Positions 1-64,000 of a stretch of 64,000 bases of DNA are shown here, piece after piece. The notes under the pieces are model-generated. The model had not been told where the DNA came from. It saw nothing but the letters and a program-made list of their open reading frames with translations, and did no database searches. The stretch spans positions 384,001 through 448,000 of the forward strand of contig OY762911.1 of the NCBI GenBank assembly GCA_963666565.1, given 5' to 3'. Numbering within the stretch: the stretch's first letter is position 1; each line of letters opens with the position of its first letter. The translations under genes were made by a program, and so were the position numbers. The stretch is from Thermoanaerobaculia bacterium (GTDB lineage: Bacteria > Acidobacteriota > Thermoanaerobaculia > Multivoradales > Multivoraceae).

Positions 1-863
1 AGATCCTGGCGAGGACGGAGCGGATGGCGGTCGGCCCGATGGTGACGAACCCCGGCACGCGCGACACGACGGTGCTGGCGTCGCTGTTCGCGACGCTCGA
101 CTCGATGTACCCCGGCCGGACGAAGTGCGCGATGGGCCGGGGCGACTCGGCGCTGCGTTACATCGGGCGCAAGCCGGAGTCGCTGGCGGCCTCGGTGGCG
201 GCGATGGACCTCATCCGCAACCTGTTCGCGGGCCGGGAGGCGGATTGCCACGGAACAGCGGTGCGGATCCCCTGGCGCGAGGAGGGCGGCGCGGAACTGC
301 CGGTGTGGTTCGCGGCCTACGGCCCGAAGGCGCTGGACACCGTGGGCCGCCACGCCGACGGCTTCGTCCTGCAACTGGCGGACCCGAAGATCCTCGAGTG
401 GACGCTGGCGGCGGTGCGCGATGCCGCCGAAGACGAGGGCCGCGACCCGGACGCCATCTCGGTCTGCGTGGTCGCCCCGGCCTACGTCGGCGACGACCTG
501 CCGCACCAGCGCGACCAATTGCGCTGGTTCGGCGGCATGGTCGGCAACCACATCCACGACCTGGTCATACGCTACGGCGAGGACGACTCGAAGGTGCCGC
601 ACGTGCTGGCCGAGTACATCCGCCAGCGGCAGGGGTACGACTACTCCCACCACGGCCGCAGCGGCAACCCGGACACCGAGTTCGTGCCGGACGGCATCGT
701 CGACCGGCTGTGCGTGCTCGGGCCGGCGGAGGCGCACATCGAGAAGCTGCGGGAGCTGAGGTCCCTGGGGGTCGATCACTTCGCCGTGTACCTGATGCAC
801 GACGACAAGGAAGGGACGCTCGCGGCGTACGGGGAGACGGTGATTCCGGCGTTGCGGGGCTGA
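1..863 (+). CDS. LLM-class (luciferase-like) probably F420-dependent oxidoreductase, TIGR03842-like; 5' end outside the window
   Basis: VGPMVTNPGTRD, GRGDSA, AAYGPKAL..GRHADGF.LQLAD and WFGGMVGNH motifs; the frame is open back to the window start. Confidence 0.8.
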   Translation, partial: ILARTERMAVGPMVTNPGTRDTTVLASLFATLDSMYPGRTKCAMGRGDSALRYIGRKPESLAASVAAMDLIRNLFAGREADCHGTAVRIPWREEGGAELPVWFAAYGPKALDTVGRHADGFVLQLADPKILEWTLAAVRDAAEDEGRDPDAISVCVVAPAYVGDDLPHQRDQLRWFGGMVGNHIHDLVIRYGEDDSKVPHVLAEYIRQRQGYDYSHHGRSGNPDTEFVPDGIVDRLCVLGPAEAHIEKLRELRSLGVDHFAVYLMHDDKEGTLAAYGETVIPALRG

Positions 864-883
864 TCCCGCTGGGTGCGCGGATC

Positions 884-1041
884 GGTGCGGCGGGTGTCGG
901 TGCGCGGGTCTTCTGACCCGCCCGCGGGCGAGCCGCGGAGCGGCGCAGCCCGGACAACAGGGCCGCCGGCCGGCGACGATTCTCTCGGCCGGCTACGCCG
1001 GCAGCGGGTCGGAAGACCCGCGCACCGACACCCGCCGCACC
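884..1041. repeat. REPIN-like doublet: two inverted REP-like copies within 38-bp terminal inverted repeats, between convergent genes
   Basis: 884-921 GGTGCGGCGGGTGTCGGTGCGCGGGTCTTCTGACCCGC is the reverse complement of 1004-1041 with one mismatch. Confidence 0.85.
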
Positions 1042-1048
1042 CAGCCTT

Positions 1049-3775
1049 CTATGCCTTCGCTTCGTACCAGTCGGTGCCGGAGTCGATGTCGACGACCAGG
1101 GGAACGCTGAGGTCTGCGACTCCCTCCATTTCTTCGCGCACCAGGGACATCAGCGCCTCGATGTCCGCGGCGGGCGCTTCAAGCACGAGTTCGTCGTGGA
1201 CGGTCAGGAGCAGCCGCGCCGCCCCGAGTTCCGCCCGCAGCCGCCAGTCGACGGCGATCATCGCCAGCTTGAGCAGGTCGGCGGCGGTGCCCTGGATGCG
1301 GGCGTTGACGGCCATCCGGCGGGCGTTCTCGCGCACCGCCCGGTTGCGGCTCTTGAGGTCGGGGATGTAGCGAACGCGGCCGTACAGCGTCTCGACCTGG
1401 AGCGTCTCCTCCGCGCTGGACAGGGTCCGCTCGGTGTAATCGCGCACCCCGGGGAAGCGCTCGAAGTAGGCGTCGATGAACGCCTGCGCCTCGCCGCGGG
1501 CGATGCCCAGCGCGCGGGCCAGACCGAAAGCGCTCATGCCGTAGATGATCCCGAAGTTGATCGTCTTGGACGCCCGCCGCTGCTCGTCGGTGACCAGGGC
1601 GGGCGCCACGCCGAACACGGTCGCCGCGGTCGAGCGGTGGATGTCGCCGCCGTGCCGGAAGATGTCGATGAGCGCCTCGTCCTCCGAGATGTGGGCGAGC
1701 ACGCGGAGCTCGATCTGGCTGTAGTCGGCGACCAGCAGCCGGTAGCCGTCGCGGGCGCGGAAGGCGCGGCGGATCCGCCGCCCGACCTCGGTGCGGATCG
1801 GGATGTTCTGCAGGTTCGGGTCGTGCGAGGACAGGCGGCCGGTGGCCGCCACCGCCTGGTGGTAACGGGTGTGCAGGCGGCCGTCGGCGGCCACCAGGCC
1901 CGGCAGCGCATCCACGTAGGTCGACCTGAGCTTCGTCAGCTCCCGGTACTGGAGCACCTTGGCCGGCGCGTCGTGACCCTGCCGGGCGAGATGTTCCAGC
2001 ACGTCGGCGCCGGTCTTGTACTTCTTCGTCTTGCGCGTTCGGCCGGGCGCGGGCAGGCCCATGTGCTCGAACAGGACGACGCCCAACTGCTGCGGCGACA
2101 GGATGTTGAACTCCTCGCCGGCAAGCTGGAAGATCTCCTCAGCGAGGGCGCCGGCGTCCCGCTGCAGCCGCCGCGACATCTCGGCGAGCACGCCGGCGTC
2201 GAGTTCGATGCCCTCTTCCTCCATCGCCGCCAGCACCGGCAGCAGCGGCGCCTCGATCTGGCCGTAGACCTTGCGCGCCCCCGGCGACTCGCTCCACTGG
2301 TCGGCGAGCGCCTCGAAGATCAGCGCCGGCAGCACCGCCTGCTCGGCGGCGTAGAGCCGCAGCCCGGCGTCGTCGCCCAGAGCCGCCGCCTGGCCGCCGG
2401 GTTCGCCCAGCCCGGCGTCCGCCGGCGTCGTCGCCTGGTAGAACAACCGGTCGAGCGCGACGGTCGCCAGCCCGAAGCTGCGCACGGCGGAGTGGACCAG
2501 GTAGGCCATCAGCATCGTGTCCACCAGGCGAGCGGCGACCTCCGGCCGGCCCTCGCGGTGCGGGCAGAGCCGGACGACTTCCTTGAGGTCGTGGCCGACC
2601 AGCTCCACGCCCGGGTCGGCAAGCCAGGCCCGCAGCGTCGCCGCCGCCGCCTCGCGCATGCCCGGCGTCCGGAAGTCAGCGAAGCGCGCCTGGCCGATTT
2701 TCGCTTCGCCAGCCGCCGTCTCGTCGCCGGATGCGCCCCCCGAGTCGCGGTCCGCGGCAGCCGCCGCGCCGTCGAGCGGCGCGAACGACAGCCCCACCGG
2801 TTCGCCGCCGCGCCGGAAGACGACGCCGACGGCGATCCGGGATCCCATCTCGTTGGCCGCCGCCTCGAACGCCTCGACGGACTCCAGGACGGCGGCGGGC
2901 TCGATCTCCGGGCCGCCGCTCTCGCTTTCGAGTTCCTTCAGCAGGCTCCAGAACTCGAACTCGCGGCACAGATCGGCCAGCGCCTCGTAGTCCGGGGATT
3001 CCATCTTCAGCGCCTCGGGCTCGAACGGGACGTCGAGGTCCGTGTGGATCGTGACCAGGTCCCTGGACAGCAGCGCCTGGTCGGCGTGATCCCGCAGCCC
3101 CTCGCGATAGGCCTTGCGCTTGAGTTCGGGCGCGGCGTCCAGCAGCGCCTGGAGGTTGCCGTACTCCCTGACCAGGGTCTGCGCGCCCTTCTGGCCGATT
3201 CCGGGCACGCCCGGCACGTTGTCCACCTTGTCGCCGACCAGGGCGAGCACGTCGACCACCTGGCCCGGCGGCACGCCGAAGTCCTGCTCGACCAGCGCCG
3301 GGTCGTAGGTCTTCTCGCGCCCGGTGTGAAGCAGCGAGACGCGATCGCTCACCAACTGGAACAGGTCCTTGTCCGCGCTGACGATCGTCACCTCGTAGCT
3401 GGCCTCCTCGGCCTTCCGCCCCAGCGTGCCGATGACGTCGTCCGCCTCGTAGCGTTCCAGTTCGAGGATCGGGATGCGGAAGGCCTCGATCGCGCGGCGG
3501 ATCGCCGGCATCTGCGCCCGCAGATCCTCCGGCATCGGCGCCCGGTTCGCCTTGTACTCGGCGTACGCCTCGGTGCGCACCGTGGCCCGGCCGACGTCGA
3601 GGGCGATGCCGAGCAGCGGCGGCTCCTCCTCGCGCAGCAGCTTGCGCAGCATGTTGATGAAGCCGTAGATCGCGTTCGTCGGCTCTCCCGTCGACGTCGA
3701 GAGGCCGCGGATCGCGTAGAAGGCGCGGAAGATCGTCGAGTAGCCGTCGATCAGGTAGAGGCGCTTCGCGGTCAC
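1049..3775 (-). CDS. polA: DNA polymerase I
   Basis: 5'-3' exonuclease N-terminus (RLYLIDGYS, YKANR, EADDVIGTL, GDKVDNVPGVPGIG); polymerase motifs ATGRLSS, DYSQIELR, KTINFGIIYG and VHDEL; start re-picked at GTG 3775. Confidence 0.97.
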   Translation of the reverse strand: MTAKRLYLIDGYSTIFRAFYAIRGLSTSTGEPTNAIYGFINMLRKLLREEEPPLLGIALDVGRATVRTEAYAEYKANRAPMPEDLRAQMPAIRRAIEAFRIPILELERYEADDVIGTLGRKAEEASYEVTIVSADKDLFQLVSDRVSLLHTGREKTYDPALVEQDFGVPPGQVVDVLALVGDKVDNVPGVPGIGQKGAQTLVREYGNLQALLDAAPELKRKAYREGLRDHADQALLSRDLVTIHTDLDVPFEPEALKMESPDYEALADLCREFEFWSLLKELESESGGPEIEPAAVLESVEAFEAAANEMGSRIAVGVVFRRGGEPVGLSFAPLDGAAAAADRDSGGASGDETAAGEAKIGQARFADFRTPGMREAAAATLRAWLADPGVELVGHDLKEVVRLCPHREGRPEVAARLVDTMLMAYLVHSAVRSFGLATVALDRLFYQATTPADAGLGEPGGQAAALGDDAGLRLYAAEQAVLPALIFEALADQWSESPGARKVYGQIEAPLLPVLAAMEEEGIELDAGVLAEMSRRLQRDAGALAEEIFQLAGEEFNILSPQQLGVVLFEHMGLPAPGRTRKTKKYKTGADVLEHLARQGHDAPAKVLQYRELTKLRSTYVDALPGLVAADGRLHTRYHQAVAATGRLSSHDPNLQNIPIRTEVGRRIRRAFRARDGYRLLVADYSQIELRVLAHISEDEALIDIFRHGGDIHRSTAATVFGVAPALVTDEQRRASKTINFGIIYGMSAFGLARALGIARGEAQAFIDAYFERFPGVRDYTERTLSSAEETLQVETLYGRVRYIPDLKSRNRAVRENARRMAVNARIQGTAADLLKLAMIAVDWRLRAELGAARLLLTVHDELVLEAPAADIEALMSLVREEMEGVADLSVPLVVDIDSGTDWYEAKA

Positions 3776-3808
3776 GGCGGCGACTACTCTAGAGTGTCGA
3801 GTCGAGTC

Positions 3809-6800
3809 ATGCCTCGAAACCTCCCCGCCCTTCTTCTTCTCGCCGCGTTCGCCCCGGCTGCGGCGCTCGCGCAGCCGACCGAGGAGCAGGTGCGGCTCCA
3901 CGGCATCGGCTACGCGCAGCTTGAGAACGAACGGGAAGTCGAAGCCGAGGGCACGTACCGGGAACTCGTCGACCTCATGCCCGACGAGCCGCTCGGTCAC
4001 GCCAACCTGGCCGTCGCGCTGCTGCGGCAGGACCGGAAGGACGAGGCGCTCGCCGCCATCGAACGCGCTCTGGAACTGGGCGGCGCCCGTGCCGATCTGC
4101 TGCTGATCCGCGCCGACATCCTGCAGTGGACGAGCCGCAACGAGGAGGCGTTGGCGGACTACCGCCGGGCCGCCCGCGCCGCGCCCGACGATCCCGAAAC
4201 GCAGTACGCCCTGTTCCGGCACACCGAGATCATGAGCGGACCGGAGGCCGAAGCCGACCGGCGGACCGCGGTCGACCGGCTGCGGCGCCTGCGGCCCGAC
4301 AACCTCGTCGTCCTGCTGCTGAGCGGAGAGGCCGCCCTCGCGGACGGCGACCGCGGCAGCGCGAGCGACGACTACCTCCGCGTGCGGGAGCTGATCTGGC
4401 AGGCCCAGCCGGTCGCCGAACGGGTGGTCGAGGAGGTCCTCGACGCACTGGAAGCGGACGACCCGGATCGCGCCCGCAGCCCCGCCCGCAGAGTCACGAA
4501 CGTCATGAAGGGGACCTCCGCCTGGACCAGCAGCCTGGCCGAGGTCTATACGAACATCCAGGGCATTCCCGTCGAGCGCTTCGAGGACGAGTCGCCGATC
4601 GAGGACTTCGGGCTGGCGCTGCCGGTCCGTTTCCGGGCTACCCGCATCGACAACGCGCCCGCCGCGGGGCGAGCGCTCGAGGTAGCGGACTTCGACGGCG
4701 ACGGCCGGCCCGACATTGCATGGGGGGTCGCCGGGGAGGGCGCGGAGCCTCCAGTTGCGCGGGTCGCAGCCGGCCAGCGGGAAGACGCGCCGGACCCGAA
4801 CGAGGACGCGGACCCGTCATCGGGCGCGCGGCTCGAGTTGCGGCGCGCCTCCACCGGCCTCGCCGCGCCGGGCGACGCCCCGGAAACGAACGCCCGGCTG
4901 CTGGTCGCCGGCGACGCCGACAACGACCGGCGCCTCGACCTGGTCGCCGTCGGCGATCCCCTCGCCGTCTGGCAGATCGATGCCGCCGCCGAAATCCCCC
5001 GGTTCGCCGACGCGAGCGACCGCTTCCTGACGCAGCCGTTCGCCGCCTCCGCGGCCGACCTGATCGACTTCGACAGCGACGGCGATCTCGATCTCGCGGT
5101 GGTGCGGACCGGCGGCGGGCCCGATCTGCTGCGGAACGTCTCCGGCGAGGGGGTGTTCGAGGGTCCGCTCGAGGCCATGGGCCGGGAGTCGCTGCCCGAG
5201 CTCGAAGCGCGGCCCTACCATCACCTCCAGGCCACCGACGCCGACCGCGACGGCGACACGGACCTGCTGCTGGCCCACGACGCCGGCGTCCTGTGGCTGG
5301 ACAACCTGCGCCAGGGACGGTTCGGCGAGAGAACGCCTCCCGCGTCCGGCGGCAACCTCCTGGGCCGGCTCGTGGGACGGCTGCTCGGAGACGACGCCGA
5401 GTCCGCGCTCGCGACCGGGACCCCGGTGCGCGTGGTCCGCACCGCCGACCTCGACCGCGACGGGATGCCCGAGTTCGTAATGGCCGGCGACTCCACGGTC
5501 GTGCTGAGGGCCGACGAGGACGGTGCGCTCGCCCCCTTCCCGCTGACGCCGGAGTCGGTCGGCCTTCCCGCCGGCGCGACCGACCTGGCCCTGCTCGACG
5601 CGGACAACGACGGCCGGCGGGACCTCGCCTTCGTCGCCGGCGGCGAGATCCGGGTGCTGACCCAGACCTCGGAGTCGGGGCCCGAGGCGCTCGAGTTCCG
5701 GCTCGCCCGGCTCAGCGGCCTGCCGCGGGACGCCGGCTTCACCGCGGTGCGGGCCGACGATCTCGACGACGACGGAGACCAGGACCTGGTGGCGGCGGGC
5801 GCCTCCGGCCTCTACCGGATCGAGAACCTGGACGGTTCCGAGAACAACTGGCTGCGGGTGCGCCTGGTCGGCCTCGACATCGGCAACCAGAAGAACAACG
5901 TCTTCGGCCGCGGCACGACGATCGAGGTCAAGTCGGAGCGCGCGTACCAGTACATCGAGGTCGACCGGCCGGTGACCCACATCGGGCTCGGCAACCGGCG
6001 GCGGCCCGATCTGGTCCGCGTCGTTTGGGCCAACGGCGTTCCGCAGAACCGGCTCAATCCGGGCCGGAACCAGACGATCGTCGAGGAGCAGGTGCTCAAG
6101 GGAAGCTGCCCCTTCCTCTACGCCTGGGACGGCGAGAAGATCGCGTTCGTCACCGACCTGCTGTGGGGCGCTCCGCTCGGCATGCCGCTGGCCGACGGGG
6201 TCTGGAACGGCTACGACCCGGACGAACTGGTGCGGGTCGACGGCGCCCGGACCCGCGACGGCTTCTACGACCTGCGGATCACCGAGGAGCTGTGGGAAGC
6301 CGCCTACATCGACCGGGTGCGGCTGTGGGTGGTCGACCACCCGCGGGACGTGGAAGTGGCGAGCAACCTGCGGATCGTCCCGGGCCGGGGACACGTCGGC
6401 CGTCCGCCCGACGACGTCGTCTCCAGTGCCGCCGTCCGCCCCGTCGTCCACGCCGCAGACGGCCGCGGCCGCGACGTGACGGAGCGGGTCCGCGCCCGCG
6501 ACGAGGTCTACGCAGACGGCTACGAGCGCTCGCGCTTCCAGGGCCACGCCGCCGAGCCCTGGACCTTCACCTTCGATCTCGGCGAGGCGCCCGAAGCGCC
6601 CGTCAGGCTCTGGCTCGACGGCTGGGTGTTCCCGGCCGACGCCAGCCTGAATCTCGCCATCGCCCAGGCGGTGGAGCACGGCGGCCTGGAAATGGTCATG
6701 ACGCGGCTCGAGGTCGAGACGGCCGACGGCTGGCGGACGCTGCTCGACCCGATGGGCTTCCCGCCCGGCAAGACGAAGATGATGGTCGTCGACACGCCGC

Positions 6801-7516
6801 CGCTGCCCGCGGGCGCCCGGAGGCTGCGGATCGTGACGACCCGCTGGCTGCACTGGGACCGGGTCGCCTGGAGCACGGACCTGGGCGGCGCGGACGGAAC
6901 GGGCAGCGCGAGCGGCGCGAGCGGCGAAGGCCGCGTGGCTAGCACAGGCGGAGCGGGTAGCACGGCCGGCACGAGCGACAGGAGCGCCGCCGACGCGGGC
7001 GCCGTCGTGCAGGCGCGGCTGGACGCGGCGAGCGCGGACCTCTCGTACCGCGGATTCTCGGCGCCGACCCGGCCGGCCCCGAACGGTCCGCACCTGTTCG
7101 ACTACCAGCGCACCGGCACGGAATCTCCCTGGCTGCCCTTCCCCGGCCGCTACACCCGCTTCGGCGACGTTCGCGAACTGCTGACCGACATCGACGACCG
7201 CCAGGTCGTGATCGGCCCGGGCGACGAGATCCGCGTCCTGTTCGACGCCCGCGAGCTGCCGCCGCCCGCGCCCGGTCACGTCCGCACCGTGTTTCTGGAG
7301 AGCTTCGGCTGGGACAAGGACGCCGACCGCAACACCTGGGAGGCCGACAGCAACCTGCCGCTGCCATTCCAGGCGATGTCCGGCTACCCGTTCGCGCCCG
7401 GCGAGACGTATCCGCGGACGCCGAAACTCGACGCCTACCGCGCCGAGTGGCTGACCCGCGTCGTCGGCCCCGCGACGCCGTTCAGCCCCGCCGCACTGGG
7501 TGCGCGGGTCTTCTGA
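3809..7516 (+). CDS. Exported TPR + FG-GAP repeat + ASPIC/UnbV (CRTAC1-family) protein with a large C-terminal domain
   Basis: Signal peptide MPRNLPALLLLAAFAPAAALA; TPR-like helices; many DxDxDGDxD repeats; NNWLRVRLVG..HIGLG..VVWANG; then GSCPFLYAWDG domain. Real start is ATG 3809 inside ORF 1196..7516. Confidence 0.85.
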   Translation: MPRNLPALLLLAAFAPAAALAQPTEEQVRLHGIGYAQLENEREVEAEGTYRELVDLMPDEPLGHANLAVALLRQDRKDEALAAIERALELGGARADLLLIRADILQWTSRNEEALADYRRAARAAPDDPETQYALFRHTEIMSGPEAEADRRTAVDRLRRLRPDNLVVLLLSGEAALADGDRGSASDDYLRVRELIWQAQPVAERVVEEVLDALEADDPDRARSPARRVTNVMKGTSAWTSSLAEVYTNIQGIPVERFEDESPIEDFGLALPVRFRATRIDNAPAAGRALEVADFDGDGRPDIAWGVAGEGAEPPVARVAAGQREDAPDPNEDADPSSGARLELRRASTGLAAPGDAPETNARLLVAGDADNDRRLDLVAVGDPLAVWQIDAAAEIPRFADASDRFLTQPFAASAADLIDFDSDGDLDLAVVRTGGGPDLLRNVSGEGVFEGPLEAMGRESLPELEARPYHHLQATDADRDGDTDLLLAHDAGVLWLDNLRQGRFGERTPPASGGNLLGRLVGRLLGDDAESALATGTPVRVVRTADLDRDGMPEFVMAGDSTVVLRADEDGALAPFPLTPESVGLPAGATDLALLDADNDGRRDLAFVAGGEIRVLTQTSESGPEALEFRLARLSGLPRDAGFTAVRADDLDDDGDQDLVAAGASGLYRIENLDGSENNWLRVRLVGLDIGNQKNNVFGRGTTIEVKSERAYQYIEVDRPVTHIGLGNRRRPDLVRVVWANGVPQNRLNPGRNQTIVEEQVLKGSCPFLYAWDGEKIAFVTDLLWGAPLGMPLADGVWNGYDPDELVRVDGARTRDGFYDLRITEELWEAAYIDRVRLWVVDHPRDVEVASNLRIVPGRGHVGRPPDDVVSSAAVRPVVHAADGRGRDVTERVRARDEVYADGYERSRFQGHAAEPWTFTFDLGEAPEAPVRLWLDGWVFPADASLNLAIAQAVEHGGLEMVMTRLEVETADGWRTLLDPMGFPPGKTKMMVVDTPPLPAGARRLRIVTTRWLHWDRVAWSTDLGGADGTGSASGASGEGRVASTGGAGSTAGTSDRSAADAGAVVQARLDAASADLSYRGFSAPTRPAPNGPHLFDYQRTGTESPWLPFPGRYTRFGDVRELLTDIDDRQVVIGPGDEIRVLFDARELPPPAPGHVRTVFLESFGWDKDADRNTWEADSNLPLPFQAMSGYPFAPGETYPRTPKLDAYRAEWLTRVVGPATPFSPAALGARVF

Positions 7517-7635
7517 CCCGCTCCCGCCGCACTGGGTGCGCGGGTCTTCCGACCCGCTCCCGCCGCACTGGGTGCGCGGGTCTTCTGACCCGCTCCCGCC
7601 GCAGGCGGCCAGACGAAACGCGCCGCGAAGCGGCG
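7487..7635 (+). repeat. Three tandem 36-bp REP-like units plus tail; the first unit supplies the stop codon of the upstream CDS
   Basis: CCCGCCGCACTGGGTGCGCGGGTCTTCYGACCCGCT at 7487, 7523 and 7559. Confidence 0.9.
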
Positions 7636-7732
7636 ACCGGTCTCGTCCGCGCCCAACCGACTCCGCTACGCTAGCCGCTGGCCGGCGACGCGATGCGCCG
7701 ACGCCAACCAGGAACACACCGGGAGAACAGAC

Positions 7733-9142
7733 GTGGCAAACGGCTCCAGCGGACGCGGCAGGTTCGGTCAACTCGGGTTCATCTTCGCCGCCGTCGGCTC
7801 GGCCATCGGCCTCGGCAACATCTGGAAGTTCCCGTACATCACGTACGCCAACGACGGCGGCTCCTTCGTCCTCGTCTACCTGCTCGCGATCGCCCTGATC
7901 GGCCTGCCGATCATGATGGCCGAGCTGGTCATCGGGCGGCGCACGCGGCAAAGCCCCGTCGGCGCGTTCCTGCGGGCCGCGAAGGACATCGCCGGCGGCC
8001 GCGCCTGGAGGGCGGTCGGCGCGCTCGGCGTCACCGGCAGCTTCATCCTGCTCTCGTACTACGCCCTGATCGCCGGCTGGACCGTCTACTACTTCGGCCA
8101 GTGCCTGAGCTGGTCCGTGCGAGGCTTCGACGTGGAGGGTCAGGCGCTGGGCGAGAGCTTCGGCGCGTTCCTCGCCAACGGGCCGCTCCAGATCGGTTTC
8201 CACGCGCTGTTCATGGCCGTCACGATCGGCGTCGTCGCGCTGGGGGTGCGCGAGGGCATCGAACGCGTCACCCGGCTCCTCATGCCGATACTCGGCGCGA
8301 TCCTGATCCTGCTCGTCGTCAACTCGTTCTGGAGCCCCGGCTTCGGCGAGGCGATGCGGTTCCTGTTCCACGTCGGGCCGATCACCGCCGACGGCCTGCT
8401 CGAGGCGGTCGGGCACGCCTTCTTCACCCTCTCCGTCGGCATGGGCGCGATGGTCACCTACGGCTCCTACATGAGTTCGCGGCAGTCGATCCCGAGGAGC
8501 GCCGTCACGATCAGTTTCCTCGACACGCTGATCGCGATCATGGCCTGCGTCGTGATGTTCTCCATCATCTTCAGCGTCGACGCCGCCGAGCGGGCGACCA
8601 CCTTCGGCAAGAGCGCCACGATCCTCTTCACGACGCTGCCGCGGATGTTCTACGAGATGCCGCTCGGCGTCGTCCTGGCGCCGATGTTCTACCTGCTCGT
8701 CGGCTTCGCGGCGCTGACGTCGACCATCTCCCTGCTCGAGACGGTGGCCTCCTACCTGATCGACCGCCGCGGCTTCAGCCGGCGGAGCGCCTGCCTCGTC
8801 ACCGGCGGCGCGATCTTCGCCTTCGGCATCCCCTCGGCGCTGTCGCTCGGCGCCAGCGGCGCGCTCTCGTCCTTCGCTCCGTACGGCGAGCGCACGGCTG
8901 GCTTCTTCGACACGATGGATTACACCGTCTCGAACTGGATCCTCCCGCTCGGCGGCCTGCTGATGGCCGTCTTCATCGGCTGGTTCCTGAGCAGCCGCGA
9001 GTCGCGCGCCGAACTCGGCGAGGGCCACGGCGACGTCAGCCGCTGGTTCTTCGTCTGGCGCGGCGTGCTGCTGCGGTTCGTGTGCCCGGTGGCGATCCTG
9101 TGGATCATCTGGGCCGTGATCGGAGGGCGGTCGTTCGCGTAG
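7733..9142 (+). CDS. Sodium-dependent transporter, NSS/SNF family
   Basis: AAVGSAIGLGNIWKFPY, GGSF.LVY and FFTLSVGMG.M.TYGSY; many TM segments. Confidence 0.95.
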   Translation: MANGSSGRGRFGQLGFIFAAVGSAIGLGNIWKFPYITYANDGGSFVLVYLLAIALIGLPIMMAELVIGRRTRQSPVGAFLRAAKDIAGGRAWRAVGALGVTGSFILLSYYALIAGWTVYYFGQCLSWSVRGFDVEGQALGESFGAFLANGPLQIGFHALFMAVTIGVVALGVREGIERVTRLLMPILGAILILLVVNSFWSPGFGEAMRFLFHVGPITADGLLEAVGHAFFTLSVGMGAMVTYGSYMSSRQSIPRSAVTISFLDTLIAIMACVVMFSIIFSVDAAERATTFGKSATILFTTLPRMFYEMPLGVVLAPMFYLLVGFAALTSTISLLETVASYLIDRRGFSRRSACLVTGGAIFAFGIPSALSLGASGALSSFAPYGERTAGFFDTMDYTVSNWILPLGGLLMAVFIGWFLSSRESRAELGEGHGDVSRWFFVWRGVLLRFVCPVAILWIIWAVIGGRSFA

Positions 9143-9169
9143 AAACCGCCGGCGCCAGCCCGCGGCCGG

Positions 9170-10111
9170 TCAACCTGCCGCTTCGCGGAAGCGCTCGAAC
9201 CGCCAGTCGAGAAACTCCCGGTCCGGACGATCCTCGGGCCGGACCGGGAGACGCAGCCGCGCACCGTCCAGTCCTTTCAGATTGTCGAGCAAGGGACCGT
9301 CGCGGCCATCGCGGACCGACCTCGCCACATGGATGCGGCAACTCGTATCCACGCCAATCAGGTTCGCGTCGAAGGCGGTGTGGTGGAGGGTCGACATGCA
9401 GATGCCGTTGGTCACGGTCGCCGGACCGTCGTCGGCGTCCGGCAGGATGTGCGCCCCCACCAGCAGGCGCGACAACGTCAGTCCGCTGAAGGCGCAGCGA
9501 TGGCCGTACGCCGACTTTGTCCGGCTGCTGAACCAGGCCTGGTGGTTGCGCTTCTTCGCGGCGACGAGCGAGTAGGACCGCTCCCGCAGCTCGTTGGAGG
9601 CGACGCCGGATTGCGCGGCCTCGATCGAGCTCATCGTCGGGTTGAGGGCGTCCGCGGCGGCCAGCAGAACGCGACCTGCATCGAACTCCAGATCCGCCAC
9701 CCAGACCGGCGCAAGGGGCTCGTAGACTGCCGGCGAATCGGCGACAAAGTAGATCAGGGGCGCGCCACGGTACCGGGCCTCATCGAGCGCCCGGTTCGTG
9801 GAATCGTCTCTGCCGCCGTGGGCGAGATCGTAGGCAAGCAGTCCCGTCCGATAGTCGGGCTCGCTCATCTGGTCCCGATACCAGATTCTCCGACCCGCCC
9901 GCGGCGCCACCGTCCGGATGCTGAGCGCCGCGCTCATCTGTCTCGGTTTGAAGATGCCGACGGCGCGGCCAGCGAAGTGGACCTTCTCGCCACCGAAGCG
10001 GAAGCCTTGGTCGATCACGCTCCAAGGCAACTTGGGGCCATGCGCGAAGCGGAGTCTGTCCAGTTCAGCAAACGCAGCCGCTCGAATCGCCGCGTCGGGA
10101 TCGGGGCGCAT
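9170..10111 (-). CDS. HNH endonuclease with an N-terminal SRA/PUA-like region; putative restriction/defence nuclease
   Basis: C-terminal YGHRCAFSG..GAHILPD..NGICMSTLHHTAFD (HNH_2-type); the N-terminal assignment is inference. Confidence 0.8.
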   Translation of the reverse strand: MRPDPDAAIRAAAFAELDRLRFAHGPKLPWSVIDQGFRFGGEKVHFAGRAVGIFKPRQMSAALSIRTVAPRAGRRIWYRDQMSEPDYRTGLLAYDLAHGGRDDSTNRALDEARYRGAPLIYFVADSPAVYEPLAPVWVADLEFDAGRVLLAAADALNPTMSSIEAAQSGVASNELRERSYSLVAAKKRNHQAWFSSRTKSAYGHRCAFSGLTLSRLLVGAHILPDADDGPATVTNGICMSTLHHTAFDANLIGVDTSCRIHVARSVRDGRDGPLLDNLKGLDGARLRLPVRPEDRPDREFLDWRFERFREAAG

Positions 10112-10126
10112 TGAACCGAGACCAGC

Positions 10127-10435
10127 CTAAAGCCCGGAAGAAGCGGTCGCCCGGAGCCTCGCCCGGTCACCGCGCTGGTCCCAGACGCGGAGAACCTCGA
10201 TCCGGTCATCGACGACGCGGTAGACGAAGGAGAACGGAGTCCGTGGAATCAACAACTCTCGAACACCCGGCAAGTCCATGACGGGCCGTCCCAAGGCCGG
10301 ATGATCTCGGAGCACTTCACGAGTACGAAGGTAGCGCTCGGCGGCGCGTGTTGCACCATCCGGAAACACTCGGGCGTAGTAGCGGCGCATCCACGCCAGG
10401 TCGGCGCGGGCCGACGGCAGGAAGACGAGTCTCAC
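10127..10435 (-). CDS. Type II TA toxin, RelE/ParE family
   Basis: MRLVFLPSARADL..HPALGR..GVREL..PFSFVYRV..IEVLRVW; 4-nt overlap with the antitoxin. Confidence 0.9.
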   Translation of the reverse strand: MRLVFLPSARADLAWMRRYYARVFPDGATRAAERYLRTREVLRDHPALGRPVMDLPGVRELLIPRTPFSFVYRVVDDRIEVLRVWDQRGDRARLRATASSGL

Positions 10436-10722
10436 CGACCGCGTGAACCGATAAACACATCGGGCTCAGGGGGCGGCGTCTCAGCGTCGGTTCCCCAAGA
10501 GGACACCCAGTCGTCCATCGCGGCCTGCGAAACGAACACGCCGGCTTCAGCCTCCCGGAGCGCGGCCTGAATGGCCGCTCGCTTCTCGGTGCAGTTGCGC
10601 AACATGACCTCGATCGCCTCGCCGGCAAGATGCGACGCGGAACGATGCTGACGCTTGGCCTCGATCCGGAGGCTCTCGAGGAGGTCGGCGTCTATGCGCA
10701 AGCTCGCTTGCTGCGTGGTCAT
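10432..10722 (-). CDS. CopG/RHH-type antitoxin
   Basis: SLRID N-terminus and AIQAALREAEAG.FVSQ..DDWV.SWGTD.E.PPP C-terminus, typical of ParE-linked antitoxins; CAGGAG RBS before ATG 10722. Confidence 0.85.
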   Translation of the reverse strand: MTTQQASLRIDADLLESLRIEAKRQHRSASHLAGEAIEVMLRNCTEKRAAIQAALREAEAGVFVSQAAMDDWVSSWGTDAETPPPEPDVFIGSRGR

Positions 10723-10817
10723 GGTGTTGATCTCCTGTAGCCGACTGCTCGCGCGTCGAGCAGCGGAGCGCACAACATCCTATGACGGCTGCCTGCTCCC
10801 TGACCGACGCTTGGCAC

Positions 10818-11897
10818 TTAACCCCGTAGCCGGCCGCCGAGCCAACGCAGGGACTCTTCATCCATCCGCGCTTCGATCCTGAGTTCCAGGAGCGGCGGCG
10901 CGCCTTCAGAAAAGCGGCCCCGGAGCTTGACGGCGTCCTTGGACGTCGTGACGACGGCGTCGCAGCGGTGGCGGGCGCAGGCGGCTTCGATCGTGCGGAG
11001 GGAGCGCGGCGGATAGCGGTGGTGGTCGGCGAAGCGGAGGTGGTGCACGCAGTCCAGCCCGGCGGCGGCCGCGGTGCGGGCGACTCGCTCCGGACGGGCG
11101 ACGCCGGTGACGAGCAGCGGTCGGCTCGGCGACGGGGCGGCGGCGAGGTCGGCCTGGATGCCGGAGGCGGCGAGTTCCGCCTGGATGCGCGAGGTAAAGA
11201 CGCGGCCGGCGAAGCCGTGTCGGCGCAGGGTCGGCTCGAAGTCGGCCGGCGGTTCGGCGTCCGCTTCGAGGCCGGTGAGCACCGCGGCGTCGGCGAAGCG
11301 CGCGTGCTCCAGCGGCTCGCGCAGGCGGCCGCCCGGCAGGAGCAGGCCGCCGGCAAACGGGTCGGCGGCCGGGAAGGTCAGGATCTCGACGTCGCGGCGC
11401 ACGCGGAGGTGCGAGAAGCCGTCGTCGAGCAGGAAGACGTCGATGTCGGGCGTACGCTCCAGAGCCAGGGCGGCGGCCGCCCGGCGGTCGGCGCCGACCG
11501 CGACGACCGCGCCCGGCGCCTGTTCGGCGATCATCAGCGGCTCGTCGCCGCCCTCGGCGACCGTCGCCAGCGGCCCTTCGCCGAGGCTGACGATCAGAGG
11601 CAGCTTGCCGCGGCGACGGTAGCCGCGCGACAGCACGGCCACTCGCAGGCCGCGGCCGGCCAGCCCGCGCGCCGTCGCGATGACCGTCGGCGTCTTGCCG
11701 CTGCCGCCCCAGTGCAGGTTGCCGACGCTGACCGTGGGACGACCCAGGCTCTCCGCTCTTGCCGCCCAGTACCGTCGCCGCCGGCCATGCGCCCAGCCGT
11801 AGAAGCGCTGCCAGGGACCGCGGCGACGGCTCACGTGCGTCCCGCCGGGTGATCCGAACGCCCCGAACGGCGCCGGCCGGGAACGAAGACGCGCCAC
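10818..11897 (-). CDS. lpxK: Tetraacyldisaccharide 4'-kinase
   Basis: SVGNL.WGGSGKTP, LSRGY, GDEP, LLDDGF.H, LLPGGRLRE, FADHH.Y and TTSKDAVK; start uncertain. Confidence 0.95.
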   Translation of the reverse strand: MARLRSRPAPFGAFGSPGGTHVSRRRGPWQRFYGWAHGRRRRYWAARAESLGRPTVSVGNLHWGGSGKTPTVIATARGLAGRGLRVAVLSRGYRRRGKLPLIVSLGEGPLATVAEGGDEPLMIAEQAPGAVVAVGADRRAAAALALERTPDIDVFLLDDGFSHLRVRRDVEILTFPAADPFAGGLLLPGGRLREPLEHARFADAAVLTGLEADAEPPADFEPTLRRHGFAGRVFTSRIQAELAASGIQADLAAAPSPSRPLLVTGVARPERVARTAAAAGLDCVHHLRFADHHRYPPRSLRTIEAACARHRCDAVVTTSKDAVKLRGRFSEGAPPLLELRIEARMDEESLRWLGGRLRG

Positions 11898-11904
11898 GCC
11901 GCCT

Positions 11905-13278
11905 TCATTCCAGGTCCACCAGTTGACCGAGCAACTCGACCGACCGCTCGACGGCGCCCCGGTTGCGGTCGACCATCTCCCGTGCCCGCCTGCCCTGCTC
12001 CGCCGCCTCGAGGGGCCGGTCGATCAGCCGCCGCCAGGCCGCGGTCAGGGCCTCGCCGTCACGGACCACGGTCAGGGCGTCGGCGGCCTCGAAGTCTCGG
12101 GCGACGCGCCGGAAGTTCTCCATCGACGGGCCGACGACCGCCGGTACCCCGAAGCGCGCCGCCTCGATGGGGTTGTGGCCGCCGGTCGGCACCAACGAAC
12201 CGCCGATGAAGGCAGCCGCCGCCAGCCGGTAGATGGACGCGAGTTCGCCCAGGGAGTCCAGCAAGACGACCCGGACCTGCGCTGTCGGCTGTTGGCCACC
12301 CCCAGACTGTTCCGTCGACTCGGACCCCAAGTCGGTGTGCTGCCGACCAGCGAAGGGGCGCTCCGCGAGGCGATCGCCGGCGCTGTCGGGCAGCCTGAGA
12401 TTCTCCATTCGGCTCCGCCGCATCGCCGGCAGCGAGCGCTCCTCCACCTCGCGCCACGCCTCGTCGAAGCGCTGCGGGTGCCGGGCCGCCAACACCAGCA
12501 TCGCGTCGCGCTCCAGCCGCTCGAAGGCGTCCAGCACGATCGTCTCTTCGCCGGCCATCGTCGAGCCGGCGACCAGGATGGGCCGGCCGCCCGCCAGGCC
12601 GCGCAGCGCCGCCTCCAGACCCTCAACCGGCGTCGGTTCCGGCGTGTCGAACTTGAGGTTCCCCGTCAGCGCCACCCGCTCCGGCGCCGCCCCCAGGCTC
12701 ACGAGCCGCTCTTCGTCCTGCGGGCTCTGCGCGCCGAAGCGACCGACCGGGTCGAACAGCAACCGCCGGCACAACCGGCGCGCCGGGCGCATCCGCGCGT
12801 AGCTCCGGTCGCTGACGCGCGCGTTCAGCACCGCCGCCGGAATCCCGCGACGGGCGCAGTTCCGCAGGATCAGCGGCCACAGCTCGCTCTCCACCAGCGC
12901 CAGGGCCCGCGGCGAGTAGCGGTCGAGGAAGCGCGACACGAGCGGCGCCAGGTCGAACGGCAGATAGGTGACGACGACGCTGCGGCGGCCGGCGGCCAGC
13001 GGCCCGAACAGCCTCTTCGCCTCCGCCTGGCCGGTGGGCGTCACCGTCGTCACCAGCAGGTCGAGGTCCGCCGGCAGCGCCCGGGCGAAGGCCGCAGCCA
13101 CCGCGGTTTCGCCCACCGATGCCGCGTGCAGCCACAGCGGCCGCGATCCTCCGGGCTCCGGCAACCGCCCCAGCCGGGCCGGAAGGGTCTGCAGGTAGTG
13201 GCGGCCGCGCCGGGCCAGCAGGACCGGCGCCGCCACGCACAACCCCGCCGCCATCGCAAGCTGGTAGAGGAACCACAT
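11905..13278 (-). CDS. waaA: 3-deoxy-D-manno-octulosonic acid transferase
   Basis: WLHAASVGE, YLPFD, ESELWP, TGNLKFD, ARHPQRF, DSLGEL and GGSL..GGHNPIEAA. Confidence 0.95.
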   Translation of the reverse strand: MWFLYQLAMAAGLCVAAPVLLARRGRHYLQTLPARLGRLPEPGGSRPLWLHAASVGETAVAAAFARALPADLDLLVTTVTPTGQAEAKRLFGPLAAGRRSVVVTYLPFDLAPLVSRFLDRYSPRALALVESELWPLILRNCARRGIPAAVLNARVSDRSYARMRPARRLCRRLLFDPVGRFGAQSPQDEERLVSLGAAPERVALTGNLKFDTPEPTPVEGLEAALRGLAGGRPILVAGSTMAGEETIVLDAFERLERDAMLVLAARHPQRFDEAWREVEERSLPAMRRSRMENLRLPDSAGDRLAERPFAGRQHTDLGSESTEQSGGGQQPTAQVRVVLLDSLGELASIYRLAAAAFIGGSLVPTGGHNPIEAARFGVPAVVGPSMENFRRVARDFEAADALTVVRDGEALTAAWRRLIDRPLEAAEQGRRAREMVDRNRGAVERSVELLGQLVDLE

Positions 13279-13302
13279 AAGTGACGGCCGGAGTCCGGCC
13301 CG

Positions 13303-13350
13303 CCGGGCGCCCGGGCCTCCGACCCGCTGCCGCCGGAGGCGGCCGCGAGG
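13303..13350 (+). repeat. Degenerate REP-like copy with tail
   Basis: ..CCGGGCCTCCGACCCGCTGCCGCCGGAGGCGGCC resembles the copies at 26214 and 33748. Confidence 0.6.
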
Positions 13351-13474
13351 CGCCGGCCGGACCGTATCGACGCCCGAGTATAATTCCGCCGCCTGCTGGC
13401 GGAGGCCGTTCCGGTCACTACGAAGCGCGGCCTCTTGGACGCTTTGCTCCGGGCCTCCGTATCAACAGCGAGGC

Positions 13475-14182
13475 ATGAGATCCGCGCAAGCCATCCGCAT
13501 GGAACCGCCACGCGAAGATCCTCCCCGGAGCGGTCTGACGATCGCGTACTCCCGCCATCGACGCCGGATGGCGTGGGCCGACGCGCCCGACGCCGAGCTC
13601 CTGGAGGGCATGCGCGGCGACGACGAACTCGCGCTCGACGAGCTGATGCGCCGCAAGACGGCCCCGCTCGTGCAACTGGCCACCCGGCTGGTGGGCGACC
13701 GGGAGGACGCCCGCGACATCGTCCAGGTCGCCTTCCTGCGGATCTGGGACTCGCGGCGCCGATTCGACCGCCGCTTCAGCCCGAACACGTGGATCTACCG
13801 GATCGTCTCGAACCTCGCGATCGACCACCTGCGTTCCCGCTCCTCCCGGCTCCGCTCGCTGCAGAGCTTCCAGTTGCACCAGGAACATCTGGCCGGCGAG
13901 AGCGCCCCGCGGCAACTCGATTCGCTCTCCGCCCGCGAAGTCCGCGCCGTGTTTCAGGAACTCGCCTCCACCCTGAGCGAGAAGCAGCGCGCCGTCTTCG
14001 TGCTGCGGGAGATGGAGGGTCTGAAGGGCAGAGAGATCGCCGCCATCCTCGGCATCCGCCCCTCGACCGTCCGCAACCACCTGTTCAACAGCCGCAGGCT
14101 GCTCCGCGAGGAACTGCTCAAGCGGTATCCCGAGTACGCCCGGCGCGCCGGCGCCCGCCGGGAAGGAAGGGAGCGCCCATGA
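13475..14182 (+). CDS. ECF RNA polymerase sigma factor
   Basis: DARDIVQVAFLRIW, TWIYRIVSNLAIDHLR and LSEKQRAVFVLRE..EIAAILG..STVRNHL; true start may be ATG 13568. Confidence 0.92.
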   Translation: MRSAQAIRMEPPREDPPRSGLTIAYSRHRRRMAWADAPDAELLEGMRGDDELALDELMRRKTAPLVQLATRLVGDREDARDIVQVAFLRIWDSRRRFDRRFSPNTWIYRIVSNLAIDHLRSRSSRLRSLQSFQLHQEHLAGESAPRQLDSLSAREVRAVFQELASTLSEKQRAVFVLREMEGLKGREIAAILGIRPSTVRNHLFNSRRLLREELLKRYPEYARRAGARREGRERP

Positions 14183-14805
14183 CTTCTCTCTGCCCCGACT
14201 GGGCCGTCCTCGCGCGCGAGCGCGAACAGGCGGAACGCCGTCCCGAGATCGGCGACGCGAACGTGGACGCCCTCTGGCAGGACGCTCTCCGGCACCGCGA
14301 GGGCTGCGACCGCTGCCGCGCGGCCTCCCTCGACGTCGATCCCCTGCTGCTGTTCAGCGGCGCCTTCGCCGGCGGCGAGGACGAGGACGACCGCGCCGGC
14401 GAAGTCGACGCGATCCGCCGGCGCGTGCGGCTCGAACTCGACGGGCGGGCCACCGAGCGGCGCCTGAACGAGGCGCGGAGCGCCCGCCGGCGCCTGCCCA
14501 TGGCCTCGCTCCTGGCCGCCGGCGTCGCCGCCGCGGCGCTCGGCGCGAGCCTCCTGCTGTGGCGGGCCAACGCGCCGTCCCCGGCGGAGGTCGCCGCCGC
14601 AGGGGCGCCCGGCGCCAATCCCCCGATCGGGCTGGAGGACGCGCCGGCGACGCTGGCGATCGCGGACGCCGCGCTCGCGCTGCCCGACCACATCGCGATG
14701 GCGCCGCTGGTCGAGCCGCTCGGCGACGAACCGCTGCAGGTCTACCAGGTTCCCGGCAACGGCAACGGCGCCGACCTCGACGTCGTCCTGGTGGTGGCGC
14801 CGTGA
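14179..14805 (+). CDS. Putative zinc-binding transmembrane anti-sigma factor
   Basis: ATGA overlap with the sigma gene; HREGCDRC matches the Hx3Cx2C ZAS motif; one TM helix. Confidence 0.7.
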   Translation: MTSLCPDWAVLAREREQAERRPEIGDANVDALWQDALRHREGCDRCRAASLDVDPLLLFSGAFAGGEDEDDRAGEVDAIRRRVRLELDGRATERRLNEARSARRRLPMASLLAAGVAAAALGASLLLWRANAPSPAEVAAAGAPGANPPIGLEDAPATLAIADAALALPDHIAMAPLVEPLGDEPLQVYQVPGNGNGADLDVVLVVAP

Positions 14806-15557
14806 GAGCTCCAAGCGCCGCGCGCGCCCTCCGCCGGGTCGTGGCTCTTGTGGCCGCCCTGCCGCTCCTGGCCGCCGCCGGCCTGTCGCCGTCCGTTCTC
14901 GCGCAGCCGGCGGGCGGGCAGCAGGAGGCCGAGACCCAGATCCGCCACGCCTTCACGCTCCAGCACCAGCGCGCCGACGACGCCCTGGAGTGGATGCAGA
15001 ACGAGATGTCGCCCCAGGGCACGATCGAACTGCAGCGCGCGACGAACACCCTCGTGCTGAGGGACCGAAGCAGCGTGCTCGAGCACCTGCTCGCCCTGCT
15101 GCGCGACTTCGACCACCCGCGCCGGCAGATCGAGTTCGAGATCTTCATCCTCGAGGCGTCGCGCCGCGGCAGCGGCGACCCGCGCTCCGAGCTGCCGGCG
15201 CAGCTCACCGACGAGCTGGGCAACTGGCTGGCCTTCACCAGCTACCGCCTGCTCGGCGAGGGCCGGTTCGAGGCGACGGAGGGCGAGGACGTCCGCTACG
15301 AGATGGGCGCCGAGTTCCGGCTCAGCTTCCGGGTCGGCACCGTGCTGCTCGACCGCCGCCTCAAGCTCTACGGGGTCGAGATCGAACGCAGCCGCAGCGC
15401 CGTCCTCGACGAGCGCGTCTTCAACGGCCACCTGAACGTCTGGGTCGGCAAACCGCTGGTCCTGGCGCTCCCCTACCGAGGCTCCGACGCCAGCGGCCTG
15501 GTGGTCGCCGTGACCGTCCGGTCTCCCCGGGAAGACGGCCTGAGCGCCGCCGACTAG
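14802..15557 (+). CDS. Exported protein with a stand-alone secretin N-terminal (NolW-like) domain
   Basis: Signal peptide; FTLQHQRADD..SPQGTI..ATNTLVLRD..LLRDFDHPRRQIEFEIFILE; GTGA overlap. Confidence 0.65.
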   Translation: MRAPSAARALRRVVALVAALPLLAAAGLSPSVLAQPAGGQQEAETQIRHAFTLQHQRADDALEWMQNEMSPQGTIELQRATNTLVLRDRSSVLEHLLALLRDFDHPRRQIEFEIFILEASRRGSGDPRSELPAQLTDELGNWLAFTSYRLLGEGRFEATEGEDVRYEMGAEFRLSFRVGTVLLDRRLKLYGVEIERSRSAVLDERVFNGHLNVWVGKPLVLALPYRGSDASGLVVAVTVRSPREDGLSAAD

Positions 15558-15571
15558 GAGCGAATCGGGTC

Positions 15572-16810
15572 ATGCAGTTCGTCTGCCGGCTGGGCACCGC
15601 CGACGGTCGCATCGTGGAACGGATCCACGAGGCGCCGGACCTCCGCACCGCGCGCCGCGAGATCGAACGCCGCGGGCTCCACGTCTTCGAGATCAGGCGC
15701 CGCGGACTGCAGCACCTCTTCGGGTCGCTGGTGGGCGGGAGTTCGGCCGCCGCCGGAGGCGGCCGCAAGGCGGCGCCGGCCCAGGAGTTCCTGATCTTCA
15801 ACCAGCAGTTGGCGGGCCTGCTCGGGGCGGGCCTGCCCCTGCTCCAGTGCCTGGACCTGCTCTGCGAGCGGCAGCGCGACGCCGCCTTCAAGGAGGCGCT
15901 GGGCGAGATCCGCAACCGCGTCGAGAGCGGCGAGGAACTCTCCGAGGCCTTCGCGGCCGCCGAGAGGGCCTTCCCGCCGATCTACAGCTCGATGCTCAAG
16001 GCCGGCGAGCAGAGCGGCGGCCTGGAACGGGTCATCCGCCGCTACGTGCGCCAGCTCAAGCTGGTCACGAGCTCCCGCAAGCGGGTGGTCAGCGCGTTCT
16101 TCTACCCGGCGCTCCTGATCTGCCTGTCCGTCGGCATCGTGGCGGTGATGATGTTCTTCGTCATGCCCCGCTTCGAGGAGTTCTACGTGGCGCTCGACCT
16201 CGACCTGCCCTGGCTCACGCGGGCTCTCCTCGTCACGTCCGACGTGCTCCGCAGCCCGACCACCCTGGCGCTGCTCGCCGTCGCGTCCGTGGCGGGCTGG
16301 GCGGCCTGGAGGCTGGGCAGGAGCGGCCGGCTCGGTGCCCTGGTCGACCGGCTCAAGCTGCGGCTGCCGATCGTCGGGCCGATCTTCCACCGCTTCGCGC
16401 TGTCCGAGTTCTGCCGCTCCCTGGCCACCCTGCTGCACGGCGGCCTGCCGCTCGCCGCGGCGCTCGAAACCGCGTCGTCGGCGGTGACGAACCGGTTCCT
16501 GCACCAGCGGGCGGCGGCGCTCGGACCGCGGATCCGCGAGGGCGAGGCTTTCCACGTCGCCCTCGAGGAATCGGGCGTGTTCACCGACCTCGCCATCGAC
16601 ATGGTCAAGGTCGGCGAGGCGACCGGCGCCCTGGACGAGATGGTGAACAGCGTGTCCGACTTCCTGGACGAGGACGTCGAGACCCGTACCGAGCGCCTGC
16701 TCTCGCTGGTGGAGCCGGTGATGCTGGTCGTCATGGGCTGCACCGTCGCCCTGCTCGTGCTCTCGATGTACCTGCCGCTGTTCAGCGTGCTGGGACAGGT
16801 GCAGGGCTGA
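15572..16810 (+). CDS. Type II secretion/type IV pilus platform protein (GspF/PilC family)
   Basis: FNQQLAGLL.AGLPL, V.SGE.LSEA, AGEQSG.L, MVKVGEATGAL and LVEP..LSMYLPLF. Confidence 0.93.
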   Translation: MQFVCRLGTADGRIVERIHEAPDLRTARREIERRGLHVFEIRRRGLQHLFGSLVGGSSAAAGGGRKAAPAQEFLIFNQQLAGLLGAGLPLLQCLDLLCERQRDAAFKEALGEIRNRVESGEELSEAFAAAERAFPPIYSSMLKAGEQSGGLERVIRRYVRQLKLVTSSRKRVVSAFFYPALLICLSVGIVAVMMFFVMPRFEEFYVALDLDLPWLTRALLVTSDVLRSPTTLALLAVASVAGWAAWRLGRSGRLGALVDRLKLRLPIVGPIFHRFALSEFCRSLATLLHGGLPLAAALETASSAVTNRFLHQRAAALGPRIREGEAFHVALEESGVFTDLAIDMVKVGEATGALDEMVNSVSDFLDEDVETRTERLLSLVEPVMLVVMGCTVALLVLSMYLPLFSVLGQVQG

Positions 16811-18495
16811 TGGTCGTCCACGAAGATAGCGCCGCGGCGCGCAACCGCCGGCTGATCGCGGAGGGCGTGTCGGACCTCGAGGGCCTGCGGGTGGCGAGCG
16901 ACGACGAGGACCGGCTCGGCCGGGAACGGGCCGAGGCCGACCGGCTGGCCGAGCAGTTCGGCCTCGAGGTCGCGGACCTGGCGAACTTCCGCATCGACAA
17001 CGACCTCTTCCGGCACATTCCGTTCGACCTCATGCTCCGCTACGGCTTCATCCCGGAGCGGCAGTTGGAGGGCCGCCTGGCGGTCGTCATGGCCGATCCG
17101 ACGGACGTGGTCCGGGTCGACGAACTGGAGCTGCAGCTCGGGCAACCGCTCGAACCCCGCATCGGCGTCCGGTCCGAGATCGAGGACCTGCTGCAGAAGT
17201 CCGAGAGCGCTCAGCGCGTCCTCGACGAGGCGACCGAGGACTTCAAGATCCAGCTCGTCCAGGAAGACGAGGACAGCGGCGAGGTGCTCTCGATCGACCG
17301 GATCTCGGCCGATCAGAGCCCGATCATCAAGCTGGTCGACTCGACGCTGTTCAACGCCATCCAGCGCCGGGCCTCGGACGTCCACATCGAGACCCGCGAG
17401 CACGAGGTCGTCATCAAGTACCGGATCGACGGCGTGCTGTACCAGGCGATGGAGCCGATCGACAAGCGCCATCACCAGACGATCGTCAGCCGGATCAAGG
17501 TGATGTCCGAACTCGACATCGCCGAGAAACGGGTTCCCCAGGACGGCCGCTTCAAGGTCCGCGTGAGCGGCCGCACGATCGACTTCCGGGTCTCCGTGAT
17601 GCCCTCCGTCCACGGCGAGGACTGCGTGATCCGCATCCTCGACAAGGAGTCGATGAACCAGGAGTTCCGCAACCTGCGGCTCGACGTCCTCGGCCTCGAC
17701 GGCGAGACGATGGGCAAGCTCCGCAAGTTCATCCGCGAGCCGTACGGCATGGTCCTGGTCACCGGCCCGACCGGCTCCGGCAAGACGACCACGCTCTACG
17801 CCTGCCTGTCCGAGATCCAGTCCAGCGAGGACAAGATCGTCACGATCGAGGACCCGGTCGAGTACCAGCTCGACGGCATCACCCAGATTCCGGTCAACGA
17901 GAAGAAGGGGCTGACGTTCGCCCGCGGACTCCGCTCCATCCTCCGCCACGACCCGGACAAGATCATGGTCGGCGAGATCCGGGACGAGGAGACGGCCCAG
18001 ATCGCCATCCAGTCGGCGCTGACCGGCCACCTCGTGTTCACCACGGTCCACGCGAACAACGTGGTCGACGTCCTCGGCCGGTTCCTGAACATGAACGTCG
18101 ACCTGTACAACTTCGTCGCCGCCCTGAACTGCGTGCTGGCCCAGCGGCTGGTGCGCCGCATCTGCAACCACTGCCGCGAGCCGGCGAAGGCCACCGACGC
18201 CCTGCTCGAGGAGAGCGGCCTCGGCTGGGACGACATCGCCGGCTGGGAACTCTTCGAGGGCCGGGGCTGCATGGAATGCAACGGCACCGGCTTCTTCGGA
18301 CGGATGGCGGTGTCCGAACTGCTCGACCTGTCCGACCCGATCCGTGAACTGATCCTCGACCGGCGCCCGGCGTCGGAAATCCGCCGCGCCGCCGGCGCGG
18401 AGGGAATGCGTTTCCTGCGCCAGAGCGCGCTGGAGAAAGTGCGCGAAGGAGTGACCACTCTCCGTGAGATCAACAAGGTTACCTTCGTGGATTGA
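16810..18495 (+). CDS. GspE/PilB family assembly ATPase
   Basis: RASDVHIE, LDIAEKRVPQDGR, Walker A GPTGSGKTT, TIEDPVEY, LRHDPD.IMVGEIRD, TGHLVFTT.H and a tetracysteine motif. Confidence 0.96.
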   Translation: MVVHEDSAAARNRRLIAEGVSDLEGLRVASDDEDRLGRERAEADRLAEQFGLEVADLANFRIDNDLFRHIPFDLMLRYGFIPERQLEGRLAVVMADPTDVVRVDELELQLGQPLEPRIGVRSEIEDLLQKSESAQRVLDEATEDFKIQLVQEDEDSGEVLSIDRISADQSPIIKLVDSTLFNAIQRRASDVHIETREHEVVIKYRIDGVLYQAMEPIDKRHHQTIVSRIKVMSELDIAEKRVPQDGRFKVRVSGRTIDFRVSVMPSVHGEDCVIRILDKESMNQEFRNLRLDVLGLDGETMGKLRKFIREPYGMVLVTGPTGSGKTTTLYACLSEIQSSEDKIVTIEDPVEYQLDGITQIPVNEKKGLTFARGLRSILRHDPDKIMVGEIRDEETAQIAIQSALTGHLVFTTVHANNVVDVLGRFLNMNVDLYNFVAALNCVLAQRLVRRICNHCREPAKATDALLEESGLGWDDIAGWELFEGRGCMECNGTGFFGRMAVSELLDLSDPIRELILDRRPASEIRRAAGAEGMRFLRQSALEKVREGVTTLREINKVTFVD

Positions 18496-19474
18496 GCGCC
18501 TCGCCGGCCTCGACGACCCTCGGGGACCGGCGTCGGTGTTCCTGCTCGACGAGCGCGAACTCGTCCTGGCGCACTTCGTCCGCCAGAGCGGCGCCGCGCC
18601 CGAGCTGCGGGCCGTCCGGCGGCGCGCCCTGCCGGCCGAGACGTTCCAGGAGGGCGCGCTCGGCGGGCCGCTGCGGGAGCCCGCCCAGTTCCACGACGTG
18701 GTCGACGAACTCCGGCAGGCCGCCGACACGGCCACCGGGGGACCGGTGACCGCCGCCGCGCTCGTGCTGCCCGACCGCTGGCTGCGCCTGACCTTCGCCG
18801 AGCTCGAGGCCGTGCCCCGGAACGCGCGGCAGCGCGAGGAGGCGCTCCGCTTCAAGCTGCGCAAGCAGGTCCCCTTCCGGGTCGAGGAACTGCGCGTCCG
18901 CGGCGCCCGGGCCGGGAGCAACGGCGCCGGCGACTCCAACCGGTTTCTGATCGCCTTCGGCGTCGAGCGGGTGCTGGCCCAGATCGAGGATTCGTTCCGG
19001 CGCGCCGGCATCCACATCGGCATGGTGACGAACGCGAGCCTGGGGGCGGCGCAGGGCATCCGGCTGGCGCACGACGCCGAGGGGGCCTTCCTGCTCCTGC
19101 TCGCGCACCGCGACGGCTACTCCCTGATGGCGCACGCGGAGGACGGCCCGGCGCTCTACCGCTACAAGAGCTTCGACCCGGCCCTCCCCTCTCCGGTCGC
19201 TTCCCGGCTGGCCGTGCGGGAACTGCGGCTGACCCGGAGCTTCATCGAGAAACGCGGCCTCTTCGGCCCCGAAGGGGCTCTGCCCGGGCAGGTCCTCATG
19301 CTGGCCGCCGAGGCCTCCCGCGCCGTCTGGCGCGAACGGCTGGAAGACGGCCTGGGGCTCGAGGCGCGGGTGCTCCGGGACGGCGGCGCGCCGGGTGCCG
19401 GAACGGGGGCCGGAGAACTCGAACTCGACCGGGCGCTGCCGATGCTGGGCGCCTCGCTGGCGGTGAGCAGGTGA
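18464..19474 (+). CDS. PilM/GspL-like cytoplasmic alignment protein
   Basis: Operon position; AALVLPD and ALRFKLRKQVPF actin-like PilM features; start uncertain. Confidence 0.7.
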   Translation: MRSTRLPSWIERLAGLDDPRGPASVFLLDERELVLAHFVRQSGAAPELRAVRRRALPAETFQEGALGGPLREPAQFHDVVDELRQAADTATGGPVTAAALVLPDRWLRLTFAELEAVPRNARQREEALRFKLRKQVPFRVEELRVRGARAGSNGAGDSNRFLIAFGVERVLAQIEDSFRRAGIHIGMVTNASLGAAQGIRLAHDAEGAFLLLLAHRDGYSLMAHAEDGPALYRYKSFDPALPSPVASRLAVRELRLTRSFIEKRGLFGPEGALPGQVLMLAAEASRAVWRERLEDGLGLEARVLRDGGAPGAGTGAGELELDRALPMLGASLAVSR

Positions 19475-20193
19475 GCACGCTCCTCAATCTCGCCGCCCGG
19501 CCGTTCGTCAACCGCCGCCCGTGGCGCCGGCTGACGCTGCTGCTGTGGGCGCTCGGCCTCGCCCTGCTGACCCTGAACGCGGTGCTCTACTGGGGCTATC
19601 TCACCGGCTCCGCCGACGCCCGCGCCGAGCTCGCGGGGCTGCGGGAGCAGCTTGCCGGAGACCGGAGGGAGCTCGACGGGCTGAGGACGGAACTGGCGCG
19701 TCTCGACGTGGAGGCGCAGAACCTCGAGGTCGCCTTCCTGAACGAGCGCATCGCGGACCGCCGCTTTCCGTGGGGCCGGCTCTTCAACGACATCGAGCAG
19801 GTGCTGCCGTGGAACACGCGCCTGCGCAGCTTGGCGCCGCAGCGCGGCGACCGGAACCGCCGGCGGCGCGCGGCGCTCCGCTCGGGCGACGAGTCGCGGG
19901 TGGTCCTCGACCTCACCGGGGAAGCCCGGGACGACCAGGGGCTGCTCGGCCTGGTCGACGCCCTGTTCGAGCATCCCGCCTTCGACGACCCGAAGCTGCT
20001 GCAGGAGAGCCGGCAGGACGCCGGCCCGCTCGACTTCACGATCGCGGTCGTCTACCTGCCGGACGCGGCGGCCGGCGACGCGGAGGAGGCGGCGGACGCC
20101 GACGCCGGCGGCGCCGCGGACGCGACCGCGGACGTGGCCGGCGCGGAAACCCCGGCGGCCGGCGCGGCAGCGCCCGCGGAGGCCCGGCCGTGA
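19471..20193 (+). CDS. PilN-like protein
   Basis: LNLAARPF N-terminus, TM helix, coiled coil, W.RLF..IE..LP. Confidence 0.8.
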   Translation: MSTLLNLAARPFVNRRPWRRLTLLLWALGLALLTLNAVLYWGYLTGSADARAELAGLREQLAGDRRELDGLRTELARLDVEAQNLEVAFLNERIADRRFPWGRLFNDIEQVLPWNTRLRSLAPQRGDRNRRRRAALRSGDESRVVLDLTGEARDDQGLLGLVDALFEHPAFDDPKLLQESRQDAGPLDFTIAVVYLPDAAAGDAEEAADADAGGAADATADVAGAETPAAGAAAPAEARP

Positions 20194-20771
20194 GCCGCCG
20201 GCGGCGCGGCTGGCGCCTGCGCATCTGGTTCTGGGTCGGCGTGGGCCTGTTCGTCGTCAACGCCGCCCTGCTGTCGACCTACCGCGGCGTCTACGCCGGC
20301 CGCTTCCAGGCGCTGGAGGACGAGATCGCCCAGGTCGAGAACCTGCGCACCCGCGCCAGCCAGGAGGCGGCCCGCCGCGAAGGCCAGGTGACGACCGTGG
20401 AGGCGACCCGCAGCCAGGTGCGGACCCTTTACCGCGAGGGCTTCGCGACCGAGCGCGAACGGTTGACCGACCTGATCCGCGAGGTGAAGGAACTGGCCGA
20501 CCGCTCGGGGCTCCGCCCCGGTTCCATCTCCTACCCGGAGGCGACCCTGGAGCAGTACGGCCTGGTCGAGAAGTCCATCGCGTTCACGGTCGAGGGGAAC
20601 TACAGCCAGTTGCGGGGGCTGGTCAACCTGCTGGAGGTCACCGACACCTTCGTGACCCTCGAGTCGATCAGCCTGAGCGAAGCGACGCCGAACCTGCGCA
20701 TCGACCTCCGGCTGTCGACCCTGTTCTCGGGCGGCGAGCCCGCCGCAACCGAACCGGAGGCGGGCGGATGA
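20190..20771 (+). CDS. PilO/GspM-like protein
   Basis: TM helix plus coiled coil plus FTVEGNYSQLRGLV..LE; GTGA overlap. Confidence 0.75.
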   Translation: MSRRRRGWRLRIWFWVGVGLFVVNAALLSTYRGVYAGRFQALEDEIAQVENLRTRASQEAARREGQVTTVEATRSQVRTLYREGFATERERLTDLIREVKELADRSGLRPGSISYPEATLEQYGLVEKSIAFTVEGNYSQLRGLVNLLEVTDTFVTLESISLSEATPNLRIDLRLSTLFSGGEPAATEPEAGG

Positions 20772-21370
20772 GCGCCGCCCGGACCGGCGCCAGCCGGCCG
20801 AACCCGCTGCTGCTGGGCCTGCTCGGCGTCGTGGTGGCGGTCGCCGCCTGGCGCTTCCTGCCGTCCTTCGGCGGCGGCCCCGGCTTCACCCGCACGGAGT
20901 CCGGCGACCTGCGGTCGACGACGATCGACGTCGTCGAACTCGCCGCCTACACCCTCGACGAGCCGCCGCCGCCCAGCCGGCCGGCGCGGGACCCCTGGTC
21001 GTTCGGAAGCCGTCCCGCGCCCGAGCCGGCGGCGCCCGCGACCGCGGCGCCGCCGCCTCCCGAACCCGCGCGGCCGGCCGTTCCGGAAACGCCGGCGCCG
21101 ACGCCGGAACCCCCGGCGCCCAAGCCGGTCGGGCCGAGCCCGCCGCCGGTCGACGTCTTCTACATCGGGTCGTTCGGGCGGAACGACAATCCGATCGCCG
21201 TCTTCGTCGACTCCGAGAAGTCCATCTACAACGCATTCGAGGGCGACCTCGTCAAGGAGGCCTTCGAAGTGCAGAACATCGGCTACGAGTCGGTCGACCT
21301 GCTCTTCGTGGGCTTCCCCGACGAACCGCCGGTACGGCTCGCCATCGGCGGCCGGCCCAGCGGCAGCTAA
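20768..21370 (+). CDS. PilP/GspC-like membrane-anchored proline-rich protein
   Basis: N-terminal TM, RDPW motif, Pro-rich linker and a small C-terminal beta domain; lies between PilO and the secretin. Confidence 0.6.
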   Translation: MSAARTGASRPNPLLLGLLGVVVAVAAWRFLPSFGGGPGFTRTESGDLRSTTIDVVELAAYTLDEPPPPSRPARDPWSFGSRPAPEPAAPATAAPPPPEPARPAVPETPAPTPEPPAPKPVGPSPPPVDVFYIGSFGRNDNPIAVFVDSEKSIYNAFEGDLVKEAFEVQNIGYESVDLLFVGFPDEPPVRLAIGGRPSGS

Positions 21371-21383
21371 GGACCTGAACCAC

Positions 21384-23840
21384 ATGAACGAACACGATCC
21401 ACAGCCACGGCAGCGGCGGCGGCACGGTCTCCCGCTGGGACTGGCGCTGCTCCTCATCCTCGCTTCCTGCAGCGGTTACCGGAGCTTCCGGGAGGCGCAG
21501 CACGCGGAGCTCTCGGGCGACTGGGACACGGCCGTCCTGCGCTACATGGAACTGGTCACCGAGGACCCGGCGGACCTGCGCTACCGGGCCGGCCTGCTGC
21601 GGGCCAAGACCCAGGCGGCCCACGCCCACTTCGAGGCGGGCCGGAAGCTGCAGGAGGCCGGCCGCGACCGGGACGCGATGCTCGAGATGCAGCGGGCCGT
21701 CCAGCTCGATCCGACCAACCAGTACGCGCTTACCGAGCTGGAGAAGATCCGCACGAAGATCGAGACCAGCGGCCTCCAGCCCAGGACGATCTCCGAGATG
21801 AAGGACGACGCCCGCGCCGCGGAGCCGATGCCGCCGACACTCAGTCCGCTCTCGAGCGAACCGGTCAGCTTCGATTTCCCGAACGCGACCTTCATGGAGG
21901 TCTACCGCGCGATCGGGCAGGCCTTCGGGATCAACATCGTCTTCGACACGAGGCTGCGCGACGCGCCGGTGGGCCCGGAGGGCATCGAACTGCGCGACGT
22001 GACGGCGATCGAGGGCCTGGAGATCCTGATGCACAGCCTCGGCCACTTCTACCGCGTGCTCGACGAGCAGACGATCATGATTCTCCAGGACAACCAGCAG
22101 AACCGCCAGCGGTTCGAGGACCGGATCATCCAGACGTTCTTCCTCTCGAACTCGGACGTGAAGGACGTGATGACCATCCTGCGCAGCCTGCTGAACACGA
22201 GGTTCATCGCGACCAACGAGCGGCTGAACGCGATCGCCATGCTCGACAGCGTGGAGAAGGTCAAGATCGCGGAACGGCTGATCCAGCAAAACGACAAGGC
22301 GAAGGCGGAGGTCGTCGTGGACGTCGAGCTGCTCCAGATCAACACCTCGAAGCTGCAGCAGCTCGGGCTGTCGCTGGACACGAACCGCCTCGGCATCAGC
22401 CTCGACATCGGCGGCGAGGACGTGCCGCTCAGGATGTCGGACGTGGAGTCGCTGAACCAGAACAACTGGGTGCTGTCCGTGCCCGGCTTCCTGTTCGACT
22501 TCGTCAAGAACGCGACCGACGCGCAGACACTGGCCAAGCCGCAGGTGCGGATCACGGAGGGCGAGGAGGCCTCGTTCTCGATCGGCGACCGGGTGCCGAT
22601 CCCGGTGACCAGCTTCAACACCGCGAACACGGCCGGCAGCAACATCGTGCCGATCACCTCCTACCAGTACCAGAACGTCGGCATCGAGGTCGACATCACC
22701 CCGCGGGTGCATCACAACGAGGAGGTGTCCCTCGACCTGACGATCGAGGTCAGCAACATCAGCGGCCAGATCGAGAGCCAGCCGATCATCGGCAGCCGCA
22801 ACATCCAGACCAGCATCCGGCTGCGCGACGGCGAGACGAACTTCCTGGCCGGCCTGATCCGCACCTCCGAGACGAACGTCCAGGGCGGCATCCCCGGGCT
22901 GTCCGAGATTCCGGTGCTGGGCCGCCTGTTCTCGCGGCGCTCGACCGACAACGAGCGCACGGACATCGTGCTGACGCTGACTCCGCACATCATCCGGCGC
23001 GCGGACATCCGCGAGGAGGACCTCGCGCCCATCTGGGTCGGCACGGAGACGAACGTCCGGTACCGCGGATCGAGCCCGCGGATCGACTCCGGCGTCGACG
23101 GACCCTTCGACGAACCGGAAGAGGGCGACGCGCGCGACGAACTCCAGGACCGCCTGCCGCCGGGCCTGCGCGACGCCGCGCCGGAAGGCGAGCCGCCGCC
23201 GGGCGAGGAGGACGAGGGACCGCCGCTGGGCGTCGAGCTCGTGCCGCCGCCGCCGAGCGATCCGCCGCGCAACGCCGCCCTCCTCGACGGCCCCGGAGGT
23301 CGGCCGCTCGATCCCGGGCACGCGCTCGACCGTCTGCCGCGCGTCGTGCCGGCGGCGCTCCAGGCGCTGGCGGCGAGCGGTCCGGCCGGCGTCGAACTCA
23401 CCTTCGCACCGGAGGCGCTGCGCGCCGGCGTCGGCGACAGCTTCGAGGTGCGGCTCGACGTCCGGTCCCTCGCGCCCATCTCGCACCTGCCGCTGCGGCT
23501 CCGGTTCGACCCGGCGCTGATCGCGGTGACCGCGGTCCGGGCCGGGTCCTTCCTGGGCGGCGAGGAGGAGGTGTCGCTGATGACCGACGAGTCCTCTCCG
23601 GGCACGGTCGTCGTGGGGCTGAGCCGGCTGGGCGAGCGGCCCGGCGTGGCGGGCAGGGGACGCCTGCTGGCGCTCGAGGTGGAGGCCACGGGGCCCGGCC
23701 GCGCGACGATCGCCGTCGAGCGCGCAAGACCCAGGGGCCCGGCCCTGGAAGAGCTGACGCCGCCGGATGTCCGGCCGCTGGAGATCGAGATCCGGGACGA
23801 CCGGGTTCCGGACGACGAACCGGCGGAGACGGTTGCATGA
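21384..23840 (+). CDS. Secretin (GspD/PilQ family) with lipoprotein signal, TPR region and C-terminal cohesin-like domain
   Basis: LLLILAS-C lipobox; LAKPQVR..GDRVPI, YQNVGI..ITPRVH, LRDGET..AGLI, GIPGLSEIPVLGRLF and TPHIIR; C-terminal GDSFEVRL..LRFDP.LI.V..V..GSFL. Confidence 0.92.
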   Translation: MNEHDPQPRQRRRHGLPLGLALLLILASCSGYRSFREAQHAELSGDWDTAVLRYMELVTEDPADLRYRAGLLRAKTQAAHAHFEAGRKLQEAGRDRDAMLEMQRAVQLDPTNQYALTELEKIRTKIETSGLQPRTISEMKDDARAAEPMPPTLSPLSSEPVSFDFPNATFMEVYRAIGQAFGINIVFDTRLRDAPVGPEGIELRDVTAIEGLEILMHSLGHFYRVLDEQTIMILQDNQQNRQRFEDRIIQTFFLSNSDVKDVMTILRSLLNTRFIATNERLNAIAMLDSVEKVKIAERLIQQNDKAKAEVVVDVELLQINTSKLQQLGLSLDTNRLGISLDIGGEDVPLRMSDVESLNQNNWVLSVPGFLFDFVKNATDAQTLAKPQVRITEGEEASFSIGDRVPIPVTSFNTANTAGSNIVPITSYQYQNVGIEVDITPRVHHNEEVSLDLTIEVSNISGQIESQPIIGSRNIQTSIRLRDGETNFLAGLIRTSETNVQGGIPGLSEIPVLGRLFSRRSTDNERTDIVLTLTPHIIRRADIREEDLAPIWVGTETNVRYRGSSPRIDSGVDGPFDEPEEGDARDELQDRLPPGLRDAAPEGEPPPGEEDEGPPLGVELVPPPPSDPPRNAALLDGPGGRPLDPGHALDRLPRVVPAALQALAASGPAGVELTFAPEALRAGVGDSFEVRLDVRSLAPISHLPLRLRFDPALIAVTAVRAGSFLGGEEEVSLMTDESSPGTVVVGLSRLGERPGVAGRGRLLALEVEATGPGRATIAVERARPRGPALEELTPPDVRPLEIEIRDDRVPDDEPAETVA

Positions 23841-24307
23841 GCACGGAGCGCGCATGGCGCCGGGCCGGCTACACGCTGGTCGAGCTGGTCACGGTGAGCG
23901 CCGTGATGCTCGTCCTGGCCGCCGTCGCCCTGCCGACCGCGACCTTCACGAACAAGCGGATCAAGGAGGCGGAACTGCGCTCCCACCTGCGCAAGATGCG
24001 CAACGCGATCGACGAACACAAGCGCTACAGCGACATCGGGCTCATCCCCATCGAGATCGGCACGGACGGCTATCCCGCCGAGCTCGAGAAGCTGGTGGAG
24101 CCGATCCAGCTCATCGGTCAGGCCGAGGGCGAGATCCGCTTCCTCCGCCGCATCCCCGTCGACCCGATGACCGGCGAAGAGGACTGGGGCCTGCGGAGCT
24201 ACCAGGACGACCCGGACGACAGCTCCTGGGGAGGCGAGAACGTCTACGACGTGTACTCGCTGAGCGACGGCGTCGGCCTGAACCGCGTGCCATACGAGGA
24301 GTGGTGA
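23837..24307 (+). CDS. Type II secretion pseudopilin (GspG-like)
   Basis: Prepilin site G|YTLVEL; KEAELR..LRKMRNAID, YP.ELE.LV and FLRRIPVDPMTG. Confidence 0.88.
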   Translation: MSTERAWRRAGYTLVELVTVSAVMLVLAAVALPTATFTNKRIKEAELRSHLRKMRNAIDEHKRYSDIGLIPIEIGTDGYPAELEKLVEPIQLIGQAEGEIRFLRRIPVDPMTGEEDWGLRSYQDDPDDSSWGGENVYDVYSLSDGVGLNRVPYEEW

Positions 24308-24401
24308 CATGAAGGAACGCATCTCGGCGGCCCATGGCGAAAGTCGCGCTGCATTCGAGGGACCACGCATCCCGCCCGGCATCGTCGCTCTTCGGTCGAC
24401 C

Positions 24402-24824
24402 ATGACCCGCCAGCGCGGCATGTCCCTGCTGGAACTCATCATCGTCATGGCGATCATCGGCATCCTGGCCGCGGTCGCCGTGCCGCTGCTGAAGAACGCG
24501 CCGCGCCGCGCGCAGGAGGCGGCGCTCAAGCAGAACCTCCGCGTCATGCGCGACGCGATCGAGCAGCACCACGCCGACAAGGGCCACTACCCGCCGAGCC
24601 TGCAGGCGCTCGTCGAGGAGGAATACCTGCGGGCCATCCCGCCCGACCCGATCACCCGCAGCCCCGAGACCTGGGTCGAGGTCTTCGCCGAGTACCCGTC
24701 CGCTGCCGACGAAGACCCCTGGGCCGAGACCGACCTGTCGCCCTTCGGGGATCCCGGCATAGAGGACGTCCACTCCGGTTCGGAGGAGAATTCGCTGAAC
24801 GGGGAGGCCTATGCCGACTGGTGA
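24402..24824 (+). CDS. Type II secretion pseudopilin (GspG-like)
   Basis: G|MSLLELIIVMAIIGILAAVAVP; DKG.YP.SL..LV..YLR.IP.DPIT; start re-picked at ATG 24402. Confidence 0.9.
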   Translation: MTRQRGMSLLELIIVMAIIGILAAVAVPLLKNAPRRAQEAALKQNLRVMRDAIEQHHADKGHYPPSLQALVEEEYLRAIPPDPITRSPETWVEVFAEYPSAADEDPWAETDLSPFGDPGIEDVHSGSEENSLNGEAYADW

Positions 24825-25539
24825 CCGGGCGGCGCGCAGCGAGCGGATCCCGGTCCGCGATGCGGAGGCCGGCTACAACCTGGTGGCGCTCGCCGTCCTC
24901 ATCACGGTGATGAACATCGCGGTGGCGGCGGCCCTGCCCTACTGGAGCAGTTGGGCCCAGCGCCAGAAGGAGGAGGAGCTCGTCTTCCGCGGCCTGCAGT
25001 ACGCCGAGGCGATCCGCATCTTCCGCGTCCGCCAGGGACGCCTGCCGACGGCGCTCGAGGAGCTCGTCGAGGTGCAGCCGCGGGCTATCCGCCAGTTGTG
25101 GACGAACCCGATGGCCGAGGACGGCCGCTGGGGCCTGCTGATGCAGGGCGCGCCGGCCGGCGCCGGCGAGGGCCGCGCCAGGAGCGGCGGCGCCCAGCCG
25201 GCGACGAATGCCGCGGCAGCCGCCGCGGCCGGCGTCGGCGGATCGATGACCGCGGTGCCTCCGCCGAACGAGGAGGAAGGCGAAGGCCCCGTCGTCGGAC
25301 CCATCCTGGGGGTCTACAGCGCCACGCCCGGTCCCTCCATGAAGGTGTGGAACGGCCAGGAGGACATCGAGAACTGGTACTTCACCAGCGAACTGATCCA
25401 GCTCCGGCCCGGCAACGCCGCCGACGGACGGCCGCCGCCGCGGCTCACCAGCGAGTGGATCGGCAAGCCGTTCCCGCCGGGCGTGCTCGGCGGTCCGGAA
25501 ACGCAGGACGGTTCGGCCCCCGGCGCGGAGGGCCGTTGA
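24811..25539 (+). CDS. Minor pseudopilin-like protein
   Basis: G|YNLVAL (no Glu5); [22 protein letters not shown] and IRQLW.NPM. Confidence 0.8.
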
Positions 25540-25760
25540 GCGGACGGGACGACTCGGTGCCGGGCGAGGAGAGCCGCGGGGCGGGCAGGACGGCTCGGCT
25601 GCAGGTGGCGGGGGGCCGTTGAGCGAGCACGACGGCTCGGCTGCCGGCGGCGGGAAGCCGTTGAGCGAGCACGACGGCTCGGCTGCCGGCGGCGGGAAGC
25701 CGTTGAGCGAGCACGACGGCTCGGCTGCCGGCGGCGGGGGGCCGTTGAGCGAGCAGGACG
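25500..25760 (+). repeat. 42-bp tandem repeat across the pseudopilin/dut junction
   Basis: GCCGTTGAGCGAGCACGACGGCTCGGCTGCCGGCGGCGGGRR at 25615, 25657 and 25699, partial at 25741, with degenerate copies from about 25500. Confidence 0.9.
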
Positions 25761-26209
25761 CCGTCGACGTCCGGGTTCGCCTGCTGCCGCACGCGGCCGG
25801 CCTGCCGGAGCGGGCTTCCGCCGGGAGCGCCGGCTACGACCTGCGCGCCGCGACGTCGGAGCCGGTCCGGATCGAGCCCGGCACGCGCCGCCTGATCCCG
25901 ACCGGGCTTGTCCTCGGCCTGCCGCCGGGCCACGAGGCGCAGATCCGGCCGCGCAGCGGCCTCGCGTTCCGCCAGGGCCTCACCGTGCTGAACGCCCCCG
26001 GCACGATCGACAGCGACTACCGGGGCGAGGTGAAGCTGCTGCTCGTCAACCTGGGACACGAACCCATCACCGTCCAACGCGGCGAGCGGCTGGCGCAGAT
26101 GGTCGTCGCCGCCGTTCCCGAGATCGCGTTCCGCGAGGACGACGCGCTGGGCGCGCGGCCGGCGGCGGGAGGCCGGAACGACGGCGGTTTCGGCTCCACC
26201 GGCACCTGA
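25745..26209 (+). CDS. dut: dUTP diphosphatase
   Basis: [39 protein letters not shown] and [10 protein letters not shown]; in-frame TTG starts at 25619, 25661, 25703 and 25745. Confidence 0.96.
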
Positions 26210-26213
26210 CTGG

Positions 26214-26270
26214 CTGGGTGCGCGGGTCTTCCGACCTGCTGCCGCCGGAGGCGGCCGGAAAGACGCGCCG
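26214..26270 (+). repeat. Extended REP-like unit at the left edge of the island
   Basis: 50/57 identical to the reverse complement of 33748-33804. Confidence 0.85.
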
Positions 26271-26332
26271 GCCTTTGGCCGGCGGCCCTGTCGTCCGGTC
26301 CCTCAACTTCTGGTGCGCCATCTCGCCCACGA

Positions 26333-28492
26333 TCACGGTTCCCTCGGGCGGCACGCCTCGCGAAAGGCGGACGTATCCTGGAAGGCATCGGGCTCGCCCG
26401 GCGCCTTCGCATAGCGGCGTTCCACACCCGTTCGCACATCGTGCACCACCAGGTCGAGTTGAAGGTCGGTCGCGGAAGCCGCGGAAACCCAATGGTGGCC
26501 GTTGACTTCGCAGCCGTTCAGCACCTTCACCAGCACCTCCCAGTTCGCCGCCGTGAAGAAGGAGAAGACACCGGCTTCCGCTGTTCGTGCGTCGGAAACG
26601 AGCGCGGCGGCGCTTCCGCCGTCCGGCGCCGACCAGTCGAGCGTCACGCGATAGCGACCGTCCTGCAGGCACAGCGCGGTCGGCGCCGGCTCGCAAACCG
26701 GCCCCGCCGGCCGCGACTCGTAACTCCGGATGGCCGCGACCTGGAGTTCCCAGCGGCTCGCGGGCGCTTCCCGCATGCTGAGGCGCTTCGGACCAAAATG
26801 GTCCAGAACCCAATCGCGGCCCGCAGCGTCGAACGGCATCCACACATCGGGAGCGACCCGAAGGGCATACGCGCCCCGCGCGAGAGCCTCTTCTTCCCTG
26901 GTCGCGGATGGAAGCACCATGATGTTCACGCCACGCTCCTCAAGGACGTAACCCGGCGGCGGCGTTCGGTCGTGGGCCATCAGTCGCTCGCTGTTAGGCC
27001 GCACCACCGGGTTGCGCGCCACCACCCCGTCCACCAGACCATGTCCGTCCACGACCCTCAGATCCGGCAGGTAGTAGGACTGGATGCCCAGGGCGCCGGT
27101 CGCCGTCACGGCGTCCGCTGGAAACGCGCCCCGTTCCAGGTGGCGGTAGTCCGCCCATTCCTTCAGCTTGAGTTTGGCGGCCTCCCGGTGTTCCGCGAAG
27201 CGCAGTCCCACCAGTTGCCGCGTCATTCGGCCGCGAAGCTCGTTCGAGATCGAGGCGAGAACCCTCATGCCGGGTGCCGCCAGCAGCCAACCCGCGTTCT
27301 CTGGATTCACTTCCGGGTGGAACCGCTCCTGATAGTCGCCGATGCCAGCGCCCTGGAACAGCAGGTGGCCCTGCAGCGCACCGGCGTAGAAGAGTGTCGG
27401 TACGAACAGGACGACGGCACAGACGCCGGGAACCGGCCGCAGGTTCATGGCCCGCGCCGACCGGATCCGGCGCAGCAGGTCTGCCGCCGCGGAACCGAGA
27501 TGAACGATCCCCGACGCCGCCGGAACCGCCAGCAGCGGCCAGTAGAAGTCCAGTGGCCGGTACTCGAAGTAGTCCCCGCCGAGCCGGAACACGTAGGCCA
27601 TGTGCGGCAAGATGCATGCGAACGGTAGTGCGAGGCGAAGATCGCCGCGCTCCCGCCACGCGCGTCGCATGGCCACGACCGCCAGCGGCATCAGCAGATA
27701 GAGCCCGGTCTCTATCGCCGCGGCCCACAGGTAGTTGAAGCCGGACTCGTACCAGGGCCGAACGTGTTTGGCGTAGTAAGTGTTCGGCAGCCACTCGCCG
27801 TAGTAGCCGTACCGGAACAGGAACTGCGCCCCGACGAAGGCGACGAACGGCAGGATGAGCCAACCCAGCTCCCTGAGAGCGACCCGGGACCGTTCGGCAG
27901 CGAGGCTCCGCTGCACCACGAACCAGCCGAAGCAACAAGCTGCGATCAAGAGTCCCTCCGGCCGCGTGTACGCCGCTGCCACGAGGCTGAGCGAAACGCC
28001 CAGCAGCCCCCGGCGACTGTCGGAGCGGACGCTCAGGAACACGACCGCCAGCACGACGAAGAAAGTGAACTGCCGCGTCTCCAGTCCGCCGCCCGAAGTC
28101 CACACCGCAAAGGTGGCACTGGTGCACAGGAGGCCCAGCGCCATCCAGATCACGAGTCCGCGCCGCCGGAGTCCAGGGAGCAAGGCCGTCCACCAGGCGG
28201 TTGCCGCCAGCGTGCCGATCGTGCAAAGCACGGACAGCCAAGGCGCGACATGCTCGGGGCGCAGCCCGAAGACCTTCCAGAGGGCCGTCAGCTTGAGCAC
28301 CCACAGGAGGTTCGTGTAGCCCTCCACCCGCTCTCCGGGATTGAAGACGAGGCCGCGTCCCTCCACCAGATTGCGGACGTACCGAAAGCTGATGAAGGCG
28401 TCGTCGCACAAGAACCAGGCCGCCGACGCCAGCCAAGCCAGCAGCACCAGCCAGAGCAAGTTGCCGCCGAGAAGCGCAAGCCTCCGCGCCAT
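26333..28492 (-). CDS. Polytopic GT-C-like (AftB-like) membrane glycosyltransferase fused to a C-terminal extracytoplasmic domain
   Basis: DDAFISFRY..N..G.GLVFN.GERVEGYT, GLET, TRPEG, YYG..LPNTYYAK and GGD; C-terminal C..ALCL..GRYRV..W..F.FF..N.EVLVKVLNGC..NG..WV. Confidence 0.75.
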   Translation of the reverse strand: MARRLALLGGNLLWLVLLAWLASAAWFLCDDAFISFRYVRNLVEGRGLVFNPGERVEGYTNLLWVLKLTALWKVFGLRPEHVAPWLSVLCTIGTLAATAWWTALLPGLRRRGLVIWMALGLLCTSATFAVWTSGGGLETRQFTFFVVLAVVFLSVRSDSRRGLLGVSLSLVAAAYTRPEGLLIAACCFGWFVVQRSLAAERSRVALRELGWLILPFVAFVGAQFLFRYGYYGEWLPNTYYAKHVRPWYESGFNYLWAAAIETGLYLLMPLAVVAMRRAWRERGDLRLALPFACILPHMAYVFRLGGDYFEYRPLDFYWPLLAVPAASGIVHLGSAAADLLRRIRSARAMNLRPVPGVCAVVLFVPTLFYAGALQGHLLFQGAGIGDYQERFHPEVNPENAGWLLAAPGMRVLASISNELRGRMTRQLVGLRFAEHREAAKLKLKEWADYRHLERGAFPADAVTATGALGIQSYYLPDLRVVDGHGLVDGVVARNPVVRPNSERLMAHDRTPPPGYVLEERGVNIMVLPSATREEEALARGAYALRVAPDVWMPFDAAGRDWVLDHFGPKRLSMREAPASRWELQVAAIRSYESRPAGPVCEPAPTALCLQDGRYRVTLDWSAPDGGSAAALVSDARTAEAGVFSFFTAANWEVLVKVLNGCEVNGHHWVSAASATDLQLDLVVHDVRTGVERRYAKAPGEPDAFQDTSAFREACRPREP

Positions 28493-28612
28493 GACGTGCA
28501 TGCTCCGTCGACGGCTTCGCAAACTGACCTCGCGAGAACTCCGCAGGATGCCGTGCGACCCTATCGATTCGTACGAACCAGAACCACTGCCGTTTTCGCG
28601 TCAATGCCGAAG

Positions 28613-30187
28613 TCAGATTCTCCCTGTGCAGAGTTCTGCCACGCCGACACCTCGGTTAGGCGACAAACCAAGCCGCGATTCCGCCCTCTGTGCCGACGAA
28701 ACTGCCGCTACATCCGGTTCCAACCAGCCGTGCTTCTCCAGAATGCGGCGAGCCTTCGGGAATCGCTCCGTCGACCAGAACTCGAACACGCCATCGAGAA
28801 TGCCGCGAGAAACAGTGTCCAGCCGCTCCACTAGAGCGAGAGTCTCCTCTAATTCCTCGCCAATCGACGAAATCAGACGTCGAGCCCGTAGCGCCGCATC
28901 GGACGAGCCTCCTGGAACCGACGCGACATCAACATCGAACCGCGCCAGAACGCCGCACTGAAGTTCCACTTCTTCCACCAGCCCGGCGAGCGACTTCAAC
29001 ACGCGCGCACCGACATCCGCCTCGATCGAACGCAAGGACGGATCGTCCGGCCCGGCATACAGCAGATTCAGTTTCTCGAAACAGGCGCCCTCGAGCGACC
29101 CACAGTAGAGGTCGAAGACCCGCCTCCCGGTTTCCTCGGCCAAGGGCCGCTCATTCGCCAAGAGCGCCACTGCAGCCTCAAAGCCGTCGGAAGGGGGACA
29201 CGGCCCGGGCCGGCAGATGTCACGAGGCCCAAGCTCCGTCGTCGCTTCTGCCGTCAGAGCCAAGGCCACGCGCCGAACCCCGAGCGGGAGTACTCGGCCC
29301 TCGACCGGAAGACCGGACTCGCCGAGTTCATAGCGCGCTATGCCCATACCGAACAGGTTCCAAGGTGCCTCGACCCCAACCACCTCCGCCGGAAGACCTC
29401 GAGCCTCCCGGACCTTCACCCAGTTCGCCCAAGCCGCTGCACGCGTCTCTTCGGTGCCCCACTCCTTCTGCAAGAAGGCGAGGCCTTGAAGGAGTAGGCC
29501 GAGCACTTCATCGGAACCGATCGTGCCCGCACGCCGCCTTCGGTCGTACTCTTCCTCCAGGATCTCGGGCAAAGCCGCCTGGACCCGCCTCATCTGACTC
29601 GCGAACACGAGTGCCAAGCGCCTAGCCTCGTTCTCCGTCACGGATTCCGGCAACTCGGCGAGCAGTCCGTCGCCAGCTGCCCTGCTGCGTAGAGTCTCCA
29701 TGGTCGGAATCCAGTCCTCAAAGTTGCCGAGCAAGCCCTGAAAGGCACCCTTCACGTCTTCTGCGGACCTGTGAGTTTCCGCCGCGAACTCGATCCTCTC
29801 CGGGCTTGGGTAGAGCGGGATCAAGAACACGACAAACTGGCTAACGGCCTCACGTGCTTCAGGACGGCCCCTCGCCAGAACTTCCGTAAACCACGCTGCA
29901 ACGTCCACGTCCTCTCGAAAGAACGCTCCGACCGAATCGACCGGCCACTCGCCATCGAACGGACCGTAGAGCGCGGTCCCCAGCTCCCGCAAGGCCGCCT
30001 CCACGGTCGCCGCATCCTCGGATAGAACATCCCGGAGCACCCACTCGCTAGCCGCGGCACCTCCTGGCGAAGGCGTCATGGACGTCAACAGGACGACCAT
30101 TATGACCTCACGTATCCATGCACGCCTGGGCACCCTCAGGCCAGCCCATGACCCCCGCCGCAGACTCCCTTCTATCGTTGGCCACAT
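28613..30187 (-). CDS. Hypothetical exported, probably alpha-helical protein; partner of the Ig-repeat protein
   Basis: Long ORF with atypical codon usage; AGGAGG six nt before ATG 30187, which overlaps the upstream stop; signal-peptide-like N-terminus. Confidence 0.7.
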   Translation of the reverse strand: MWPTIEGSLRRGSWAGLRVPRRAWIREVIMVVLLTSMTPSPGGAAASEWVLRDVLSEDAATVEAALRELGTALYGPFDGEWPVDSVGAFFREDVDVAAWFTEVLARGRPEAREAVSQFVVFLIPLYPSPERIEFAAETHRSAEDVKGAFQGLLGNFEDWIPTMETLRSRAAGDGLLAELPESVTENEARRLALVFASQMRRVQAALPEILEEEYDRRRRAGTIGSDEVLGLLLQGLAFLQKEWGTEETRAAAWANWVKVREARGLPAEVVGVEAPWNLFGMGIARYELGESGLPVEGRVLPLGVRRVALALTAEATTELGPRDICRPGPCPPSDGFEAAVALLANERPLAEETGRRVFDLYCGSLEGACFEKLNLLYAGPDDPSLRSIEADVGARVLKSLAGLVEEVELQCGVLARFDVDVASVPGGSSDAALRARRLISSIGEELEETLALVERLDTVSRGILDGVFEFWSTERFPKARRILEKHGWLEPDVAAVSSAQRAESRLGLSPNRGVGVAELCTGRI

Positions 30188-32412
30188 GAGTATCCTCCTT
30201 GGGGATGTTCGATGCACTCAAAGCGCCCTCTCTTGTTCTTTGGTGGAGTCAAGCACGCCAAGATCCGGGCCGGACTCTCTAATGTGTCGGCTGGCGGAGC
30301 CCAACTATACGCCGGTGTTCCTTCGATGTAGAGCTCGAAGGCAGGCATGCAGTCGTGGGCTATCTCGCCGTCGATGACCAGCCCCTCCGTGGCAGATGTC
30401 CGAAAGTCCAGTTCCACGCTGGCATTGATGTCCGGCGAGAACACAAGAGGATTTCCGCCCGCGAGTTCCAGGGCCAAGGCGGCCCCACCCGTCAAGGTTG
30501 TACTCCCCAACGTCCCGCTAAGCCGTTCCGCTCGGTGAAGACGATGACAGTCCCGTTCTTCGTCGTAGTCGTTGTCGTCGATAAGGCCATCAGCCAGAGT
30601 CGTTGCCTTGTGGAACAGTGTAGTCAGGCCCGCCCAGTAGGCCTCGCCCAGTAGCTGCAACGCGGACTCCTCAGAAGGCGGCACCAGAGCCAGCACCGCC
30701 TGAAGCCGGTAGGGATCAAGCGTCTTAACTGGATTCGTCGGCACGATTCGCGTCGGCGGACCCGCTGAGGGACCGCGATCGTCCCCACCGAAGATCATGG
30801 AAGCACCCCGACAAGTCGGCGACCGTACCGAGGGAACCCAGGCCGACGGAATGTAGGCCCGCAGGACGACGTCCAACCGTTCTGGCGGCCGAGACGGCGG
30901 TGGAGGTGGCGGCGGAGGCGGTGGAGGTGGCGGCGGTGGAGGTGGAGGCGGTGGTGATATCGGTTTGTCCGTAACGGTGATCTCGTCCTTGAAGACCAAG
31001 ATGCCGTCCACACAGTCCTGATCCTCCGATAGCTCAGTGTCGTCGTCGCAGCTTAGCACCTCGGTCTCGCCTCCAAGGGCCGGGATCGGTCCGGACGGTC
31101 GATCCGGCACGACGTACCGATAGCAGGCGCCGCGAAACGCGAAGTGGCCCGCGGGGCAGTTGACTATCGCGGCGACGGTCCAGGTACCCGTTCCTCCGAA
31201 GAAAGGATACACCCGCACGCTGTGCGACCCGGTCCCCAGTTCGCCGCTCCAGTGGTCGTCCTTCGTTCCGCTGCGATTTGAGCAGACGGAGCCACTGACG
31301 GAACAGTCGATGTCCTGGTCCATGCCGGTCAGCGAGACGTTCACGGTCTGGCGAGACGCCAACGTGAACGAGTAGGTCCGCGCGGCACTCTTGGTTTCGC
31401 TCGCATACACAAGCCCGACCCGCGTCTCCAGTTTGCGTCGCACCGGCTTCTGCGGCGGCGGTGGTGGCGGTGGTGGCGGTGGTGGCGGTTTCGCCGCCGC
31501 GGCCACAACGACGGTGAACGTCACCGAAGCCCTCGCTTTGTCCCGGTCGGAGGCCGTGTACGTGCTCAGGTAGGTCGTGTCGACTGGCACGGTCGGGAGC
31601 GTTCCTCTCGCGCGCCGCGTCGACGGGGTGAACGCGATCCCCGGCGGAAGACCCGACACGCGGTAGCTGTAGGGCGATCTGCCGCCAGATGCCGCCGGGA
31701 ACGCCGTGTCGATGACCCCGCCCGACGGCAGACGGAAGTCGGGAATGCTCGGCACGGACAAGGGCGGCGGCGCAGCTGCGGCAGCCACAACGACGGTGAA
31801 CGTGACCGAAGCGGCGGCGCCGTTCCGGTCCGAGACGGCGTACGCGACCAGGTAAGTGGTGTCGACCCACACCGTCGGCAGCGTTCCTCTCGCACGCCGC
31901 GTCGACGGGAAGAACGTGATCCCCGGCGGCAGACCGGACACGCTGTAGCTGTAGGGCGGCCTGCCGCCCGACGCGGCCGGGAACACCGTGTCGATGGCCC
32001 CGCCCGACGGTAGACGGAAGTCGGGAATGCTCGGCAAAGAGAGCGGCGGCGGCGAAGGCGCCACGACCGTGGCAGTGAACGTGACGGAAGCGCGGGCGCC
32101 GTCACGGTCCGCGACGAAGTAGGAGACCGTGTAGGTCGTGTCGACCCAGACCGTCGGCAGCGTTCCTCTCGCACGCCGCGTCGACGGGAAGAACGTGATC
32201 CCCGGCGGCAGACCGGACACGCTGTAGCTGTAGGGCGACCTGCCGCCCGACGCGGCCGGGAACACCGTGTCGATGACCCCGCCGGGCGGTAGCCGAAAGT
32301 TGGGAATGCTCGGCAGGAACAGCGCCGGCCGTTCCGAGGCCCGTGCGGCCAGGGGCGCCACGGCGGCCAGAACGAGGAAGAAGGACAGTACTGGTGTGCC
32401 AAGGCGCTTCAC
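30172..32412 (-). CDS. Exported protein: three He_PIG/putative Ig repeats, polyPro, PPC-like domain, Cys-rich linker, polyPro and a DUF3238-like C-terminal domain
   Basis: GGGAGG RBS and signal peptide; three copies of PAASGGRxPYSYxVSGLPPGI.F.P.TR..RGT.PT; C-terminal RAYIP..FGGDDRG..HDCMPAFELY. Confidence 0.8.
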   Translation of the reverse strand: MKRLGTPVLSFFLVLAAVAPLAARASERPALFLPSIPNFRLPPGGVIDTVFPAASGGRSPYSYSVSGLPPGITFFPSTRRARGTLPTVWVDTTYTVSYFVADRDGARASVTFTATVVAPSPPPLSLPSIPDFRLPSGGAIDTVFPAASGGRPPYSYSVSGLPPGITFFPSTRRARGTLPTVWVDTTYLVAYAVSDRNGAAASVTFTVVVAAAAAPPPLSVPSIPDFRLPSGGVIDTAFPAASGGRSPYSYRVSGLPPGIAFTPSTRRARGTLPTVPVDTTYLSTYTASDRDKARASVTFTVVVAAAAKPPPPPPPPPPPPQKPVRRKLETRVGLVYASETKSAARTYSFTLASRQTVNVSLTGMDQDIDCSVSGSVCSNRSGTKDDHWSGELGTGSHSVRVYPFFGGTGTWTVAAIVNCPAGHFAFRGACYRYVVPDRPSGPIPALGGETEVLSCDDDTELSEDQDCVDGILVFKDEITVTDKPISPPPPPPPPPPPPPPPPPPPPSRPPERLDVVLRAYIPSAWVPSVRSPTCRGASMIFGGDDRGPSAGPPTRIVPTNPVKTLDPYRLQAVLALVPPSEESALQLLGEAYWAGLTTLFHKATTLADGLIDDNDYDEERDCHRLHRAERLSGTLGSTTLTGGAALALELAGGNPLVFSPDINASVELDFRTSATEGLVIDGEIAHDCMPAFELYIEGTPAYSWAPPADTLESPARILACLTPPKNKRGRFECIEHPQGGYSCGQR
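31500..32320 (-). repeat. Three near-identical intragenic repeats of about 280 bp encoding the Ig-like domains
   Basis: GGGAATGCTCGGCA and long flanking blocks recur at about 31741, 32023 and 32302. Confidence 0.9.
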
Positions 32413-32444
32413 GATCCTCGCCTCCCGAGGTCATGTGGACGTCG

Positions 32445-32462
32445 AGATAAGGGCGATTGTCT
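32445..32462 (+). other. Putative tyrosine-recombinase core site (left), 18 bp
   Basis: AGATAA-GGGCGA-TTGTCT: imperfect 6-bp arms around a 6-bp asymmetric spacer; exact reverse complement of 32667-32684. Confidence 0.75.
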
Positions 32463-32644
32463 AAACAGAGAAAACGCTTGATTCGTGACTTGGTCGTCAC
32501 CTAGACTCCGGAGACCTCCTGTGAAGCCGAAAAAAGTGTCGGCGAGCCGCCCCTTGGTGCGGAAGGCACCGTCAATCGCGTCCTGGACACTGAGATCCAC
32601 CCGCTTCGGGACCCAGGAAGGCAGCCTCAGGAGAAGAGCGGGAC

Positions 32645-32673
32645 TTGACAAGCGCGATTTCCTGGCAGACAAT
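32645..32673 (+). promoter_or_regulatory. Candidate sigma70 promoter inside the putative invertible segment, currently facing the recombinase
   Basis: TTGACA (32645-32650), 17-nt spacer, GACAAT (32668-32673). Confidence 0.55.
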
Positions 32674-32684
32674 CGCCCTTATCT
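32667..32684 (-). other. Putative tyrosine-recombinase core site (right), inverted relative to the left site
   Basis: AGACAATCGCCCTTATCT; arms extend to GGCAGACAA-TCGCCC-TTATCTGCC. Confidence 0.75.
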
Positions 32685-32776
32685 GCCCTGACTGCCGACG
32701 GCCCAAAACCCCGTCGTCCTGACCTAGGATCGGCCCTCGTTGCAAGCGGAGTCCCCGGCCGAACCCCTCCCGGACG

Positions 32777-33649
32777 ATGGACAAGAGCGCCTACGCAGCC
32801 AACACCCGCAAGGCATACAGCCACGTCATCCAGCGCTTCAACGCGTTCCTGGGAGGCCGCGCTGCCGAGGACGCCACCATCGCGGCCTTTCTTGAGTCCG
32901 AGGCCGAACGCGGCCTCGCGCCCGCGTCCCTGTCGCTCGTCTCCGCGGCGATCGGGGCCCAGGCGCAGTCCGCCGGCGCGGACGATCCTCGGGGCCGGCT
33001 GACCTACCAGACCCTCGGACGCCTGAAGAGAACGCACAGCGCCCGCGGCGGGGGACAGGTTGCCGGGCTCAAGCGGGAGGACGTCGACGCAGTCGCGACG
33101 CTCGCGGCCACTGAAGGCACGACGGCCGGACTACGCGATGCCGCTCTTCTCCGCCTCGGTAGCGATTGCTTGCTGAGGATCAGCGAACTGGCAGCCGTTC
33201 ATGTGAAGCACCTCAAGCGCGCGGAGGACGGGAGCGGCTGCCTGAAAGTGCCCCGGAGCAAGACGGACCAGGAAGGCGAAGGCCAAACGCTCTACGTCTG
33301 CAAGGCGACGATGGCGGCGATCGCCGCCTGGCGGGAGGCCTCCGGGATCGGGTCCGGGCCTCTGTTCCGCGGCGTCTCCAAAGGAGGAACCGTCGGCGAG
33401 GCGGCGCTGACCGAGAGCGGGATGCGGAAGATCATCCGCCGACGGGCCTGGGCGGCGGGTTTCCGGAGGCGCGTGAGCGGACATTCCCTCCGCGTGGGCA
33501 GCGCTCAGTCGCTCGTCGCCAGAGGCGCCTCGACCGCCGAACTCATGCAGGCCGGGAGATGGAAAGACCCCAAGACAGCCGCCCGCTATGCCGCCAATGA
33601 ACTGGCGGCCAACGGCGCTGTCGCGAGGTTCTTCGAGGACGACCGCTGA
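32777..33649 (+). CDS. Cre-like tyrosine recombinase
   Basis: N-terminal SAM-like domain (ANTRKAY); catalytic R (LLRISEL), K (RSKTDQ.GEG), HxxR (SGHSLRVG), W (AGRW) and Y (ARY). Confidence 0.93.
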   Translation: MDKSAYAANTRKAYSHVIQRFNAFLGGRAAEDATIAAFLESEAERGLAPASLSLVSAAIGAQAQSAGADDPRGRLTYQTLGRLKRTHSARGGGQVAGLKREDVDAVATLAATEGTTAGLRDAALLRLGSDCLLRISELAAVHVKHLKRAEDGSGCLKVPRSKTDQEGEGQTLYVCKATMAAIAAWREASGIGSGPLFRGVSKGGTVGEAALTESGMRKIIRRRAWAAGFRRRVSGHSLRVGSAQSLVARGASTAELMQAGRWKDPKTAARYAANELAANGAVARFFEDDR

Positions 33650-33747
33650 CAGCCCGACACGCGCCACACGTTCCCAGGGCAGGACGTGAGCCTTGCGGTT
33701 GAGCCAAGTCTCGGGGCGAAGCAGCAGGCGCAATCGCCGCCGCTTCG

Positions 33748-33804
33748 CGGCGCACTTTTCTGGCCGCCTCCGGCGGCAGCGGGTCAGAGGACCCGCGCAC
33801 CCAG
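33748..33804 (-). repeat. Extended REP-like unit at the right edge of the island
   Basis: Inverted counterpart of 26214-26270. Confidence 0.85.
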
Positions 33805-33810
33805 TGGCCG

Positions 33811-34401
33811 CTAGTTCGAGTCGCCGTTGCCGGCGGTCCAGCTCGGCAGGGAGGCCGGGTCGATCCCCAAGGAGGCGAGCGCGCCGGACCAGGCGTCGAC
33901 CGGGTCGCCGGAGAAGACGATGGACTCCTCGACCGGCACCGTCAGCCAGTCGCTGCGGCCGACCTCCTGCATCAACTGGCCCGGCGCCCAGCCGGCGTGG
34001 CCCAGGAGCAGCCTCATCCGGTCCGGCGCGCTGCGGGCGAGCGTGCGCAGCGCGAGGATGTTCTGTGTGGCGCCGACGCCTGGAGCGATCTCGGCGATGC
34101 CGTCCCGCTCCAGGCCGGTCATGCCGTCGAGCGACAGCAAGACCGTGCCGACCTCGGGCTGCACCGGACCGCCGACGTAGGCCGTCGCTTCCGAGCGGCC
34201 GGACCACTCGATGTCCAGCTCCCGCAGGACCTCGTCGACCTTGAGCTGGCTCGGCCGGTTGACGACGAAACCCAGGCTGCCCCCCTCGCCGCCGTCCTCG
34301 TGCGCGGCAAGCAGTACGACCGCCCGGAAGAAGAACGGATCGAGCACCTGGGGCATGGCGACCAGCAGAGTCGGCGTCTCGAAATCGTCCAGCCCGGACA
34401 T
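33811..34401 (-). CDS. YqgE/AlgH family protein
   Basis: LLVAMP..DPFF.RAVVL, G.VVNRP, YVGGPV, LGHAGW.PGQL..E..W and LGID. Confidence 0.93.
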   Translation of the reverse strand: MSGLDDFETPTLLVAMPQVLDPFFFRAVVLLAAHEDGGEGGSLGFVVNRPSQLKVDEVLRELDIEWSGRSEATAYVGGPVQPEVGTVLLSLDGMTGLERDGIAEIAPGVGATQNILALRTLARSAPDRMRLLLGHAGWAPGQLMQEVGRSDWLTVPVEESIVFSGDPVDAWSGALASLGIDPASLPSWTAGNGDSN

Positions 34402-34533
34402 GGGCGCGACTCTACACGCGGCCGGATGGCCGGCGCACCGACAGCGCCGACCGCCGCGGCGCTTTGGGTAGTCTCCGGGTTGCATGGAACGGGCCGCCGG
34501 AAGCGGGCCGGCCTGCGGCCGGCGAATCTCCCG

Positions 34534-34576
34534 GGCCGCCTGCGGCGGCAGCGGGTCGGAAGACCCGCGCACCCAG
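34534..34576 (-). repeat. Extended REP-like unit
   Basis: GGCCGCCTGCGGCGGCAGCGGGTCGGAAGACCCGCGCACCCAG. Confidence 0.85.
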
Positions 34577-34627
34577 CGGACGGCCAGCTCCACAAGCGAC
34601 ACTTGAATCACGAAGAACGAGCCAGAC

Positions 34628-37369
34628 ATGATGAACAGCTTCGGCGCGATCAAGACGATGTCCGCCTCCGGCCGATCCTTCCGGATCGCCCACCTGCCGA
34701 CCCTTGGCGACGCCGGCCTGCCGGTGGAGCGCCTGCCGTACGCCCTGAAGATCCTGCTGGAGAACCTGCTCCGGCGGGAGGACGGCCGCGTCGTTCCGGC
34801 CGCGGACATCGAGGCCGTGGCGCGCTGGGAACCTCGGGCGGAACCGAACGTCGAGATCGCCTTCATGCCCGGCCGGGTGCTGCTCCAGGACTTCACCGGC
34901 GTCCCCGCGGTGGCCGACCTGGCCGCCATGCGGGACGCCATGGCGGCGATGGGCAGCGACGCCGCGAAGATCAATCCGCTGCAGCCGGCGGAGCTCGTGA
35001 TCGACCACTCGGTCCAGGTGGACGAGTACGGTTCGGCGGCCGCGCTCCTGATCAACGCGGAACGCGAGTTCGAGCGCAACGAGGAGCGCTACCTGTTCCT
35101 GCGCTGGGGCCAGACCGCGTTCGAGAACTTCCGCGTCGTGCCTCCGGCGACCGGCATCGTCCACCAGGTCAACCTGGAGTACCTGGCGCGCGGCGTCATG
35201 CACTCGCCGAACGGCCACGCCGAGCCGCCCTTCGCCTATCCCGACACCCTGGTGGGCACCGACTCCCACACGACGATGATCAACGGCCTGGGCGTCCTGG
35301 GCTGGGGCGTGGGCGGCATCGAGGCGGAGGCGGCCATGCTCGGCCAGCCGATCGCCATGCTGGTGCCCCAGGTCGTCGGCTTCCGCCTGGTGGGCGCCCT
35401 GCCGGAGGGCACGACCGCCACCGACCTCGTGCTGCGGGTCACCGAGATGCTCCGCAACCACGGCGTCGTCGGCAAGTTCGTCGAGTTCTTCGGCCCCGGG
35501 CTCGCCGAGCTCCGGCTCGCCGACCGGGCGACGATCGCGAACATGGCGCCGGAGTACGGCGCCACCTGCGGCATCTTCCCGATCGACCGCGCCGCCATCG
35601 ACTACCTCCGGTTCACCGGGCGCAGCGAGGCGCAGGTGGAACTGGTCGAGGCCTACTGCCGCGAGCAGGGGCTCTTCCACGGTCCGGACGCGCCCGAGGC
35701 CGAGTACAGCGACACGCTGGAGCTCGACCTGGCGACCGTCGAGCCGTCGCTGGCCGGACCGCGGCGGCCCCAGGACCGGGTGCCGCTGTCCGGCGTGAAG
35801 GAGTCCTTCCTCGGCCAGTTGCCGCAACTCTCGCCCCGCGGCGGCCTGCCGGTGCTCGACGGCGACGACGGCGCCGGCGCGGACGACGAGGCCCCGGCGG
35901 CGGACGAGACCGGCGACGCCGGCGAGCGGCCCGAAGTCGTGGACGGTTCCGTCGTCATCGCCGCGATCACGAGCTGCACGAACACCTCGAACCCGTCCGT
36001 CATGCTGGCCGCCGGGCTGCTGGCGAAGAAGGCCGTCGAGGCCGGACTGCGGACCCGGCCGTGGGTGAAGACGAGCCTGGCGCCCGGCTCCAAGGTCGTC
36101 ACCGACTACCTGGCCGAGGCCGGCCTGACCGCCTACCTGGAGCAGCTCGGCTTCCACACGGTGGGCTACGGCTGCACGACCTGCATCGGCAACAGCGGCC
36201 CGCTGCCTCCCGCGACCTCGGCCGCGATCGCCGAGGGCGAGCTGGTCGCCGTCTCCGTCCTCTCCGGCAACCGCAACTTCGAGGGCCGGATCTCGAGCGA
36301 AGTGCGCGCCAACTACCTCGCCTCGCCGCCCCTGGTGGTGGCATACGCGCTGGCCGGGCGCATCGACATCGACCTCCACGGGGAGCCCCTGGCCGACGGT
36401 CCGGACGGTCCCGTCTACCTGCGCGACATCTGGCCCGCCCAGAGCGACATCCAGGCCGCGCTCGAGACCTCGCTGCGGCCGGAGATGTTCAAGCGCCAGT
36501 ACTCCGACGTCTTCGCGGGCAGCGAGGCGTGGCAGGCGCTCGACGTGCCCGCCGGACAGACCTTCGCCTGGCGGGAGGATTCGACGTACGTCAAGCAACC
36601 GCCCTTCTTCGTCGACATGCCGCGCCGACCTGCGCCGGTCCAGGACATCGCCGGCGCCCGGGTGCTGGCCCTGCTCGGCGACACGGTGACGACGGACCAC
36701 ATCTCGCCGGCCGGCCCGATCAGCCCGGACAGCCCGGCCGCCGACTACCTGCGCGGCCTCGGCGTCGAGCAGGCGCAGTTCAACTCCTACGGCGCCCGCC
36801 GCGGCAACCACGAGGTGATGATGCGGGGCACGTTCGCCAACGTCCGCCTCCGCAACCGACTGGTGCCGGGAGTCGAGGGCGGCTACACCGTGCTCCTGCC
36901 GGAGGGCGAACAGATGTCGATCTTCGACGCGGCGATGGCCTACCGCGACCGCGGCGTCCCCCAGATCGTCCTGGCCGGCGTCGAGTACGGCACGGGTTCC
37001 TCGCGCGACTGGGCGGCCAAGGGGTCCCGGCTGCTCGGCGTGAGCGCCGTCATCGCCAAGGGCTACGAACGGATCCACCGCAGCAACCTGGTGGGGATGG
37101 GGGTCGCGCCGCTCGAGTTCCTGGAGGGCGAAGGCGCCGCCGAACTGGGGCTGACGGGCTTCGAGGAGTACGCCATCGAGGGGCTTGCCGCCGGGCTCGC
37201 GGGGGACTTCGAACCCGGCCTGGAGGTCACCGTCCGGGCCGCGGGCGACGACGGCGAGATCGCCTTCCGCGCCCGCGTCCGCCTCGACACGCCCCAGGAG
37301 GCGGAGTATTACCGGCATGCGGGCATCCTCCAGTACGTGCTGCGGCAGCTTCTTGACGACGACGCCTGA
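34628..37369 (+). CDS. acnA: Aconitate hydratase A
   Basis: LLQDFTGVP, VIDHSVQVD, GTDSHT, AAITSCTNTSN, GYGCTTCIGNSG, TTDHISPAG and GSSRDWAAKG. Confidence 0.98.
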   Translation: MMNSFGAIKTMSASGRSFRIAHLPTLGDAGLPVERLPYALKILLENLLRREDGRVVPAADIEAVARWEPRAEPNVEIAFMPGRVLLQDFTGVPAVADLAAMRDAMAAMGSDAAKINPLQPAELVIDHSVQVDEYGSAAALLINAEREFERNEERYLFLRWGQTAFENFRVVPPATGIVHQVNLEYLARGVMHSPNGHAEPPFAYPDTLVGTDSHTTMINGLGVLGWGVGGIEAEAAMLGQPIAMLVPQVVGFRLVGALPEGTTATDLVLRVTEMLRNHGVVGKFVEFFGPGLAELRLADRATIANMAPEYGATCGIFPIDRAAIDYLRFTGRSEAQVELVEAYCREQGLFHGPDAPEAEYSDTLELDLATVEPSLAGPRRPQDRVPLSGVKESFLGQLPQLSPRGGLPVLDGDDGAGADDEAPAADETGDAGERPEVVDGSVVIAAITSCTNTSNPSVMLAAGLLAKKAVEAGLRTRPWVKTSLAPGSKVVTDYLAEAGLTAYLEQLGFHTVGYGCTTCIGNSGPLPPATSAAIAEGELVAVSVLSGNRNFEGRISSEVRANYLASPPLVVAYALAGRIDIDLHGEPLADGPDGPVYLRDIWPAQSDIQAALETSLRPEMFKRQYSDVFAGSEAWQALDVPAGQTFAWREDSTYVKQPPFFVDMPRRPAPVQDIAGARVLALLGDTVTTDHISPAGPISPDSPAADYLRGLGVEQAQFNSYGARRGNHEVMMRGTFANVRLRNRLVPGVEGGYTVLLPEGEQMSIFDAAMAYRDRGVPQIVLAGVEYGTGSSRDWAAKGSRLLGVSAVIAKGYERIHRSNLVGMGVAPLEFLEGEGAAELGLTGFEEYAIEGLAAGLAGDFEPGLEVTVRAAGDDGEIAFRARVRLDTPQEAEYYRHAGILQYVLRQLLDDDA

Positions 37370-38054
37370 TCGACGCCTCCAGATCGACCCGGTCGCCGCC
37401 CTGCCGGCGCGCGAGCGGCTCAAGATCAACGAGATCTTCTACTCGATCCAGGGGGAATCGACCTTCGCGGGCCGCCCCTGCGTGCTGGTCCGGTTGACCG
37501 GCTGCCAGATGCGCTGTACCTGGTGCGACTCGGAGTACGCCTTCCACGAAGGCGACTGGATGCGGGTCGACGAGATCGTCGACCGGGTGCTCTCGTACGG
37601 TTGTCCGCTGGCGGAGGTCACCGGCGGCGAACCGCTGCTGCAGCCCGGCGTCCACACGCTGATGAGCGGGCTGTGCGACCGTGGCCTCGAGGTGCTGCTG
37701 GAGACCGGCGGCGGACTCGACATCTCGGGCGTCGACCCGCGCGTGAGACGCATCGTCGACCTGAAGTGCCCGGCCAGCGGCGAGGCCGCGAACAACCGGT
37801 GGGCCAACCTCCACTGCCTGCGAGCGACGGACGAGGTGAAGCTCGTCGTTCAGGACCGCGGCGACTACGAGTGGGCGCGGGACGCGATCCGGGAGCACCG
37901 GATCGACGAGAGCTGCACCGTTCATCTGTCGCCCGTCTGGGGCGCCCTGGCGCCCGCCGAACTCGCCTCGTGGGTGCTCGAGGACCGGCTGCCGGCGCGG
38001 GTGTCGCTGCAGCTTCACAAGACTCTATGGGGCTCCCAGGAGAGGGGTGTCTGA
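37353..38054 (+). CDS. queE: 7-carboxy-7-deazaguanine synthase (radical SAM)
   Basis: INEIFYSIQGES, RLTGCQMRCTWCD, VTGGEPLLQ and LQLHK; start re-picked at TTG 37353. Confidence 0.9.
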   Translation: MTTTPDRRLQIDPVAALPARERLKINEIFYSIQGESTFAGRPCVLVRLTGCQMRCTWCDSEYAFHEGDWMRVDEIVDRVLSYGCPLAEVTGGEPLLQPGVHTLMSGLCDRGLEVLLETGGGLDISGVDPRVRRIVDLKCPASGEAANNRWANLHCLRATDEVKLVVQDRGDYEWARDAIREHRIDESCTVHLSPVWGALAPAELASWVLEDRLPARVSLQLHKTLWGSQERGV

Positions 38055-38178
38055 ACGGGACGGCGGGCGCCCCACGGGCCTTCGCCGGACTGCTACACTC
38101 CGCGCCGAATACGGCCCAGGAAGACACGGATGCCGGAAAGGCAGAACGCCGGGAGAAAGAAGGGGTGAGACAGTCAAG

Positions 38179-39444
<1,266 letters not shown>

Positions 39445-39479
39445 AGGCGGCAGAGCGGTCGCCGCTTCGTCACCGGCGG

Positions 39480-39605
39480 AGCCGGCCTTCGGCCGGCGCG
39501 TGTTCTTCGGCCGGCTACGCCGGCAAGCGGGTCGGAAGACCCGCGCACCCAGCAGCGGGTTAGAGGACCCTCGCACCCGGCAGCGGGTCGGAAGACCCGC
39601 GCACC
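39480..39605 (-). repeat. Three tandem 28-bp REP-like units plus the internal REPIN segment, between convergent genes
   Basis: GCGGGTCGGAAGACCCGCGCACC-type unit three times, preceded by CGGCCGGCTACGCCGGCA as at about 986-1003. Confidence 0.85.
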
Positions 39606-39612
39606 GACAAGG

Positions 39613-40134
39613 CTACGAGCGGAGTTCCGGGCGGGTCGGCTTGGCCGGCACGTGGCCCCGGCGGTAGACCAGGATCGTGCGGTCGAAGGTGATCACGGGC
39701 TTGCCGTCCTGGTTGTAGCCGACGGTCCGGAAGCCGACGATCCCCTGGTGCGGCCGCGAGTTCGACTCGCGCACGGAGAGCACCTCGCTCCGGGCGTAGA
39801 GGGTGTCGCCCTCGAACACCGGGTTGGGCAGGCGCACCCGGTCCCAGCCCAGGTTGACCGCGTTCTGCGACAGGTCGGCGACGGTCAGGGCCGTCACCAG
39901 GGAGAGGGTGAAGCAGGAGTTGACCAGGGGCCGGCCCCACTCCGTCTGTCCCGCGTACTCCCGGTCGAAGTGGATCGGGTTCGGGTTCAGGGTGATCATC
40001 GTCAGCCAGACGTTGTCGCCCTCGGTGACCGTCCGGCCCAGCGCGTGCTCGAACACCTGGCCGACGGCGAAGTCCTCGAAGACCCTGCCCGCGCCATCGG
40101 CCGGCGGACCCGTGTGCGTGTTCGCGTCACTCAT
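39613..40134 (-). CDS. MaoC family dehydratase
   Basis: FEDF.VG, GRTVTEGDN, NP.PIHFD, NLGWD.VR..PVF.GDTLY and NQDG. Confidence 0.92.
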   Translation of the reverse strand: MSDANTHTGPPADGAGRVFEDFAVGQVFEHALGRTVTEGDNVWLTMITLNPNPIHFDREYAGQTEWGRPLVNSCFTLSLVTALTVADLSQNAVNLGWDRVRLPNPVFEGDTLYARSEVLSVRESNSRPHQGIVGFRTVGYNQDGKPVITFDRTILVYRRGHVPAKPTRPELRS

Positions 40135-40215
40135 CTCGACGCCCTGCCTTCGAGTTCGAGGAGTCCTCGGCTGCTTCAACCGGCCTGCCGGCGCCGTCAC
40201 CTACGTTGTCGTCGC

Positions 40216-41337
40216 TCATGCCCTGAGTATCGCTCCCTTCCGTTCCAGTTCGAGGATGCCCGAGACGTCCAGGCCGAGTTCGGCGAGGACCTCCTCGGTG
40301 TGCTCGCCCATCCGCGGTTCGCGCCGGCGCAGCGTTCCCGGCGTGCGCTCCAGCCGCGGCGCCGGCGCGACGTGGATCTCGCCGTCCGGCCCCACGGGAA
40401 AGGCGCCGCGCTCCGCGTTGTGGGCGTGCCGGGGCGCCTCGTCGAGGTCGAGCACCGGCGACACGCAGGCGTCGAGTTCGGTGAACACGTCGGCCCACTC
40501 GTCCCGCGTGCGGGTCAGGAAGGCGCGGCGAAAGGCCTCGATGTGCTCCGGCCAGCGCTCCTCGTTCATCTGCTCGTCCGCCACGTCGACTCCGGTCCCC
40601 TCGCACAGCGCCGCGAAGAACCGCGGCTCGATGGCGCCGACCGAGACGTAGCCGCCGCACTTGCACTCGTAGCACCGGTAGAACGCGGCGCCGCCTCCCA
40701 GCAGGCCGACCCCCGGCGTCGAGCGGGCGCCCTTCTGGGCGAAGTGGACCGCCATCAGGGAGGCCGCCCCGTCGATCATCGCGGCGTCGATGTACTGGCC
40801 GCGGCCGGACCGCTCCCGCTCGAACAGGGCGCAGAGGATGCCGAAGGCCGCCATCAGCCCGCCGCCGCCGAAGTCGGCGACCAGGTTGAGCGGCGGCAGG
40901 GGAGGATCGCTGCCGTTGCCGATCTGCGACAGTACGCCGGCGAGGGCGATGTAGTTCACGTCGTGGCCGGCGGCCCGCGACATCGGCCCGGTCTGCCCGT
41001 AGCCGGTCAGGGAGCAGTAGACCAGGCGCTCGTTCAGCGAGGACAGCGCGGGGTAGTCGCAGCCGAGCCGCGCGCAGACGCCGGGCCGGTTGCCCTCGAG
41101 GAAGACGTCCGCGCTCCGGGCCAACTCGTGGAGGACCCGCTGGCCGCCGGCGGTCTTCAGGTTGAGCGCGATGCTGCGCTTGTTGCGCGAGAGCATGTCG
41201 CCCGAGCGGACCGGGCCGCCCACCGCGTTGTCGACCCGCAGGACGTCGGCGCCCATGTCGGCGAGCAGCATGGAGCAGTAGGGGCCCGGCGCCAGCCGCG
41301 ACAGGTCGAGAACCCGCAATCCGTCGAGCGCGCCCAC
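40216..41337 (-). CDS. CaiB/BaiF CoA-transferase family, alpha-methylacyl-CoA racemase-like
   Basis: LDGLRVLDLSRLAPGPYC..LADMGA, TGYGQTGP, AGHDVNY, ADFGGG and GAIEPRF; start re-picked at GTG 41337. Confidence 0.92.
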   Translation of the reverse strand: MGALDGLRVLDLSRLAPGPYCSMLLADMGADVLRVDNAVGGPVRSGDMLSRNKRSIALNLKTAGGQRVLHELARSADVFLEGNRPGVCARLGCDYPALSSLNERLVYCSLTGYGQTGPMSRAAGHDVNYIALAGVLSQIGNGSDPPLPPLNLVADFGGGGLMAAFGILCALFERERSGRGQYIDAAMIDGAASLMAVHFAQKGARSTPGVGLLGGGAAFYRCYECKCGGYVSVGAIEPRFFAALCEGTGVDVADEQMNEERWPEHIEAFRRAFLTRTRDEWADVFTELDACVSPVLDLDEAPRHAHNAERGAFPVGPDGEIHVAPAPRLERTPGTLRRREPRMGEHTEEVLAELGLDVSGILELERKGAILRA

Positions 41338-41498
41338 GGGGGCGGAGCCTACAGCAGCCGGCGGCGGCCCCGGCCGTCGCGGAAACGCGGCGCCGGCGGC
41401 GGCCGTCGCGCGAGGCATCCCAGCGGGAGGACGGCGGCCGCCCGCGGGATGACGGCGGCGCCGGCGGCCGCCGCGGGCCGCGTTGATACCCTGCCCAA

Positions 41499-42782
41499 AT
41501 GGAAGCGCCGGCCCCGGCCACCGTTCTGCCGCGCTCCAAGCATCCGATCGTCTCTCGCCGGCTCTCGGGCGGCGCCCGGAAGGTGCTGCGCCGGCTCGGC
41601 CAGAACGGCAGGAACGCCTGCCTCGTCGGCGGCAGCGTGCGCGACCTGATGCTGGGCAGGCGGCCGAAGGACTACGACATCGTCACCGACGCGCGGCCCG
41701 AGGAAGTGCGACGGCTGTTCAGGAACTCGCGGATCATCGGCCGCCGCTTCCGCCTCGTCCACGTCCTGTTCGCCGGCGAGGTGGTCGAGGTCTCGACCTT
41801 CCGGGGCGCGCCCGACCCGGACCGCCAGCGGCGATCCCCGGGCGAACTGCTCGTGACCAGCGACAACACCTACGGCACTCCCCGGCAGGACGCGTTCCGA
41901 CGCGACTTCACCGTCAACGCGCTGCTCTACCGCGCCTCGGACGGGGCGATCGTCGACTACGTCGGCGGCATCCGCGACCTGGAGCGCGGCTGCCTGCGGG
42001 TGATCGGCGATCCGAACGTGCGCTACCGCGAGGATCCGGTCCGCATGCTGCGGGCCTGCGAGTTCGCCGCCCGGCTGGACTTCGAGATCGAGGAGAAGAC
42101 GCTCGGCGCGGCCCTGGCGCACCGGCGCGACATGGAGAAGGCCTCCCCGCACCGGCTGATCGAGGAGCTGCTCCAACTGCTCGCGAGCGGCCGCGCCGCC
42201 GCGGCCTTCGACTGGATGGGACGCTGCGGACTGCTGCCGGTCATCCTTCCCGAGGTCGACGAAGTGCGGAGATCGCCGGGCGAAGCGAGCGGCTTCTCGG
42301 AACTGGCCCGTCTGCTCGACGAACGGGTGCGGAAAGGCCCGGGGGTCTCGCCCGCGGTGCTGCTCTCGTCCCTGCTGCTGCCGCGGATCGTGGTCGGCAG
42401 GGACCGCCTGGAGGCCGGCGGGGCCAGAGTGCATCGGCACCGCCTGCAGCGACTCGTCGACGACGTGGTGGCCGACTTCGGCGAGCGTTTCGCCCTCTCG
42501 GCGGCGCGCCGCATGAAGATGAAGCGGGCCATCGAGACGTTTCAGCGGCTGTGCGAAGCGCCGCGGAGTTCGAGGACGGTGCAGAGTCTCGTCCGGCGCG
42601 AGGCCTTCGGGCCGGCGCTGGAGCTCTTCGGCCTGCTGTCGGCCGCCACGGGGAGCGGGGTCGAGGCGCTGGAGGATTGGCGGCGGCACGCGGGGGCTGC
42701 GCCGCCGGGGGCGGCGGAAGGCGCCGCCGAGCCGCGGCGACGCCGGCGGCGACGGGGCCGGCGGCGACGGCGTCACCTGTAG
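41499..42782 (+). CDS. pcnB: Poly(A) polymerase I-like nucleotidyltransferase
   Basis: LVGGSVRD..PKDYDIVT, PAP signature IIGRRFRLVHV, RRDFTVNAL, EDPVRMLRA and an Arg-rich tail. Confidence 0.9.
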   Translation: MEAPAPATVLPRSKHPIVSRRLSGGARKVLRRLGQNGRNACLVGGSVRDLMLGRRPKDYDIVTDARPEEVRRLFRNSRIIGRRFRLVHVLFAGEVVEVSTFRGAPDPDRQRRSPGELLVTSDNTYGTPRQDAFRRDFTVNALLYRASDGAIVDYVGGIRDLERGCLRVIGDPNVRYREDPVRMLRACEFAARLDFEIEEKTLGAALAHRRDMEKASPHRLIEELLQLLASGRAAAAFDWMGRCGLLPVILPEVDEVRRSPGEASGFSELARLLDERVRKGPGVSPAVLLSSLLLPRIVVGRDRLEAGGARVHRHRLQRLVDDVVADFGERFALSAARRMKMKRAIETFQRLCEAPRSSRTVQSLVRREAFGPALELFGLLSAATGSGVEALEDWRRHAGAAPPGAAEGAAEPRRRRRRRGRRRRRHL

Positions 42783-42800
42783 GAGTCGGCGGGTGTACCT

Positions 42801-42925
42801 GGCCGCCTGCGGCGGCAGCGGGTCGGAAGACCCGCGCACCCGGCAGCGGGTCGGAAGACCCGCGCACCCGGCAGCGGGTCGGAAGACCCGCGCACCCGGC
42901 AGTGGGTCGGAAGACCCGCGTACCC
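42801..42925 (-). repeat. Four tandem 28-bp REP-like units between convergent genes
   Basis: GGCAGCGGGTCGGAAGACCCGCGCACCC four times, the last copy with two changes. Confidence 0.9.
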
Positions 42926-42950
42926 GGCGGGCGGCGGTTCGGCGCGGGCG

Positions 42951-44480
42951 TCAGCCGGTCAGGCGGAACCAGCGGGCGAAGATTCGCCGGGCCAGGGGCG
43001 TGAACCGGGTCGCGCGCCACCGGTTCGCGGCCTTCTTCAGCACCTCGGCTCGGGTGGGGTACGGCAGGATGGTGGAGGCGAACCGGGAGAGGCCGATCCG
43101 GTGGGTAACGGCCAGCGAGAGCGGCGCGACCAGATCGCCGGCGCCCTCGGCGACCGCGGTGGCGCCGAGAATCCGGTCGCTTCCCTTCCGCAACAGCACC
43201 CGGAGGAGACCCTCGTCCTCGCCGTCGAGCATGGCGCGGTGGTTCTCGCCGAGCGGCACGTCGATCGTGTCGACGGCGACGCCCCGCTCTTCCGCCTCGG
43301 CGCGGTCCAGGCCGACGTGCGCCACCTCCGGCGACGTGTAGGTACACCGCGGCACGACCAGACGGTCGGCCCGCGCCGTCGGCAGGAACAGGGCGTTCTG
43401 GATCACGACGCCGGCATGGGCGTCGGCCCGGTGGGTGAACCGGGGTCCGGGCGTCACGTCGCCGGCCGCGAAGATGCGGGGGTTCGTCGTCCGCAGCTTC
43501 GCGTCGACCTGGACGCCGGCGGCGCCGGACCGGACGCCGATCCCGGAGAGGCCCAGGCCCTCGACGTTCGGCGTCCTGCCGGCGGCGACCAGGAGTTCGT
43601 CGCAAAGCGTCTCGCGGCGCTCGCCGTCGGCGCCGACGTGGACCAGCCGGATGGCGCCGGCGTCCGGCGCCGCTTCCTCGATCCGGGCGCCGAGCGCCAG
43701 CTCGACGCCGTCGCGCCGGAGCGCCCGTTCGACCAGGGCGGCGGCGTCCGGATCCTCCCGCGGCAGGATCCGGGGCAGCGCCTCGACCGCCGTGACGCGG
43801 CTGCCGAGCCGGGCGAACGCCTGGGACAGCTCGCAACCGATCGGGCCGGCGCCGACGACGGCCAGCCGTTCGGGCCGGTCGGTCAGGGTGAACACGGTCT
43901 CGTTCGTCAGGTAGCCGCAACGCTCGAGACCCGGAATCGGGGGCGCCGCGGGACGAGCGCCGGTGGCGATCACGGCCCGGCGGAAGCGCAGCTCCCGGTC
44001 GCCGGCGGGGCCGGTCACGGAGACCGCGCGATCGGAGAGGAAACGCCCCTCCCCCAGGTAGACGTCGACGCCGGCGTCCCGGAACCGCTCGGCGCTGTCG
44101 TCCCCGCTTATCGCCGCGCGCACGCGGCGCATCCGCTCCATCGCGGCGCCGAAGTCGCCCGCGCGCTCGAAGGCGGGCGCGCCGAACGCGGCGCCGGCCC
44201 GCCCGGCGCTCCACCGCCGCGCGGCGGCGATGACCCCCTTGGACGGCACGCAGCCGAAGTTCAGGCAGTCGCCGCCCATCAGCCGGCGTTCGACCAGCGC
44301 CACCCGCGCGCCCAGGCCGGCCGCCACGATGGACGTGACGAGGCCGGCGCTGCCGGCGCCGATCACGACCAGGTGGTAGCGGGCGGACGGCTCGGGATTC
44401 GTCCAGTCCGCCGGCGCCACCCGGGCGGTCAGCGCCCGGTCGTGGCGATCTTCCGCCAGCATCTCCGGTCTAGCCGGCAT
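42951..44480 (-). CDS. FAD-dependent pyridine nucleotide-disulfide oxidoreductase (mercuric-reductase-like, not MerA)
   Basis: GAGSAG, GGDCLNFGCVPSK, GAGPIGCE, GRTPN and AAGDV; no C-terminal Cys-Cys. Confidence 0.88.
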   Translation of the reverse strand: MPARPEMLAEDRHDRALTARVAPADWTNPEPSARYHLVVIGAGSAGLVTSIVAAGLGARVALVERRLMGGDCLNFGCVPSKGVIAAARRWSAGRAGAAFGAPAFERAGDFGAAMERMRRVRAAISGDDSAERFRDAGVDVYLGEGRFLSDRAVSVTGPAGDRELRFRRAVIATGARPAAPPIPGLERCGYLTNETVFTLTDRPERLAVVGAGPIGCELSQAFARLGSRVTAVEALPRILPREDPDAAALVERALRRDGVELALGARIEEAAPDAGAIRLVHVGADGERRETLCDELLVAAGRTPNVEGLGLSGIGVRSGAAGVQVDAKLRTTNPRIFAAGDVTPGPRFTHRADAHAGVVIQNALFLPTARADRLVVPRCTYTSPEVAHVGLDRAEAEERGVAVDTIDVPLGENHRAMLDGEDEGLLRVLLRKGSDRILGATAVAEGAGDLVAPLSLAVTHRIGLSRFASTILPYPTRAEVLKKAANRWRATRFTPLARRIFARWFRLTG

Positions 44481-44522
44481 GGTTCACCGGGTTCCCCGCC
44501 GAGAGCCTCGAAGCGCCGCCGT

Positions 44523-45281
44523 TCATTCGCCGACCTCCTCCCTGAGCGCCCGCCGGGCGATCCTGACGATGATGGCGGTCGCCGCAACGGTGGCGATCAG
44601 CCCGAGGCCCAAGAGCGCATGGTCGCCCCAGCCCCGCTCCTCGCCGACGCCGGCCGCGATCTCGGCCACGTCGCCGATCACTCTGCCGGTGTAGACGTAG
44701 AGCAGCGTCGCGGGAAGCATGCCGACGAAGGCGCGGACGTAGTCGCGGAGCTTCACCTGCGTCAGTCCCAGAGCGTAGTTCAGCAGCACGAACGGAACGA
44801 CGGGCGTGAGACGCAGCAGCAGGACGATCCTGAACCCCTCGCGGCCCACCGCCCGGTCGATGGCGGCGAACCGCGGTTCCGCGGCGACGCGCTTCTCGAT
44901 CGCCCCGCGGACCAGGTACCTGGACGCCAGGAAGGCCGCCGTCGCCCCCAAGGAGGCGCCGGCGAACACGAACGCCGTGCCCTCGGCGAGACCGAAGATC
45001 GCGCCGCCGGCGAACGTGAGCAGCGAACCGGGAATGAAGGCGACGGTCGCCACGACGTAGCCGAGCACGAACACGACCGGTCCCCACACGCCGAGTCCGT
45101 CCACCCAGGCGGAGAACTCCGGCAGGTAGCCGGCGACGCGCCGGCCGAACAGCAGCAGCGCGGCGACCCCCAGGACGACGACCGCCGCCTGAACCGCAAG
45201 CCGCGCCTTCGAGGCCCTTGCCGGCCCGCCGCCGGCGACGCTGCCGTCGGGCGGGGCGACCCGACCCTCGGTTCCGCTCAT
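44523..45281 (-). CDS. TVP38/TMEM64 (DedA superfamily) membrane protein
   Basis: PGSLLT..GGAIFG, GATAAFL.SRY, LLRLTPVVPF..LNYALG and GMLPAT..YVY.G; start ATG 45281. Confidence 0.93.
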   Translation of the reverse strand: MSGTEGRVAPPDGSVAGGGPARASKARLAVQAAVVVLGVAALLLFGRRVAGYLPEFSAWVDGLGVWGPVVFVLGYVVATVAFIPGSLLTFAGGAIFGLAEGTAFVFAGASLGATAAFLASRYLVRGAIEKRVAAEPRFAAIDRAVGREGFRIVLLLRLTPVVPFVLLNYALGLTQVKLRDYVRAFVGMLPATLLYVYTGRVIGDVAEIAAGVGEERGWGDHALLGLGLIATVAATAIIVRIARRALREEVGE

Positions 45282-46618
45282 CGGGAGCTCCCTTCCCCGC
45301 ACTGGTGCTCGGCGCCCGCGAGATCGAACACGGTCTTGACCGGCGTGTACGTCTCGCCCGGGAGTTCGACGAACCGCGTCTCCCACCCCGCCATCGAGCC
45401 GTTCCACAGACCGGGACGCTCCAGCGCGAGGAGGGGCCTGCCGCCGTGGCTCTTGCGGACGAGGAAGCTGGCGGCGTGGTCGACGTAGTCCTCCAGCCGG
45501 TACGGTTCGCCCCCCGGCCGGAGCACCGCGCACACCATGAACACCGGGTTGAAGTGGGTGGACCGGGCCAGGATCGCCGCCTGCTCCGGATCGTCCAGGT
45601 CCATCTGGACCGTCTCCACGATCTGCAGGCTGGCCTCGCCCGCCTCGTCCCGCACCCGGAAGGGACCGCCGCCGGCCGTGCCCAGGGTCGGCACGACGCC
45701 GCAGACCCGGGACGGCCGGTCCGCCTCCCGGGCGAGTTCCCGGGCCATCCCGGCGAGGATCCGGAATGCCCTGACCGCCGGTCCCTGGAACGGTTCCGGC
45801 TGCACGTTGTCGATGTTCTTCATCGCGACGAGCCCGAAGCCGCGGTCGGCCAAGGCCTGGACGTTGCGAAGCAGCGCGCCGTGTCCGCCGGGACGGAACA
45901 GCAGGGGCGCCGCCGGGTCGTCCGCGAGCCGGAACGGCCGGCCCCGCTCGTCGAGGGCGATGCTGTCGGTGGCCGGCGACTGGTGGGAGAGCGCGACCTC
46001 GAAGCGGCATCCGCGGCGCCGCTCCAACGCCGGCTGCAGCTCCTCCAGCCGCGCCTCGAACGCCGGGCGGCGGCTCGAAGCGACCGAGAAGTGAACGGCC
46101 GTCGATCCGCCCTCGCCGAGGACGCCGGCCGCCTCGACCAGGTGCTCTTCGAGCGCCGTGCGCACCTCGCCGCCGGGATAGCGGTGGAACGGGATGAGGG
46201 CTTTCGGCGTGTCGCCGTAGCGTTCCAGGATCTCCGTCACGCCGGCGTCGAAGGGCAGATGCGGCCGCGCGCGCTCGAAGCGGCCGAGAACCGCCGCGGC
46301 CGCTTCGCCTCCGGCGGCGGCCGCCTCGAGCTCGGCGAAGAGCCGGGAGGCCGCCCCGGAAGCCGGCACGAACCGGACGAGGTCTCCGGACCGCGCCGCG
46401 GAGCGCCCGGCCTCGGCGAGCCGGTCCGCCTCCGGCCCGGCCGGCAGGGGATCGATGCCGTCCCCGAGCAGCGCCGGCCGTGCCAGCCTGGCCTTCGGCG
46501 GCGGGTCGCGCAGGATGGCGAGCTGCCGCCGGGCCTCCTCCACGCCGATGCCGTGCGCTTCGAGCCGGTCGCGGTCGGCCGCGCTCAGGCCGCCCTCGCC
46601 TGCGGTCGGCGGCCTCAT
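45278..46618 (-). CDS. DUF4301 family protein (UDPGP-like nucleotidyltransferase fold)
   Basis: FVPASGAASRLF, PKALIPFH.Y, EEHL.E, FRPGGHGAL, KNIDN, STHFNPV, ALE.PGLWNGSM and PVKTV.DL..EHQ. Confidence 0.85.
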   Translation of the reverse strand: MRPPTAGEGGLSAADRDRLEAHGIGVEEARRQLAILRDPPPKARLARPALLGDGIDPLPAGPEADRLAEAGRSAARSGDLVRFVPASGAASRLFAELEAAAAGGEAAAAVLGRFERARPHLPFDAGVTEILERYGDTPKALIPFHRYPGGEVRTALEEHLVEAAGVLGEGGSTAVHFSVASSRRPAFEARLEELQPALERRRGCRFEVALSHQSPATDSIALDERGRPFRLADDPAAPLLFRPGGHGALLRNVQALADRGFGLVAMKNIDNVQPEPFQGPAVRAFRILAGMARELAREADRPSRVCGVVPTLGTAGGGPFRVRDEAGEASLQIVETVQMDLDDPEQAAILARSTHFNPVFMVCAVLRPGGEPYRLEDYVDHAASFLVRKSHGGRPLLALERPGLWNGSMAGWETRFVELPGETYTPVKTVFDLAGAEHQCGEGSSR

Positions 46619-47187
46619 CCCTCGCGGCGGAACGCCGGCAACCGGTCGAGGCAGTCCGCGACCGTCGGCGCCACGCGATCCCGGTCGGAGAGCACGGGTT
46701 CGTCGACCGGCCAGTCGATGCCGATCCGCGGGTCGTTCCAGGCGATCGCGAGTTCGTCGTCGCCGTCGTAGTACGCGTCGCACTTGTACTGCACCTCGGC
46801 GGCGTCGCTGAGCACGCAGAAGCCGTGGGCGAATCCGCGCGGGACATAGAGCTGGCGGAAGTTCTCCTCCGAGAGCCGGCAGCCGGTCCACTCCAGGAAG
46901 GACGGCGAGCCCCGCCGCACGTCGACCGCCACGTCGAAGACCTCGCCGCGGGTCACGCGGACGAGCTTGGTCTGCTCCCGGCGGCACTGGATATGGAGCC
47001 CCCGGACCGTGTCGCGGCCCGATCGGGAGTGGTTGTCCTGGACCCAGGGCCGGCCCATGCCGCCTTCCGCGAACGTCGCCGCGTTGTAGCTCTCCAGAAA
47101 GAAGCCGCGGCCGTCGCGATGAACCACCGGCTCGACGACCAGGACCCCGGACAGCCCGGTGACCCGGACCCTGGGCGGCGCGCTCAC
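46615..47187 (-). CDS. rfbC: dTDP-4-dehydrorhamnose 3,5-epimerase
   Basis: D.RGFF.E, VQDNHS.S, RGLH, DVAVD.R.GSP and PRGFAHGF. Confidence 0.96.
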
Positions 47188-48071
47188 CGGCCCTCCTCCA
47201 GCACCAGGTTCAGGTAGCGGCCGTACGCGTCGTTCGTCCCCGCCGCCAGCCGCCGAAGCTGCTCGGCGTCGATGTAGCCCATGCGGTAGGCGACCTCTTC
47301 CAGGCAGGCCACCTTCAGGCCCTGCCGCTCCTCGAGCGCCTGGATGAAGTTGCCGGCCTGCAGCAGCGCCTCGTGGGTTCCCGTGTCGAGCCAGGCGACG
47401 CCACGGCCAAGGAGCTCGACCCGCAACGTCCCCTCCTCCAGGTAGATCCGGTTGAGATCGGTGATCTCCAGTTCGCCGCGGGCCGACGGACGGAGCGTCC
47501 GCGCCAGCTCGACGACGCGGTCGTCGTAGAAGTAGAGGCCCGGCACCGCGTACGGCGACTTCGGCGCCGGCGGCTTCTCCTCCAGGCCGACCACCCTCCG
47601 CTCCTCGTCGAAGGCGACGACGCCGTAGCGCTCCGGATCCCGGACCCGGTAGCCGAAGATCGTCGCGCCGGGCGACGACAGGTGGCGCGCCGCGGCCCGT
47701 TGCAGGACATCCGCCAGCCCGTGGCCATGGAAGATGTTGTCGCCCAGGGCCAGCGCCGCCCGGCCGCCGCGCAGGTGTTCCGCCCCGATCAGGAACGCCT
47801 GGGCGATGCCCTCCGGCGCCTCCTGGACGGCGTAGGAGAGGGAGATGCCGAGGTCACCGCCGTCGCCGAGCAGGCGCCGGAACGCGGCCTGGTCGTGCGG
47901 CGTCGTGACGATGAGGATCTCCCGCACCCCCGCGATCATCAGGCTGGACAGCGGGTAGTGGATCATCGGCTGGTCGTAGACGGGCAGCAACTGCTTGCTG
48001 ACCGCCCGCGTCACCGGGTGCAGCCGGGTGCCGGCCCCGCCCGCGAGCAGGATGCCGCGAAGCGGAGTCAT
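47184..48071 (-). CDS. rfbA: Glucose-1-phosphate thymidylyltransferase
   Basis: [41 protein letters not shown] and WLDTGT. Confidence 0.97.
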
Positions 48072-49183
48072 GTCGCCGCCGTCAGCCGCGGCCGGACGCC
48101 TCGCCGCCGCCGCTCGGCGCCGCCCGCGACCGCCTCGCACCATTCGCTGTGGCCGAGATACCAGCGCACCGTCTCGCGCAGGCCCGACTCGAACTCGCGC
48201 CGCGGCGCCCAGTCGAGCTCCGCCCGCGCCCTGGCGGCGTCGATCGCGTAGCGCAGGTCGTGGCCCGGCCGGTCTTCGACGAAGGTCACGAGTTCCCGGT
48301 AGCTTCCCAGCCCCTTCGCCGCCAGCGCGGGGTTCTCCGCGGCCGGGAACTCCTCCTCGAGCGCGGAACAGACCGCCTCGACGACCTCCAGATTCGTTCG
48401 TTCGGCGTCGCCGCCGAGGTTGTAGCTCTCGCCCGGCCGTCCCGAGCGGAGCACCCGGAGCAGTCCTTCGCAGTGGTCGTCCACGTGCAGCCAGTCGCGG
48501 ACGTTGGCGCCCTCGCCGTACACCGGCAGCGGCCGCCCGGCGGCGGCGTTCAGGATCATCACCGGGATCAGCTTCTCGGGGAACTGGTAGGGACCGTAGT
48601 TGTTCGAGCAGTTCGTCACGATCGCCGGCAGGCCGTAGGTGCGGCCCCAGGCCCGCACCAGGTGATCCGCGGCGGCCTTGGAGGCCGAGTAGGGCGAACT
48701 CGGGTCGTACGGCGTGTCCTCCCGGAACCGTCCGTCGTCGCCGAGGCTTCCGAACACCTCGTCGGTCGAGACGTGGATGAACCGGAAGCCGGCGCGCTCC
48801 CGCTCCGGCCGCCGGCCGAGGTCGACGCGGGCCGCCTCGAGCAGCTCGAAGGCGCCGAGGACGTTCGTCCGGACGAAGGCGCCGGGACCGTCGATCGAGC
48901 GGTCCACGTGGCTCTCGGCCGCGAAGTTGAGGACCGCCGTCGGCCGGTGCTCGGCGAACGCCCGCCGCACCGCCTCGCGGTCGGCGATGTCCCCGAGCGC
49001 GAAGGCGTAGCGGGGATCGTCCGCCACCCGCTCCAGGTTGCGCGGGCTGCCGGCGTAGGTCAGCTTGTCGAACACGACGACCCGGCGGTCCGGACCGCGA
49101 GCGTCGGCCAACGCCGCGGCGGCGAAGTTGCTGCCGATGAAACCGGCGCCGCCGGTAACGAGGAGGGTCTCGGTCGCAGCCAA
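48068..49183 (-). CDS. rfbB: dTDP-glucose 4,6-dehydratase
   Basis: [41 protein letters not shown] and [10 protein letters not shown]. Confidence 0.97.
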
Positions 49184-49202
49184 TGGAAACGTCCGGCCCC
49201 GG

Positions 49203-50204
49203 TCACCAGGCGGCCGGAGCTTCCGGCAGGACGGCCGCCGCGGCCTCCAGCACCTTGCCGTGCAGGAGGCCGTTGGTGGCCACGACCCCGCGATTCCGGT
49301 CCAGGGTCCGGCCCAGGCGGAAGTCGAGCTCCCGGCCGTGGGCGTCGGTCACGGCGCCGCCGGCTTCCGTCACGACGATGGACCCCGCGGCGTGATCCCA
49401 GATCTTCTCGCGGTAGGCCGCGGCCGAGGGCAGGCGGAGGTAGATCGAGGCGTCGCCCCGGGCGATCGCCGCGTACTTGCACTGGCTGTCCATCCGCACC
49501 GGCGCGGCCGTCACCCCGAGCCGCTCGGCCATCCCGGCGTGTCCGCCCCGGTCCGAGTGCATCGACTCCGCCGACTCGCAGAAGACGGCCTCCGACGGGT
49601 CCGCCACCGGCGAAACGCCGATGCGGCGGGGCGCCGGCCCCTCCTCGTCGAGCGGCGCCTCCCAGGCGCCCCGCCCGCGGACGGCGACGAACAGGCAGCC
49701 GCGGCCGTCCGCCGTGGGCAGGTTCGGGCAGCCGAGCACGCCGCCGACGATCTCGCCGTCCTCCATCAGACCCAGCGCGGTCGCGTACTGAGCGCCGCGC
49801 AGGAACCCCTTCGTGCCGTCGATGGGATCGAGCACCCAGAACCTGCCCTTCGCGCCGCCGCCGCTCGAACAGCGATCGATCGCGTCGCGGACCTCGCCCA
49901 GGGCGGCGCCGGGTCGTTCGGACCGGACCGCGTCCGCGGCCCTGGCCAGGACCTCCAGGCCCTCCGGAGTCGTCAGGTTCGCCGCCGTCTCCTCGCCGAC
50001 GATGGCGTCCTCCGGCGGCAGCGTCAGGCTGACCAGGGCCTGCGCCGCGTAGTCCGCCACCGTCACCGGCGAGCGGTCGTCCTTGGTCAGGAAGGCGCCG
50101 CCGATGTCCGCCTGCAGACGCCGGGTCACCCGGCTGGCGACGCGCACGGCGCAAACCGCCGCCGCCAGTTCTCCGTAGTTCCCCATATCGAGCGAGTCGC
50201 CCAT
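49203..50204 (-). CDS. 3'(2'),5'-bisphosphate nucleotidase, HAL2-type
   Basis: [40 protein letters not shown] and EKIWDHAAG. Confidence 0.92.
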
Positions 50205-50213
50205 GCCGCGGCA

Positions 50214-50834
50214 ATGATACGGGTTGCCTCGCCTCGTGCCACACTGAAACCGGTGCCCCACGGACCACAGGACGAGGCCGCCCTCGTGGCGGAAGCGATC
50301 GCGGGTTCGGAACTCGCCTTCCGGACGCTGGTCGAGCGCTACCAGCGGCCCGTCTTCAGCCTGATCCTGCGCATGGTCAGAGACCACGGCATCGCCGAGG
50401 ACGTCACCCAGGAGGTCTTCGTCAAGGCCTGGCTGGCGCTTGCGCGCTACGACCCGAGACGGCGTTTCGCCAGTTGGCTGTTCAAGATCGCCAGCAACGC
50501 GGCGATCGACCACCTGCGGCGCAAGAAGCTCCCCACGACGCCGATCGAGAGCGGCGACCCGGACCGGTCGTCCATCCTGGAACGGATCGAGGACGAACGC
50601 TCGGAGTCTCCGGACACCCTGGTCAAGCGACGCGAGCTGTCGGCCGCCCTCGAGGCGGCGGTGGCCGCGCTCCGGCCGGAGTACCGGCTGGTCGTTCTGC
50701 TCCGGTTCCGGGAAGAACTCCCCTACCGGGACATCGCGGAAGTCGCCGGCATGCCGCTCGGAACCGTCAAGACGAACCTGCGCCGGGCGCGCCGCGAGAT
50801 CGAAGAGCGCCTGCGCAACGAGGGCGTGGTGTGA
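50214..50834 (+). CDS. ECF RNA polymerase sigma factor (SigW-like)
   Basis: AFRTLVERYQ, AEDVTQEVF.KAW, SWLFKIASN..IDHLR and Y.DIAE..GMPLGTVKT.L.RAR; start may be GTG 50253. Confidence 0.92.
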   Translation: MIRVASPRATLKPVPHGPQDEAALVAEAIAGSELAFRTLVERYQRPVFSLILRMVRDHGIAEDVTQEVFVKAWLALARYDPRRRFASWLFKIASNAAIDHLRRKKLPTTPIESGDPDRSSILERIEDERSESPDTLVKRRELSAALEAAVAALRPEYRLVVLLRFREELPYRDIAEVAGMPLGTVKTNLRRARREIEERLRNEGVV

Positions 50835-50925
50835 AACCGGGAACGTTCTCCGACCGTAGGGCGAAGGGCATGGGCAACGTCGCGTCAGGCTCGTCGTACA
50901 ATCGCACACGCCGCGAGGAGTGAAC

Positions 50926-52887
<1,962 letters not shown>

Positions 52888-52935
52888 GACGGCTGCCGCG
52901 GGAAGCAAGGCCCGCGCGCGTAGTAGTCTCCCTCC

Positions 52936-55182
52936 ATGCCGGCCCGCGGGCTCGCCAGTCTGGTCCTGCTCGCAGTTCCTCCAGTCGCCGCTGCGCCCGC
53001 CGGCGACTTTGCGGAGTCCTGCCGGCGGCTGCAGGACGGCTCGAACGCCTACTTCGGAACCAGGTTCGCGGACGAGCTTCGAGCCGAACTGACCTCCAAC
53101 CCGGACAGCCCCGAAACGGCGGCGCAGCTCGGCGGCGAGCTGCTGCGGCTCGGCGACACGGCAGGGGCGATCGAGCACCTGTCGGCGGCGACCGGGGCCC
53201 TCGATGCCGCGCCCGGCGTGCGGCCGACCATCCCCGAGTGGAACCTGGCCCTGGCCCATCTCCAGCGGGCCGAGGACCTGAACTGCGTTCATCGCCCCGA
53301 CGGCGCGGCGCCGGCGGAAGACGGGAGCGCGCGCGAGGGGCAGTCCCGGCGCGTCCGCCGTTCCGCCGACAGTTGCATCCTCCCGCTCGCTCCGTCCGCG
53401 GTCCACGACCGCCCCGAGCACGCCCGCGCCGCGGGCGACCTGTTCCTCGACATGCTGGAGGAAGGCCGCCCGACCGGCGCCTGGAGACAGCGGGCGACCT
53501 GGCTGCTCAACGTCGCGCGGCGGCTGACGGGCGACTTTCCGGACGGCGTGCCCGCCCGGTTCCGGATCGCCGAGGACGTCTTCGCGTCGCAGTCGTTTCC
53601 GGGTCAGCGCTGGCGCAATCTCGGTCCGGAACTCGGCGTCGACGCTCTCGATCTGGCGGGCGGAGCGATCGTGGACGACTTCGACGGCGACGGCATGCTC
53701 GACCTGGTCACTTCGACCTGGGATCCGTGCGGCCCGCTCCGGGCCTTCCGCGGCGACGGCGGCGGCTTCGAGGACGTGACGGAAGCCTGGGGGCTCGGCG
53801 ATCAACTTGGCGGCCTGAACCTGGTTCATGCCGACTACGACGACGACGGACGCCTCGACCTGTTCGTCCTGCGCGGCGCCTGGCTGCTGGAGGAGGGACG
53901 CATCCGCAACTCGCTGCTGCGCAACGAACTGGATGGCGGCGCCGGCCGTTTCGCCGACGTCACGGAGGCGGCCGGGTTGGCCGAGCCCGCCTGGCCGACC
54001 CAGGCGGCGGCCTGGGGCGACTACGACGGCGACGGCGACCTCGACCTCTACGTCGGCAACGAGGCGAGCGAGGCGCACGAATACCCGTCCCAGTTGTTCC
54101 GCAACCGGGGCGACGGCACCTTCCAGGACGTCGCGGAGCAAGCCGGCGTCGCCAACCTGCGCTACGCCAAGGGCGTCGCCTGGGGCGACGTGGACAACGA
54201 CGGCGACCTCGACCTCTACGTCTCCAACTTCGGCGCCAACCGGCTCTACGTGAACGTGGGCGGCGTCTTCGAGGACACCGCCGTCCGGGCGGGAGTCACC
54301 GAGCCGGAACGGGAGAGCTTCGCGACCTGGTTCTTCGACTACGACAACGACGGCGACCTGGACATCTACGTCGGCGACTACCGCGACCAGGCGACCGAGA
54401 TCGTCGCGTCCTACATGGGCTCGGATCCCGGAGTCGGCCAGCCCCTGCTCTACCGCAACGACTGCGGCCCGGCGCCCGGCTGCGGCGGCAGACCGCGGCT
54501 GACCGAAGTGTCGCGGCAGCTCGGCATCCGCCGCCCGGCCCTGCCGATGGGCGCCAACTACGGCGACCTGGACAACGACGGCTGGCTCGACTTCTATCTG
54601 GGAACCGGCGAGCCCGATCTCGCCAGCCTGATGCCGAACGTGATGTACCGCTTCGACGGCCGCGCCTTCGAGGAAGTCACCTTCGCCGGCGGCTTCGGCC
54701 ACCTGCAGAAGGGACACGGCGTGGCGTTCGGCGACCTGGACCGCGACGGCGACATGGACCTGCTGCACCAGCTCGGCGGCTTCTACCCGACGGACACCTT
54801 CGGCAACGCGCTGTTCGAGAACCCCGGCAGCGACAACGCCTGGGTCACGCTGCGCTTCGCCGGCGCGGGCCGCCGCGGCGAGGGCGCCAACCGCTTCGGC
54901 GTCGGCTCGCGGGTCGCCCTCTCCGTCGACGGTTCGGGCGGCGAGCGGACGATCCACCGCGTCGTCGGCTCGGGGGGTTCCTTCGGCGGCAACAGTATGC
55001 AGCTCGAAGTGGGGCTTGGCGACGCCGTCGAGATCACCGAGATCCGCGTGCGCTGGGCCGGCAGCGGCAGCGAGCAGCGGTTCCGCTCGGTCGCGCCTCG
55101 GGCCGTTTACCGGATCGTCGAAGGCGCCGCCGCGCTCGAGCGGGTCGCGGCGCCCGCCTTCAGGCTGGGCGGCGAGCGTTGA
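52936..55182 (+). CDS. CRTAC1-family FG-GAP/ASPIC-UnbV exported protein
   Basis: Signal peptide; repeated DYDNDGDLD; FGHLQKGHGVAFGD; GGSFGGN..LEVGLG. Confidence 0.88.
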   Translation: MPARGLASLVLLAVPPVAAAPAGDFAESCRRLQDGSNAYFGTRFADELRAELTSNPDSPETAAQLGGELLRLGDTAGAIEHLSAATGALDAAPGVRPTIPEWNLALAHLQRAEDLNCVHRPDGAAPAEDGSAREGQSRRVRRSADSCILPLAPSAVHDRPEHARAAGDLFLDMLEEGRPTGAWRQRATWLLNVARRLTGDFPDGVPARFRIAEDVFASQSFPGQRWRNLGPELGVDALDLAGGAIVDDFDGDGMLDLVTSTWDPCGPLRAFRGDGGGFEDVTEAWGLGDQLGGLNLVHADYDDDGRLDLFVLRGAWLLEEGRIRNSLLRNELDGGAGRFADVTEAAGLAEPAWPTQAAAWGDYDGDGDLDLYVGNEASEAHEYPSQLFRNRGDGTFQDVAEQAGVANLRYAKGVAWGDVDNDGDLDLYVSNFGANRLYVNVGGVFEDTAVRAGVTEPERESFATWFFDYDNDGDLDIYVGDYRDQATEIVASYMGSDPGVGQPLLYRNDCGPAPGCGGRPRLTEVSRQLGIRRPALPMGANYGDLDNDGWLDFYLGTGEPDLASLMPNVMYRFDGRAFEEVTFAGGFGHLQKGHGVAFGDLDRDGDMDLLHQLGGFYPTDTFGNALFENPGSDNAWVTLRFAGAGRRGEGANRFGVGSRVALSVDGSGGERTIHRVVGSGGSFGGNSMQLEVGLGDAVEITEIRVRWAGSGSEQRFRSVAPRAVYRIVEGAAALERVAAPAFRLGGER

Positions 55183-56954
55183 GGTCCGTTGCCGGCATCG
55201 TCGGGCTTGCCCTGGCCTCGGCGGCCGCGCCCGTGGAGACCCGGGCCGGCGCCGGCGAGGTCCTCTTCACCGACGCCACCGGGAGCGCCGGCCTCGACTT
55301 CCGGCACTGGAACGGCATGAGCGGTCAGCTCTACTACCCGGAGGTCGTCGGCGCCGGCGCGGCCCTCTTCGACTACGACAACGACGGCGATCTCGACCTC
55401 TACCTGGTCCAGGGCGCCCTGCTCGGCGCCGACGGAGATCCCGCCGCGGCGACGACGCCCTGGACCGGCGAATGGCCGCCCCGGGACCGGTTGTACCGAA
55501 ACGACCTCGCGGTGCGCGACGGCCGCGCGACGGTCCGCTTCGTCGACGTGACGGAGGAGAGCGGCATCGCGGCCTTCGGCTACGGAATGGGCGCGGTGGC
55601 CGCCGATCTCGACAACGACGGTTGGGTGGACCTCTACGTCCTCAACCTGGGCAGGAACGAACTCTGGCGCAACGAGGGCGACGGCACGTTCACCGACCGG
55701 ACGGAAGCGAGCGGCACGGGCGACCCGCGCTGGAGCGTCGCGGCGGCCGCCGCCGACTACGACGGCGACCTGGACCTCGACCTGTTCGTCGTGAACTACC
55801 TCGACTTCTCCCTGGCCACCCACAAGACATGCCTCACCGAACGGGGAGAGGTGGACTACTGCCTGCCGGGCGCCTACCAGCCGGCGCCGGACGGCCTGCT
55901 GGCGAACGACGGCGCGGGACGGTTCGAGGACGCGACGGCGCGGGCTGGGCTGACCGCGGCGCGCCCCGGCAACGGACTCGGCGTGCTCGCGGCCGACCTC
56001 GACGGCGACCGCAGGCTCGACTTCTACGTCGCGAACGACCTGATGCCGAATCACCTCTGGATCAACGACGGCGGCGGCAAACTGGTCGAGGACGGCCTGG
56101 TCGGCGGCGCCGCTCTCAACGCGGAGGGCGAGGCCGAGGCGAGCATGGGCGTCGCCGGCGGCGACTACGACGGGGACGGCGACCTCGACCTCTTCCTGAC
56201 GCACTTCCACCGCGAGACGAACACCCTCTACCGGAACGACTCGAAACCCGGCGCAGCGGAGTTCCGGGACCGGACGAACGCCGCTGGACTGGGGCGGCCG
56301 AGCTGGGACGCGACCTCGTTCGGCACCGCCTTCGTCGATCTCGACAACGACGGCTGGCTGGACCTCGCCGCGGTCAACGGCGCCGTCACCTTCGCCGCCG
56401 GGAGGCCCCGGACGGACGAGGATCCGTTCCCCCTGGACCAGCCGAACCAGGCCTTCCTGAACGTGGCCGATGGCGGGGGCGGACGCCGCTTCGAACCGGC
56501 GCCGGGCGGTCTGCTCGACGGCGCGGCGCCGCTGGTCAGCCGCGGCCTGGCCGCCGGCGACGTGGACAACGACGGCGACGCGGACCTGGTCGTCACGAAC
56601 AACAACGGTCCCGCCCGGCTGCTGCTCAACCAGGCCCCGGCGACCGGCGCCTGGTTCGGCGTGGCGCCCCGGCTCGACGCGGAGCGGGGCCGCCGGCCGG
56701 CGTCGGGCGTCACCGTGCGGTTCCACCGGACCGGCGCCGCGCCGCTGGTTCGCCTTGCGGGCGGCGGGGGCAGCTACGCTTCCTGGGGAGATCCCCGGGT
56801 CGCGGTCCCGGCGGACGGCGCCGGGATCGACCGCGTCGAGGTCCAGTGGACGGACGGAACGGTCGAGGAGTGGCCGGCGCCGCCGCTCACGGCCTACACT
56901 TCCCTGGTTCGCGGCGCCGGCGAGAAGCGCCGCGGGCGGGAAGAGAGACCATGA
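55179..56954 (+). CDS. CRTAC1-family FG-GAP/ASPIC-UnbV exported protein
   Basis: TTG start overlapping the previous stop; FTDAT..AGLDFRH.NG, GAGAALFDYDNDGDLD, SRGLAAGDVDNDGD and GGSYAS. Confidence 0.88.
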   Translation: MRSVAGIVGLALASAAAPVETRAGAGEVLFTDATGSAGLDFRHWNGMSGQLYYPEVVGAGAALFDYDNDGDLDLYLVQGALLGADGDPAAATTPWTGEWPPRDRLYRNDLAVRDGRATVRFVDVTEESGIAAFGYGMGAVAADLDNDGWVDLYVLNLGRNELWRNEGDGTFTDRTEASGTGDPRWSVAAAAADYDGDLDLDLFVVNYLDFSLATHKTCLTERGEVDYCLPGAYQPAPDGLLANDGAGRFEDATARAGLTAARPGNGLGVLAADLDGDRRLDFYVANDLMPNHLWINDGGGKLVEDGLVGGAALNAEGEAEASMGVAGGDYDGDGDLDLFLTHFHRETNTLYRNDSKPGAAEFRDRTNAAGLGRPSWDATSFGTAFVDLDNDGWLDLAAVNGAVTFAAGRPRTDEDPFPLDQPNQAFLNVADGGGGRRFEPAPGGLLDGAAPLVSRGLAAGDVDNDGDADLVVTNNNGPARLLLNQAPATGAWFGVAPRLDAERGRRPASGVTVRFHRTGAAPLVRLAGGGGSYASWGDPRVAVPADGAGIDRVEVQWTDGTVEEWPAPPLTAYTSLVRGAGEKRRGREERP

Positions 56955-59083
56955 CGAATCCGACGCGCCTCCAGCGGTACGCCCTCGCGCAACGCGGCGA
57001 AGTGCGGCCGGCGCCGCTTCGGCGTCCCCGGCGGGCTCGCGGTCGCGGCGAGGCGTTCCGTGGACTGCACGGACCGGGCGCCGCGGTCGCCGGGTGCGCC
57101 TTGGCTCTGCTTTGCCTCTGCGCGGCCGCCGGTCTCCACGCGCAGGACGTGGCGCCGGCCCGGCTGGTCCCGATTCCCGAGGTCGATCTGCGGGGCGTCG
57201 ACGAAGCGGTGCGCGACCAGATCGACCGGCAGCGCGGGCTGCTGGAGGACGCGCTCGCCCGGGGAGCGTCCACCGAAGCCGACGCCGAGCAGTTGGGCCT
57301 CCTGTTCGGCGACGCGGGCCAGCTCTACCTGGTCTACGACCTGCTGCCGGCCGCGAGAGCCTGTCTCGCGAACGCCGCCGAGCTGCAGCCCGCGAACTTC
57401 CGCTGGCGCTATCTCCTCGGCAGCGCCGCCGAGCACCTGGGGGAGCTCGAGGAAGCCGTCGACGCCTACGGCCAGGCCAGGGCGTTCCGTCCCGACGACC
57501 CCGCCATCGCGATCCGGCTCGGCCGCGTGCATCTCGAACTCGGGCGGTACGAGGAAGCCCGCGGCAACTACCAGCGGGCCCTCGGCCTGCCGGGCTCGGT
57601 CGCCGCGGCCCACTTCGGCCTCGGCCGCGTCGCCTTCGAGACGGACGACCCGACGACCGCGCTCCGGCACTTCCAGGCGGCGCTGCGCGAGCAGCCGCGG
57701 GCCGATTCGCTCCACTACCACATCGCCCTCGCCCATCGCGCGCGCGGCGACGACGCGGCGACGCGCGCCGCGATGGAGTTGCGCGGCGAGGCGCCGGTGG
57801 CCTTCGCCGATCCGATCGCGGCCGAGATCAAGGAGTCGGCGACGGGCATCGGCGCCCGGTTGCTCCTGGGCCGCGTAGCCCTGTCGGCGAACGCGTTCGA
57901 GACCGCCGAAGAGCAGTTCCGCGAAGCCGTCCGCGACTATCCCGAGAGCGCGGCGGCTAAGCGCTCGCTGGCGGCGGCACTGGAGGGCATGGGCCGGCGG
58001 GCGGAAGCGGCGATGTGGTACCAGGAGGCCCTGGAACTCAGCCCGAACGACGTCGGGCTCCTGTTCCGGACCGGCCTTCTCTACAACAGCGAGGGCCGCT
58101 GGGAGGCCGCGGCCGAACGGCTCGGGCGGGCGGTCGAGATCGAGCCGTCGTTCGGGCCGGCGTGGGTCGAGCTGGCCCGGAGCCTCGGCGAGACCGGCGA
58201 CCGCCTGGAGGCCGCGGAGGCTCTGACGCGGGCGCTCGAACTCGCCCCGGGCGACCGCAATCTCCGGTTCCACCGGGCCGGCAACTACCGGCTCGGCGGC
58301 CGGCGGGAACTCGCGCTGCGCGAGTTCGAGTCCCTGCTGGCGGACTTCGGATTCGACCGCGAGATCGTGCTGACGCTGGGGCGGATCGAGCAGGAACTCG
58401 GGCGGCCGGCCTCGGCGGTCCGCCGCTTCGAGCAACTGGTCGAGGCGGGGGCCGAGCCGGCCCAGTTGAGTCAGGCGCACTTCGAACTCGGCAACATCCG
58501 CACGGAGCAGGAGCGCTACGAGGAGGCGATTCCTCACTACCAGCGCGCGATCGCCTTCAACCCGACGCTGAAGGAGGCGTACTTCAACCTGGGCACGGCG
58601 CTCGGCCGGCTGGGCCAGTTCACCGAAGCCGCGCTCGCCGCCCGCCGCGCGCTCGAACTCGATCCCGACGACAGCAGGGCCCGCGCGGCCGAGGTGACCG
58701 CCCTGCTGCTGGCGGGCGAGGACGCCCGGGTCCGCCTGATGCTGGAACAGACGCTGGAGCTTCCCGACCGAGGCGGCAGCGGCTTCTTCGCCCTGCTCCT
58801 CGCCGAAGTCCTGGCCGCATCCGAAGACGATTCGGTGCGGGACGGCGACGCGGCTCTGCGTCTGGCCATGGACCTCTTCCAGCGTGCCCAAACGCCGGCC
58901 CACGGCGCCGTCGTCGCCCTCGCCTACGCCGCGACCGGCGACTTCGAGCAGGCCGTCGCGTGGCAGCAACGCCTGATCGAGAACCTCGAACGCGCCGGCG
59001 CCGCCGAAGCGCTGCCCGCCGCCCGCGAGCGGCTGGCCGCGTACCAGGCCGGCCAGCCGGTCCGGGCCCCCTGGCGCCGCTGA
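56951..59083 (+). CDS. Tetratricopeptide repeat protein
   Basis: ATGA overlap; many TPR units (e.g. AHFELG..Y.EA..HY.RAI..NP). Confidence 0.88.
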   Translation: MTNPTRLQRYALAQRGEVRPAPLRRPRRARGRGEAFRGLHGPGAAVAGCALALLCLCAAAGLHAQDVAPARLVPIPEVDLRGVDEAVRDQIDRQRGLLEDALARGASTEADAEQLGLLFGDAGQLYLVYDLLPAARACLANAAELQPANFRWRYLLGSAAEHLGELEEAVDAYGQARAFRPDDPAIAIRLGRVHLELGRYEEARGNYQRALGLPGSVAAAHFGLGRVAFETDDPTTALRHFQAALREQPRADSLHYHIALAHRARGDDAATRAAMELRGEAPVAFADPIAAEIKESATGIGARLLLGRVALSANAFETAEEQFREAVRDYPESAAAKRSLAAALEGMGRRAEAAMWYQEALELSPNDVGLLFRTGLLYNSEGRWEAAAERLGRAVEIEPSFGPAWVELARSLGETGDRLEAAEALTRALELAPGDRNLRFHRAGNYRLGGRRELALREFESLLADFGFDREIVLTLGRIEQELGRPASAVRRFEQLVEAGAEPAQLSQAHFELGNIRTEQERYEEAIPHYQRAIAFNPTLKEAYFNLGTALGRLGQFTEAALAARRALELDPDDSRARAAEVTALLLAGEDARVRLMLEQTLELPDRGGSGFFALLLAEVLAASEDDSVRDGDAALRLAMDLFQRAQTPAHGAVVALAYAATGDFEQAVAWQQRLIENLERAGAAEALPAARERLAAYQAGQPVRAPWRR

Positions 59084-59089
59084 CGGGCC

Positions 59090-59202
59090 GGGTGCGCGGG
59101 TCTTCCGACCGCTGGGTGCGCGGGTCTTCTGACCCGCTTGTGGGCGACGACGCGAAGCGGAGGAGCCCGAGGAGAACAGCCGCCGGCCACAGGCCGGCGA
59201 CC
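59090..59202 (+). repeat. Two REP-like copies plus internal REPIN-type extension
   Basis: GGGTGCGCGGGTCTTCYGACC(C)GC twice; extension similar to 922-980 and 59650-59711. Confidence 0.8.
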
Positions 59203-59311
59203 ATTTGAGTCCGCGGCGCGATGGCTGTCGCGTGGCGACGGAAGCGTGGCCACCGCAGCGTAACGACGCTCTGCAACGCGGAGACGGTGCCTGCTGCCGC
59301 CTCGGCCGGCC

Positions 59312-59469
59312 GGACCGAAGGGAAGGGGTCCCAGCGGCCGCTCGCGCTCTCTGAGTAGAGGGAAGGTCGGCGCTCGCTTCGGTCGGCTGCGTTCCGCTCC
59401 GGCGTCGGTTTCGGGACGACCTGGGAAGTCACTTGCCTCCAGCCCGCTGGGACCCCTTCCCTTCGGTCC
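59312..59469. repeat. Perfect 26-bp inverted repeat with a 106-bp spacer (non-REP)
   Basis: GGACCGAAGGGAAGGGGTCCCAGCGG (59312-59337) and its exact reverse complement (59444-59469). Confidence 0.9.
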
Positions 59470-59625
59470 TTGCCGAGGCTGAACGCTCTCAGCCGGGCAC
59501 CACGTGGCACCCAGAGTGTCGGTGCGCCGGCGTTCCGGCCGACACCGCTACAGGCTCACGGCACGGGCCCCCGTTGCTTCGGGTGATTGCAGCAGAACGA
59601 CAGCCCATGCCGAACGCGGCGCTCC

Positions 59626-59711
59626 GGGTGCGCGGGTCTTCCGACCCGCCTCCGGGCGACGCCGCGGAGCGGCGAAGCCAAAAGAACAGCCACCGGCCGA
59701 GGCCGGCGACC
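59626..59711 (+). repeat. REP-like copy plus extension, a direct repeat of about 59115-59202
   Basis: GGGTGCGCGGGTCTTCCGACCCGC..GGGCGACG.CGCG.AGCGG..AGAACAGCC.CCGGCC..AGGCCGGCGACC. Confidence 0.8.
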
Positions 59712-59756
59712 TCTCTTCGGTCATCAAGATGCTGCGGAGCGCACTACGACGAGCGT

Positions 59757-61013
59757 TCAGCCATCGGAGAGCATCTGCCGGAGGCGCGGATGGAGAACGC
59801 TGACGGGGCGATTCGCACGATCGCGCATCCAGGCGACGGCCTCACGATACTCCGCGCTCTCTTCGCTGCTTCCGAACAGTGGCGGCACGCATTCTCGACG
59901 GAAGCCGACGCACTTGCCTCCATGCGAAGTGGGCCATTCCTCCAGATCGTCCCAAGGACGATCCCCGTCGGATTGAGGCGACTGCATCTCCCGCTTCAGA
60001 TCGTCGACCGCAGCCAGCGCTTCATCGAAGACCCGTTCTTCTCGCGCCCAGCCCTTCCGGGCGCTCAAGTAACAAGCGATGGCCTTTCCGTAACGGGAGA
60101 GAGAAAAGACGAACCGCAAGGCTTCGCCGTTCAAGCCGGAGCCACGGACCTTGACGTGCATTGGGTGGCCCTTCTCGAGTTCCGAGTCCGGATCGGCGAA
60201 GGCGAAGTCCTCGCTGAAGACCGCTCGCCAGAACCTCTCGGTCTCCCTATCCCAGTCGTCCTCGGGAACATCGGGCTCCTCCTCCAAGGACTGGACCGGC
60301 GTTGCACCCTCCACGACAAACCGCTGCACGATCTCGGTCCGGGCCAGGACACGGGGCTGAACGAGGAGCCGGTCAGGCCCATCCCGGTACAGCGCCGCCT
60401 CGACGAGGGCGAGATTGAAGCGGAGACCGCTGTGGCTTTGCACGAAGTCGACGATCTTCTCGGCCCGCTCCCGAATGCCGTCGCCGATGATCAGAAGCAG
60501 GAACTCGCCACGGTCCAGATGACGCGTGACGTTGTCGACGAACTCGGCCTCGACGACGTCCGGATTCCGCCTGGAGACCAACTCGTAGAGGACGTTGGAG
60601 CCCTCCCTGCCAAGTGCCAGGGAGACTTGGCGTTGCAGGTCCTCGTAGCTCCATGAAGCGAGATCCTTCGCGTAGTCGAGGATCTGGCCGATCACCTCGC
60701 GGCGCGCCTGGGGATTGCGCCACAGCTTGAACTCGCACAGCGTCAAGCGGCCCTGGGCATTGACGTACAGCGCGTCGATGCTGCCGGCGGGCACCGAGAG
60801 TTCCCGGCAGACCGGAACCGCGTCGCCGTACGCCGAGTCGATAGCGGCGATCGGGAGACACTCCGGATGGTCGAATAGGAGCTTCTGAAGGGTCGCCTCG
60901 TCAACGCCTCCATCCGCCGGGCGCAACCCCAAACGGACCCGGTGCAAGATCTCCGAGCTTCCGGCCTCGACGTCAACGCGGATGAGTGCACCGTAGCGGG
61001 ATTCCCTGCTCAT
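59757..61013 (-). CDS. PD-(D/E)XK endonuclease, NucS-like, with a DUF4268-like C-terminal region
   Basis: E..LQ..L, GSIDALY, LCEFKL..NPQARREVIGQILDYA; C-terminal ERFW. Confidence 0.7.
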   Translation of the reverse strand: MSRESRYGALIRVDVEAGSSEILHRVRLGLRPADGGVDEATLQKLLFDHPECLPIAAIDSAYGDAVPVCRELSVPAGSIDALYVNAQGRLTLCEFKLWRNPQARREVIGQILDYAKDLASWSYEDLQRQVSLALGREGSNVLYELVSRRNPDVVEAEFVDNVTRHLDRGEFLLLIIGDGIRERAEKIVDFVQSHSGLRFNLALVEAALYRDGPDRLLVQPRVLARTEIVQRFVVEGATPVQSLEEEPDVPEDDWDRETERFWRAVFSEDFAFADPDSELEKGHPMHVKVRGSGLNGEALRFVFSLSRYGKAIACYLSARKGWAREERVFDEALAAVDDLKREMQSPQSDGDRPWDDLEEWPTSHGGKCVGFRRECVPPLFGSSEESAEYREAVAWMRDRANRPVSVLHPRLRQMLSDG

Positions 61014-61054
61014 GGCTTCTCCGGAGGCTATCCGAACGCCGACCTTCCGGCTCT

Positions 61055-61522
61055 TCAGGACAGAAAGACCGAAACAAAGTGCCGCGGAGACACGACCGAG
61101 ACGCCGCTCGGCGGAGTCCGCAGAAGCAGTCGGTCACCGGTAACCAGGTGGGCGCTCGGTTCGTTGGCGAGCAGTGCCCAAAGGTGGTTGTCGCCTTTGT
61201 CCGGGGCGTCGCCGGCGGCGAGCGGCTCCCGCCACACGGCGTTCGCTACCAAGTCGGTCAGGAACCGGTCGAGCCATGCGGACGTCAGGCCGTGCCGTTC
61301 GGCGAGCGCTGGACGCTGCAACACGGCCGAGTACTCACTCAACAAGGCGGGCGACATCAGGAACAGGAGCCTGCCGCCGATCATGGCGTCCATGATCCGG
61401 GCGGGGGGCGCGTTCGAGCCGCCATCGATCAGCCCCGAAACGACCACATTCGTGTCGACAATGCAAAGTGGCCGGTAACGCGGACCGCGGCCGCTCTTCC
61501 GCGGCCGTGATCCGCGCGCCAA
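61055..61522 (-). CDS. PIN-domain toxin (PIN_3-type)
   Basis: IVDTNVVVSGL, LLSEY..VL.RP, D..D.HLW and LVTGD..LL. Confidence 0.88.
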   Translation of the reverse strand: MARGSRPRKSGRGPRYRPLCIVDTNVVVSGLIDGGSNAPPARIMDAMIGGRLLFLMSPALLSEYSAVLQRPALAERHGLTSAWLDRFLTDLVANAVWREPLAAGDAPDKGDNHLWALLANEPSAHLVTGDRLLLRTPPSGVSVVSPRHFVSVFLS

Positions 61523-61525
61523 GGT

Positions 61526-61765
61526 CTACTTCCCTTCTCGGTAGCGCCGTGTCTCCCGGACCGCAAGAGCCATGGCCTGATCGGAGTCGAGCCCTGAGTT
61601 CGCGCGCGCCTGGAGTACGAGTTCTCGTGCCGTCTCGTAAGGGCGGATGCCCCTCAGTTCCAGGCTCTCTTCGATGATCGCGGCCATGGAACGGCCCTGG
61701 CGGGCCGCTGCTTCCTTCAATGCGCGGTGCGTTTGGTCTGCCAGCGTAACGGTCAGGCGGGTCAT
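61526..61765 (-). CDS. Ribbon-helix-helix antitoxin
   Basis: MTRLTVTL.D..HRALKEAAARQGRSM..IIEESL; directly upstream of the PIN gene. Confidence 0.85.
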   Translation of the reverse strand: MTRLTVTLADQTHRALKEAAARQGRSMAAIIEESLELRGIRPYETARELVLQARANSGLDSDQAMALAVRETRRYREGK

Positions 61766-61791
61766 CGGGTGGGCACTCCGTGTTTGTCACC

Positions 61792-61828
61792 GACGTCGAC
61801 GTCAACGCACCATAGCATCAACGCACCA
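61792..61828 (-). promoter_or_regulatory. Candidate TA promoter/operator
   Basis: TCAACGCACCA direct repeats (61802, 61818) overlap a minus-strand extended -10 TGcTATGGT; palindrome GACGTCGACGTC at 61792-61803. Confidence 0.55.
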
Positions 61829-61853
61829 CTAGGGCCAAGGCCCCTTCCGAGCG

Positions 61854-62693
61854 TCAATCGGCTGCCAACTCGTAGCGGCCCGGTTCGGTCTCGGCCGCCT
61901 TGCCCTCTTCGACCAGGGCGTCGAGATGGGCCCGGAGCGAGAACGCAGCGGCGCCGTGGAGCTTCGGGTCGACGTCGGCGTAGATGCGTTCGACCATTTC
62001 GGGGATGGTGGCGACGCCGGCGGCGATGGCTTCCAGGGCCTGGTCGGTTCGTTGCTGGCGGTGGCGGTGGATCTCGCGGATCCGGTCGAGCGGGGGCTCG
62101 ATCGACTCGCCGTGGCCCGGGTGCAGGATGTCGATGCCGCCGCCTTGGCCGAGGTCGAGGAGCCGCTCGAGAGAGGCCATGTACTGGTTCAGGTTGCCGT
62201 CGGGCGGGGCGATGATCGACGTGGACCAGCCCATCACCAGGTCGGCGGTGAAGACGGCCCGTTCCTCCTCCAGCAGGAAACAGAGGTGGTCGCTGGCGTG
62301 GCCCGGGGTGTGGAGAGCCACCAGGGTCGTGCCGCCGGCCGAAAGGCGGGTACCGTCCTCCAGGCGGGGACCGGCGGTGAACGGCGGCTCCTCGCTGAAG
62401 GCGCGGATTTCGGCGTCGAAGTGCGACGCGACGCGGGGCGCCAGAGGCCAGTGGTCCCGGTGCGTATGGCTGATCAGCACGGCCGCCACGTCCCGGCCGC
62501 CGACGGCGTGAAGCATGGCCTCGAAGTGGGCGTCGTCTTCCTCCCCCGGATCGAGCACGAACGCCGGGCCGCCGGCGTCGCCGATGACCCAGGTGTTGGT
62601 GCCCGGACCGGTGAACATGCCCGGGTTGTCCTGGGTGACGCGGAGTACGCGGTCGGACAGCCGCACCGGCGTGCCCTTCAGAAGCGGGTGCAA
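61854..62693 (-). CDS. MBL-fold metallo-hydrolase (LACTB2-like)
   Basis: NPGMFTGPGTNTW, SHTHRDH, HTPGHASDH, PPDGN...YM.SL and PGHG. Confidence 0.92.
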   Translation of the reverse strand: MHPLLKGTPVRLSDRVLRVTQDNPGMFTGPGTNTWVIGDAGGPAFVLDPGEEDDAHFEAMLHAVGGRDVAAVLISHTHRDHWPLAPRVASHFDAEIRAFSEEPPFTAGPRLEDGTRLSAGGTTLVALHTPGHASDHLCFLLEEERAVFTADLVMGWSTSIIAPPDGNLNQYMASLERLLDLGQGGGIDILHPGHGESIEPPLDRIREIHRHRQQRTDQALEAIAAGVATIPEMVERIYADVDPKLHGAAAFSLRAHLDALVEEGKAAETEPGRYELAAD

Positions 62694-62793
62694 GGTCAGG
62701 ACCGCCAGGAGTCGGCGCAGCGGTTTCCGCGACGTGGAGTCCCGGCGAGGTGAGGGCTGAGGCCGGACATGGCGCCTGCGACGGGCTTGGGCC

Positions 62794-63660
62794 CTAGCGG
62801 CTGAAGGCCCGCTGCCAGTCCTTCGCGTTCGCCGCGGAGGGGCGCATTGCCGCTTCCTCGTAGCCCTCGTCGCCGGGCAGCACGGCGCGCGCGGGCTCGT
62901 CCGGGGTGCGGCCCATCAGCACGCGGGGCTGCATGACGGGAAACTCGGCCTGGGCGTCGACGGCGGCGATGGCGGCGGCCGCGGTTTCGAACCGGTCCAG
63001 TTTCCGCAGGTTGCGGATGGTGGGGAAGATGATCATCCACTCCTTGCGGCACGCTCGCTCCAGCGCTTCCCGGGCGGTGACCCAGGCGGAACTCGTCAGT
63101 TCGTGGTCGTCGTGGGCGGCGGTCTGGTTCCGGGGCGCCCGCGTGACGAAGAAGCGGGTGTCGTAGCGCCTCGGCTGCCCTTCGGGAGTGATCCAGTGCG
63201 CCCAGTAGCTGATGCGGTCCGTGGCGAGGGTCAACCCCTCCGCGGCGGCGATGTCGAGCAGGGACCGTTCGCCGGCGTTCAGTTCGGCTCGCAGGCGTTC
63301 GAAGCGCTCTTCGACGGCCCGGTCCGAGAAGTCGAGGATCCGTCCATCGCGGTCGTAGGCCAGGAGGACGCCGGCCTCCTCGAAGCACTCGCGGATGGCG
63401 GCGACATAGAAGGTCAGGCCACCCTCGTCGAGCGCGAGCCGGGCGCTGGCCTCGCGGTCGGTGAGACCGCGGCACAGCGCTTCGTCCACCCGGTCTTCGG
63501 GGTCGACCCGGCCGCCCGGGAAGACGTAGGCGCCGCCGACGAAATCGGACCGGATGTGGCGGCGTTCCATGAACACCTCGACCCCGCGGTCGCTGTCCCG
63601 CAGCAGGAGGACGGTCGAGGCGTGCCGGGCCGCCACGGGGGACGCCGCCCGGTCAGCCAT
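62794..63660 (-). CDS. NUDIX hydrolase (Nudt19-like)
   Basis: ASTVLLLRD, YVFPGG.VD..D, AAIRECFEEAG and HWITP...RRYDTRFF. Confidence 0.92.
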   Translation of the reverse strand: MADRAASPVAARHASTVLLLRDSDRGVEVFMERRHIRSDFVGGAYVFPGGRVDPEDRVDEALCRGLTDREASARLALDEGGLTFYVAAIRECFEEAGVLLAYDRDGRILDFSDRAVEERFERLRAELNAGERSLLDIAAAEGLTLATDRISYWAHWITPEGQPRRYDTRFFVTRAPRNQTAAHDDHELTSSAWVTAREALERACRKEWMIIFPTIRNLRKLDRFETAAAAIAAVDAQAEFPVMQPRVLMGRTPDEPARAVLPGDEGYEEAAMRPSAANAKDWQRAFSR

Positions 63661-64000
63661 TCTCGCCCCCCGGCTCTTCGACCGGGCCGTCGTCCGGAGG
63701 CGTCGTGGCCCGCAGCCGCCGGGCCGTCTCCTCCGCCGCGCGCATGGCGCGGAGGAAGCTGCGGCCCGCGATGTCCTTCAGTTCCTCGTCGCTGTACCCG
63801 CGCCGCACGAGTTCCACGAACAGGTCGGGGAACGTGGAGGCGTCCTCCAGGCCGACCGGCACCGTCGGGATGCCGTCGTAGTCGGAGCCGATCCCCAGAT
63901 GCGCCGTGCCGATCAGGCCGCGGATGTGGTCGATGTGGTCGGCCACGTCGGCGAGGGACGCCCGGGCGACCGGGTTCTCGCTGCGCCAAGCCATCAACCG
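63653..64000 (-). CDS. Membrane dipeptidase (M19), C-terminal part
   Basis: DVADHIDHI, GIGSDYDG, GLED...P.L..EL..RGYSDEEL..IAG..FLR. Confidence 0.9.
   Translation of the reverse strand, partial: RLMAWRSENPVARASLADVADHIDHIRGLIGTAHLGIGSDYDGIPTVPVGLEDASTFPDLFVELVRRGYSDEELKDIAGRSFLRAMRAAEETARRLRATTPPDDGPVEEPGGENG

Follow-up and report, generated by a model that had tools for sequence, protein, structure and literature searches.

A probable invertible promoter element beside a Cre/TnpS-like tyrosine recombinase on a genomic island of an uncultured acidobacterial lineage

The window analyzed here, a 64,000-nucleotide stretch of a Thermoanaerobaculia genome, contains a 7.6-kb island (26211 to 33809) that carries a cargo operon, a candidate promoter switch and a recombinase gene and has a G+C content of 0.60 to 0.68, compared to 0.71 for the window. 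The island is inserted between a dUTPase gene (25619 to 26209, + strand) and an AlgH-like gene (from 33811, − strand). These flanking genes lie only a few bases apart in three congeners that we fetched, and coordinates show the same in other congeners. The island occupies a variable spot, and elsewhere the module is found in tandem arrays with a period of ∼6.65 kb. In genome G043 the insertion spot is occupied by the cargo genes in a permuted arrangement, with neither a recombinase nor a clear switch remnant. Inverted repeats of ∼48 nt (26214 to 26262 and 33755 to 33806) bound the island. We rejected these repeats as Tn3-type ends with a 4- to 5-bp duplication, as their core occurs 891 times in the genome (474 forward and 417 reverse at up to three mismatches, with 0 for a reversed-pattern control); it is a REP-like element, often present in short tandem runs. 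The genome, which is 97% complete, gave 0 matches to the Tn3 transposase family PF01526. A sponge-associated host is a guess from the lineages named in the matching records. Run X6, labeled a sponge metagenome, had a share of only 0.20, which is no evidence of habitat.

The cargo genes all lie on the − strand. Gene 1 (30172 to 32412) encodes a 746-aa secreted Ig-repeat protein with a signal-peptide-like start, three He_PIG repeats, poly-Pro linkers and a Cys-rich C-terminal part, and it contains 279-nt tandem DNA repeats; related loci likewise have a homolog of this Ig gene as the divergent neighbor. ORF 2 (28613 to 30217; 534 aa, start uncertain) has a GC3 of 0.70, and family searches with it gave no significant match. 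Gene 3 (26333 to 28522) encodes a 729-aa multi-pass membrane protein, an AftB-like GT-C glycosyltransferase, which matched AftB (PDB 9dlf) with an E value of 6.8e-8 over residues 25 to 294 and whose Atlas neighbors include AftB_C clusters. Together, the Ig-repeat protein, the ORF 2 product and the glycosyltransferase plausibly form a surface glycoprotein set.

Divergent to the Ig gene lies a full-length tyrosine recombinase gene (32777 to 33649, + strand; 290 aa). An earlier note on this DNA had called the product Cre-like, and the database searches bore this out: the protein matched PF00589, and its best solved relative is Cre, with an E value of 6e-17 over residues 81 to 288 (28% identity over 67% of the protein). 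All 17 PDB matches belong to Cre or to Tre, an engineered Cre variant. The predicted catalytic set is R134, K162, H236, R239, W262 and Y271, of which the first four are invariant in 30 homologs and the last two at least 90% conserved. The fifth catalytic position is Trp, as in Cre, placing the enzyme on the Cre-like branch, and the Cre alignment pairs LLRISE with LLRIAE, SKT with TKT, GHSLRVG with GHSARVG, GRW with GGW and RYA with NYI. Xer and XerA models gave only 35 to 39 bits versus cut-offs of 220 to 335; the closest relatives, solved or annotated, are of the Cre type and not of the Xer, integron or phage Int types. The NCBIfam tyrosine-type DNA invertase model PRK09871 gave an E value of 0.0059 and 16.1 bits versus a cut-off of 222, which leaves the enzyme outside the FimB/FimE/MrpI group. 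An integron (IntI/attI/attC) was also considered and rejected: the XerA/integron-integrase model reached 39 bits versus a cut-off of 220, the cargo is a 6-kb three-gene operon and not a set of cassettes, and only the 18-nt ends of the segment described below are complementary. A search at E ≤ 1e-3 gave 1634 homologs of the recombinase. The nearest annotated relatives, at most 32% identical to the recombinase, are on plasmids.

The gap between the two divergent genes contains AGATAAGGGCGATTGTCT at 32445 to 32462 (+ strand) and its reverse complement at 32667 to 32684 (− strand). The existence of two identical inverted 18-mers enclosing 204 bp, on which the earlier note had built its proposal, was confirmed, with 100% complementarity and 204 nt between them; at up to three mismatches, the window holds two matches to the 18-mer versus 0.00 expected from 100 shuffles. 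Genome-wide (4,786,144 bases, one contig), the sole further match at this threshold is an unrelated three-mismatch site. The proposed reading of each 18-mer as an imperfect palindrome around a 6-bp spacer is visible in the sequence (AGATAA/GGGCGA/TTGTCT): the arms are complementary at five of six positions about the center GGGCGA. The left site lies 32 nt 5′ of the GTG start of the Ig gene, and homologous left sites have the same placement in 18 loci. The right site is proximal to the recombinase. Between them is the proposed invertible segment (32463 to 32666, 204 bp). No third copy of the core was found within ±3 kb of each homologous locus or within 14 kb at the present one. An 8-nt match 3′ of the recombinase, CAATCGCC, was rejected as a further site, being no more than chance allows, and an ORF spanning the right site (32485 to 32691, 68 aa) was set aside because an alignment of the inner segments from different loci gives no shared coding sequence. 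A CGCTTG motif had also been described 12 nt inward of both sites. It is present, as CGCTTG at 32475 to 32480 and as CAAGCG at 32649 to 32654, overlapping the −35 element discussed next, but no motif is shared at that offset in 18 aligned loci, and we therefore treat it as an apparently local feature.

A σ70-like promoter, TTGACA-17-GACAAT (32645 to 32673, + strand; 10 of 12 consensus positions), reads toward the recombinase as assembled. It had been pointed out before and proved to be the sole promoter-like match on either strand between 32300 and 32900 (0.0 in 50 shuffles). Its −35 and spacer lie within the segment, and the inner arm of the right site provides its −10. The counterpart facing the Ig gene, GAATCA-N17-GACAAT, is likewise present as described, matches the −35 consensus at only two of six positions and fails the promoter scan. 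Because the sole promoter-like site in this interval faces the recombinase, the Ig operon is without a visible promoter as assembled. The promoter assignment is a consensus match, from which activity and the effect of orientation are predicted. The recombinase transcript, whose start is predicted near 32680, has a predicted leader of ∼95 nt (32685 to 32776, + strand) with no promoter-like site of its own, and an Rfam scan of 32000 to 34000 found no family at gathering score. A σ54 reading of GGCC-AAAAY-GGC near the left end was dropped, the spacing being off by one base by eye.

We propose that this region is probably an inverton, an invertible promoter element on which the neighboring Cre/TnpS-like tyrosine recombinase acts. 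The 18-mers would be core sites, each with two 6-nt arms that bind recombinase monomers around a crossover region, and since the sites are in inverted order, strand exchange between them would flip the intervening 204 bp. The comparison of loci below shows the central 9 nt to be the part obliged to match between sites. The segment would bring the −35 and spacer and the inner arm of either site the −10 GACAAT, the whole promoter traveling with the segment. In the assembled state, the promoter would read across the right site into the leader and the recombinase; inversion would direct it over the left site, 32 nt before the cargo operon. Expression would switch back and forth between the invertase and the cargo, and by binding over its own −10 the recombinase would probably also act as its own repressor. 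The recombinase is presumably the agent of inversion, and we infer that inversion takes place in this genome today.

The earlier note had suggested looking for the same site pair upstream of homologous recombinases, and we found it, with the promoter geometry, in 18 of 26 distinct homologous loci, defined by recombinases at least 60% identical. The common order is Ig start, left site, ∼150 to 220 bp, GGGGnTTGACA-N16/17, right site, leader and recombinase; the GGGGnTTGACA block is kept across the alignment of the 18 loci, and in each of them the right site and the −10 overlap. In 17 of the 18, the left and right sites have the same central 9 nt, with nine different cores between loci. This count is partly circular because the left site chosen was the one that matched the right core best; the estimated chance of a match of at least 9 of 10 is ∼0.01 per locus, and all left sites adjoin the Ig start. 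When sites were paired across different loci, the 9-nt centers matched in only 38 of 306 pairings, and the arms within a locus are only 57% identical. Matching centers with divergent arms fit the need for homology in a crossover region, not protein recognition, and such co-variation is to be expected where a tyrosine recombinase exchanges strands between the crossover regions of paired sites. The idea that the 18-mers are core sites is strengthened accordingly. A chance or neutral repeat without function, which has only its short length in its favor, is vanishingly unlikely given the shuffles, the position kept in 18 loci and the co-varying centers. Among Ig paralogs without a recombinase, the promoter-site motif stands in front of none, and all 11 motif matches are on the recombinase side (38 loci). 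Five loci lack a left site (L010, L011, L014, L015 and L021); site-specific deletion was rejected for these, as their junctions, inside the segment or leader, differ in place and look like ordinary deletions. In more distant homologs (63 loci, 38 to 52% identity), six have any inverted repeat of at least 13/14, and the layout is resembled only by L174 and, loosely, L173. L174, from Poribacteria, has a recombinase 43% identical to ours, a TTGACA-17-site arrangement and an inverted partner site 282 nt upstream.

The system resembles Cre/loxP of phage P1 in its catalytic pattern, with Trp for the second His, and in an arm–spacer–arm site with an asymmetric spacer beside the recombinase gene. Unlike loxP, with its 13-nt arms and 8-bp spacer, the present sites have 6-nt arms and a matching center of 9 nt. 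Phage P1 has a single site, serving cyclization and dimer resolution.

A flipped inner segment, also worth seeking among homologs according to the earlier note, was found once. In a congener paralog, G039:C4, the 191-nt counterpart of the segment runs in reverse relative to two paralogs, with the sites as its exact boundaries. Compared to the paralog G039:C13, its inner segment is identical at 157/195 positions (80.5%) in reverse and 115/218 (52.8%) in forward orientation, the flanks are collinear (98/128 and 106/123), with breakpoints inside the common 13-nt core GACAAATGCGATT. In this copy a TTGACA promoter stands directly 5′ of the ribosome-binding site and GTG of the Ig gene, the very shift of the −35 to the Ig operon that inversion had been predicted to cause. 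The copy is decayed, with only residues 1 to 43 and 234 to 288 of the recombinase kept and the Ig gene in two reading frames, whereas two modules with a matching core in that genome are intact. It may have been inverted just once, long ago, or conceivably without an enzyme.

Across 42 congeneric genomes, 22 of 23 promoter-site copies face the recombinase. This speaks against frequent switching, as unbiased flipping should give mixed consensus orientations. Moreover, a flipped state that silences the invertase should accumulate, a bias opposite to that seen; autorepression, directional bias or selection must therefore be added to the model. Logan contigs of runs X1, X2, X4 and X5 (the first three from the same organism, X5 from a relative with 74 differences) each cover 32246 or 32287 to 33400 in the reference orientation. 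These contigs of four runs contain no flipped contig or strand-change joint at the present locus, at a level of assembly that drops rare variants and that a minority orientation could escape. The switch reading of the earlier note thus gains comparative support for its core sites, the 204-bp inversion and the relocation of the −35, while the known orientation here is single.

The single orientation in four runs and the 22 of 23 copies, together with the overlap of right site and −10 in all loci, would also suit fixed operators, at which bound recombinase would repress both its own promoter and the Ig operon, perhaps looping the 204 bp, with no present inversion. There is precedent in Tn3-family resolution sites, which are known to double as operators (part of PMC7157771). 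Fixed operators, however, need conserved arms and not matching asymmetric centers, the reverse of what the loci show, and the G039:C4 copy is inverted exactly at the sites. We consider this explanation unlikely. Autorepression as such is compatible with a switch and is included in the invertible-promoter explanation that we favor.

A resolution or mobility function, in which an rst-like site lets the enzyme resolve or move the island, or tandem copies of it, instead of switching a promoter, is suggested by the relatives of the recombinase. In Tn4651-type TnpS/TnpT–rst systems, the gap 5′ of a Cre-like recombinase gene contains promoters and a palindromic core site (parts of PMC7157771 and PMC4619425). 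Here, too, a core site 5′ of the recombinase gene overlaps a promoter. The plasmid relatives have a ∼300-aa DNA-binding protein gene separated by 145 to 170 bp from the recombinase gene, a layout by which alone we call them TnpS/TnpT-like, the records reading "site-specific integrase" and "DNA-binding protein". Just 5′ of their recombinase genes is GATAA-N6-TTATC, an arm motif common to these loci and the present sites. The variable position of the island and its tandem arrays fit mobility as well. Against this, the defining parts are missing: the present locus has no TnpT helper, TnpA or transposon ends. Two TnpT-like plasmid queries gave a best E value of 3.8 in the window and no match in 190 loci (E ≤ 1e-3); the divergent gene here encodes the secreted Ig-repeat protein, not TnpT. 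The Tn3 transposase is absent from the genome, and the end repeats of the island are the 891-copy REP-like element. In place of one core plus an accessory site, there are two full inverted cores 204 bp apart, which resolution does not need, no third core lies in the ranges searched, and the deletion variants break away from the sites. Resolution or mobility is thus quite improbable as the present function, and the likely product is inversion. The fallback offered in the earlier note, a TnpS/rst-type resolution site, holds for ancestry, in the layout and arm motif of the plasmid relatives, and fails for the parts that define such a site. The enzyme apparently descends from a module for transposon resolution.

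Inverted repeats around a short promoter segment beside a recombinase gene, the arrangement of the fim and mrp switches, are present here and kept in 18 loci. In Proteus mirabilis mrp, a 252-bp element lies between mrpI and mrpA, and MrpI is the sole recombinase (part of PMC9820224). Like mrp, the present locus has a lone tyrosine recombinase gene beside an inverted-repeat-flanked promoter segment of roughly 250 bp, placed between that gene and an operon that here plausibly encodes surface structures. It differs in that MrpI belongs to the FimB/FimE family whereas our enzyme is Cre/TnpS-like, in that the moving promoter is the only visible promoter of the recombinase, and in that both orientations are demonstrated for mrp whereas one is known here. 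In Escherichia coli, fimS (FimB/FimE), hyxS (FimX) and ipuS (IpuA/IpuB) are invertible promoters of ∼260 to 314 bp beside recombinase genes, with repeats of 9, 16 and 7 bp, respectively, directional bias set by repeat-flanking sequences, and adhesin cargo (part of PMC6083910). Unlike these, the present element is served by a recombinase of another clade, has its −10 within the core site, places invertase and cargo divergently on one common promoter, and is borne on an island that forms tandem arrays. A literature search found no description of such a system, and the main text of the DeepInverton paper, supplements aside, contains neither "Acidobacteri" nor "sponge".

A further, tentative possibility is that the toggle latches itself. 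The flip that turns the cargo on would turn the invertase off, making the element a one-way differentiation latch, not reversible phase variation, on a mobile cassette that spreads as islands and tandem arrays. If so, cassettes each with their own crossover core would provide a combinatorial, heritable choice of surface protein in uncultured host-associated bacteria, and the 40 to 50% identical recombinases in metagenome-assembled genomes of many other phyla would represent the same device or a resolvase-like ancestor.

Much is known of invertible promoters in bacteria of the gut and urinary tract, where Fim-type, Xer-type or serine invertases operate them. The locus described here would extend the same switch logic to an uncultured acidobacterial lineage, with a Cre/TnpS-like enzyme and an unusual wiring in which invertase and cargo compete for one promoter, on a carrier island that also forms multicopy arrays. 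Provided that it is active, the switch would offer a testable mechanism of surface variation, involving an Ig-repeat protein and a glycosyltransferase, in unculturable symbionts. It would also define a small Cre-like family with at least nine natural, distinct crossover cores, which may be useful as orthogonal recombination sites.

The gap between the Ig gene (30172-32412, minus strand) and the recombinase gene (32777-33649, plus strand) contains a perfect 18-nt inverted repeat, AGATAAGGGCGATTGTCT, with the left core site at 32445-32462 (plus strand) and the right core site, its exact reverse complement, at 32667-32684 (minus strand), 204 nt apart. The earlier note had taken these 18-mers to be recombination sites that flip a promoter between the recombinase and the Ig operon, and the pair it described is indeed real: the window holds 2 matches at ≤3 mismatches, compared to 0.00 expected from shuffles, and the whole genome (4.79 Mb, single contig) has one more, an unrelated site with 3 mismatches. 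Each 18-mer is composed, as had also been proposed, of two 6-nt arms (5/6 complementary) flanking an asymmetric 6-nt centre. The CGCTTG motif pointed out in the same gap is present, but it has no counterpart in related loci. A consensus scan of both strands across 32300-32900 revealed a sole sigma-70-like promoter, TTGACA-17-GACAAT (32645-32673, plus strand; 0 in shuffles), which faces the recombinase as the note had stated. The -35 of this promoter falls within the inner segment (32463-32666), and the -10 coincides with the inner arm of the right site. On the other side, the Ig gene (ribosome binding site [RBS] GGGAGG) starts with a GTG 32 nt downstream of the left site. We consider it probable that this arrangement is an invertible promoter segment between the recombinase and the Ig operon.

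To compare homologous loci, we oriented them on the recombinase and removed duplicates, leaving 26 distinct loci with ≥60% identity and sufficient upstream DNA. Both sites were found in the same layout in 18 of them; three loci have no TTGACA at -200 to -100, and five have no matching left site (four deletion variants and one with a single centre mismatch). The shared layout runs from the Ig start and RBS through the left site, ∼150 to 220 bp, a conserved GGGGnTTGACA, 16 to 17 nt and the right site (with a -10-like first arm) to a 95- to 150-nt leader and the recombinase. Most of the 18 loci also carry, ∼70 nt upstream of the -35 and in constant orientation, a palindrome-like motif, GGCC-A(A/G)AA(Y)-GGC(C) (here, for example, at 32525-32545), which an accessory or architectural protein could bind.

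Strand exchange between two sites by a tyrosine recombinase calls for matching centres, while their arms may be looser; in repressor sites, the arms are constrained and the centres free. Within loci, left and right sites are identical at the central 9 nt in 94 to 100% of loci per position and at arm positions in 22 to 72%, with an arm identity of 57%. The central 9 nt nevertheless differ between loci (entropy ≤1.57 bits), with 9 different centres in all. Left and right centres are identical in 17/18 loci, a count favored by the procedure, in which the left site was taken to be the sequence best matching the right centre; by our own estimate a chance match would occur at ∼0.01 per locus, and all left sites adjoin the Ig start. 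When left and right sites from different loci were paired, 38/306 pairings matched. Fixed operators, with the 18-mers as pure operator sites, would account for the overlap with the -10 but would not explain these co-varying centres.

A search of all 42 genus genomes with a promoter-plus-site motif yielded 23 places (9 + 14), compared to 0 for the reversed-pattern control. By coordinates, 22 of these are directly upstream of a same-strand recombinase match, and the remaining one, on contig C4 of genome G039, faces an Ig gene, with TTGACA-17-GACAAT immediately 5′ of the RBS and GTG. The 191-nt inner segment of this copy aligns with that of its paralog on contig C13 of the same genome at 157/195 positions (80.5%) when reversed and at 115/218 (52.8%) in the same orientation, whereas the flanks remain collinear on both outer sides (recombinase side, 98/128; Ig side, 106/123). 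All three G039 copies carry a 13-nt core, GACAAATGCGATT, at each end, and it is within this core that the orientation changes; the two other copies match each other at 183/192 positions in the same orientation. The flipped segment sought among homologous loci was found, as the predicted rearrangement at the predicted sites, and it is not explained by fixed operators. The recombinase gene beside it retains only residues 1 to 43 and 234 to 288, and its Ig gene is in two frames, a state that could result from decay or from misassembly at a G run; this one inverted copy may go back to a single old event.

In public sequencing runs, taken as Logan assembled contigs, the locus has one orientation. 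Three runs of the same organism (X1, X2, X4) each gave one 1540-nt contig spanning 32246-33400 with 0 differences, and a run from a relative (X5) gave one contig covering 32287-33400 with 74 differences. Those listed, up to 32549, include 32438, 32444 and 32463, and none lies within the left 18-mer. No strand change was present in these assembled contigs, which drop rare variants. If the switch is active, the 22/23 bias means that the promoter-on-recombinase state dominates the sampled populations. A simple toggle predicts the opposite bias, because the flipped state loses the promoter of the invertase, and fixed operators would account for the observed one. For the switch, an added assumption must be made: that the right site mediates autorepression, that the arms are direction-specific (as described for FimE; PMC6083910), or that cargo-on cells are selected against. 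The claim of a switch stands in part. Sequence comparison, through the co-varying centres and the G039 copy, gives good support to a segment that can invert and re-aim its promoter; the single orientation in contigs and the bias call for caution, and a switch that is active in this genome and reversible would be a further prediction.

The 290-aa recombinase matches PF00589, and its 17 PDB matches all belong to Cre or its engineered variant Tre (best E 6e-17, residues 81 to 288). An alignment of 30 homologs shows full conservation of R134, K162, H236 and R239 and near-complete conservation of W262 and Y271, which is the Cre-type catalytic set. A Fim-type invertase was rejected at 16 bits, below the cut-off of 222, and family-model scores ruled out Xer and integron integrases. 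At E≤1e-40, the recombinase occurs in 26/41 congeners, often in more than one copy and including tandem arrays, and in 0/15 genomes from 12 other genera of the family. Among named records, its closest homologs are from MAGs titled Candidatus Multivorans, Thermoanaerobaculia or Acidobacteria. Recombinases that are 40 to 50% identical (loci L139-L193) come from MAGs of Poribacteria, Latescibacterota, Gamma- and Alphaproteobacteria, Spirochaetia, Chloroflexota, Dadabacteria, Trueperaceae, Flavobacteriales and others, commonly with several per genome, a spread that suggests horizontal transfer within one kind of community. Among these loci, a comparable site pair was found only in L174 and, loosely, in L173.

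This layout probably descends from an rst-type resolution site. Plasmid relatives of the recombinase comprised 1223 matched records, all <60% and the best ≤32% identical; the two inspected encode a ∼300-aa DNA-binding protein and a recombinase separated by 145 to 170 bp, and in both GATAA-N6-TTATC lies a short way 5′ of the recombinase. This fits the tnpT-tnpS gap, which as published (PMC7157771, PMC4619425) holds promoters, an accessory site and a core site. Against a resolution site at the present locus, two query proteins found no TnpT-like ORF, a Tn3 transposase is absent from the genome, no third core copy was found within 14 kb, and the end repeats of the island (26214-26262 and 33755-33806) are two inverted copies of a REP-like element. 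Across the 4.79-Mb genome, the core of this element, CTGGGTGCGCGGGTCYTCYGACC, occurs 891 times (474 forward, 417 reverse, ≤3 mismatches), often in runs spaced by 26 to 36 nt (for example, 7496-7590; G000:C1:391496-391590 in genome coordinates). Several congeners contain another short tandem repeat, GCATTCCGGGGACCCCCT, between genes (L198 8290-8345; upstream of L008 and L022).

The island (26211-33809; G+C 0.60 to 0.68 compared to 0.71 for the window) is bordered by a dUTPase gene on one side and an AlgH-like gene on the other; these two are only a few bases apart in three congeners taken as empty sites, with agreeing coordinates in further congeners. This junction (26210/26211 and 33809/33810; L197-L200) is a variable spot. 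Other congeners carry different insertions there, of ∼10 kb (G043), ∼12 kb (G040), ∼4 kb (G035) and ∼5 kb (G027); in G043 the cargo genes are the same but their order is permuted and a recombinase is missing, and the insertion of G040 has a truncated recombinase copy, 79% identical, adjoining AlgH. Genome G041 contains three recombinase-switch-Ig gene units with a period of ∼6.65 kb (L209/L210, G041:C1:3572000-3606000), and G042 also has tandem module arrays (L211/L212, G042:C1:3498000-3536000). Some recombinases in these arrays are truncated, and in some copies the inner segment or leader directly adjoins Ig coding DNA.

The product of the Ig gene is a secreted 746-aa protein that combines three He_PIG Ig repeats with poly-Pro linkers and ends in a Cys-rich tail. 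Its Ig domains are encoded by three tandem DNA repeats of 279 to 282 nt, 78 to 86% identical (31502-32336), the number of which could change by slippage or recombination, separately from the switch. The N-terminal part weakly matches (42% identity) an 8357-aa open frame with many He_PIG-like repeats elsewhere in the genome (G000:C1:2302846-2307642). The second cargo ORF (534 aa) had no relatives in any library tried, and the third product (729 aa) is an AftB-like GT-C glycosyltransferase (E 6.8e-8 to PDB 9dlf).

No published account of this proposed inverton was found in literature listings or in a term search of the main text of the DeepInverton paper. In function, the closest known systems would be the Proteus mirabilis mrpI-mrpA element and fimS, hyxS and ipuS of E. 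coli. Unlike in these mrp/fim-type systems, the enzyme here falls outside their invertase family and is by descent nearest Cre and TnpS-like resolvases; in addition, the core site includes the -10, and one promoter would serve both invertase and cargo. The locus is therefore probably an inverton built from a Cre/TnpS-like module and carried on an array-forming island.
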